This document shows, piece after piece, positions 1-64,000 of a stretch of DNA of 64,000 nt. The notes under the pieces are model-generated. The model made no database searches. It was not told the DNA's origin and worked only from the letters and a program-made list of their open reading frames with translations. The position numbers and the translations under genes are program-made. Origin of the DNA: Callorhinchus milii (Eukaryota); the NCBI RefSeq assembly GCF_018977255.1, contig NW_024704763.1:2976001-3040000 (forward strand), in the 5' to 3' direction. Position 1 is the first letter of the stretch. Each line of letters begins with the position of its first letter.

Positions 1-469
1 ACTGTGTATTTTAGGGGGTGAAATGCGGCCACAGCGATGTCCCACAAACAGTCATGGATTGAGTGACCAAATTACATAGGAGGCGCTACATCATATGTAA
101 GGATTATTATATTAACTAATCAAAGTTAGGAAGGTTCAAAGGCAAAAAAGAAAATTATTTCTCGACTGGAATCGCTTTGGTCACAGGAATCAGCTGCCTG
201 CGTGGTGAACACATTCCTGAAAACGTGCGTCTCAAAGGTACAAGTCTGTCTTGTTACAGTACAAGCAGATGTGCCTGCAGCAATGTAACAGGCATATTTT
301 ACAGAAATCTGTTTTTTATCTGGATAAACATGAGAACAAAGGCTCTCACCCCAGCCCACATCAGAAACTACGAGGACTGCATTGAGCAACAAACACAAAA
401 GTACAAGATATGAGAGAGAAAGAGAGAGAGAGTAGCCAGAGGTAAAGGGAGGGTTTCTACTAAAAACAA

Positions 470-790
470 AATAATCCTCACGTTTGATATACCACCTTTC
501 ACATTGGGAGAAAAAGCGTATCAAAGCACTTTAAAGGAGACACTGTAAAAGTGCAGTTATTTTGTATCTGTAAGCTGACCTGGCACCCGATTTACTCACA
601 GCCATGTCCCGCAAAAAGAGTGACTAATTTTAATCGGGGGATTGTTGGCCAAGGAAACCCTTTCTCTTTTTGAATAAAGCCATGGGATCTTTAACGTGCA
701 CCTGAACAGGCACAGACAGTATTTTGATTTAATGTTTCATCCTAAGGACGGCATCTCTGACAATGCAAAACCCACCCAGCACTGCACTGG
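470..790 (-). mobile_element. Deu-domain-type SINE copy with the local ATT-tailed 3' end
   Basis: Reverse strand reads ...ctgttcaggtgcacgttaaagatcccatggctttattcaaaaagag...ggccaacaatcc..., resembling the Deu domain, then the shared tail ...tatatcaaacgtgaggattatt. Related copies near 11600-11850(-), 16380-16480(+), 26680-26960(+), 47200-47300(+). Confidence 0.65.
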
Positions 791-1181
791 AGTGTCTGAT
801 GCACAAATAGCCGCAAGAAACCACTGCTCTGTGCTACCCAATCCTTTTCAGTTTCCACTCTTTTCTGCTCCCATTGAGTCTGTGTGCGTGTGCATGTGTC
901 TGTATCGTCCCGACGTGAAAGGTGCTGTACAAATGTAATTTTGTATTGTATGTTCACCACTCCTCTGAACCCATTCTGAGAGTAATACTTTTACCCAAAA
1001 AATCTCTGTCCTCTAATACTACAAGGACACACGGAGCCTTTTTGTCCACTTCAATGTAAAATCACAGGTGTCTTATGTTCACAGCCAAGTCAAAATTCTT
1101 CAGTAGGGTTGTCACTTGCGGAAGATACAACCGTGCATTAGAGACACCACGCGAAGTCATCATAGAGTGTCTACGTGTTAA

Positions 1182-8837
<7,656 letters not shown>

Positions 8838-9477
8838 TTCTAACTGCTCAACAGCAGGAGGCAGGTCTCCTGAACAGAACACAAAGTAAGATAAATATTA
8901 AACATGTATACAGTCATTTCAATAGATTACACAATACAGTATTGGTACAATTCAAACAGTCTTTTCAGCACAAATTACAACAACAACTTGCAATTATATA
9001 GTGCCCCTCATGCAGAGTAGCGTCCCAGAGCTCTACACTTTCTAGTGCCCCAAAACAGATTTTTTTTTACAGAACGGTGCTCTTTTTTCACACACTCTTT
9101 CTTTAAATCATTCCCAAAGTACAGCAATCATATTGTCAGATGAAATGCAATTGCGGCCACTGTCACAAATGCAAACTTTGGCGCTTATATTTCTCCCCTC
9201 CTCTTGAGGTGAAAGGTGAAAGGTGGGTATTTCTCGTTTACAGTCCCAGACCTTTAGAAGTAATGCCACACAAGCTGCCTTTAGCCTTTTAACTTCCAAT
9301 ACAGGGCTCGAGAGGTAGGGGAAGAGGAGATAAACTCTTGCAATTAAAACATCTGACAACGTGTCTTAAATATGAAAACATAATGCATACATTTAGCCCT
9401 TTTTTTTAAACCCCACCTTCTGCAACGCACACACACACACACACATATGTATATATATATATATAAATGTATTGTTC

Positions 9478-9582
9478 GTTGACTCACTTTCCTTTCTCCG
9501 TAGACGCTGCCTGACCTGCTGAGCGTTCCCGGCGACTTCTGTTTTTGTTTCAGATTTCCAGCATCTGCAGTATTTTGCCTTT
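9478..9582 (+). mobile_element. Fragment of a common fish/shark repeat (Penelope-like terminal segment) between (CA)n/(TA)n tracts
   Basis: gacgctgcctgacctgctgag...tttgtttcagatttccagcatctgcagt recalled as a widespread chondrichthyan repeat end; family assignment from memory only. Confidence 0.4.
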
Positions 9583-9983
9583 TATCTGTATAGTGATATA
9601 TATATACATATATATATATATATGTGTATATGAGACTGTATATGAAGGCAGGAACACTAAACAAAGTCTTGTGTGCAGTGTGTAAGGGGCCGGGGTGCAT
9701 CACGAAGACCGCCTCGTGCGCTGATCTAGAAATTATAATTAGAAATGAGCTGCTTTAATAACAATAACAATAATCCTCGCATTTGATAGAGCGCTTTTCA
9801 CGCCGGGAGGACGTCCCAGAGCGCCGCACGGAACCCACCGTAAAGCGAATGGACTGCGTGTTCGTGGGCGTAACGCGGCAACCGATTGCGCGCAGCGGCC
9901 TCCGTCCCGCGGACAGCGGCGGGTCGGCAAGTGACCGAGTTATTATTATCGCTGTGGTCGGTTTGGGAGGGAATATTACCATT

Positions 9984-10595
9984 GGGGGCTGTGTGTGTGT
10001 GTGTGTGTGTGGGGGGGGGGGGGCTGTGTGTGGGTGTGTGTGTGGGGCTGTGTGTGTGTGTGGGGGTGTAAGTGTGTGTGGGGGGATGTGTGTGTGTGGC
10101 TGTGTGTGTGTGGGTGTGTGTGTGGGGCTGTGTGTGTGTGTGTNNNNNNNNNNNNNNNNNNNNNNNNNNNNNNNNNNNNNNNNNNNNNNNNNNNNNNNNN
10201 NNNNNNNNNNNNNNNNNNNNNNNNNNNNNNNNNNNNNNNNNNNNNNNNNNNNNNNNNNNNNNNNNNNNNNNNNNNNNNNNNNNNNNNNNNNNNNNNNNNN
10301 NNNNNNNNNNNNNNNNNNNNNNNNNNNNNNNNNNNNNNNNNNNNNNNNNNNNNNNNNNNNNNNNNNNNNNNNNNNNNNNNNNNNNNNNNNNNNNNNNNNN
10401 NNNNNNNNNNNNNNNNNNNNNNNNNNNNNNNNNNNNNNNNNNNNNNNNNNNNNNNNNNNNNNNNNNNNNNNNNNNNNNNNNNNNNNNNNNNNNNNNNNNN
10501 NNNNNNNNNNNNNNNNNNNNNNNNNNNNNNCCCTGTGACCTGTGCCTGGGATTGATCTCGGGGGGGGGGGTGGGGGGGGGGTTGGGGTTTGGGGG
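9984..10595. repeat. (GT)n/GGGG low-complexity array spanning assembly gap 10144-10530
   Basis: Repeated tgtgtgtggggc units, N run, then G runs at 10560-10595. Confidence 0.9.
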
Positions 10596-10599
10596 CTAT

Positions 10600-10981
10600 C
10601 GTTTGGTGAAGCGAGTGCTCGAACCGCTGAGAGCCGCGGGACCCCACCGAGAGAGAGTGACACGGCCTCGAGTAGCCCCCAGTGCCGGGAGGGAGAGTGA
10701 AGCACTTCACTCACTCACTCACTCACTCTCTCTCACTCTCTCTCTCTGTCTCACGTGTCCCTCCAGCGGTGCCACACCGTCCCGGAGCTGCACAACCAGA
10801 AACCTTCCCGGAGTTCCCCATCACCCACTCCCCTGGTCTCCCTCCCCCTCAAAATAATAATAATAATAAAGAGCATTGTTGTGTTTTTTTTCCCCCTTCT
10901 TCTTCTGGCAATTGTCGGTGTCTTTCTGTTTTTTTTTGGGGGGGAAAGGGAGGGGGGGGGGACCGGATAGTGCGACACACA

Positions 10982-11014
<33 letters not shown>

Positions 11015-11510
11015 TGTTGATCGTCGGTCAAAGGGAGTGGCGGCTGATGGTCGGCCAACCGGACCGGAGCAACATTGTTGCCAGAGGTGTAGCAATAATG
11101 TATACAAACGAACCATCTTCCGGGGACGTCCCAAAGCGCTTCGCAGGACACACTGTCCAGGGCGTTGACTGTCCCCCAACCATCGCGCACAGCAATGTCC
11201 CCACACAACGGTCGCGGATCGAAAATGACCCATTTTTATTGTCGTTTTTTTGGGGGGAGGGATTATTATTATTATTATTATTAGGGCCGCGGGTGGAGTA
11301 AGGAAACTTGCCCGAGGTTTCGCCCTGACCTCTGCCGGGAAAACTTGCCTTTATGTAGCGCCCTTCACGCCGGGCTAGCGTCTCGGAGCGCTTCAGCAGC
11401 TCGCGTTTAAACGCATGGGCGCGAAGCTGCGATGGCTCGCACGACACGGCGTGCGTCGTAATACACCGCATGCTTATACCCCCCCCCCCCCCCCCCGCAC
11501 CCCCCACAAA
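10600..11510 (-). promoter_or_regulatory. CpG-rich putative AFG2B promoter with candidate non-coding first exon (donor at 10754)
   Basis: High CpG density; - strand donor ...GGACAC|gtgaga at 10755/10754; the first coding exon begins at a clean acceptor (gttctgttcag|) at 8869, so an upstream exon is expected. Confidence 0.5.
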
Positions 11511-12100
11511 TCACCAATTCTCACTTATTGAACGACGCAGTACTTGCGAGATCTGGGCTCTTATTAATAACTAATCCTTTCCTTTGACGCACAGCACTGG
11601 CAGGACTTACTGTAAAGCGAACCGTGCATTTTTGTAGGAGATCGGGGGCGGCCCCATTTGGCGCTCGCAGTGTCCCGCAAATAGCCGTGAAGTGAATGAC
11701 GTTTTTCCAAGTAGTGCCTTGGGATCTTTAAGGTCCGCCTGAATAGGCCGAATGGACCTTGATGTAACATCCTATCTAAAGATCTGTAGATCCAGCAATG
11801 CAGCACTCTCAGCACTGCGCCACACTGTGAATTCAAAGTCCCGACCTGGGCAGAATTGTGTATTTGTCTCGGGCTGATCTCTACTAATGCAGTAATGTTA
11901 GCAAGTTGGAAGGCTTCAGTTAAGCCAGGAATGTTACTGGTGGCTAAGTGCAAGCAACGCATACCTTATTCCACGTTTTGTTCTTTACTTATGTTCCAGA
12001 AGATTTGTAGCCTAAGACTTGGTGACCCCCAGAGTGCAAACAACTGAGAACAACAGTGAAATAAAGTGTACTTCCACCTTTAATTTTACTGCAACAACTT

Positions 12101-13951
12101 TCACGGGTTACCCTGCGGCCTTACTCGCTTGTACACTCGATAGAAAATATAGGAGAACAGAATAGTTATGGCTGCATTGAAGACAAGTTGCATCGATCGC
12201 AGCGCAGACCCAGGGGGAGGGATTCTGGTGATCTCCTGAATGTCAATTGTTTTGTCCCAGTTTTCAATCATCCCAGGCACGTGCCCAGCGCCAACCACGA
12301 CCACTACAATAGCCGGAAATCTCGTCCCGTCCTTCAGTGGGATGGGCTTGGCTGCCCGCCGAGCGGCGTGCACCAGGAACTGGTCTCTCTCGGAGATCAG
12401 GACCCTGGTCAGGCTGGGCGACTGCTTGTGACTCTCCGCCAGGATTTCTTCCACCGCTTCCTTCTTCTTCATTTCCTCAACCCTGGCTTTGGAAATGTTG
12501 GTGGCGGTCTGTCGCTTTGGCGAGTCGTACGTAACCACTTTGTACAGCGTGGTGAAATCCACGGCTCCCAGCACTCGCCTCAAAGTCACCTCGATGGAAC
12601 GGTCTCCCAACAGAACCCTACAGCCCGGAACCTGCTCGGCCGCGGAGAACGCCACTCTCATCTCCCCACCTGGAGCCATGTTTAGCTTCTTGGTGACTTT
12701 GGCCTGGATCAGGATTATTGTTGACTGAACCAGGCCGAGACCCAAACCATTGCGTCTTATCGTGCGGCCAATTTTGGACAGACTCAGGGACTGGGCCTCC
12801 TTCAGCGCCATGTCCTCAGGCAACAGCATCACATCTTCTCTTCCACTGCACAGCTCCACCATCACCACATCAGGCTGCATGGCCCTCACCATCTTGAGAT
12901 ACAGAGAGAGAGAGAGAGAGAGAGGGAGGGAGAGGTAACAGGGCATTTACCATCAGCTTAGAGACAGAGGAAATACCAGTGGACAGTACTCATCAACTAC
13001 CTGCTTGAAAACTCTGGACTGAAATTATCTCACCAAGCTATTTTCTCGAAGATCCTCACACTCATCTTCAAATCCTTTCGCACCCTGGCACCTCCCATCT
13101 CTCCGACCCATTTCCTCTCCAAACTGCTTACTCCCCAACCCATTACCTGCTTGGCAGCTTTCAGCCGCTTCCACCCCAAAACTCATTCCCTCAATCCCTC
13201 TGCTTTTCCCCTTTCTTCAGGTCACATCGGAAAACCTTCCTCGTCCCTCTGGCTCGGCATCATGCTCTGCCAATGTCGAGGATACTACCCCGCATGAGGG
13301 GCGCAATATAAATCCAAGTTGTTGTTATAAATTGGAAAGCAAATTGAACACTTTTTTTCTGAAACAGACTTATAGAGTTACACCGGTCTCTCCAAAAAGA
13401 CCTACCTGTAGCACATCTTGTTGACTCTGTTCACTGAAATGTGCCACCCCGACCACATAAACACGGCTCCCGTCAGCGGTCTGCAGGAGGGTCACGCTCT
13501 CAGGAGGCGTGAAGCCCTCCACATGGCGCAATGCTCGTCTCTTCTCCAAATCCGCCAGATCTTTCTCCTCATATTCGATCACTGCCTCCAAGTCATTGGC
13601 GTCCAGAACCTCCACTCCCGCTTCCGAATCCAAGTCCGGCTGGTCGTTGACGCCTCCCGGAAAGATGAAAGGACCGGGCTTGCTTCCCACTTTGCCGCCG
13701 AGCAACAGTTGGCTAATCAGAGACCAAGAGGCTAGAGAAGAGTACGGAAAGCAGTTGTTTCGTAAAGAAGTCCTCCTCGTCTGATCACTGCCCTGGTTCT
13801 GCACGGGTTTGCTGAGCGAGGCGTCTGATGCATCGCTCCATCTCTGCACAGGCTGAAGCCTGTGGTTTACCAGGTCCCAGAGAAGCCAGTTTCTAACGTC
13901 CTGGGCACCAGCTCCAGGGAGCCGCCTGCACCATCGAATTGTCCTGAACAT
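12101..13951 (-). CDS. TraB-domain protein, divergent TRABD paralogue; 2 coding exons, 445 aa, C-terminal tail anchor
   Basis: Exons 13951-13406 (CAG|gtagg) and 12892-12101 (ctcaag|ATG...TGA), phase 0, no stops. Motifs GSRVYVVGVAHFS, QPDVVMVELC, MAPGGE, LGDR, ERD, VVVGAGHVPG match TRABD/TraB. Hydrophobic tail LVFNAAITILFSYIFY followed by basic RVYKRVR. ATTAAA on - strand at 12079-12084. Candidate upstream acceptor at 14006. Confidence 0.88.
13030..13330 (+). mobile_element. Decayed L2 LINE 3' fragment inside the TRABD-like intron
   Basis: Translates to KILTLIFKSFRTLAP (L2 ORF2 C-terminus-like); ends ggcgcaatataaatccaagttgttgtt. Confidence 0.65.
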
Positions 13952-14199
13952 CTGACACAACCGGCTCCTCTCACCCTGCGATCTCTATCCTCAAACCGCT
14001 GTTTTGCTTTTAGAATAAGAACAAAAGAAATGTAATAATTCTTGCGTGCCAATTGGATGCCACGCTTCGCCCGTAAAAGACACAGTCAATCCGCTTTACA
14101 GTACTATCCCGTGAAGCGCTTTAAGATGTCTTGACAGCGTGTAATGCATCAGAAAAATGCAACGATAACCGGACCCAGGAAAACAAATACTTCGCCGCA

Positions 14200-15353
14200 G
14201 CTTGGATCACCCCATTAACCGCAGGGGACCTGTATCTTCAGCTGAAGTTAGGGTTACGTACGCCTCGTTACTGGCTGCGCAGGGCATGCGGGCGAATCTT
14301 TAGCCCGACCCCCCCGCCCCCCCGAAAGATTGCCCCACAAAATAATCACAGCAAGAACTAAATAGCAATAGGATTTATGTCATTAATCGAGAAATTATTT
14401 CTATGGTGGGACGTTTGTTTTGTTGGTCAAACCAAAGAGGTTGTCACCACTGCTTTAGACGGACGTTGGGTTATACAATGATGAAGAGGAAGAGACACAG
14501 AGAGAGGGAGGGGAGAGGGGAGAGAGAGAGAGAGAGAGACCCAGTGGAAGGATCTGGACAGCGTTCGCCTTTTCCTGATCTATTTCCGGGGATTCCCCCC
14601 CTCCCGGGATTGATACATTCAGTCTGACTGACGTCACAGAGCGGCGCAGTGACGCGTCGTGGGGAGGGGGAACCCCGGGGATATCCCGAGAAACCACACA
14701 AACCAGGCGGCCGCCCCCCCTCTCCCCCAACCCCCACCCCCACCACTCTCCCCCAACCCCCACACCCCCACCCTCTCCCCCACCACCACCCCCACCCTCT
14801 CCCACACCATCACCCCCACCCTCTCCCCCAACCCTCACCCCCACCACTCTCCCCCAACCCTCATCCCCACCACTCTCCCCCAACCCCCACCCCCACCCCT
14901 CTCCCCCAACCCCACCCTCACCCCTCTCCCCCAACCCCACCCCCACCACTCTCCCCCAACCCCCACCCCCACCACTCTCCCCCAACCCTCACCCCCACCA
15001 CTCTCCCCCAACCCCCACCCCCACCACTCTCCCCAACCCCCACCCCCACCACTCTCCCCCAACCCTCACCCCCACCACTCTCCCCCAACCCTCACCCCCA
15101 CCACTCTCCCCCACCACTCTCCCTCTCCCTCTCCCCCACCACTCACCCCTCTCCCCCACTGCTCTCCCCCACTCCTCTCCCCCAACCCCCACCCCTCTCC
15201 CCCACCCCAGAGCTTGGGTTGGATCGGGTTGGGAATCGCTTGCGAATAATTCCCGGGAATCTCGTCAGTCGGATCCCCCTTCCCCCCCCCCCGCCCCCCG
15301 GGAAAGCGGAAATCCGAGTCACACACCAAACCTGGTGTGAGGGGGTGTGAGGG
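14200..15353. promoter_or_regulatory. Shared head-to-head CpG promoter region of the TRABD-like gene and ARPIN
   Basis: Divergent start codons 1.4 kb apart (13951 -, 15354 +); full CRE TGACGTCA at 14629-14636 plus half-site TGACG at 14650; CpG-rich. Confidence 0.65.
14715..15208. repeat. C-rich minisatellite (unit ~CCCCACCACTCTCCCCCAACCCT/C)
   Basis: Tandem ~20-25 nt units, essentially no G on + strand. Confidence 0.9.
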
Positions 15354-18300
15354 ATGAGTCGGATTTACGATAACGCGGTCCTTAGGAACAAACCTGTGAA
15401 CTCGGAGCAGGTGTCTGCGCTCTGGGAGCCGGTGGCCCTCCAGGGGTAGGTACAGGGGGGGGGGGACCACTGGAACTGGAGGGGTTTTTTTTTTTTGGGG
15501 GGGGGGGAAGAAACGAGCAAATCACTGAGTTAGGGGGAAAGGGAAGAGAGCCTGGGAAGGGGGATCGGATCCACCAGCGCTCCCCACTTTCTGTCTATCC
15601 GTTTTCCCACTGGTCACCCTCTGCACTCCTCTCATCTGCAAACATTTGCTCCTCTCCATTCCCCTCGTCGCTGTTCCCACTTCTATCTGTTGCTCCAATT
15701 AACCCCCACCCACCCCCACTCTTGATTCCAACCCCCAGCTCAGGTAACCTTACGTCCAGCGCCTTGGGAAGTCCTTCCGAGATGAAGGGCGCAAAATAAA
15801 TGTGGTGGTCCGAACCGGTTTCACGGGAACTCATGTTTTCCAGTTTAAAGTAAAAGATGCCAACGTTTCGAAGCTTTCGTTTTGAGAACTTATCCGACCC
15901 TCCCAGTTTTGTTCGGTTTTATTTCGCTGCCGCCCTTGGACGGCAATCATTCTGCGAACACATGCCAGAGGGCTGGCATAGCAGAGCGCCCCTCCCATCA
16001 CGATCTCAAGAGCCAAAGTACTCTTGTGTATCCACTTGGTTTGAAAATACTGTAATTTGTTTAAATTGTGAGCGTGCCTGGCTCCGAGACGCTTTGTTAA
16101 CCTTACAACCACTGGATCTTGCAGAGGTAATGGAGTGATCCTGGAAGGGGAGTTGGTGGACGTCTCCCGCCATGTGATCACAGATAGCGGTAAAAATAAG
16201 GTAAGAAAATATTTTGAAGTATTTCCGTGTGTGCTCCGACAACCGGTTATCATTAACTGCCCCCTTACCAGTGGCCGAATCATTTAACAGTGTTGGTAGC
16301 ATCATCTCCTGGGTCAGAAGGTGGTGGGATCCAAGCCCCATGTCAGGACTTTTGAGCGAGGCTGACCATCAAATGCAGTCCTGGGGATCACTGCATTTTC
16401 AGAGGTGCTGATTTTCGGATGACGTCTAAAGGTCTATTAGTTAGGTGGATGTTAAATATCCCAGAGAAGAGAGTTTCTCTCCCTTCACAAAATAGGTGCT
16501 CAAGCACACACAACGATTAATACACCAATCCTAAAATATGGGAGAAAATATATAGTTTGAAAACAAATACAGGCTGAATAATATAAAAGTCTCATTATAG
16601 AATGCAAAGCTAGGAAAGGAAGATTAATGTATTAAAATACCATCATGGGGATTTTTTAGGATCGCTACTTTATTCTGTACATCAAACCGACAAGGATCCA
16701 CAAGAGAAAGTTTGATTCTCTCGGAGTGGAGATGGAACCAAACTTCAGTGATACAAAGAAAGTAAACACGGGCTACTTGATGTCTTCCTTCAGTGAGTAT
16801 GGAATTATAATAATAATAATCCTTGCATTTGATACAGTGCCTTATTACATCATTGAGACATATCAATGCACTTCACAGGATATTCTTTGAAGTGCATTGA
16901 CTGTGTATTTTGTGGGTGAAACGTGGCAGCCAAATGCACACGGCAGTGTCCCGTAAACAGTCGTGGATTGAGTGATTACATTTTCTTTCGTAAATTATTA
17001 CCCTCTGAAAGCAATCCGCCAATCAACTAACAACTGGGTTCCTACTTACTGCTAGGTAAACAGAGGAGTGTGGAGTATGGAAACTTGCCCAAGGTTTCGC
17101 TTGGGAATCAAACCTGGTCCACTTGCTTGCGAGGTGAGCGCACTAACCACTATGGGAGTAAGCCGTGGCCTGAACTTTCTACTTTTTGTCTTGTCATGTG
17201 CTACACTGCTGGACAGAAGTGGAAGCCAAAGGACAGACAGACAAGATATCAGTAGAGGAGCTGAAGAGACTGCTGAGCAAACCGGCGCTGCTGAGAATCT
17301 CCGAGAAGTACACGCCCGACCACACAGTGGCCTTTTGGCTCCCCGAGGGGGAAATGGAAAAAATTGAGCTTGAGATGGGAGATGTTTTGCGTTTGAAGAC
17401 CAGAGGTGACGGACCGTTTATCTGTAAGTGACAAGCTAGAGGCTTTAAACCATCCAAAATACCCAATAGATAGTCATTAAGACCAATTTGCCATAAAAAT
17501 TGAAGGTTGGCAAGCATTCTGGGAAATTCTGTCTTAATTAACGATTCAAGACACTAAGGGGGCTATATAAATACAAGTTGCTGTTGTGGTTAATTTGGAA
17601 GACAAGTCTTTTTGTTGTCATTCAGTGAAATACCCGCAAAGAAACCGCAATTGACTAATTTTCAAGAAGTTTCAAGTCTTAACTAAAGGTCTCCAGAATC
17701 AGCAGGTTCCACAATAATAAAACATGGTATTCATTGATTATTTTTACAGTTACTTTGGCAAAAGTGGATGCTGGAACCGTAACGAAATGCAACTTTGCAG
17801 GCGATCAGGTTGCTGGAGTCTCCTGGACTGAAAAAGTCTTCGCTGCTAAAACTCAAAAGGAGCAAGACTCCAAAAGTGGTGGGCAAGGAGAAGGTGCAGA
17901 GGAGGATGAATGGGTGAGATGGGAAAGCAGACTGAACTGATTGTGGGAGCTGTTCCTCTTAGAGATGTTTAAATGGAGGATCAATGCCCAGACACTGATT
18001 ACGCGACACTGAAACATTGGAGTATTCCAAACCCTGGCAAAATTCAGTAGCCTATTCAATAGGTTGGGGGATGCATCCAAGCCCAATCCTTTCCTAACTT
18101 GATACGGACACTGGCCTGCCCCACATCCCCTGCCCTGCCTGCTCCACTGTCAGAGTTCAGGCCCTTATCCTTCCTGTACCCACCCTTCTGGAACTCAATC
18201 CTGGTGTCCCTTCACCTCATCCACTCCCTTGCCTCCTTCAAGGCCCGTCTCAAGACTTTCCTCTTTGACTGTGCTTTTGTTCATCTTCCCACCACCACCC

Positions 18301-18449
18301 CTTGCCCTCCACCTCTCTTGACTCCACCCTGGTGAGAAGTAAAATCAGCGTTCGTTTGAGTCACTGAGTAAAACCTTGTGAGAAGTGATTCCATTGTTCA
18401 ATTAGAGTTTTCATTTAACGCACGTTTCTTTTACTTCCAGGAGGACTAA
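15354..18449 (+). CDS. ARPIN: Arpin, Arp2/3 complex inhibitor; 6 exons, 226 aa
   Basis: Exons 15354-15445, 16125-16200, 16660-16792, 17217-17423, 17750-17913, 18441-18449; all GT-AG, frame-consistent (681 nt). Starts MSRIYDNAVLRNKPV, contains GVILEGELVDVSRH, EPNFS and LKTRGDGPF, and ends with the acidic A-motif GAEEDEWED. Confidence 0.96.
16805..17155 (-). mobile_element. tRNA-derived SINE, long variant, in ARPIN intron 3
   Basis: Reverse of head (tagtggttagtgcgctcacctcgcaagc), body (gggcaagtttcc...ctctgtttacctagcagtaagtaggaaccc) and tail (atcaaatgcaaggattattatt). Confidence 0.85.
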
Positions 18450-19839
18450 GGTTCACAGCTTAGTTGGATCATTAGCAAGATACAGGAATGCCAGAAGAAA
18501 TGTCTGTCTGTCTCCTGAAATGATTAGAACAGGGGAAGGCTACGTCACATGATGAGGGCAAGCAGGATTGAAGAGGACCAACCCTTCTTTCACTTAACAT
18601 TTTCCTCCTCTCACCCCCCACCCCACCCCCTTGTCCCTTGTCTCTTCCTTCCCCACCTTATAGAGTAAACCACACATAAGTCGTATCAGTTAGGACTTAT
18701 GCAAAGTACGAGTTATGTCAAACTTGCATAGAATATAAACTCTTGAATGGGACTTGGGTAGATGTATAACTTAGGCGATTATACGATTTACACAGAGAAG
18801 CGAATTTTACTGTGTTTCAGACACTTATGTGAAGTTTGTATCAAAAAGTGTCTGCCTTACAGCTGGTTCTCCGCCATGTTACACAAATGTTTGGCTCCTG
18901 GCCAGGGTTAAGAACATCTATTAGGTATTTTCTGGCATGGAGTGAAGTGGAAAGCAACTCAGAAACAACTGTTTACTTTGCTCGCTCCATTCACTTCAGA
19001 TGATGCCAAACCTCAAATGCAGCCTTTTTTAATTTTTTTTCTTGACGTGGCGAGGGCATGATGCCCTATGTTGCTTTATTAATGTCACTGGTCACAGGAC
19101 ATGCATTCCATGAGACACGGTGTATCTTTTCAAGTCAAAAAATCGATGTCTCAAAACACTCTTCAGTGAATTGTTCTGGTGGTTGAAAAGACTGCCTCGT
19201 ATTGCCCCTTTTGCACATAGTATATTATTTGCGCTTGATTTTTTTGGGGGGGACGTGGAATCCATTTTGGCACAAAACCGATTCCAGTAAAACACAAAGT
19301 TCCACTTCCAGGAGTCCTCCTGGAGCACATGTGTAAGTCTGTAAGTCGTTTTTTTAACTTGTGCCAAATAATTTGCAGTTTTGTTCCCATTGAACCCAAC
19401 CCGATCTTCCATGCTGCAGAGAGGAGACGCTACTCCCATCAGTCAGCGTTTCATTCACATCCATTTATAATATTATTATTATTAGTAGTAGTAGTAGTAG
19501 TATCCCAGCTCCTAAAAGTGAAGATAGTACAGTGTCCCAGACCAGTGATTGTGAATGCCATTCAGCAATATAATTTTGCCCATTTTGTTTGGGGAATTTT
19601 GTTTTATTTGGTGCTTGGCTTCTGAGTGCGAGATATTGATTTTCGAAGAACGGTCTTCACAAAGCACCGCCGCCCGTCCCCAGGCTTTTCTGCTGACTCG
19701 ACCTGACCACAGTTTACAGCCTTTGTTTTTTTTTAACAGAATGATAATAATAATAATCCTTGCATTTGATCCGGTGCCTTACGGCAGTGTTGGAAGATCT
19801 TATTTTGTTGTTGTGCCGTTTCGAAATAAAAGTGACGAG

Positions 19840-20441
19840 GGCGCGCGCTTGTCTGGCGAGCGCATCTGTGAACCAGTCGCGCTCTTGTCTCGCCGATCGC
19901 TTGACGCGGGCGGAGCGGGAGGGCGGAGCGGGCGGAGCGGGCGGGCGGGCGGAGCGGGCGGGCGGGAGGCCCCATCGCCGCGCGGAAGAACATCCCAAAC
20001 CGAACGCGGAGGGCGCGCGAGTCTGTTTGGCGGTAAGCGCTCCGAGGCGCTGCCCCGCGTGAGGGGCGCTGTGTAAGTGCACGTTGTTGTCGGTGTTGAT
20101 AAGTGGGGGGGGGGGGGAGGGCGGGAGAGGAGGGGAGGCGAGGCGGGGGTGGGGGCGGGGGGGGGTTGGGGGAGGAGTGGGGGAGGGGGTGTTGGGGGAA
20201 GGAGTGGGAAGGGGGGATGGTGGGGGGGGGGGTGGGGGGGTAAGTAGGTGAGGAGAGAGAGACCACAGGGGAGTCTCTCCAGCGCCCCCCTGTGGCCCTA
20301 TGGGGAGGAGCGCGCGGACCGTATCGACCAGGCGGTTGTTTCCCTGTCGGAAGGGTTTCGGTGTGAGGCCGGAAGTTGGGCCGCGGGGGGTGAGGGGGAG
20401 GGGTGAGGGGGGGACACACAGCGGCGGAACCCAAATCCAAA
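19840..20441 (+). promoter_or_regulatory. AP3S2 CpG-island promoter
   Basis: Tandem GGGCGG (Sp/KLF) array 19907-19968; ETS/GABP-type CCGGAAGT at 20369-20376; G-rich tract 20104-20240. Confidence 0.7.
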
Positions 20442-23400
20442 ATGATTAAAGCGATTCTCGTCTTCAACAATCACGGAAAGCCGCGGCTCGGCCGCTTCTA
20501 CCACTACTTCGTGAGTCACAAAGGGCACAGTCACAGTCACAGTCACCCCCCGCGAGAGGGAGAGGGAGGGCCCCCCCACACCACACACACACATACACAC
20601 CCACATACACACACCCCACACACCCCCTCCCCCCCCACACACACACACACCCCTCCCCCCCACACACTCCTCCCCCCCCCCCCCCCCACACACACATACC
20701 CCCTCCCCCCCACCCCTCCCCCCCCACACCCCCCCCCCCACACACACCCCACCCCCCCTCACACACACACCCCTCCCCCCCCACACCCCCCCACCCCCCC
20801 TCACACACACACACACCCCTCCCCCCCCACACACCCCCCCCCCACACCCCTCCACACACACCCCCATACCCCCCCCCCCCACACCCCCTCCCCCCCACAC
20901 ACCCCCCCCCCCCCTCACACACACACCCCTCCCCCCCCACACCCCCCCCACCCCCCCCTCACACACACACACCCCCCCCCCCACACACCCTCCCCCCCAC
21001 ACCCCTCCACACACCCCCCCACCACACACACACCCCAACCCCCCCCCCCCACACACACCCCCCCCCCCCCTCCCCCTCACACACACACACCTCCCCCCCA
21101 CACCTCCCCCCACACCTACCCCCCCCACCCCCCCTCACACACACACCTCCCCCCACACCAGCTCCAGCTGTGCAGTGACCCCCACCCCTCCCCCCCCCCC
21201 CCAGCTCCAGCTGTTCTTATGTTGCAGTCAGAGAGATTGCAAACCTATTCATATAAGTTCTGTCAATCAATCTCTTTGCCCCACACCCCCCCCCCCCCCC
21301 CCCCCCCGCGAGCAGAGGATGGAGCGAGTGTACACCGGGCGGCTCGATGTTTGTTGGTCCACCTTTGCCCCATATCCCTTGAAACCTTAATCGGTGGCGA
21401 ACTCCCGCTATTGTGACGTGCATTTAAATACTATATGAGACGCTCAATAAAACCGTGTAAACGTAAGCCATAAACATAAACCGCTGTGCGCCATTGGCAG
21501 CCCCGTTTCACCCACAACAACAACAAGGTTCCATTTATAGAGCGCCTTTCACGTCGGGAGGAGGTCCCGAGGCGCTGGACAGTTGGGTCGGGACCCGAGC
21601 ATTGGGGGGAAATGGTCAGGGTGAGGGGAGGGAAGAGAGGGAGCGAGGAGGGGGGAAATGGTCAGGGTGAGGGGGAGGGAGGGAGCGAGGAGGGGGTAGA
21701 GAGTCGAGAGGGGAGCTGAAGGCTGAAGGTCAAAGAGAAAGGTTTTGAGACCGGCCTTGAAGGGGAAAGGGAGGAAGCGGCGAAGGCACTGGGGATGGAG
21801 TTCCAGAGCCTCGGGGCTGAGAGGCTGAAGGCCACCGATGGTAGGGCGGTTGGGGCGGGGGATGTGGAGCAGACCGGAGCCAGAGGAACGGAGGGGACGG
21901 GGGGGTAGGTAGGGGGATAGTAGGTCAGAGAGGTAGGAGGGAGCGAGGCCGTGAATGGCCTTGTAGGTGAGGGTGAGGATCTTGAAATCGATCACTTCAC
22001 AATATATTCTGTGATGCTCTTTCAGACACGATGAGGCATTACCTCAAATGCTTGGATTATTGTTATTTCTATTAATATTTATTTGTAAGCGTTCTCATTT
22101 CGCCCACAAATATACGGACAATCCACTTTGCAGCGTGTTCTGTGAAGAGCTTTGAGACGTCGAGAAGACGTGAAAAGCGCTGTGTCAAACGCAAGGATTA
22201 TTATTGTTGTTATTTTCCAGCTCCGTTCCTTTCCTGAATAACTGCGTTAAGTCTCCCCAGGCCACCCACCTAACCTGGATTTGAAGTTGAAGTGGCAGCT
22301 ATCGCCAGATTTTATGTACGTTCCTCAGGGAGCTCCAGCTGCTAATCTGTGACCTTCCCTTTGCATCCTCAGTCTGAAGATATGCAGCAGCAGATCATTC
22401 GGGAGACCTTTCACCTGGTGTCCAGGCGCGATGATAATGTTTGCAACTTTTTGGAAGGCGGCAGGTGAGTGGTAAAATACGCGACGAAGACAATATGCAA
22501 AATGAGGGTCAGAGTATCATTCAAAGATAGACATTTTCAGCACAGAAGGAAGCCCTCCAACGCGTTGCTTGTGCCTACTGTTTTTGGTCACCCGATATCC
22601 CACAGATAACATGATCGTGTGAGCCTCCTATAGTTGTATATAGTGTCACACAAACACACATGCACGCCCTTCCCGATAAACACTGCAAAATGTTGACTAA
22701 AAATGGCCTTTGGCATCGGGAGTGTTTCCCAAGTCATGCAATTTCATTCACAAAAACAAAATCGTTATCAAAATGTAGCCATCCGATTGGTAAATAACAC
22801 ATTTTCAGCCTCGAGATGGTGTTAAATGTCACCTAAACCCTGACCGTGACAGCTTCCATTTGTTTGCAGTCTGATCGGCGGCTCGGACTACAAGCTGATT
22901 TACCGGCACTACGCTACCTTGTACTTCGTGTTCTGTGTCGACTCGTCTGAGAGTGAATTGGGCATCTTGGACCTCATACAGGTTTGTGAGATTATCCCAT
23001 CGCTTCATCACGTGTCCAAGGAGAGAGGTGCTGCACCGTTGACTCAGTGGCTATCTTAGAGGTTTAGAACCCATCAAACTCCTGGTAGAAGCAGGCGGTT
23101 TTATTTCAGAATTTCTCTGTGTCCATATTAAAATTAGGATTTCATGAATCTGGGAAAGTGACAAAGAAAAATGATTCGACACGCACTCGAAGAACAAAGC
23201 TTTAAAACCATGTGGGAGGGCGGAAGAGAGAAAGAGTGAGGAAAAAAAGAAATGGGATTAGTTTCAGTGGAAGTGCTCGCTCGGAACAGGCAAGAATGCA
23301 GCAAAATAATATATTTTTTAAAAGAATAAGAATTAAAAGAAATAAACAAGATTATTGATTTGCTCAATTTTTCTCTGAATTAGCAAAGATGCTTTTAGCA

Positions 23401-26400
23401 TCTAAAGTGCCTTCTTATCTCCGTTGGAGGCTCATCTCTCAGCTAATCATTAGACAAATGGCTGCTCTTCTCACATATCAGCACCCAACTGTTTACCTAC
23501 CAACTTTATGCAAACATATTTCAGCTCAGCCTTTTATTTTGTCTGTTCCTCGCTAGCAACTGACGTAAGAAGAGAGTGTTTCATTCACATCCATCACTTC
23601 TTGTGGTGATTAAAATGGTAACTCAGCCCCACCTATTTGGTTGTTGGCACTGCTGAACTGGGTCATTTGACATATGGTGTGATATTATCTGATTAATTTG
23701 CAAAACGACCTGAAAGTAGAGTCCCAACCCCAGATTGATCTGCAGATTACAGAAATACGTGCTAAAGCTGTCTTTGTTGGAAAGTTTTGAGCTGTGCTGT
23801 GGTGGTCAGGGAGACTAAAAGAAAACTTAACAAGTGGGAGAAAGGAATGACAAAACCAGGAAACTTTTAACTGAAAGTAAATTCAATAAATGGGGTTGTA
23901 ATTCATGTTAACACCATTATTTTTGTTGTCAAGTGAAACACCACTATTGCTTTCAAACCCTCCTTATTGGACTAATAACAATAATCAATAGAAAACACTG
24001 CAAAATGTTTTCTTTGTTCTTGGTTAACCGTAAATGGTGTGAATAATGGTTTTAATTGTTTGGGAATTAGGCCCTTTTGAATGTAACTCAATGCAGAATA
24101 ATTAACTTTGTACCTAAAGTGTTGACGGAGGCTGCCTGCCTCTCTCTGCTTATCATCCCTGTTATATCTGTCTGTTCAGCATCAATGTCCGATACCAATA
24201 AAACAAACTGATGTAACTTTGGTGAGGGGTTATTATATTACATATGTTAAAGATTCCAAAGTTCAATTCAACCTGCAAAGATTTAACTTGGGGATCTTTA
24301 ACACATATAATATAATACATGCATACATTGTAATAGTTTATTTATCATTTATTTATCTATCATTGCATCATATCAGGATAGAAATGTGGCGACTATGTTT
24401 GTCAATCATTATCCTGTGTGGACAGTGGCAAAAGTTGCCGATGTTCCACAAAATACACAGTCAATTCATTTTACAGTATATTTTGTGAAGTGCTTTGAGA
24501 CGTCTCAAAGACATAATAAGGCGTTATATCAAATGCAAGGATTATTATTATAAAATAATAATCCTTGCATTTGATATAGTGCCTTATCACATCATTGAGA
24601 TATCTCAAAGTGCTTCACGTAATAAATTGTAAAGTGGATTGACTATTTGGTGGGTAAAACGCATCAAACAATTGCGCACAGCATTTTTCCCACGGACAGT
24701 CGTGAATTGAGTGACAATTTTTTTTTGAGTGATTATTATCCCCAGAAAGCAATCTGCCAATCGGCTGACAACCGTGTTCCTGCTTACTGCGAGGTAAACA
24801 GAGGTCTGTAGAGTAAGGAAACTCGCCTAAGGTTTCTTCCCACCCAGGAATCGAACCTGGGTTGTCTCGCTTGCTAACCACTACCCAACAGGACATGGTG
24901 GAAGCCTCCATTACTCTACCTGACTGTCCTCTCTTCACTTTACAAACATTGGAAGATAAAAGCTGAAGTGGTGTAGCAATTACTTTGTGCTCAGATGGAT
25001 TACATCACCGTTTACTCCACTTAGTTCAGATTAACGGTTCGTTATTTCTTTCTGCCCCTTGTTACGTTTGTTGGTTCAGACTCATGGTCCCACTTCCCAT
25101 TGTCCACCCTCCCCGACCAGCAATGTTTGCCAAACTCTCTGTTAATGGAAGTCCTTGAACCACAGAGAACACAGTGCGTTTCCCTGTGTGTTGAGCTGCG
25201 ATTGTGTTCCATCCTATGGCTGCAGATTTATTATTCCACAAGTCTGACGGATGTATTTTGTCCTGCAACATATTTGATAGCTGTAGAGTCTGGTCACATA
25301 CCCCCACACATAACAGGCTGAACGGGTGGGTAGTGATGCTGTCCCTATGATCTGGCTTAGGAAGAACACCTCTGATTGTGTTTTACTCTTCAGGTGTTTG
25401 TGGAAACATTGGACAAGTGTTTTGAGAATGTCTGCGAGCTCGATCTTATATTCCACATGGACAAGGTACGTTCAGCCTAAAGTTGTTAACCAGTTGTGAA
25501 AAATGTTGAACGTTTTTATGAGTATGAGACAGTTATAATTTTATTGTGTGCCTCTTGTTATACACCGTCCTTTTCAGCTGAGGCAATATCCTCCTGATCA
25601 ATTGTCTCTATGTAGAGATCCTGCTGCTTGACATTTGAACTGATATGGGATACTGACCAGGCATTTAAACCATCAAGCCTAATGCTTTATGATTAGGGAG
25701 TGGGAAACTTGGTGGAGAGAAAGCAGATAATTCCTTTTCTCTCTTCCTTCAGTTCTGAAGTAAATTCCTTTTTTTCCCCCTGGAGGCAAAGTTCCACAGA
25801 CAGGCTCCATTGGTTCATTATTTATCTCCCCCATTGGTTCATTGCGCGAGCTTTGACAGTCAGTGTTGACAGCTAATTCTTCAATCAATGGGATGGAAGG
25901 GGCAGGAATAAACCACAACAACTTGCATTTATATAGTGTCCGTCATGCAGGGTAGCAGTCCAGATCATAGTTGAGCCTGGGGTCAGCTCATCTCCTTTCC
26001 AAGCGGTGTCGCAGGTCGCAGGTAGCAGGATCACTGACTTGTTCTTCCCCCTCTGCAATCCAGGATTTTGAGGTAAAGTTTGCTAAAGTGCCAGCCAACC
26101 AGGTCGGGAGCCAAACAAAAAGACAGGCAGATCAGGAATGCAAGCGTAAGAGAATCTATGATAGACTGGTCAGTGAACGTTGCAGTAAAGCCATTCAAGG
26201 GTGTTTCCCACATTCATTGTCAAGACTGAATGCCACAAGTTTATTATGAAGATAAGAAATGCTATTTTGTACTGAGAGATTTTATTATTGCTCATAAACC
26301 TTTACTCTTGAGATTTGATCTCAATTATTATCACTTGACCTTGATATGAATATCAGCCTATCACTGCGGTGCAGTTCAGGGTAAGGTCATGGTGAAGGCT

Positions 26401-29128
26401 GTAACAGATCAACTTGCGTCAACTCTAATAAGACAAGCTTGTTCGGTTCTGTCTTTTATTGCTGTTAGAATCACGGTAAACTGAAGAACCAACAAGATCG
26501 AAAGATAGGTTCAGAAGAGTAAAGTCCTGCAGCCCGTTTGATCTCTTCCTTCCAGAACGCCTACACAATTGTCTTTCCATTTTACAGCATTAACCTGCTT
26601 TTTAATTAAGGTCCAGAGTCCTGGTTTTCCTACCTTTCCTATTAACCCACTTCAGTTGTTAATTATTCCTTATGTCCTTTGGATGAGATATTAAACGGAG
26701 GTCCTGTTTGCCTTCTTATTCAGGCGGATATTAAAGATTCCATGGCACTATTCAAAAAGAGACAGGAGTTTCTCTCTCCTGGTGTCCTGTCCAACAATCC
26801 ACCAAATAATGGAAAATTTGGTCACTCACTCTTTGACTGTTTGTGGGACATTGCTGTGCACAACTGGCTGCTGCATTTCACCCCCAAAATACACAGTCAG
26901 TCCATTTTACACTATATTCTGTGAAGCCCTTTGAGAAGTCTCAACGATGTGATAAGTCTCAACGATGTGATATATTTTGTATATATTAACTATATTTTGT
27001 AAATTTTGTTTATTATTATTATATTTTTTAAAAAATTACTTGCTATTTACGTGTGATAAGTTACTACATACAACATATTAAAGATTGTTTTTATTTTGTT
27101 CTTCACCTCAATCTTCACATGGGACCTGGTACGTTTTAAGAGCTGCTGAAAACTATTTCCTCCTTCAATTTTAAAATAAAAAATGTTTGAAATTATTGAA
27201 AACAGGAAGGCTAAGACTAGGTGGAATTTCAGGCTTCTGGTTTCCCCAAACCTGTTGGATGGTGTTTTCATCTGCTCTTGTCTGCCCAGGTCCATTACAT
27301 CCTGCAGGAGGTGGTGATGGGAGGGATGGTTCTGGAGACAAACATGAATGAGATCGCTCTGCAGGTGGAGACACAGACCAAAGTGGAAAAATCCGAGGTA
27401 AGAAATACTTGGACACAATATTAAAAAATATTAGAAACTCTGGAACCATTTTCCTCTATCCCTCCGCCTTGCCAACTTCTGCTGGCTCAGCATTGTGCTC
27501 CGCCACTGTCGAGCGTTCTAGGACGCTACCCTCCGTGAGGGGCACTATATGCAAGCAAGTTGTTGTTGTTAGGTATCATTAGTAATGTATGTGTGTATTT
27601 GTGTATGCTGGAAGTGGGGTAGGGGAAGGGATGGAGTGCCAGATTGCACGTGTGTTTATGTAAGGGCTGGCTGTATGTATTAGTAAGAAGTACAGTATGT
27701 GTTTGTGTTGGGTGGTTGTCTACATTTTGGATGAACTTCATGGTTTACCTCTGTACATCGTTAGATGTATTTCCTCTCTGCCTCGGTGCTGTAGAGGAGA
27801 GGTGCGGTTTCCAATCTATCATCTCACTCCCTCACGAGCCAATCCTGGAACGACTTTAGCATTTTTGTGCACGTACCTCATCCTTTGCCTTGTACTAATG
27901 TTTACCTTGCAACCATCTGTGCCTTTCTCCTCATTTATATACAGTATTTTTAACTGTTGATGTTACTAAGCCTCTGTTTCATTCCAGATGTGCACTACAG
28001 CCTCTCTTTTTCTCTTTCACTTGTCTATTTCTCTCTTCTCTTTCTGTCTCTCTCTGCCTCATTCTCTCTTGGCTCTCATTTCTGCCTCACAGACATTCTC
28101 TCCTCTTTAGAGTCTCTTCCCCCCCCCAATAAAACCACAGGGTTTTCTGAAACAACCACTGATTGACTCTGCAGTCTCATATTAGTCTTAAAACATGACA
28201 TAAACAGAAATTATGCCATTTTATAGAGGTTCATAAATATAACCATGCTGAAGCTAAACAGTGGAGTCCTGCAGCTCAGTGGTTAGAGTACTCGCCTTGC
28301 AAGCGAGACACCTGGGTTCAATTCCAGGCAAGATGAAACCTTGGGCAAGTTTCCTTACTCCACACGCCTGATAATAATCCCTCCAAAAAACAATAATAAA
28401 TTGGTCATTTCTAATCCACGACTGTTTTTGGGACACTGCTGTGCGCAATTGGCTGCCGCATTTTGCCCACAATTCACTTTACAGTATATTCTGCGAAGCA
28501 CTTTGAGACGTCTAGAAGACGTGAAAAGCGCTATATCAAATGCGAGGATTATTATTATTATTAGTTTCATATTTGCTGTAGGATTGCCAGCCTCTATGAG
28601 GCGTTTTGAGAGAGCAAAGAAAGACCCCAAATAACACAAAGCAAAAAGAGTTGGAAAGACACTGGGAAGAAGTTGAAAAGTGATTGTAAATGCAAAACAC
28701 CCAACAGATTGTGAAATGCTGTTAAGCCAGGGTATGCAAACATAGGAACATAGGAGGAGGCCATTCAGCCCCTCGAGCCTGTTCCGCCATTCTATTAGAT
28801 TGTGGCTGATCTGTACCCCCAGTCCATTTACTCGCCTTTGCTCCAAACTTCACTGTGGCGGCTGCGTAACTCTAAATGAACTGGATGATGGGTTGCTCTC
28901 ATCACCGGGAGGCTACTCTGCGTGAGGGGCACTATAACAATGCAGATTGTTGTTGATTTCTCCGCTCTGTTGCACTAACTTTTGCGTTCACTCTTCCAGG
29001 CTGGTTTCTCGGCTGCTCCCGCCCGAGCGGTCTCCGCTGTGAAGAACATCAATCTGCCGGAAATGCCGCGGAACATCAACATCGGAGACATCAATATCAA
29101 AGTGCCCAACCTGTCCCCTTTTGTGTAA
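20442..29128 (+). CDS. AP3S2: AP-3 complex subunit sigma-2; 6 exons, 193 aa
   Basis: Exons 20442-20510, 22373-22464, 22870-22981, 25394-25465, 27290-27397, 29000-29128 (582 nt, GT-AG). [64 protein letters not shown]. Position between ARPIN and ANPEP favours S2 over S1. Confidence 0.95.
20570..21200. repeat. (CA)n/C-run low-complexity array at the start of AP3S2 intron 1
   Basis: Direct reading: cacacacacccctccccccc units. Confidence 0.9.
21514..21995 (-). mobile_element. L2-clade LINE 3' end (ORF2 C-terminus, 3' UTR, (TTG)n tail)
   Basis: ORF 21549-21995 [31 protein letters not shown] is the typical L2 C-terminal signature; terminal stem-loop and (CAA)n on + strand. Confidence 0.85.
24440..24885. 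mobile_element. Two SINE copies joined tail-to-tail in inverted orientation
   Basis: + copy ends ~24550, - copy begins ~24554; perfect 25-bp inverted repeat across the junction. Confidence 0.88.
28261..28562 (+). mobile_element. Full-length tRNA-Ala-derived SINE (short internal variant)
   Basis: Head gtggagtcctgcagctcagtggttagag (A box), ctcgcc-TTGCAA-gcgag anticodon-like arm, ggttcaattcc (B box), CORE-like ccttgggcaagtttcc, tail gcgctatatcaaatgcgaggatt(att)n. Confidence 0.9.
28741..28850 (-). mobile_element. CR1-type LINE 3' end fragment
   Basis: cataggaacataggaggaggccattcagcccctcgagcctg... is a reverse CR1 terminus; similar at 56383-56600(-), 29678-29960(-), 37270-37570(-), 48060-48205(+). 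Confidence 0.65.
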
Positions 29129-30715
29129 AAAAGACATTTCAGCTGCATGGGATGATACTGAGCTGGAAAGATCCATTGCAAAACCACTGTAAATATTGAG
29201 GAACGACAGGCACGTCACTGAAACAATAGATATGTTGTATTTTCACTAGGAACCCTGAGTCTGTAACGAGTACGTAGATGGAGCCAATCACACAAACAGA
29301 CAATCTACACCAAGCCCTCATTTCTAGTGCCCCTAAACAGCCCCGCACATAATCAGTCACTGCACTAACCACTCACTCTGACTCCAATAAGAAAATCCTT
29401 GCATTTGATTCAGCGCTTTATCACGTCGTTGAGACATCTCAATGCGCTTCACAGGATACACTGTAAAGTGGATTGACTCTGTATTTTGTGGGTGAAACGT
29501 ATAAAGTATTTAAAGTATGAATAGAGCATAACAAGCGACATTCCTTGTGTGGTCCCAATGGATGTCCGTGCCCCGTTGTGCAGACCACAGAGAAAGACTA
29601 GAACAAATGATGCCCATTGACCAGGAACAGTCCGGAGAATCTATTTCCTTCCCTTTTTCTTGTTTTGGACAGACATAGAACATAAGAATTGCTGGATGAA
29701 AGAAGTCCAAGGTCCATCTAGTTCACCTTCCACCGTCCTAGCAGTCGCATGCACATGTCATCTCCCAAACTATATACTGTATCCCAACATACTATTTCTT
29801 AACAACAACAACAAATTACACTTGTACAGTGCCCTTCACCTCGGAAAGATGTCCCAGGGCGCTGGAAAAAAATAAATATATCAAATTTGCTTTTGAAAGG
29901 ATCAACACTTTCTGCTTCCACCATCTCCCAAGGGAGCATGTACATCTACAACTCGCTCAGACAATGAGTATAATTCTCTTTTCCTCTGTAATGAAAAGGG
30001 GGGAACTGCCCGCAGACTGTGTTGGCACTGCTATACGTTGTGGTATGAAGGAAGGAGGCTCTTGCCAGACTGGAAATGGACTGCACTTAAGGGTTACGCA
30101 GCAGTGTGCCTCATGTTTGAAACATTACCAATTAAAGTGCATTTCATTTGAACCATCTGCATTTCCTTTTCAATATTTTGCAATGTTTGGGAACGAGAGT
30201 CTTATATTTTCCTATAAACAGATTCCAAATTCAACAGGCAGGGTAAACTCCGCAAAGGGGAGGAGGAAGGGGAGAAGAGAGACAGAGAGGTCTATACACA
30301 CCAGTGAATCTGGGCAGTTGTCATTTATCTGCACGTCAATTGAAAAGCACTGATTTTTTTTTACCACTTTTCCACATTGAAGTCAGTGACCCTACACTGA
30401 CAGTACTGTGTGGCAGTGATTGACACAGTGAGGGAACTCATAAATAAACATTCCCTCCTGTTGGGATGTGATAATGTGGACTTCTTTTACAGCAAGTGTC
30501 TTTGAAGGAATCCTTTGATTATAGAGCACTCCGTAGTTAATGTGCTCCCAAGCTGAGTGCGGTGTGCAATTAGCTGGCGCATTTCACCCACAAAATATAC
30601 AGTCAATTCACTTTACAGTATATTCTGTGAAATGCTTTGTATTAACAAGTTTTATATTAAACTTGGGGAGGGTTTTTGAGCAGTACTGTGTTGCAATGAT
30701 ACCTATCCTTGTATC

Positions 30716-31040
30716 GTGGAGTCCTGTAGCTCAGTGGTTAGAGCACTCGCTTTGCAAGCGAGAGACCGGAGTTCAATTCCAGGCAGAGGGCGAGACCTTG
30801 GGCCAGTTTCCTTACTCCACACAGAGCCTAATAATAATACCTCCAAAACCAAAAACAATAATAAATTGGTCATTTTCAATCTACGACTTTGTGGGACATT
30901 GCTGTGCGCAATTGGCTGCCGCGTTCGCCCACAAATATAGAATCAGTTCACTTTACAGTGTGTTCTGTGAAGTGCTTTGGGACGTCCTCCCGACGTGAAA
31001 AGCACTATATCAAATGCAAGGATTATTATTAGTATTATTA
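30716..31040 (+). mobile_element. Young full-length tRNA-derived SINE
   Basis: Intact A/B boxes; body nearly identical by eye to 33376-33694(+) and 51336-51580(-). Confidence 0.9.
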
Positions 31041-33375
31041 TGTTGTATTTATGTGCACAAATGCTTGCAAGAGGCAGGAGTGAACATGGCGTGACATGAC
31101 AATTATGAACTGTTCTCCAACCATAACCAGTCTGATCATAGTCCAAATGAATAGTCCAAACGATCAGGGTCAAAGTGTTGGAAAACACAGTTCTCAACTG
31201 TACGCAATTTTGACAGCAATAAAGAATACACTTCACATCAATTAAGCAACATCACAAATTTATGATCCCACATTGCATCTAATGTTACACAATTTCCATT
31301 CAATTGAATTAACAAGGATCTCGCATCACACTCACTTTTGTCAGTTTCAGATATAGTTACTTAAAGTTATCAGTGTAAAATAGTACCAGCATGAGTAAGT
31401 TTACAATCCACAAGGGTCAAGTTCAGGAACAAACCACGATCAACATGTAAAACTGCAGGACTTAATAAACTCAAAACACTGAAAAAAATGTCAAGGATCT
31501 ACTGTATGCCAAATGGCTGTTGCATTCAAACAAAAAATACACAACCATTAGACTTTACTGAAACTAAAGCACTTGGAGATGTCACTATGTAAAGTGCAGT
31601 ATATCAACTGAAGGAATTAAAAAAATAATTTTTCTATTCAGCTCAACCTGACTGTTTTTGAATAAATTGACGGAGATAGTCAAAGTACTATTACATTTTT
31701 GTTTTCCGTGCTTTTTTATGTGAAGAGCTTTGAGGTGCATCAACAATGTAATAAGGCGCTCAATCAAACGCAAAGGATTTTATTATTACTCTCATTATTT
31801 AACAAGATCTATGGCAAGGCTCATTGTCAGAGATTTCAAACAGGCACGTCTTTTAAACGAGTCGGTGTATGATTTCAGTCAACCAAGAAGTTTTTGAAAA
31901 ATTGACGCGTCTTCAGATTGAGGTTTGGCTTATGGCTGGATCACAGGCAAAACAGTAAAACGAAGCCTCAGCAGTCTTATTTCTGCTGGGCTGGTGATAT
32001 GGAGAGGCAGGCCCGCTCTCAGCCTTGTTAAACTTTAGTCAAATTAGGAAATAAATGCTTTGTCCAATTAAGAAATAAATGCTTTCAAATCAGTTTCAAA
32101 GTACTGCAGTCTTGAGCAGCAGAATTTTGCTCAGGCTATCTCTTCAAGCATGCACTGAATGCTCCTCTAACCCACAGGAATCCAATGTTGTGGGGAGGCT
32201 TTTTTCTCCTGAGTTTCTATGAGGGAGTAGATGACTGACAACATTCTTCATTCCAGCCTTATCTTAAAATGATACCCGTGGCTGAACAAGTGCCATATTA
32301 ATAATTACTTGCATTTAATATGGCACCCATCATGTCCGGTGCCCAGCCCAAACATCCCTTAAATAAAATTGGTCATAGACTTCATGGCCGTTTGTAGGAC
32401 ATCACTGTGTGCAAGTTGGCCCATAATGTGCGCAGTCGCTACACCTTACAGCAAAATTCTGTGAAGCATTTCGAGACAACTTCCAGACATGAAAAGCATA
32501 ATATAAGATCCAGTGATTATTATTATTATTTAATTTTTTTTGACAAAAATGGTCAGCGACTACGTGCATGGATTCACAAACGTTGACTTTGCAAGTGGAA
32601 ACTTGCAGCTCCAGTGAAAATGTTAAAGGGAACAAACTTGTGTTTGTTCCCTCACATTCCCTGCCAAACTCAAATTACTTATTTTCTGAAAACTTTCCCT
32701 CTGGAGATCAGAAAGATTTGAGCTGATGCTGGTGACCTCGGTTGTCAGAGGATCAAGTGCAGGAATTGGCAGCAAAGTTTTCCCCACAAACTGCTGCTTG
32801 GATATAGCTCAACTCCATTGCTGCAGGAGTCTGGAAGAATCATTACATTAGGAACGCTGGCTGATATTCCCTGACACCCCCTCCCGCCCCCACTCCCTCT
32901 CCCACCACTCATGTTCACGCTGCTTAACCCAGCTGCAGAGAGGCTAGACTGGGCTTAATTCAAACCAAGGTCCCTGAGGTGAAGGGAAAATGTACTGATA
33001 CAGAGAAGCAATTCATTCCAGATTTCTAGCAATTTGTCTTCAGAAACTGATTGTCAGGTCAGCAATTCCATCATTTCCTTCAACTGTTATCCAAGGAGAT
33101 CTAAAAAAAACAGCCCGATAGAACAGGGAGAGGCCATGAAACTCAACAATGTTGTTGCCATTTGAATGGTGAACGCCAGCTACCTGCCTTTTCACCGCAT
33201 CCCTTATCTCTCCAGTTGCCTTTTGAACTCATTTGTTTAACAAGCTTATTTTGCGCACAACTGTTCTGGATGACTTCTCTTCTGACCCTTAATAGGAAAT
33301 TAGGAACAAAAGAAGGACATTTGGTCCATTGAGCACATTCAGCCACGGACAAATCCATGGTCCTGAATGTAAGGT

Positions 33376-34095
33376 TGGAGTCCTGTAGCTCAGTGGTTAG
33401 AGCACTCGCTTTGCAAGTGAGTGACCTGAGTTCAATTCCAGGCAGAGGGCCAAACCTTGGGCAAGTTTCCTTACTCCACACACCTAATAATAATCCCTCC
33501 AAAACCCAAAACAATAATAAATTGGTCATTTTCAATCTACGACTGTTTGTGGGACATTGCTGTGCGCAATCGGCCGCCGCGTTCGCCCACAAATATACAG
33601 TCAATTCACTTCACAGTGTGTTCTGTGAAGCGCTTTGGGACGTCCTCCCGACGTGAAAAACGCTATATCAAATGCAAGGATTATTATTATTATTAAGGTA
33701 TTAACTTCAGGCTGGAATAGACCGTTAGTTCACTTGGCCTACACAGCTAATTCACCACAAGATTCCTCTTATCATTCTCTTTATTGAATAACTCAAAACC
33801 CTTCAGACCGACAAAATATTATCAAGTTTCCTTATTCCACACGCCTCTGTTTACCTAGCCGGAAGCAGGAACATGGTTGTTAGTCGATTGGCGGATCACT
33901 TTCTGGGGTAATAACTCCCCTCAAAAAATGTGCTCATTCAACCCACGACTGTTTGTGGGACGCTGCTGTGTCCAATTGGCTGCCAAGTTTCGCCCACGAT
34001 ATACAGTCACTCCACTTCATAGTATATTCTGCAAAGCACTTTGAGATGTCTCAAAGTCGGGATAAGGCGCTATATCAAATGCAAGGATTATTATA
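33376..34095 (+). mobile_element. Two tandem SINE copies: full-length short variant 33376-33694 and 5'-truncated long variant 33824-34095
   Basis: Same head/body/tail motifs as the other copies. Confidence 0.88.
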
Positions 34096-37000
34096 AGGAT
34101 TATGTTAAAAGAACCTTAACCCAAATGGATTGTGTAGTGGCAATGTCCATAAAATACACTTCATGAGAATGCAGTGCTTGACTTATCATGAAGGTGCGCC
34201 CAACACAGAATATGTTATGATTCCGCTTCACTCAATCAACAAATACTAACTGGAAACAGATGGCCTTGAACAGTGCTTTTCTGTTAATATCGTGCATTCC
34301 AATGGGCCTCGGGGAAGCAGTCCCTTTGAAAGAAACTTTGAAATTAGCATTTAAAATGGCCCTCTAAACATCACAATAATTACAAAACTCAAAAGAAAAT
34401 ATTGTATTTGTGATATTTCAGGTTAGGGTACTGTGGTGAATCTTAACAGTGTTCTCAGTAAACCCTAAATAATGTTTATCGCTAACAAAAAGAAAGCCAG
34501 GACATTTTGCCAAGAGGCAGAGTTTAAGAAGCACAGGACAACAAGCTGCAACGGTTTTGGTTATCATTCAGGGCAGGATTTTCAGCAACAAGTTAATTAA
34601 CATTGTTGACATATAGTTGGGCATTAACACCTGTGTTAACACATCACGGGATGCAATTTCAACTGCTTGTTAAAGAGAAGAAACCAATTACTTTTTGAAT
34701 CTGCTGATTCATAGGAATGAATGTTGCAACTTAATCTGCGTGTTAAGAGCGAGAACTGAACGAGCAAGGCTTGCCCTGTAAAAAAAAATATTAATAATCA
34801 TCAAAACAGTTATAATTTATTGGGAAATGGAAGATAGCAGGGGTGGGGGGGGAGGGGTTGTGACAGGGAGAATGAGAGAGCGAGGCACAAGGAGCTGAGA
34901 GGATGACAAGGATTATTAAACAAGAAAAAGAACAAAACACGAACATACATTTGGAAGTTATTTGGAAGCAAAATTCAAAACAGAGTCTTTCGGTCCTAAA
35001 TCAGAGAAGCTGGGGATTTTGCAAAGCACAACACGCACAGTCTTTATAAATTGCCTCTGTTTCCCTCTTCTTCAGTTTAAAACACTAAGCCAGTTGGCTG
35101 AGGTTAAACATATTCTATTATCTTAAGTAAAGAGAAACAGCTACTCTTATTCTTGCGGTAGAACACAATATGTCAGTGGAGCATTCTCCGTAACATTTAC
35201 TCTAGAGCAGACATATTGTAGGTATGTTGTAGCACCAAAGGGCTGGGGAATAGTATATGTCCTATCTGTCAGTCTGGCTCAGTTGATAGCATTCTTGTGC
35301 ACACGATATTAACACAATAAGAGTGAGTACTTTCTTACAGAGAAGTCACACTCTCCATTCTCCAGCCCTGATTTTCTAGTTGTGCAATATACAATGATTG
35401 GATGCAATAACATTAATTGCTTGTGCTGTGTTTAAACAACAAAATAGCTATATTTAGCCTTCTATTCACTCATGTCACGGTCTGGTGATAGAAAACAAGC
35501 TTAATTGGGAGTAAAGATTTGTGAGTGACAGCGGAAAGATGAAATGCGTTTTGGGAAAGAAGATTTCTCATCAGGATAATTAAGTTGCAAACCTAATGCC
35601 ATCAGAAGCACGTGTCAAAGACTCAGGTATTGTAGTACATTAGGAAGAAAAGATTGTGTCCTTAGGTCTTCATAAGATTTCTGTGTATTTCAGAGTCTTG
35701 TAAGTTTGTTTGTGCCGAGTTTTCCAGGCACAACATAATGTGGGCATCAGTGCCCAGTGGCTCATGCTGTGCGGAAGGATGACAATAGAGAATTATTTAA
35801 TATTGAAACTCATAGAGTTCAGCCATCAGGTGCAGCCTTGATCAGACTCAAAAGCACTTTTCATATGAAATTTCATATGATATTTCCACTTTGCACGTCC
35901 AAAGGGTTCCTACACATCCAATGGCAAAATGTATCCTTGAGGTGACAAAGGCACAGATAAGGGTTTCAGTTACAAAGTGAATAAAACAACAACAATAAAT
36001 TACATTTGTACAGTGCCTTTCACATTGTGAGAACGTCCCAAGGCACTGGACAGTCAAGGATTTGCACCTGAGCTGGGGGTTGAGACCAGGAGGGGTGGAG
36101 GGCAGGGAGGGTGGAGGTAGGAGAGTGACTGAAAGTGAGATCGAAGAGCAAAGTCTTGAGAAAGCCCTGACCAGATTCAAAAACACTAAGCACAAAAGAA
36201 TAAGGTGAGGATGAGGCGGCAATGTTCCACAGGGGAAGGAGATACTGGCGGTGAGAGCCCAGCTGAGAAACAAACTGAATGCTACCAGCTGTACACTATC
36301 TGGTTGAGTCTGTGTGAGCAGCAGGAGATGATGGAGTCAGAGCCAGAGGTAAGTGGTTGCTGGTGAGAAATGAACCAGGTGCACTTTTGGTCAGAAAATC
36401 ACCCCTCTCGGCTGTTCCAAAGTACCGAACCTTCATTGGGTTGCGATGTAAGTGAAGGATTGAGAAATCATTCAAAATGTCAAAGCAACTTTGTTTTACA
36501 GCGTTATCAGGCTAATTATACTGAGAAGGTTTTTTTAAAAATAAAAGGCTTCTACAATAGTTCATCCATCTTTAATCCTAGTTGGTCTTTTTCCAGTCAG
36601 CTAATATAATGTGTACAAACACTGGAAAATTCTCCCTCAATCTCTATGCCTTACGCTCTCCTTCCCATCTTCGTGCCTGAAGACCTTCCTCTTTGACCTT
36701 GCCTAGGGTCACCTCCCACCTCCCTCTGGCTCGGTGTTGTGCTCCGCCACTGTCAAGTGCTGTGGGATGCTACCCTAGCTGAGGAGCACTAGACAAATGC
36801 AAGGTATTGTTGTATATGAGACCTCTGTTAGAGGTTGTGTGTGTGTCATTTCTAAACTAGCTTCTAAGTGAAGTGATCTAGAATATTTTCCAAAATTCTG
36901 CACAATTTTAAGGCAATTGTCTTAAAGCTAAGGTGACGTGTAAGAAATTTCAGGTCTCAGGAATGCTCTCTGTGGTAGAACAGTCCGTTCACTGCTTCGT

Positions 37001-38629
37001 GGAGGATGGTCACTTGGCAAAACACTACTGGGAAAAAGAAAGGAGTTTCTCCCTGTGTCTTGGCCAACGATCCCTCAGATAAAATGAATTGTTCACTTTG
37101 TGGCTGTTCGTGAGACTTTGCTGTGCACAAATTGGCTGCACATTCACCTTCAAAAATGCACAGTCCTGCACTTTACAGTAAATCATATGAAGTGTTCTGA
37201 GGCACAAAGGGAGCTATATCACATCCAAGGGTTATTATTATTAAATCAGCACCTGTAGTAGGGTGACAAAGGAACATAAGAACATAGGAATTGTTAGAAG
37301 AAAAAAGATCAAGGTCTATTTAGTTCACTTTCTACCATTCTGGTGGTCGAATGGCACAATAATGGAGATGTTGCTAATAATGATTCCTGCATGGATTAGT
37401 CTACAACAGAGCGGAGAGCTTAGGAAACCTTAGATCCACAGTTGCCTAATTCTTCCAAGCCATACTACACTTACTATATGTTATGACTCAAATTACTCAT
37501 ATAATGTATCCTCAAATATTATTATCTAAAAGAAATTTGGTTTGAAGGAATCAACACTTTCTGGTTCCAGGGGTTGAATTTAAAAAATAGACAAATTAAA
37601 AGCTGATGCGTACTGGATATTGCCTTGTTATAACCTCATTAGCTTTTATTTGTGTGTTGTCATGGTCAGGTGAACTTTATGGCAGATTGTATCTTGAAAC
37701 CTATCATATTAGGAATGTGCTATCGATAAACAATGATATTTGCTGTCGTCATAAATTGTACAACCTTATGAAAGGAACTGGGGCCAAATCCACAGCTGAG
37801 GAAAACGGAGAGGGCAGATCTCACAAAGAAGGGATGCTCTGAGAAGAAAGAGGCAACAGAGGGGATTTTTTTGTGAGGGAAAGTTAAGAAGACATGTCTC
37901 CCAAGTCTAGACCCTACCTGTAGTGGAGTGCATTCACCCTTTGTGCTTGATCAAATGTGTACCACAAAATGCACATCAATTCACTTTACAGTACATCTTG
38001 TGAAGTGCTTTGAGGCGTCTTGACGAAGTGGTAAGGCGCTATATCAAATGCAAGGATTGTTATTACTATGATATTATATTCAAACATAAGTCTCAAAATT
38101 AAAGATCTGGCCAAGGAGATTAAACGATTAAACACGAGAAATAAGAAGATAATTGTGCAAGTGTAAACTGGAATAGCAGATAGGATCATTTATTTAGCCC
38201 ATGGGAGTGGAATTCCAATATATTTCAGATGTTGCCTTAGTTTTGCACAAAATACTGTGCACCAAATGATCAACCTTAGAAAAAGAATGTATGATTTGTT
38301 TATTCTTGGTAACTATCGCAAGAATGAGCAGTACAAGAATAAACACGAATCAATCATTTAAATGATTTTAATTATTTAGGAATTTATTTTTCCTGAAATC
38401 ACTTTAATAAAACTAATAGTTTGTTGAGTTTCTCCCAAAGGAGCAAGTTTCTGGCAAGTCTCCAACTTGGAGATATCAAAGAGGTAAACGGAGGTTAAAG
38501 CATTGTTGTAAAGGAGTAATAAATAACAAGCCTTGCATTTGGAATAGCACCTTATCACGTCCTTGCGATGTCTCAAAGCACTTACTGTTGAGTTTAGAAA
38601 CTTGTATATGGAGAGGAAACTCTAAATGC

Positions 38630-39005
38630 TGGAGTTCCCCAATGTATTGATTAGAGCACTTACCTCGCTAGCTGGAGGACCTGGGTTCTATTCCCGGACA
38701 GGGCAAAACCTTAGGCAAGTTTCCTTACTCCACATGCCTCCGTTTACTTAGCAGTAAGTAGGAACCCTGTTGTTAGTCAATTGGTGGATTGTTTTCCAGG
38801 GGTAATAAACCCTTGCAAAAAAATAATAATAATCATTTTGATCACTCAATTCACAACTGTTTGTAGAACCCTGCTGTGTATAATTGGCTGCCACGTTTTG
38901 CCCACAAAGTACAGTCAATCCACTTTACAGTATATCCTGTGAAGCCCTTTGAGCAGTCTCGAGAACATAACAAGGCCCTGTATCAAATGCAATGATTATT
39001 ATGAT
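38630..39005 (+). mobile_element. tRNA-derived SINE, long variant, decayed
   Basis: Head, gtttacttagcagtaagtaggaaccc body and atcaaatgcaa tail present. Confidence 0.8.
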
Positions 39006-39911
39006 TAAGACTGTCAGAGAAAAAAAAGGCAAAAATAACCTTAGTGTTCATTCTTTTGTTGGATTCTCGGACCCTCCTTTTGGTACAGTCTCTGTTGCGA
39101 AACAACATTAATCTGCCGGATTATCTGCAAACAATTCCAAATGTGTTTGTGACTAAAAATTTGCTTTGACCTTGTGAGTTCCATATCACTGGAGAATTCT
39201 TTTGTGTAAAGTAACTCTTGACTCAGACTGACAGTTACAGTCTGTTCAAGCCAAGGCAGATGTTATATATTTGCAGCAAAATAATACATAACTTGTTTTT
39301 AAGCTGAAACAAAGTTTATGACAAATAATCATGACAGACACCTTCCCACCACAAATTAGAAATAAAAGAAAAGTCTGTCAGTGTGGGAAATCTGAAATCA
39401 AGACAGAAATCAAAGCTGAAAAGCCACAGTTGATGACCTGAACATAAAAAGTAAATTAATATTCTTGGAGTATGACTTCATTACAACAACATTTAACCCT
39501 GCAAGTCAATGCCCTAAGAGTAGGGTGTGTTCTAGCTGGAAAAGAGTGAGAAGCTTGCCAGATAGTGCTCTCAATGGCAAGCTTTGTGAATGTAGCTGGT
39601 TAAACTCCAACAGTCTTGGTTTGCCAAGCCTTGGCTCTTGCCAACCTGCACTTAATACTCTTTGGAATTAGGTGAAATAGTGGAGCACTCCTCCAGGGAG
39701 AGAGTGCACTTTCCATTCCTGACAACAGACATTTCTACATAGAGAGGATATATATATGTGGAACTCTATTTTTTGGATACCCTTACGCACTATGATGGGT
39801 TTTCCCATGTGTCAAACACTCGGCTGACCAAAAAGAAATCACAACAAAACTCTCTGTCTTTTCTCTTCTAGACCGTGACTGATGCTCAGTAGATTCCCTT
39901 ACCCTTCCTCC

Positions 39912-40300
39912 TCAACAACAACAACTTGCATTTATACAGCACCCCTCACGCAGGGCAGTGTCCAAGGGCATTTGACAGTGGTGGAGCATGACGCCGAGCC
40001 GGGGGGAGGTGACTGTAAGCACGGTTGAAGGGGAAGGTCTTCAGGTGCAACCTAAAGATGGGGAAGGAGATGGGAGGTGGAGGGATTTAGGGAGAGTATT
40101 CAAGAGTTTTAGGGTCGAAGTGACTGAAAGCGCTGTCACCGGTAGTGGAACGGAGGGCACAAGGGACAAGCAGGAGGCCGGAGTCAGTCGAATGGGGGAA
40201 CAGACAGGGGGTTGGGGAGTAAGCAGGTTGAAGAGGTGGGGAGGTGCCAGGGCATAAAGGAATCTGAAGAGGAGTGTGAGGGTTTTGAAATCGATCCATT
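39912..40300 (-). mobile_element. L2 LINE 3' fragment
   Basis: IDFKTLTLLFRFLYALAPPHL in ORF 40041-40394; (CAA)n tail at 39913-39925. Confidence 0.75.
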
Positions 40301-41164
40301 TGGTAATAGTAAACCTCAGAGCAACGTACACTACTTGCCAAATGAACTGAGACACTTTTCCTTCATAGCTCCACCTTCTTGAGAAATGCACCACCTAAAA
40401 TTGCTTCACATGTGCGATTTTCAACTGTGGTCTCCAACCGAATCTCACACAACTGAATACAATATATAAAGTGCACTTTGCAGTATATTGTGTGAGGCGC
40501 TTCCAGACATTTCGAAGACGTGATAAGGTGCTATATCAACTGCAAGGGTTATTATTATTATTATTTTAAGATCTGTACTTCTATCTTAGTAAGTGATCCT
40601 GCCGCCAGAACTTGAAGTTTCTGTAATAATAATTCTTACATCCGATGGAGCGCCTTATCCCATCGTTGAGACCTCTCTAAGCGCTTCGCAGGATCTACTG
40701 TAAAGTGGGATATGCCCGCGAAGCACCGACTCGTGCAAAATCGATTGGTTTTATGAACTCATTCGAGCTATTTTGATCGTAAAAGACACTGCTCGCCTTC
40801 GATCCTTCGATTCAACTTTTTATACCTTCGCAAAATGCCTGGTTTCACAATTTTACTGCAACACACACACTTATCCAGTGCGGATCAGCTATTTCTTTGG
40901 GGGCCAAACAGTGTCTGAATTGAGAGCCAAGTTAGAAAACCCATGACGTCGAGTCTTTTCTTGAATGACTTTTTTTCTACCACTATTCGTTGAAAAGGAG
41001 GGAGCAATTTCTCTCTCTCTCTCTCTCTCCTCCCTCCCTCCCTCTCTCCCTCTCTCTCTCCCTCTCTCCTTCTCCGAGTCTCGTAGTAGATACGGTACCA
41101 GGACTTTGGAAATCAACCGCATTACAAACCCAACGAAGGACACTCGACCCAACGGAGAGCTCCA

Positions 41165-41350
41165 AGTTGGTTAATGTTTAAACCCATTAACTCGTCGACA
41201 AGTAAGAAGTTTACGAGGTGAGTGAGTGGGTGGGGGTGTGAGTGGGTGGGTGAGTGGGTGGGGGTGTGAGTGGGGGTGGGTGGGTGGGTGGGGGGTGTTA
41301 ATATAAAGCCTGACTCGGATCTCGGGTGCATTCTCACTTGCAGGGCTCCA
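41165..41350 (+). promoter_or_regulatory. Putative ANPEP proximal promoter: HNF1-like site, GT boxes, TATA, Inr
   Basis: GTTAATGTTTAAA 41170-41182, GGGTGGG boxes 41228-41295, TATAAA 41302-41307, TCACTT Inr-like ~41334-41339. An HNF1 + Sp1 + TATA layout is known for the mammalian epithelial ANPEP promoter. Confidence 0.55.
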
Positions 41351-41473
41351 GTGAGTGAGTGAGTGAGTTAGTCAGTTAGTTAGTTAGTGAGTGAGTGAGT
41401 GAGTGAGTGAGTGAGTGAGTGAGTTAGTCAGTTAGTTAGTGAGTTAGTGAGTGAGTGAGTGAGTGAGTGAGTG

Positions 41474-41508
<35 letters not shown>

Positions 41509-41511
41509 GAG
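41351..41511 (+). repeat. (GTGA)n/(GTTA)n/(GTAA)n compound microsatellite running into gap 41512-41666
   Basis: Direct reading. Confidence 0.9.
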
Positions 41512-41668
41512 NNNNNNNNNNNNNNNNNNNNNNNNNNNNNNNNNNNNNNNNNNNNNNNNNNNNNNNNNNNNNNNNNNNNNNNNNNNNNNNNNNNNNNNNN
41601 NNNNNNNNNNNNNNNNNNNNNNNNNNNNNNNNNNNNNNNNNNNNNNNNNNNNNNNNNNNNNNNNNNCA

Positions 41669-44600
41669 ATGGGGAAAGGGTTCTACATCTCCCGGACTCT
41701 GGCCGTGGTGGGCATCCTCTTGGCCGCCTCGGCCATCGCTGTGATCGTCGCGTTGGCTGTGGTCTACGCCCGAGAGATGGACCGGAGCGGCGGAGAGCCA
41801 CTGCCCTCGGAGGGAAGCTCCGCTGCGCCCACCGTCAACCACCACAGCACCGCAGCCCCGTCCAACCCCTGGAACAGGTACCGGTTACCGGACGCCCTGG
41901 TGCCCAGTCACTACGAGGTCTTCCTGTGGCCCCGTTTGGAGAGAGACAGCGAGAAAGACTACTTCTTCACCGGTAACTCCACCGCCTACTTCGACTGCGT
42001 CCGGAGCACCGACTTGATCCTCATCCACAGCCACGAGCTGAGCTACACCGCGTCCGGGGGCTTCCACGCCGAGTTGCGGGCGCTCGACTCCGCTTCTGCT
42101 CCGGGTATCCGGAGGTCGTGGCTGGAGACCCAGACCCAGTTCCTGGTGATCGAGTTGGACGACCTCCTGAAGGCGGATCGCCGGTACTCTCTGCACACGG
42201 TTTTCGAAGGGAAATTGGCCGATGACCTGACGGGGTTTTACAGGAGCCAATACATCGATGAAAACGGTAACGTCAGGTGAGTGTGGTCCCCACTCCCACT
42301 CCCCACTCCCACTCCCCCTCTCTCTCTCTCTCTCTCTCACTCTCTTTTATAGTCGTATAAGATAATGTAATGTGATATAATTTGATGGTAGATATGTTAC
42401 CGTGATTTGCTTTTACGGGGTCCGCGCCCGCGTCCGCGTCCGCGCCCGCGCCCGCGAGCAGCGGCGGCGGCGTTCCTGTCGTTGCGCTCGTTTCTTTGTA
42501 GGAAATATCGCGTTCGTTTCTTTGTCCGCCTATTGGTGGAGTGCGTTAACGACGTGATATTGATATCGTGTTATAATATTAGGGCGAAACCATAGCTGTA
42601 TCGAATGCAAGGATTATTATTATTATTATTGTTATTATTGTTATTATTGTTACAGGTAAGTTTCCTTACTCCGCGCGCCTCTCGTTACCCGGCAGTAAGC
42701 AGGAACCCGGTTGTGAGTCGATTGGCGGATCGCATTTCTGGGCGTTAATAATCCCTCCAAAAAAAAAAAGGAAAGCATTTAAAATAATATAACTTGGCCG
42801 CTCAATCCACGGCTGTTTGTGGGACGCCGCTGGGCGCAATTGGCTGCCGCCTTTCGCCCACAAAGTACATGTGCAACACGAAACATATCTATCTCAGTCT
42901 CGAATATGTTCAAGGTGTGATAAGGCGCTATATCAAATGCAAGGATTATGATTATCATTCTTAATGTTATATGCATCCAAGTAAAGCCAACCCACTTTCT
43001 AGTTAGAAGACAGAGATAAATCACCTATTTATGATGTTGCAATGGCTTATTGCAGTGCAAACAATTAATTGCTTTCATTAAAGTCATGTTGCAATACCAG
43101 AATCCAGTAATTTATCAACAGGACTGTATCATGACATCTATAACACAGGGATTGTGGGCTTCTTTTATTTAGAAATTGAGGTCAATATTTTTTGGCTAAT
43201 CTGCAATCCAGTCTTTACCAATAAATTAAGGCAACGCCACAAATTTTTAAAAAAAGAAACAGTGTAGAGAATTCTATTTATTTTAACGACATAAAACAAA
43301 ACAGTTTTCACTAATGAAATCAAGAAAGTTATCTGAAATGACAGAGAGAGAAAAACAGTTGTTGCTATTACCTCAACAGTTTTTTACACCGTTGCCACTG
43401 AACACTTTGTGTCTCTTCCAATACCGAGTAACACAATTCTATGTGGGATTGTGTCTCGGCCACCTCAGCCCCTTTGTATAGTGTATGTACATATTAAAAA
43501 AAACTTGCATTTGATGTAGTGATTTACGTCAAAATGTTTTAAAACGCTCCACAGAATGAGTTGTTTCGAAGTGTAGTGATGCTGTAAATTTGGGCAAAAG
43601 CTACAGTTAATCTATACCAGGTTTAGCTCCGTGAACAATGGTGACATGAATCACGTATCCTGATGGGTTAGGATGGGGGAGGAATGTTGGCCAGTGCTAC
43701 TGGGAGAACTTCACTGCACTTCTTTGCAATGGTGCTGTGGGTCCCTTTAGCATTTAGCATTTAGCCAACCAGTGGCCTGCGGGCCGTCAAGAAGACTGGC
43801 CTCCCCCCCCACCCCAAAAAAAAAACATTTGCTGGATTAGTAGTGTGTTTTCAGGTTTTTCTCGATTAAATATTTCTTGATTTCTGGCATAAATCATGAA
43901 TTTGTGGCATCAATGAAGAACTATTCATCGAAGAACATTTATTTTGTTGGCCCAACCTTAAAGGTTGGCCACCACTGATCTGAATAGATGGAGGAGGATT
44001 ATCATATCGAAAGGAAGGCTGCTGCAGCAATGCAGCTGTTCCCCACCAACCCTCACCCTCTCCATCATCCCTCAGTGCTTCTGTAATATGCTGGATTGTC
44101 AGCCTGGGTTATATGAGTTGAGGGGCTCTATCCTTCTGACCCAGGGGTAAGAGTGCAACCAACTGAGCCAAAGTGACCTTTGCAGACACCATTCATGCCT
44201 TGGATCAGGAAGAGGAGACACTGAGAGAGGAAATAATTGGACAAGTCTTAGTAACTAGTCACGTAATGACTGATGGGGGCCTGCAGCTGGAGTCCCTATC
44301 CACAACTAATGTTATGTCAATGCTGGAAGAAACACAACATTGAGAGGCTCATGATGGATGTGCTGCATATTTTGACCACTTCATTCGCCTTTCCTCTAAT
44401 CTGTTGATTTTTTTAAAAGTATTATTGCAACGACTCAGATGCAACCAACTGATGCCAGGAAAGCGTTTCCTTGCTTTGATGAGCCGGCCATGAAAGCCAA
44501 CTTCAGCATAACACTAGTCCACAAACCAAAGCACAAAGCATTGTCCAACATGCCAGCAATCAGTAAGTACATTCCAGAGGTTTCATTGACTGACTGATAG

Positions 44601-47600
44601 GGGTCAGATGTTATATATCTGCAGGGTTTAACAGTTTAAAAAATTACTAGCAATGTTTCCGAGCTTCTGAATCTCTCCGTTTGGATCCTGCGCAACTTAT
44701 TCACACAAAATACTAGGAGCTGCTGTGGTGGTATTGGGTGTATATCATATGCTTGTCACTAAAATAGTGATTGTTCGCAATGGGATTTCTCCTGTTAGCA
44801 TAAAGTATCAAAACAGTCTGAACCATATTCAGAATAGACAAAAGCTTGTGGAGTCCAGTAGCTCAGTGGTTAATGCACTCGGCTTGCAAGCAAGAGGACC
44901 TCGGTTCCATTCCCGGGCGGGGCTAAACTTTAGGCAGGTTTCCTTACTCCACACTCCTCTGTTTGCCTAGCAGCAAGTAGGAACCCGGTTGTTAGTCGAT
45001 TGGCGGATTGCTCTCCGGGGGTCAATAATCCCTTCAAAAACAATACTCAATCCACGTGAGAAGGTGCTATATTGAATGCAAGGATTATTATGAATATTAT
45101 TGCCGATAGATGGTCAGATGGAGCCATTAATGGAAACAAAACATTGAGAAACCTGTGGCCCGAGGCATCTACTTGAGGGGTGGGAAAGCAATGGAGAGAA
45201 AATAAAATACCATAATGTCAAATGGTCTCCAGCAAACTGTTCTATGTTAAAACGTTTTATACAATAATTGAAACTAATTGTAATGTTTCTGTAGGAACAA
45301 ATATTATAACTCAGGATGGCGTCGATTGGAATGTTACTGACTTTAAAACAACACCAAAAATGTCCAGCTACCTATTGGCGTTCATTGTTTCTGACTTCAT
45401 TTCCATTGACGAAGAACTAAATGGAACTTCGGTAAGAGGCTGAAATGTCTTGAGTCTAAACACTGATGCAGACTAAATTTTTTTTAGTTTAAATATTTTT
45501 CTTTTGCATGGACTCACGCACCTATCCTGGACTGAATCCCAAGCGTGAGACACATTCCACCCTTCATCCTATATGTGAAACACATCCCACTCTCAATGCC
45601 TTTGCTCGATCCATGAGACAGACACATACCTTACTAAATGCCATGAGAACTCAGATAAATCATACGTTCAGCTGAATAATTAGAACAAACTGCACAATCA
45701 TAGAGCTGGCACCACTTCTTCTAATCACAAACAGAATTATTCCTTTTTACTGTACAGCATTCATCTTTTGTGAAGGATTCCCTAAACTCTGAGTAATGTT
45801 CCTTCCGTTTAGAGATACTGTAGCAATGTGGATTACATACAGAGATAATAAAGTCTCTATTTTGCAAGAATTATTATTATTATTATGTAGAGAATGTAGT
45901 TGAAACCACAATAGGAGAATGATGTTCCTTCCTACAGAGATAGCAAAGCATCTCGAATGTTTCTTCAATTGGGATAATAATATTTATTCAGCGAAGGGAT
46001 TTTTTAAATTTGGCAATCAGGATTAGGCCCCACTCACCCCCCATTAAACTAAATTAGACCCAATCACATTCCTAAAAGGGGAATGGGTATTTGCCGTTTA
46101 TCTAGCAATAAGGAGGAAGCTGGTTGTTAATTGACTGACGGATCGCTTTCCAAGAGTAATAATCCCTTCAAAAAAAGCAATAAAATAAATAATAATAATT
46201 TGGTCAATCAAGTCATGACTGTTTGTGGGACACTGCTGTGCGCAATTGGCTGCCGAGTTTCACTCACAAAATAAACTTTCAATTCACTTTATGGTATATT
46301 TTGTGAAGTGCTTTGAGACGTGATGATGTGATAAGGCGCTATATCAAATGCGACGATTATGGTTATTATTCTATATGGATTTCATGCAGACAAGAGAACA
46401 TATCCTCTTTACAATGACACTAACCTTCCATTTATGGAAAGATAGTCGCATTGCATGGAATAATAATTTCTGTGCAGAGATGATTACAGTTTATTCCCTG
46501 CAATTTTCATTCTAAATCCAGACGCTAACCTTTTCTCCCTACAGAAAACAGGGAGGCTATTGTGCAAAACAGAATGAGTTGAATCTATAAATGTGTTCTG
46601 AATAATTTCATTTTATTTTTAAGTTCAGTATTTGGGCACGTAGGCAAGCCATTAATGAAGGACAAGGAAATTATGCGTTGGAAGTGACTGGGAAAATCCT
46701 GAAGTTTTTTGAATCCTATTACAACGTAGCCTACCCACTGCCAAAGTCAGGTAACTAACTTCTTTCAAACTGTGTGTTCCCAGTTCGTATGAGGTTAAAA
46801 ATATAAGTATTTCTTTAAAGGGATTCCGCTCCTGATCAGAGCAGAGCACCTGCAGGTCAGCTGGTTCTGTGAAGGTGCTTTGAAATGTCCTCCGATAACA
46901 GCAGTTTTACATTTATATGAAAGACGCCATATTAAGATAAAACTGCTGCTGTTGTCATTGTGGTGTGTCTCTGGTTACCGGAATTAGGTAAACAGGATGT
47001 GTCACTCCATTGCAATAATCTATCTCTGGAATTGCCATGTGTAGGTGGGATGCATGGACTTCTCAGTTTGGTTTGGATGCTCTTAAGCAAGGGAGGTGGG
47101 TTTCCGCATGTGTCGGACCCCCATTTAGGAAATACCACAAAATGAGATCTCTGTTTTGTTTCTAGTTTATCGTAGATTAAGTAATTGGACATTGTCAGTA
47201 GGGGGCTGTCAGTCTGCCTGTTCAGGCGGACAGTAAAGATCTATTTGAAAAAAAAGGGGGATTTTATATCACTGCCATAGCCAACAATCCGGAATGCAAT
47301 TGATCATTAATTTCACGGCTATTTGAGGGACCTTATGGTAAATAAAATAGCTGCTGCATGTGTATGCAAATACACATAGAGAAATGGCATGTGAAACACT
47401 TTGGGCATTTTGACGTGATATCAAATGCAAGGATTGTTAAAGGATTATCGCAATGCAATGCAATGCACACCATGCCTAAAGAAGAATTAATAGACTTCAA
47501 TCTTCAATCGAGAACAATATTGCATATTTCTGTATTAATTATCAATATAAATTATAAATATGGCATCTTCTGTTTCTAATCCTACAAACAGATCAGATTG

Positions 47601-50600
47601 CTCTTCCCGACTTCAACGCTGGAGCGATGGAAAACTGGGGCCTTGTTACCTACCGTGAGACTGCTCTTTTGTATGATCCGAAACTGTCATCTAATGGAAA
47701 CAAGGAGAGAGTTGTGAAAGTGATAGCTCATGAACTGGCCCATCAGGTATAAACAATGTCGTTCTTGTGTGACAGTAATTGGACAGAGCATAAGACTTCT
47801 TGTGTACTATATGCCTTCGGGGTTATTTCAAAAGGCATTTGATACAAAACTTGTGCAAGACTTTGATTAAGCCACAGTTGGGAGTATTGTGTTCAGCAGT
47901 GCTGACCAACCTATGGCTCGTGGGCCGGATGTGGCCCCCAAGGCCATCAAGAAGAAACCCCCCGCGCCCCCCCCCACCTGAGCATATTAGTCCTTAGGAC
48001 GTCTCAAAGGGCTTCTCACAGATAATCTTGTGGATTCTTTCAAAACCGATTCAAGTTAATGCTTGAGAAAAAAGGGGATATTTAAGGGAAATGGGTGTGA
48101 GTGGGAGAGTGCGATGCTATTCGATGGCAGTCGTGGCCATAAAAGCCACAAGCTTGTTGGGGTGAATGGCGTGTTCCTGTCGTGTAACCTTCTATGATTC
48201 TATGCTCCTTGCTCTCAGTGGTTTGGAAACTTGGTGACTATCAAATGGTGGAATGACCTATGGCTGAATGAAGGATTTGCCTCTTACGTGGAATACCTGG
48301 GCGCTGATCACGCTGAGCAAACTTGGCACTTGGTAAGTGAGTCCGAGACAGAAAGCTTTTAAGAAGCCGTTCACGGGACAAAATAACTGTAATGACATTC
48401 ACCTTATTTCTTGAAACAACGTTGCATTAAAACATCTGCATTTGCTCACAGAGCCTCATCACATTGAAATATGCAGAGAACTTGTGTGCAATGTAGTGGC
48501 TGTTTCTGTAGATAAACTGCAGGTCTTTGGGCCAGGAAGGTCTCACCAACATTGGATTTGAACAACAACAAATTATACTTGTATAGCGTCTTTCACGTCA
48601 GGAGGATGTCCCTTGGCGCTGGACAGACAGGGATTTGGACCCGAGCTGGGGGTTGGGATCAGAAGGGATGGTTTAGGAGGGTGAACCAAAGTTGCAGTCA
48701 AAAAGATCACAATTGCACTGTAATCCTTTGATTGGACACAACAATCTGCACTTGTTAACTTCCACACACACACCATCCTTTTCTTTTGTTTTTTGCAGAA
48801 AGATTTAATCGTGCTGTCGGATGTGTACAAAGTGTTTGCGATCGATGCGTTAGCCTCATCTCACCCTCTCTCGTCGAAGGAGAGCGAGATTAATTCGCCC
48901 TCAGAAATCAACGAACTCTTTGACTCTATCTCATACAGCAAGGTAAGAGTATAACTTTCTTTACCCTTCTTAAAACAACAGCAACAAATTGCATTTGTAC
49001 AGCGCCTTTCACTATATTCTTGCAATGCATGTATTCTGTGAAGCAATTTGAGACGTCTCGAGATGATGTGATAACGCACTATTTCAAATACAAGGATTAT
49101 TATTATTAATGTCGGGAGGACATCCCAAGGCGCTGGACAGCGAAAGGTTTGCATTCAAGCTAGGGGTTGGAATCAAGATGGGCTGAAGGCAAGTGGAGTG
49201 GAGGTGGGAGGATGACACTGTCGAAGGCACGGTCGAAGAGGAAGGTCTTGAAGGAGACAAGGGAGGGGGCAAGGAGGAGATGCTCAATTTATAGTTGAAC
49301 TTACCCGATGTTACACTTTTGCTCGTAGCACTAAAGACGCTTAATTCTACCATGCTGTTGGTTGACTTTCATTGCAGGGCGCATCTGTGCTGAGGATGCT
49401 TTCCAGCTTTCTCTCAGAAGAAGTCTTCTTGAAAGGCCTCAATGTAAGGTTGAATTGTATTTGAAGATACATTAACTCAGTTGAAATATTTCAATTGATG
49501 GCCGAAATGTTTGGATTCAACTCTTTGCGCTTCATTCACAGAGCTACCTCACAGAGTTTTCGTTCAGCAACACTGTCTACAACGACCTCTTTCAGCACTT
49601 GCAGAAGGTATGTCACTGCATAGCATGATGTGAAATCAGATGAACAAAATCCATTCAATCACAGCACAGATTCCCTTGCAGAAACCCTTCAACTCATTTC
49701 ACCTGGATCAATGTGTTTTGCTACAATTGTCTTTGGAAGAAAAAAAAATAACTTTAAAGCTTCCAAAGCAATAAAGTTGCTCCAAGTCGGGCTCTGCCAC
49801 TTTTCAGCGCTGCGAGATGCTGCCCTGCGTGAAGGGCAATATATAAATTCAACTTGTTGTTGTTAACTGAATTCAGTCTTCCTTGCTTAGGCTGTTGAAT
49901 CATCGAGCGTCTCATTACCTGCTTCGGTGACAGATATAATGAGCAGGTGGACGTTACAGATGGGATTTCCAGTTGTAAAGATAAACAGTCAGACTGGAGA
50001 AATCAGTCAGAACCATTTCCTTCTTGATCCAAACTCGACTGTGACACGACCCTCAGAGTTTGGGTAAGTCTTTGTCAGACCATTGGTCTTACCGAATCTC
50101 ATCCCTGGTGTGTGGATTCTGTCATGGGTTCACTTGACCTCATTATCTTATCGTTGCAAGATATTACAACTACATCCTCTTGGTCAACAATTGGAGACAT
50201 AGTGCAATGATTCTTAAGAAACAATGATTTTTATGGTGAGCGATAGGGTTGTTGATATTTCAGCTGTACTACCTGAAGGATTGCACAGAGATAAACCCAG
50301 CCGAATCCCAGCGATGTTCTTCACATCTATTCTGCTTTCTATATGTTTTCAGTTATGTTTGGATTGTGCCAATTACATATATGAAGCAAGGTGGCAGTGA
50401 CGTGAATGAGCTTTGGTTGAATAAGAAAACAGGTATGGATACTGGGTGTTTGCACCTACCTCAGCGAGAAGCTCCCAAAACAACAGCTTACATTTATATA
50501 GAACCCTCACACGGGGTAGCTAAACACCTATCAAAATACATAAACATAACACTCACTTCTTGTAATATCTTGCATGATGTGTATGTGTACATAACTAGAG

Positions 50601-53308
50601 AATCACAATACGATTGGGAGCTGTTTGGGAGGCAATGTGTTTGGACTTGTTTTAATTAAACTGGGGGTCAAGACTTCCCAAGCATACCAAGTATACTTCA
50701 TGTTATTGTTATTACATGATTTATATGTTTCTTTGTTTTCATCCACAATAGAGACTTCCCAAGAAATGAAAGTCACTGGGAATCAATGGATCCTGGCTAA
50801 CATTAATGTTACGGGATACTACAGAGTGAACTATGATGAAAACAACTGGAAAAACCTTTTGTCTCAACTGGAAACAGATCACAAAGTGAGTGTTATCTGC
50901 AGCTTGTTTCGATTGCTATCACATGATTTTCTTAACTGCCAATTCTGACCGGAAAACCCATGCAATGTTCACTTCCTTTAATGAATTTCTATTCATTTGG
51001 AAAACGATTTTTCAAAAAACTTTACAAATTCAACACGAATGTAAATAATTTCCCCAAATTCCACCCAATTTAATTTCTTATCCTCTAATTTTGTGAAATA
51101 GACCACTCCATAGTTAATTTGTTGTGTACAATTGGCTGTCACTTTTCGCCCATGAAATATACAGTCACTTTACAGTATACTCTGTGAAGAGCTTTGAGCC
51201 TCGAAGATGTGGTAAGGTGCAATATCAAATGCAAGGATTATTATTATTATTTAAGAGAATGGTCTTAAGGCTAAGTCAACGAAGAATTTTGGACTGCAGG
51301 CTTCATCTTGATGCTGACTGGATTGGAAGTGCCATATAATAATAATAATAATAATCCTTGCATTTGATATAGCGCTTTTCACGTCGGGAGGACGTCCCAA
51401 AGCGCTTCACAGAACACACTGTAAAGTGAATTGACTGTATATTTGTGGGCGAACGCAGCGGCCAATTGCACACAGCAATGTCCCACAAACAGTCGTAGAT
51501 TGAAAATGACCAATTTATTATTGGTTTTGGTTTTGGAGGGATTATTATTAGGCTCTGTGTGGAGTAAGAAAACTTGCCCTGCTTCCTCTCGAGAGCAGTG
51601 GCTGCAGATATTGAAATGAGGCACACACGAGACATACTCTAGATATGGCAGACGTTGCTACATAATCCATATATTAATTCTTGTTTCACAGGTCATTCCG
51701 ATAATCAACCGAGCTCAGATAATTGCTGACTCCTTCAATCTGGCCAGGTAAGTTGATTTACAAATGACACCTATTATATGGGAGCTAAGGGATGTCTCTG
51801 ATCCCACCATGAAAAGCCAACGAAGCAGAAGCAGAAGGCAATAGGATGTGTAAACATTAATTTTTTTTTGGACATTGAAACTTTTATCATATTTTTATGG
51901 CCGGTGTTGTTGGTAATTCTCTTCATCCCGACAACTGCAATTAGAATATTGAGGTTTTATTGACAAAGATTGTAAACCATTCCTTATCGAGGTTTAATGC
52001 TGATAATAGAAAAGTGCTCCGTTCTCCATCCCCCAGCACTATTTAAGTATATTATCTCATCTTACCTTCTGCTGTAACAGGGTGCAGTTGTGTTAGCACT
52101 GCTCCAACATAAACCAGATAGTTTTATTGATGGGAACAATGGATATCACTGGTTGTATTTCCATATTCTGCACAAACAGCTAATGGTGCTTTTTTTCCAC
52201 AACAGGGCAGATTATCGAAAAACAACAGATGCGCTGAACACCACCAAATACCTAACCGCTGAGATTGAGTACATACCCTGGCAGGCAGCGTTTGACAACC
52301 TGTATTACATCACGCTAATGCTTGATCGTTCTGAAGTCTATGGAGATATGAAGGTATGACATTACAAGAAACAGTTAATAATAATGATAATTAAATCGCA
52401 TTGAGACCTCTTGAAGATGTAATAAGGTGCTACATCAAATGCAAGTATTATTATTATAATAATACCAATCCTTGCATTTGATACAGTGCCTTTCATGCCA
52501 GGAGACGTCTCAAAGCTCTTCAAAGGAGTTACTATAAAGAGTGGTGATGGTCTGTTCTGTTAACATGGCAGACAATCCCCGGAAACAGCCGTGAAGTGAA
52601 TGATCAATTTTATCAAGAAGTTTGTTGGTCAGGAGACCAGGAGAAACACTCTTTCTTTGAATACTGCTATTGTCCACTCAAACAGGCAGAGGGGACCTTA
52701 GATTATCGTCTCATCCAAAGGAGAGCGATATTGACAATGCAGCATCTCCCCACACCACTGGCACTGGAGTGTCAGTCTAGAGTTCAAAGTCCCGATTTGG
52801 GCTTGAACCCATAGCCTTCCAACTCGGGTGCAAGAATGTCACCAACTGAGCAGGATCCCTGGCTGCTTCCCATCCTCCCTAACCCCGGGAAGGCAAGAGT
52901 CAAATTAGCCTTTCCATCCAAGCCCCCACTTAGACCAGCAAACTCAGCATTGACTGGGATTCAAACTGGGGCTGGCAACTGTAGCTCTATCCACTACACC
53001 ATTGGGATTAACCCAACTGCATTTTCTTACAAAAAAACATTCACGTCATTGTCAAATTAATCTCATTTTCCGAAATGCTTCGAGACACTCAATTACGTGA
53101 GCAGTGCTATTTAATGTTTGTTGTTGGGAGAATGTATTTGGGGCCATATTTTGTGTGCGTTTCAATTGGAATGACACTAATCTGTTCATAACAGAATTAC
53201 ATGAGGCAACAAACGACTCCATTGTACAACCACTTTAAAGTCAAGACAGAAAACTGGACCGTTCCTTCAGAAGGTCACCAGGAGCAGTAAGTAACTGGTT
53301 TGAATGAT

Positions 53309-53347
<39 letters not shown>

Positions 53348-56213
53348 ATGAGTATTGATTCCTGATGTCTTTAATAAACCCAAGGCAGGAGCACTATCAA
53401 AGGGCAGAGTAGATATAATGAGCCAGTGTTCAAACTGCTTGGAAACATTCAATCTGCTCCTTTAGAAGATCTTTTAAGAATCTCTTGATAAATTGCCCAG
53501 GAACCTTTAAGCACCTATCACCTGTTTTAATATTCCAGATACAATGAGGTGAATGCTCTGAGCGCAGCATGTACATATGGGCTCGAAGAGTGTCAGACAA
53601 TAGCCGTCAACTATTACAAGCAATGGATGAACAACTCCAGCAACAACTCGTGAGTAACCCTGAATAACAAGAGATTTTAATGGCAGTATTGCACCAAAAG
53701 CAATGATATTGACTTGTGGAGTCCTGTAGAGTATTGGTTAGAGCACTCACCTCGCAAGCGAGAGGACCCGGATTCAATTCCTGGGAGGGCGAAACATTAG
53801 ACAAGTTTCCTTATCCACTGGCCTCTGTTTACTTAGCAGTAAGTAGGAACCCAGATGTTAGTTGATTAGTGGTAATAATGCCTCCCCCCAAAAAATATGG
53901 CCACTCAATCCACGACTGTTTGTAGGATATCGCTGTGTGCAATTAGTTGGTGCATTTCAGTCTATCCACTTCATAATATATTCTGTGAAGCACTTGGTGA
54001 AACGTGTCAATGAAGTGATAAGGTGCAATATCAAATGCAAGGATTATTAATATTATAATGATTCCATTTTATGTGGGAACTCTGCCTACAGGATTCCTCT
54101 GAACCTGAAGACAACAGTCTACTGCAATGCCATAGCCCTTGGGGGAGAGGAAGAGTGGGAATTTGCGTGGAAAATGTTTAAGTCGGCCACTATTGCTACT
54201 GAAGAAGCCAAACTGCGTTCAGCCATGGCATGCAGTAAGGAACCGTGGATACTCCAGCGGTGAGTAGAGAGAATAGGAACTTGCAAGACCCTGAGCAGCA
54301 AGCATTCAGAGTGTGTGCCATTTGTATGTCTTAATAAGAGGCTGTGTTGTTAAAGGAGGTATCAAAGTTATGATTCTGTCCCAACTATTGGAGTCCTGTA
54401 GCGTAGTGGTTAGCGCACTCGTCTCGCAAGCGTGAGGACCTGGGTTTGATTCCCAGGTGGGGTGAAACCTTAGGCTAGTTTCCTTATCCAACACCTCTCT
54501 GTATACCCAGCAGTAAGTAGGAACCTGGTTGTTAGTTTATTGGCGGATCACTTTCTGGGTGTAATAATCCCTCCAAAAACAAACTAAAAAAAATTGGTCA
54601 CTCAATCCACAACTATCTGTGGGACACAGCTGTGCACAATTGGATGTCGTGTTTCGCCCTCAAAATTCATATTCTATGAAGTGCTTTGAGATGTCACAAC
54701 AAAGTGATAAGGCGCAGTATCAAATACAAGGATTACTATTAACTACAATCACCTCCCAATGTCTTGTACACACATGAACGAGCATGGTTTCAGAGAGCTC
54801 CTGGCACATGTGGTCGGGGAACTCCTGTAGAAAGAAAAAGGAGTAAAAAGCCTCCAGGAAAGAAGGGGGTGGGAGGGAGGAATTGGAGAACCTGTACCCA
54901 CTTCATGAAGTGTTTTCCTTGCTAAAGGTATCTTGACTATACTTTGGACTCAGAAAAAATTAGAAAACAAGATGCCACCTCCACCATTGGGTACATTGCG
55001 AACAATGTGGTAGGACAGCCTCTGGCCTGGAATTTTGTTCGTGCGAAATGGAATTTTATATTTGAACAGTGAGTATGGAGCTCCTGCACTAATATCCTGC
55101 ATCAATCTCGCACCGAATTGTCAACTCCCTCACAATGCAGCTAGCAACACATCTCCGCTCGTGGCTATTGGGTTTGTGAGAATGTTTTTTGGTGGGCGGG
55201 GGGGCTACCAGGTGTCAAACATGATGCGAGGGAAACCATCACTTCTTCAAACTACTAAGAGCTTCTCATATGTACAAAAATCTCCAATTGTCTGGCACGG
55301 AGTGCACACTCTCTCCCAGTACGGAGTTCACTGAATCCCAGGAAATTCAGGCGCACTTTCAGGCAAGAGGCAAGGCTTGAGCTCTGTGCGAGAGTCTTAT
55401 AACATTTTAAAAGTGCCTTGTAACATTGCTCTTCTTTCTCTCTCACTCTCTCTCTCTCTCTCTCACTCTCTCTCTCTCTCTCTCACTCTCTCTCACTCCA
55501 GGTACGGTGGGGGCTCATTCTCATTCTCCTCGCTGATAGACGGGGTGACGAAACGATTTTCATCGGAATTTGAACTGCAGCAGGTTTGTGATCAACTTAT
55601 TCCTCCAGGTGTTTCCTTCAGTTAAGATGAGCCACCCTCAGGTGCTTCAATCTCTCCCAGCACTCGCTAACTCAGTTCTTTCACTCAGTTAGCCTAACCT
55701 GGCTTGCTTCTCTCCCTTAACAAATCTTGACGCTATTTTGACAGAGCCAGCTACTCTCTCACAGCTCACTGAGCACCCATCAGGTTTAATTCAATGTTAA
55801 TACGTTCGCCTTTCCCTGCAAACTACACGGACGCTTACATTTGACAGTAAATCCTGTGACGTGTTTCGAGATTCAGGATCACAAAGTATCTCAGGATAAT
55901 TCTGCCTTAATTCAGGAATTCTTAAAAAGCACTGCGCAAAACGGCCTCTCAAATCGGTGAGATTTGAAGCGGATTCGGTCACTGGGCCGCGAGGAATTCA
56001 AGGTCTTAGCTGTTGCCTCTGAGCTCATTACCTCTGTGCTGTTGTACTCTGCAGCTGGAACAGTTTAAGAAAGACAATGAGGATATTGGCTTTGGATCAG
56101 GAACGCGTGCTCTCGAGCAGGCTCTGGAGAAAACGAAAGCCAACATACAGTGGGTCTCCAAGAACAAGGAGCAAGTCCATCAGTGGTTCATAGATGCGAC
56201 TGTGAAACCATAA
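41669..56213 (+). CDS. ANPEP: Aminopeptidase N (CD13), M1 zinc metallopeptidase, type II membrane protein; 20 coding exons, 967 aa
   Basis: Exons 41669-42276, 44420-44562, 45295-45431, 46624-46750, 47592-47746, 48219-48332, 48799-48942, 49378-49443, 49542-49607, 49891-50063, 50353-50432, 50752-50885, 51692-51747, 52206-52353, 53195-53286, 53539-53649, 54092-54259, 54928-55068, 55502-55583, 56055-56213 (2904 nt, in frame). MGKGFYISR plus signal anchor, GAMEN (47621-47635), HELAH (47729-47743), NEGFA, YSKG. AATAAA at 56241. Confidence 0.96.
43600..44172 (-). mobile_element. Deu-type SINE interrupted by a hAT MITE remnant (~43760-43978)
   Basis: Deu-like sequence on both sides, reverse tRNA-like head (ccaactgagcc) at ~44160-44170, MITE right end gttggcccaccactg. 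Confidence 0.55.
44848..45095 (+). mobile_element. tRNA-derived SINE with internal deletion, ANPEP intron
   Basis: Head gtggagtccagtagctcagtggtt; long-variant body; tail tgcaaggattatt. Confidence 0.85.
51120..51580. mobile_element. Inverted SINE pair (51120-51250 +, 51336-51580 -)
   Basis: Tails face each other with ~85 nt spacer. Confidence 0.82.
52400..52852. mobile_element. SINE tail (+) abutting a - strand Deu-type SINE
   Basis: atcaaatgcaagtattattatt...aatccttgcatttgat junction; reverse head gctcagttggtgac...gggttcaagccc at ~52800-52850. Confidence 0.7.
53716..54055 (+). mobile_element. tRNA-derived SINE, long variant
   Basis: Head, body and tail motifs as above. Confidence 0.85.
54389..54740 (+). 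mobile_element. tRNA-derived SINE, long variant
   Basis: Head tggagtcctgtagcgtagtggttagcg; body; tail atcaaatacaaggattact. Confidence 0.85.
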
Positions 56214-58844
56214 CACATTACCGAATCACCTGTAAATATAAATAAACAAACTGGCTATAAATACGTTTCAGAATGAACTGCACACCTCTAAAGCCAGGAA
56301 ACTGCTTCAGATTGGAGTTGTCAGGGCATCTGCTTTTACAGACTCGAATGCACTTCCCATCTCTGCTTCAAACCCATTCTTTAGGAACATAGGAACAAGA
56401 GTAGGCCATTCAGCCCCTCAAATCTGTTGCATTATTCCATTAGATCATGGCTGATCTGTGCCTCAACTCCAATTACCCGCCTTTGCCCCATATCCCTCGA
56501 TACCCTGACCAAATAAAATCTATCCACCTCAGTCTTAAAAATTTGAATAGATTCAGCATCCACAGCCTTTTAGGTGAGAGAATTGTAGATTTTGGGACTT
56601 TCCCATTCCAATGGTTGTACAACCAAGTTTTATGGACGGTTCCAAAAACTCAGGGAGGTCATTTTAAAACTGTCTGTGCCACACCATACTGTACCGTAAC
56701 CAGCACACTGTGCTGAACCAGTCTGTGCCTTATCACTGCATCCTGTCCAGGATCATACTGTGCAATATCATAACTGATCGATGTTGCACTGTTAGTGTGA
56801 TTCAGCACGGAAACTGCTTCTTATTGACTGGATGTATAGTAGGTCAGCGAGAGGCACTGCTGGAGGACAGCAAGGCTCAATTGCGGTGGCTAGTAGCTCA
56901 CGCTTTACTTTGTTATGAAATTACTGTCTGTGATCAATCACTAAATCAGCCTGTTGCCAAGATCTGCACTATCTTTCCCGCCCTGTAACTATGATGGTAT
57001 TGAAGCTCTCCATGTCATTATGAAAGCCTTCGTCCAATGTTGCACTCACTTTCTCAGTCCCCACGGCACTGTTTAAACAGGTTTTATGAAACTCCCAGTC
57101 ATATTGCTGTTGGCTTCTTGTCAGTTTCATTCACTGAATGTTGCAATGTCGTAAAGTATTTCTTACTGTTTGAAACCATCTTACGAACAGAAATCCTTGG
57201 ATCGAGCTGTTTCGGGAGAATTAACACGGTTTGTCCCATAACAGACTTTGTCACTGGTAGATTCCATCCGTTTCTTCACTGAGAAAGGAAAAGTGCCACA
57301 TTACATGATTCAAATCCTGTATATTGCAAAACAACAATGATGGGTTCATTAAACTTAGTTCAAATAAAGTCTTGGTGCATGGACTATATTCCTTGGGAAG
57401 TCACAATGACGTGATACAGGGCTATATCAAATGCAAGGATTATTCTTATTTTTATAATGAAGTAGTCTTAGAGCCGAGTGAAGCGGAGAGCAATTGCAGG
57501 CATGGATTGCGACCCAGGTCTTATGAAATATAGGAGTGTTTGATCACGATAAGGCAATGCACCATTATCCCCAGTACTTAGCCTAACTGAACCCTGAAAC
57601 CTAAAGCCTGATCAGACTGTGGACTCTGTGGTCTGAGAGGATGACCATCAAAATTGGGTAAGAGAATGGGGAGAAACTGCCAACCACAGTGAGTCCTAGA
57701 AAGGATAGAAAAAGAATGTCTGATGGTTAATTACAGGGGGAGACACTGAGCCAGCACTACAACCAATGGGATTCCCAGATCCCGTGCTTAGCTTTCAGGT
57801 CTGTGGTTTTGAAGATGGTGGAGTTCATTTATTATGTTTGATTGGGTTTATTTTGTGTGTTCAGATAACTTTCTCAGGTAATCTTATTTAAAGTATCTCA
57901 GCTAATAAAACTTTTATGACTTTATTGGTTGCTGTGGTCTTTGTCTCTGTCAATGGAACATTGATTGGGTACATGCCATGTAACCTGATAGCAACAGATA
58001 AGTCTTTCTTTCCCCCGGATTCCTCTTCCACCTCCGCTTTTTAGGCTCTTTGAGTGAAGATAAACCGCTGACAGCAGTGTTTGGAATTCTCCCTTTCGTT
58101 TTGCGTGAATAAAATAAGATCACACGGGTGCCTGATTACGGTTTTTTTCCTGTAAAGTGTAGTGACTTTGTATTTGTAGGCAAAGTACCGTAAGAAGGAG
58201 AGGCAGCTCTTGCAAAGTGCAGAGCTTCAATCTGGGCTCCACCGATTTCTCTTAAGATCAGAGCCAGCACCTGCATGTGTACGTGGCAAACACATGTGGA
58301 ACTCTCAGGCTCTTAAGCAAGGCGACGGGTTTCCGCGGGTATCTTGGCTGCCCCCCAAAAAAGCCAGCATCTGCATTTCTGTAAGGACTGGTCTGACATC
58401 CTGGGTTCACTGTGTGATCACCACAGGAGGAACGACCGTGAACAACGTCCAACAAGTAAACCTATTGAAAAAGTGCTTTTTTTTTCTCCGCACAGGGTAA
58501 CCACACAGTGCAGCCTTTTCATTGGGAAACCTCCCTGTAAATGCTACTTGCAAAGAATTAAAAACGAACGAATATCCGGGGGATTTTTTTTTATTCTTGG
58601 CTCCCGCCTGCTTCTGTTGACTTTCTCGAACGTCGATTTTTCTTGCGCGCGGCGAGATCCGACCGCTTGTGGAAGAGTTGCAAAGTCCGAGACGCCACTC
58701 CAAATTCCACGCGAACCTGTTGCCGCTTGCTATTGCAATAACACTAATCCTTGCATTTGAATCGGTGCCGGAAGGGCGGGTTCCTTGAACTACAGGACCG
58801 CGGCACAGTCCCTCGAATCATGCTACGGCGTCTTAAACCCAACT

Positions 58845-58921
58845 GTGCAGCGCCTTGGGACGTCCTCCTGACGTGAAAGGCGCTTTATAAATGGAATCTT
58901 GTTGTTGTTGTTGTTGTTGTT
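58845..58921 (+). mobile_element. L2-type 3' terminal stem-loop with (TTG)n tail
   Basis: gcgccttgggacgtcctcctgacgtgaaaggcgc followed by tttataaat...(ttg)n; near-identical copies at 1518-1590(+) and 48563-48625(-). Confidence 0.8.
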
Positions 58922-59199
58922 AAAATAGATTCACTCTTTATTATAGGCTGCGGACGATCCTGCGGATCGATTTTGGAAACGAGGAGAACGTCTGGTCTGA
59001 ATGCATCAATTCAGGGCCCGCGAGCGCCCTCCTGTGCGGCTTTTTACGCAACACGTTGCAAGATCCCAGTGGGGTCGTGGTTCAACAGTGAGACAACAGG
59101 AGATTTGGCCCCTTCGTGCCCTCCGAACCCAATCGCGCTCCGAAAATTGGTTTCGTGGACCTAAAAGTCGCCCCCAAAAAAAACAGTAGCCCCCCCCCC

Positions 59200-59955
59200 C
59201 CCCCCCCATAGTCACAAAGGGCCAAATTGCTGCTTGACGCTCGTCGACCCCGAGCGCCAATACAGCAGTGGCCGGGGAGACCCGGGCGGGGTCAGGGGGC
59301 GCGGGGGCGGAGGAAGGGGCGCGGGCCAAGGTCTCGGGCCGGTTCCCACGGAGGGGCTCGCGGACCCGGGAAGCGTCGGCGCGCTCTCCCTTTCGAGGGT
59401 GGGCGACAGGGTCCTCGGAGGGGGCGGGAGGAAGTTTTGCGCCGGTGTAAACTGGGGAGGGGGAGGGGAGGGGGTGGAGGAGGGGGGAGGGGAGGGGGGA
59501 GGGGGTCATAAATTAAACACCGACACCGACCCAGAGTCTGGGGGGGGGGGGGGTTAATTAATTAATTAATTAACAAACGAAAACATTGGGGCCATTGGGG
59601 CCACAGGACCCCACCCCACAATCTGACCACCTCTCTCGTCCCCGGAACCGATCGCTCGGGGCTGAGTTGGCGGCGGAGCGGAGGAGCGGCGGAGGAGCGG
59701 AGGGGAAGGTATTGCCGGTGGGACCGACGTGGTCAAAGATGGCGGCGCCCGCGGTCCGGACCTCTTGAGGGGGAAGAGAGAGAGAGAGAGCGGCGCACAC
59801 ACACCTCACGTCAAACAGCCGTGTTCCCGCGGAGATATGTCGGGGGGAGACTCGCGGCTCTTTGCGAGGGGTCTCTGAGGCGGAAAGCCCCGGTGGGGGG
59901 GTCTCGCTTCCCGCCCTCTCCCCCCCCTCACCCCCTCACTCCTCCCACCCCAGAA
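59200..59955 (+). promoter_or_regulatory. MTFMT CpG-island promoter with YY1-type motif
   Basis: CpG-rich; AAGATGGCGGC at 59736-59746; GC boxes; 22-bp palindrome GTTAATTAATTAATTAATTAAC at 59553-59574. Confidence 0.65.
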
Positions 59956-62900
59956 ATGTGGGGTTTAGTCCCCAGGTTTCTCCGAGGGACCAACAGCCGT
60001 TTGGGCAGCGGCCGGGGCTTTGGGAGCAGTTTATCGGCCGGGGATGGAGCCCCCGCCCCCGCCCCCGCCCGCCCTCCCTGGAGAATCCTGTTCTTCGGAA
60101 CCGACACCTTCGCCTTGGAGTCTCTGCAGAAGCTGCACCGGTCAAGGTGCTGGGGGTCAGGGGCTGGGGGTCAGGGGGCTGGGGGTCAGGGGGTCTGGGT
60201 CTGGGGGGCTGCGGGTCAGGGGCTGAGGGGATTTGGGGCTGTGGGGGTCTGGGGTTGGGGGTCAGGGGGGCTGGGGGTCAGGGGGGCTGGGGGCTGGGGT
60301 CAGGGGCTGGGGGTCAGGGGGGCTGGGGGTCAGGGGCTGGGGGTCTGGGGCTGGGGGTCAGGGGGCTGGGGTCAGGGGCTGGGGGGTCGGGCTGGGCGTC
60401 AGGGGGGCTGGGGGTCAGGGGCTGGACCTGTAAACCACTGGGCCTCCAGAGATTTTAACCTGACTGTCACTGGGGGGGGGGGGGTGCGGGGGTTGCGATT
60501 CTTTCTACTCGGTTTCTGTTAACACTGCAAAGCCAAAGCCCCCGTTGCGTTGGGTGGTTTGTGGTTGGATAAGGCAGTGCCAGGCGGTGTGCACCACCAC
60601 CACAGCAACAACAACAAACTACATTTGTACAGTGCCGCCTTTCACGTCGCGAGCACCTTAGGCGTTCACAATGGGAAGCAACACCCATTTGGCTGGAACA
60701 AACTCCCATTAGTTCTCTCTCGCTCTCTCTCCCACCACCTCCCAACACACGTGCTGGAATCTCCCAAGCCTCCGCTCTTGCCGATCTGCGCCTAAACATT
60801 CCGGGAGCAGGGCGCGTCTCTCAAGGAATGAGCGGACACGCAATTCTAGACAGATAGAGATTCACCTGCATGCGTTGAATCCTCAAATCACCTGGTTTGG
60901 AGCCTCTTGAGCACGGTGCTGGTTTTCCATCTGTCCGAACGAAAGAAAATCTGATGAATGACTTTTGACAATTCCCACTGTTTCTGGCTCTGGATCTCAA
61001 CGATGCATGTGTTTTTCCGCAGGCATTTGGAGACCGGTGAGGTGCTGATAGACAGGCTGGAAGTCGTGACTTTGTCAGCTGGTTATCCCAGTAAACTCCC
61101 AGTGAGGAAATACGCGAGTCAGAGTGACATTCCCATCCATGATTGGCCAGACCTAGGACAGTGCAATGACTTTGACGTTGGAGTGGTCGTGTCGTTTGGG
61201 AGTTTGCTCAGTGAGGAACTTATTCTCCGGTTTCCATAGTAAGTAACTGTCTTTTCTGTATCACCTTTTCCTGTTAAAAAAGACACTCTATTCCAAACAT
61301 AGGTACAACAACGTACGTTTCTGATTGTGACTTGTCAATTTATTTACAACAACATGTTAAAATTCTTGTCATCAAAGTGATTTAGAGGAACGCCGAGGAT
61401 AAAGTAAAAGGAATTTAGAAGCAACTGAAGGCACAATCAAACAAATGGGTCTTTATGTTTTAAAAAGCAGAGACGGAGTAAGTGAGGCAAAGTATGGGAA
61501 AGAAGTGCCACAAGGAAAGAATGTGGTGCTGAAAGGTTGGCCTCTGATAATGGAGCCAGGGACTGAGGAACAATCTAAATGTGTGGATGGGAATTGGTTA
61601 TGGAAAAAAATGGACTGAGAGGATAGAACGAGGGAGTGGAGGGAGTTGAAATGCGATGACGAGGATCTGGAAAAGGATCTGCTGAAGGACAGTGAGCCAT
61701 TGGAACTTAATACGGCTGGAATCACAGTTACTGGGCCACAGCTCTTGCCCTTTCCAGATATAGTTTGTTTTACACTTTGTGCGTACGCTTATTCAAGCTG
61801 CTTTCTGTCTGTATTTTTATTGCTCGTTTTTAATGCGGTCTCTCTCTTGTCCCCAGCGGAATATTAAACGTACATCCAAGTCTTCTTCCGAGATGGAGGG
61901 GACCTGCTCCTGTGTTTCACACCGTACTTCATGGCGATCAGGTGACTGGCGTGACGATCATGCAGATCAGACCAAAAAGGTACCTTTACCTATTCAGAGA
62001 CTAGTAATGCCACGAGCCGCTGAGAACAAGTAGATAAAGAGGTCAACGAATGAGATTTCCTTTCTCCCAAGAAACCAATTTTTAACATAAGAGTCCATTC
62101 AACAGACAAAGGAAAATCACTGAGATGCACCTGTTAATAAGAGCCTGTTGTTGTTAAACCCTGTTTTCAATGCTTCAGCTATTGCTAGTTGTTCAAAGTC
62201 TGAATTGATTTGATTGATCTGAAAATGCGTTGACATACTGTATCATCTACACAGGTTTGATGTTGGCCCCATAGTAATGCAGAAGGAATGCGCTGTACCC
62301 ACACGGTGCACAGCCAACGAGCTAGGGGTGATGTTGGCAGAGGCTGGTGCTGACATGGTAAGCAGTTACCTTTGGGATTCTGTGTAGGCACCCGTCCTTA
62401 ATATTTCAAAATACCAAAGGCTCACATGAATTAAAATACATAAAGACCATTCTTTGAGGTTGCACCAAGATCACACAACAGTTTCAGGCGAAGTAGGTCT
62501 TTCTGACTGGTCGACCTCATAATTTTCCTACAAATGTACAGTCAATGCATACTACAGTAAATCCTGTGAAGAGCTTTGAGACATTTTACATTCTGTGCTT
62601 AATATTTGCTGAGTTTATGAAGCCGTGCACACAAGCCAGTCTTTCCAGTGTAATCTTATGTGGATTCATTGTGTTTCAGCTCCTGGCGACATTGAAAAAG
62701 CTACCCGAATGCATTGAGAATAGCAGGGAACAGTCCAAGAAAGGAGCCACATTTGGTGAGTTTCAGCTGATACTCAAGAAACTTGCGCTAGTTCTAATGG
62801 ATCATTATTGGTGGGTGTTAACAAAGAGGCAGGGAGTGGATGGATGCCTGTGGCCGTTCCTAGCATAGAGAGCTGTTGATGTGTTTTACGAAAACTCAAA

Positions 62901-63700
62901 ATAATAATCATTGTGCAAAAGGAACTGATCTCATTACCCATTATCTTTGTTTCCAGCTCCAAAGATCAATATTGCAATGAGCTGGGTGAACTGGGAGGAA
63001 CAGACATCAGAGGAACTGGACAGACTGAACCGAGCAATAAGTTGCAGAGTAAGTGCTCTGGGGATTTCAGTGTAAGAAACTAATTTTGGTGAATTTTATC
63101 ATTTTACTGCTATGGCAATGTTGATTCAAGTGTGTATCAGAGAAGGGAATTATTGTATTTGGAATTTTTGTCTCATAAAACTTCTTATCAATCTATCTAC
63201 TATTTTATGGTTAGCTTTCTGCTCTCAGGCCTGGTTCAGTGGGTGCCCTGGGGACAGTAATCTTCGATCCTCGTCAGCGTCATCCTTCGGTGGACATTTG
63301 CCCCAATCTAGGCTGTCCTTCAGCAGGTCGGAGGGTAAAGACTTAAATACCTGCTAATTCTGTAGCCCAGGGAATGGAGCAGGGTGGAGGCAATGAGACA
63401 GGAAGGAAAAAACAAATGGACAATGAAAAAAAAACTAGGGGAAGAGGTTCTGTAAACCATAGCTGTTCTATCATTGTGTGAAAAATCCAACTGACAGACG
63501 CTGGAATTATTGGTGTTTCTCAATAAGGTGCACAGATTTCCAAATAAAATTGTTAGCCTAGACTCTGAGGCCAGGTTGGGTGGTTGGCAATCTCCCTGAT
63601 GTTTTGCTGTTGCTCTAGGTTCCCCTGCGGACTCTGTGGATGGGAAACACAGTGAAGCTCTTGGATTTTGTGGACTTGCGCGACCTTCCCCTTTTCCCAG
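59956..63700 (+). CDS. MTFMT: Mitochondrial methionyl-tRNA formyltransferase; exons 1-7, gene continues beyond the window
   Basis: Exons 59956-60146, 61023-61238, 61857-61979, 62255-62357, 62680-62755, 62957-63048, 63619-63700; GT-AG and frame-consistent. Motifs [54 protein letters not shown]. Arg/Gly/Ser-rich presequence. Confidence 0.93.
60149..60424 (+). repeat. G-rich minisatellite (GGGGGTCAGGGGCT-like) at the start of MTFMT intron 1
   Basis: Roughly 20 degenerate ~14-nt units with G4-G6 runs. Confidence 0.9.
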
Positions 63701-64000
63701 GTAGATTTTGTGTGTTTCGGGAGTTGCAGCTGCCAAATTGAAATGGGAACTGAGGGCTGAATTTTCTTAATCCGATGGATTTTAGTCTGCGTTTCAAAAT
63801 GTGAGTTTTGAGCAATCGAGAATCGCTTGATTTGCACGAAAATTAATTGTACTTCTTGAGGCATTTTTAAGTTTTAAATAGAAGTACATGGAACTGTAAA
63901 GGGCAGCCAAACTAATGGAGGTGCTCAGTTTAAAGCATATGAATGTCTGATTCATTCACAAGAAATAATAAGAATTCAGCAATGAAGCCCATTCTGCAAA

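Follow-up and report, generated by a model that had tools for sequence, protein, structure and literature searches.

Here we report a spliced and divergent member of the TRABD family in the chimaera Callorhinchus milii, encoded on the minus strand (13951-12101) of a 64,000-nt stretch of genomic DNA (contig NW_024704763.1, positions 2,976,001 to 3,040,000), which is referred to as the window and within which all positions are numbered. The gene is real and ancient, belongs to a known family in which it is so far unstudied, and combines an unusual structure (two exons, 445 codons plus TAA, zero internal stops) with an active-site change that its coelacanth counterpart shares. With little more than even confidence, we read it as a spliced, partially processed TRABD retrogene of the vertebrate stem that encodes a predicted tail-anchored mitochondrial outer-membrane hydrolase with an altered substrate preference.

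The original prediction, made from the letters of the window, described a two-exon frame of 445 codons with one intron and an ATTAAA 16 nt after the stop, and both were recovered at the expected positions (Table 1). The frame is supported by the open reading frames and by intron-skipping contigs: in three of four sequencing runs (X5, X8 and X12, from three studies), a single contig maps to both exons, which speaks for a transcribed and spliced gene, the RNA status of the four runs being the tool's guess. The fourth run (X1) covers intron sequence, and a search of the runs found none carrying the gene that is on record as RNA. Two letters are unaligned in each exon-joining contig, and masking of the acceptor-side (AG)n tract kept the splice joint itself out of the table of joints; the predicted (AG)n-derived pyrimidine tract is indeed seen in the intron sequence. 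A contig end at 12084 in run X8 gives a weak hint for use of the ATTAAA. The transcribed 5' leader contains one upstream ATG about 198 nt ahead of the start codon.

The product is identical to the NCBI record XP_007903971.2 ('traB domain-containing protein-like', Callorhinchus milii), and three more 445-residue records differ from it at 3-5 positions. Nine coding differences occur within the species, seven amino-acid-changing and two silent, which are too few for a selection test. The gene is real, spliced and already present in databases as an automatic annotation; literature searches found no publication on this TRABD paralogue. Repeats occur in the leader and in the intron: a dispersed-repeat piece lies at about 14050-14135 in the leader, with five further copies in the window, and seven blastn matches of the intron elsewhere in the window are likewise dispersed-repeat pieces, with very high depth at 13232-13338.

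Table 1. Features of the TRABD paralogue and its upstream flank in the window.
Feature	Position	Strand	Description
Intergenic stretch between TRABD paralogue and ARPIN	14211..15353	.	head-to-head arrangement; candidate bidirectional promoter (inferred)
Transcribed 5' leader	13952..14210	-	at least 259 nt, unbroken with exon 1; contig of run X5 covering 13406-14210
Coding exon 1, codons 1-182	13406..13951	-	546 nt; open reading frame, contigs and predicted model
Content of exon 1			Arg-rich start, disordered extension (23-106), acidic stretch, start of TraB domain with GVAH (H171)
Single coding intron	12893..13405	-	513 nt, GT..AG, phase 0; ancestral TRABD intron position
Coding exon 2, codons 183-445 plus TAA	12101..12892	-	792 nt
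Content of exon 2			remaining TraB domain (E195, E259, D279-R280, E350-R351-D352, H386), predicted tail anchor (about 416-433), then basic residues
ATTAAA, candidate polyadenylation signal	12084-12079	-	starts 16 nt past the stop

The full protein matches the Pfam family TraB_PrgY_gumN (PF01963) with an E-value of 3.5e-15 (57 bits against a cut-off of 26.8), and the TraB signatures that had been proposed are all present: GVAHFS (H171), ELC (E195), ERD (350-352) and GAGH (H386). Nine residues (H171, E195, E259, D279, R280, E350, R351, D352 and H386) are the same in every one of the 34 aligned sequences, four of which are of prokaryote type. Position 169, two residues before H171, is Val in both the chimaera and the coelacanth paralogue; among 290 motif-matched eukaryote-type relatives (317 examined), the equivalent residue is Thr in 285, Val in one, and Thr or Ser in 288. 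The window protein lacks the Thr or Ser before the first His that marks the TRABD subfamily. When 97 columns conserved in 25 other animal-type TRABDs were compared, 62 were kept in both paralogues and 17 carried the same new residue in both, T169V among them.

The AlphaFold model has high pLDDT from about residue 107 to 440 and is disordered at 23-106, and its best structural matches are a TraB-family subunit of Tetrahymena complex IV, followed by ChaN and EreC. A search of the ESM Atlas with the whole protein returned only TraB clusters, and residues 1-110 gave no usable match there. The Tetrahymena TraB subunit was also the only significant match in a sequence search of the PDB; this accessory subunit of ciliate complex IV (7W5Z_E, 8B6H_DQ, 8BQS_DQ) is the only solved TraB-family structure found.

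The C-terminal helix has a 17-residue hydropathy of 1.73 and is followed by four basic residues in eight; no 19-residue window of the chimaera tail exceeds 1.5, and hydrophobicity is weak in the tail of the coelacanth protein (0.93). Tail-anchoring in the mitochondrial outer membrane has been shown for human TRABD, and the same paper states that its protease activity is untested (PMC12329661). The moderately hydrophobic helix and basic tail of the paralogue would insert into the outer membrane as in TRABD. The domain would face the cytosol, where it would bind or cleave a protein that takes part in mitochondrial dynamics or quality control. The set of partners would differ from that of TRABD, because both species have other residues in place of the Thr by the first His and at many helix positions. 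The predicted product is a TraB protein of the outer membrane that faces the cytosol and whose site still works but has been retuned. That it might instead have a TraB fold without catalysis, serving as a scaffold or binding a ligand, is suggested by the replacement of the near-invariant Thr by Val in both species, at a position that corresponds by alignment inference to one Glu of the 2His/2Glu set described for enzymes of the TIKI fold (PMC6254334), and by the fact that no activity is shown even for TRABD (PMC12329661). Nevertheless, with 41% divergence elsewhere, neither species has lost any of the nine invariant charged and His residues, and we regard the scaffold as unlikely.

The gene had been taken for a second, fast-diverging TRABD. 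It is a separate, divergent paralogue, but the count of two does not hold, as the species has three TRABD-like genes. A search via named protein records located the canonical gene (XP_007889144, 370 aa), whose product falls into one 90% cluster together with shark TRABD. Its contig is 69.3 Mb long, and that of the window gene's record 10.7 Mb. The third, also divergent copy (XP_007889147-150) is apparently on the contig of the canonical gene and belongs to a lineage that includes ray proteins (XP_072923093, XP_059842856) and coelacanth H3BBZ4. In this third lineage, the context of the second GxxH is altered in chimaera and ray, and the N-terminus of the chimaera copy is strongly basic. The window gene neither groups with vertebrate TRABD nor is the only or closest copy. 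The protein is 39.1% identical to the chimaera's own canonical TRABD, 42.2% to amphioxus TRABD and 34% to the third lineage, and canonical chimaera TRABD is 79-85% identical to its lungfish, frog and chicken counterparts.

A lineage-specific copy was not borne out, since the gene is ancient and has a counterpart in the coelacanth (XP_005989847 / H3BG56) that is 58.5% identical over 289 domain columns. This pair accounted for two of five and two of 28 matches in sequence searches, which held no other close relative. Among 1.84 billion cluster representatives, a profile built from the chimaera and coelacanth proteins scored the coelacanth protein at 764 bits and the next at 276. None of the 149 other representatives listed and none of 80 metagenome loci was closest to the paralogue, and a metagenome scan with the paralogue alignment yielded zero relatives among 195 pattern matches. 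The paralogue was not found in sharks, rays or other species by protein searches, among which those with a word index failed to pick up vertebrate TRABD (39% identity) and the 50% clusters display one representative each. More than ten shark and ray species have an annotated canonical TRABD, and we see a moderate sign that the paralogue may have been lost in these groups. Canonical coelacanth TRABD was absent among the best 120 of 532 matches.

Two kinds of unusual records were encountered in the family. Lizard and frog records named 'Selenoprotein O' sit in TRABD clusters, which suggests read-through models with an adjoining SELENOO at the canonical locus. In two arthropod-like records, TRABD is fused to a C-terminal region that resembles a SET-domain protein; these are possibly gene-model fusions of conserved neighbours.

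Phylogenetic trees were built from 104 (FastTree) and 40 (IQ-TREE) collected proteins, leaving out fragments and near-duplicates; no cyclostome sequence was identified. IQ-TREE recovered the chimaera-coelacanth clade with support of 100/100 and a stem of 1.66 changes per site. Canonical and third-lineage genes of vertebrates together formed another 100/100 clade, outside which the pair fell, at no resolved position among invertebrate TRABDs; FastTree gave a similar placement. The window gene does not group with the TRABD orthologues, in line with the proposal that it is a paralogue. In AU tests, a sister position of the paralogue clade to all vertebrate TRABD was not rejected (p 0.367), and a nested position was disfavoured, be it with only the canonical genes (p 0.025) or with only the third lineage (p 0.043), subject to the caution that applies to long branches. 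The simplest reading is that the duplication would have taken place on the vertebrate stem, before the split of chimaera and bony fish. We infer that conservation of the pair over that time cannot be neutral, and the purifying selection suggested in the original prediction gains support from the coelacanth counterpart.

The same trees bear on an older origin, in which the duplication would predate vertebrates and the paralogue would be all that is left of a second TRABD lineage of animals. The unconstrained tree puts the clade among invertebrates, outside the vertebrate clade, and identity to amphioxus TRABD is slightly higher than to chimaera TRABD. A stem as long as this one makes the placement unstable, however, the vertebrate-sister position is not rejected, and the absence of a closest relative among the listed representatives and metagenome loci also speaks against such a lineage. 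We consider this older origin improbable compared with a duplication on the vertebrate stem.

The single intron is informative about the route of duplication. The window boundary Q182|M183 aligns with canonical K88|T89, where three of 118 vertebrate TRABD proteins show a deletion of exactly 47 residues that extends from the homologous site to the next boundary; three of 118 drop the following 37 residues, and insertions cluster at four further sites. A scan of 80 metagenome loci found a GT-AG phase-0 intron at canonical 88 in 11 of them, a count that does not equal 11 independent lineages, as many of the loci have no intron or are incomplete, and some nearly duplicate each other. The scan was unbiased (825 position-phase combinations, of which 804 scored none), and its further peaks were at 135 in phase 0 (12 loci), 172 in phase 0 (18), 218 in phase 2 (6) and 126 in phase 1 (7). 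Intron-bearing loci score best mostly against invertebrate references. Seven loci, several of them insect-like, have the extra phase-1 intron at canonical 126 and lack the 135 intron where it is covered.

Judged by its position, which is common to mammals and invertebrates, and by its phase, the kept intron is ancestral and not gained. This agrees with one of two routes in the original prediction, a retrocopy that kept one ancestral intron, and contradicts the other, a complete retrocopy that later gained an intron from repeat sequence. The repeat fragments and the (AG)n tract inside the intron had pointed to such a gain; yet they say nothing about the origin of an intron whose position and phase equal those of the ancestral family intron, and intron gain is in effect already refuted and retains hardly any credibility.

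Other introns are missing. Exon 2 spans five canonical exon boundaries without interruption. The introns at canonical 135, 172 and 218 match mammalian isoform boundaries and are absent from it; the boundaries near 276 and 313 are known from isoform differences only and were not recovered as DNA introns in the scan. As in a retrogene, introns of the parent and of outgroups are missing, with five downstream boundaries absent, three of them confirmed by GT-AG introns in non-vertebrate loci. The upstream mammalian boundary at 38-40 has no counterpart in exon 1 and was probably lost too; intron loss is therefore not purely 3'-sided.

The gene order in the window is an AAA ATPase (minus), the TRABD paralogue (minus), ARPIN (plus, ATG at 15354), an AP-3 sigma gene (plus, from 20466) and an M1 aminopeptidase (plus). 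A location between the ATPase and ARPIN had been predicted, and Pfam matches of the neighbours agree with it (Arpin on the plus strand; on the minus strand, an ATPase with two AAA domains). We take the AAA ATPase to be AFG2B, the AP-3 sigma gene to be AP3S2 and the M1 aminopeptidase to be ANPEP. The paralogue and ARPIN are head-to-head, about 1.1 kb apart, and the stretch between them, which contains CRE-like TGACGTCA at 14629 and TGACGCGT at 14650, may act as a bidirectional promoter. Just downstream of the 3' end of the gene, CpG-rich stretches (11001-11500 and 9501-10000) are probably the promoter region of the AAA ATPase on the same strand. Assembly gaps (N runs) occupy 10144-10530, between the coding exons of the paralogue and the ATPase, and 41512-41666.

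We consider retroposition of an incompletely spliced mRNA moderately probable as the origin, because introns were lost on both sides of the survivor, the N-terminus is new, the site is apart from the parent and the gene is head-to-head with ARPIN. On the vertebrate stem, a TRABD mRNA from which the intron behind the first His motif had not yet been spliced would have been reverse-transcribed; the copy would have landed head-to-head with ARPIN and borrowed its promoter, and upstream sequence would have turned into the new N-terminus. The stem burst of change would have been followed by slower, selected evolution, and by loss of the gene in most other lineages. Partially processed retrogenes are described in a review, which also reports that about 11% of expressed mammalian retrocopies use head-to-head regulatory regions and that retrogene proteins can relocalise (PMC5470649). 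Neither a poly(A) remnant nor a target-site duplication was seen by eye downstream, and none is expected after more than 400 million years.

Alternatively, the gene could be a DNA-level duplicate (whole-genome or segmental) that encodes a protein of the same function as in the retrogene reading and that shed introns afterwards by recombining with its own cDNA. An ancestral intron was kept, a 3'-biased loss would account for the five that are missing downstream, and stepwise loss could likewise leave a single intron; furthermore, the split predates that of the canonical and third lineages, which is compatible with the early vertebrate genome duplications. The upstream boundary is without an intron too, however, the 5' leader is continuous over at least 259 nt, and the N-terminus is new. 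The paralogue is on another contig than canonical TRABD. We assume that the human ARPIN-AP3S2-ANPEP block belongs to a different paralogon from 22q13, the site of TRABD, which argues against an ohnologue. No gene-name matches were present in the paralogon and supplement tables of PMC3964593, PMC4641402, PMC8302630 and PMC7269912, a blank that carries no weight because these files may use database ids. A precedent for the duplicate is Pdx2, an ohnologue retained in parallel in cartilaginous fish and coelacanth (PMC2944030). Taken together, we judge a DNA-level duplicate somewhat unlikely.

The N-terminal extension comprises about 100 Arg-rich, poorly conserved residues. In the chimaera, M1 is the only Met before H171 and there is no other between 1 and 183; the extension must therefore be translated for the product to include the first His motif. 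Residues 104-149 are conserved with the coelacanth (none of 2000 shuffles scored as high), and residues 1-100 are no more similar than expected by chance (781 of 2000). Five of the seven amino-acid-changing variants fall in residues 1-107, and the coelacanth has an alternative start at M92. Matches to ATG8-interacting motifs as in plant TRB1/2 (W/F/Y-x-x-L/I/V) occur in the extension, none of them common to both species, and were discarded.

The Arg-rich start could be a cleavable mitochondrial presequence, with the domain imported, facing the matrix, and the C-terminal helix in the inner membrane. Both paralogues begin net-positive, acid-free and amphipathic (a net charge of +3 and +4 over 30 residues, no acid before positions 18 and 30, and hydrophobic moments of 0.77 and 0.62), compared with a net of -4 and an acid at position 3 in the median relative; M1 is the sole Met before H171 in the chimaera, and complex IV of Tetrahymena includes a TraB-family subunit (PMC10060162). 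The chimaera protein nevertheless failed the initial cut-off (net +4 or more), and the relaxed cut-off, chosen after seeing the data, also passes 17 of 279 other proteins, 16 of which have a later Met, so that such starts often stem from gene models. The lack of similarity between the species over residues 1-100, the concentration of variants and the possible coelacanth start at M92 likewise count against import. The basic amphipathic start resembles a targeting peptide, but may also be a translated 5' leader, and we consider matrix import fairly unlikely. Less likely still is a wider scenario with three TRABDs in early jawed vertebrates. One of them, a partially processed retrogene, would have acquired a presequence, and its remodelled TraB/TIKI-fold site, formerly on the cytosolic side of the outer membrane, would have come to lie at the inner membrane, facing the matrix; only chimaeras and coelacanths would have kept this gene.

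TRABD has only recently been tied to mitochondrial dynamics. A variant kept for more than 400 million years with all invariant catalytic-type residues provides a comparison for the residues that set activity and partner choice; what it offers against TRABD is the change of the Thr beside the first His and of the surrounding helices. The gene is also a vertebrate paralogue that had stayed hidden, apparently retained in just two lineages, both slowly evolving, and it is a candidate one-intron retrogene with a date. Its reach is one small gene family, and it represents no new kind of system.

In comparison with known systems, the window gene resembles vertebrate TRABD (C. milii XP_007889144; human and mouse, PMC12329661) in the PF01963 domain, the invariant His/Glu/Arg/His set, the C-terminal hydrophobic helix with a basic flank and the intron at the K88|T89-equivalent site. 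It differs in its single coding intron, compared with six or more boundaries in domain and tail of the canonical gene, in GVAH instead of GTAH, remodelled helices (240-345), 39% identity and other neighbours, and in a long extension with a basic start in place of a short acidic N-terminus. Between the chimaera and lobe-finned lineages, the paralogue has a path length of 1.01 against 0.29 and 0.16 in TRABD, which is about 3.5-6.5 times faster. The coelacanth protein, its likely orthologue, has the same GVAH, the conserved segment 104-149 and the 17 shared replacements, but its first 100 residues are unalignable above chance and its tail is less hydrophobic. The third TRABD-like lineage is likewise a divergent, unstudied paralogue of chimaera and coelacanth; unlike the window gene, it groups with canonical TRABD (100/100), keeps the Thr before the first His and is apparently on the contig of the canonical gene in both the chimaera and Hemitrygon.

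Tiki proteins are described as GPI-anchored Wnt proteases of the plasma membrane. The His/Glu/Arg/His site is common to the TIKI superfamily (Tiki/TRABD2A-B, erythromycin esterases, ChaN) and the Tetrahymena subunit (7W5Z_E, 8B6H_DQ), and Foldseek matched the window model to the TraB subunit (E 9e-7), ChaN (0.027) and EreC (0.04), with identities (12-18%) and TM-scores (0.15-0.37) that are both low; unlike in Tiki, nothing in the window gene suggests a GPI anchor or a role as Wnt protease. Like Pdx2, which was retained in cartilaginous fish and coelacanth and lost in ray-finned fish and tetrapods, the paralogue has survived in a chimaera and the coelacanth; unlike Pdx2, an ohnologue that is also present in sharks and skates (PMC2944030), it is intron-poor and was found only in this one chimaera and the coelacanth.
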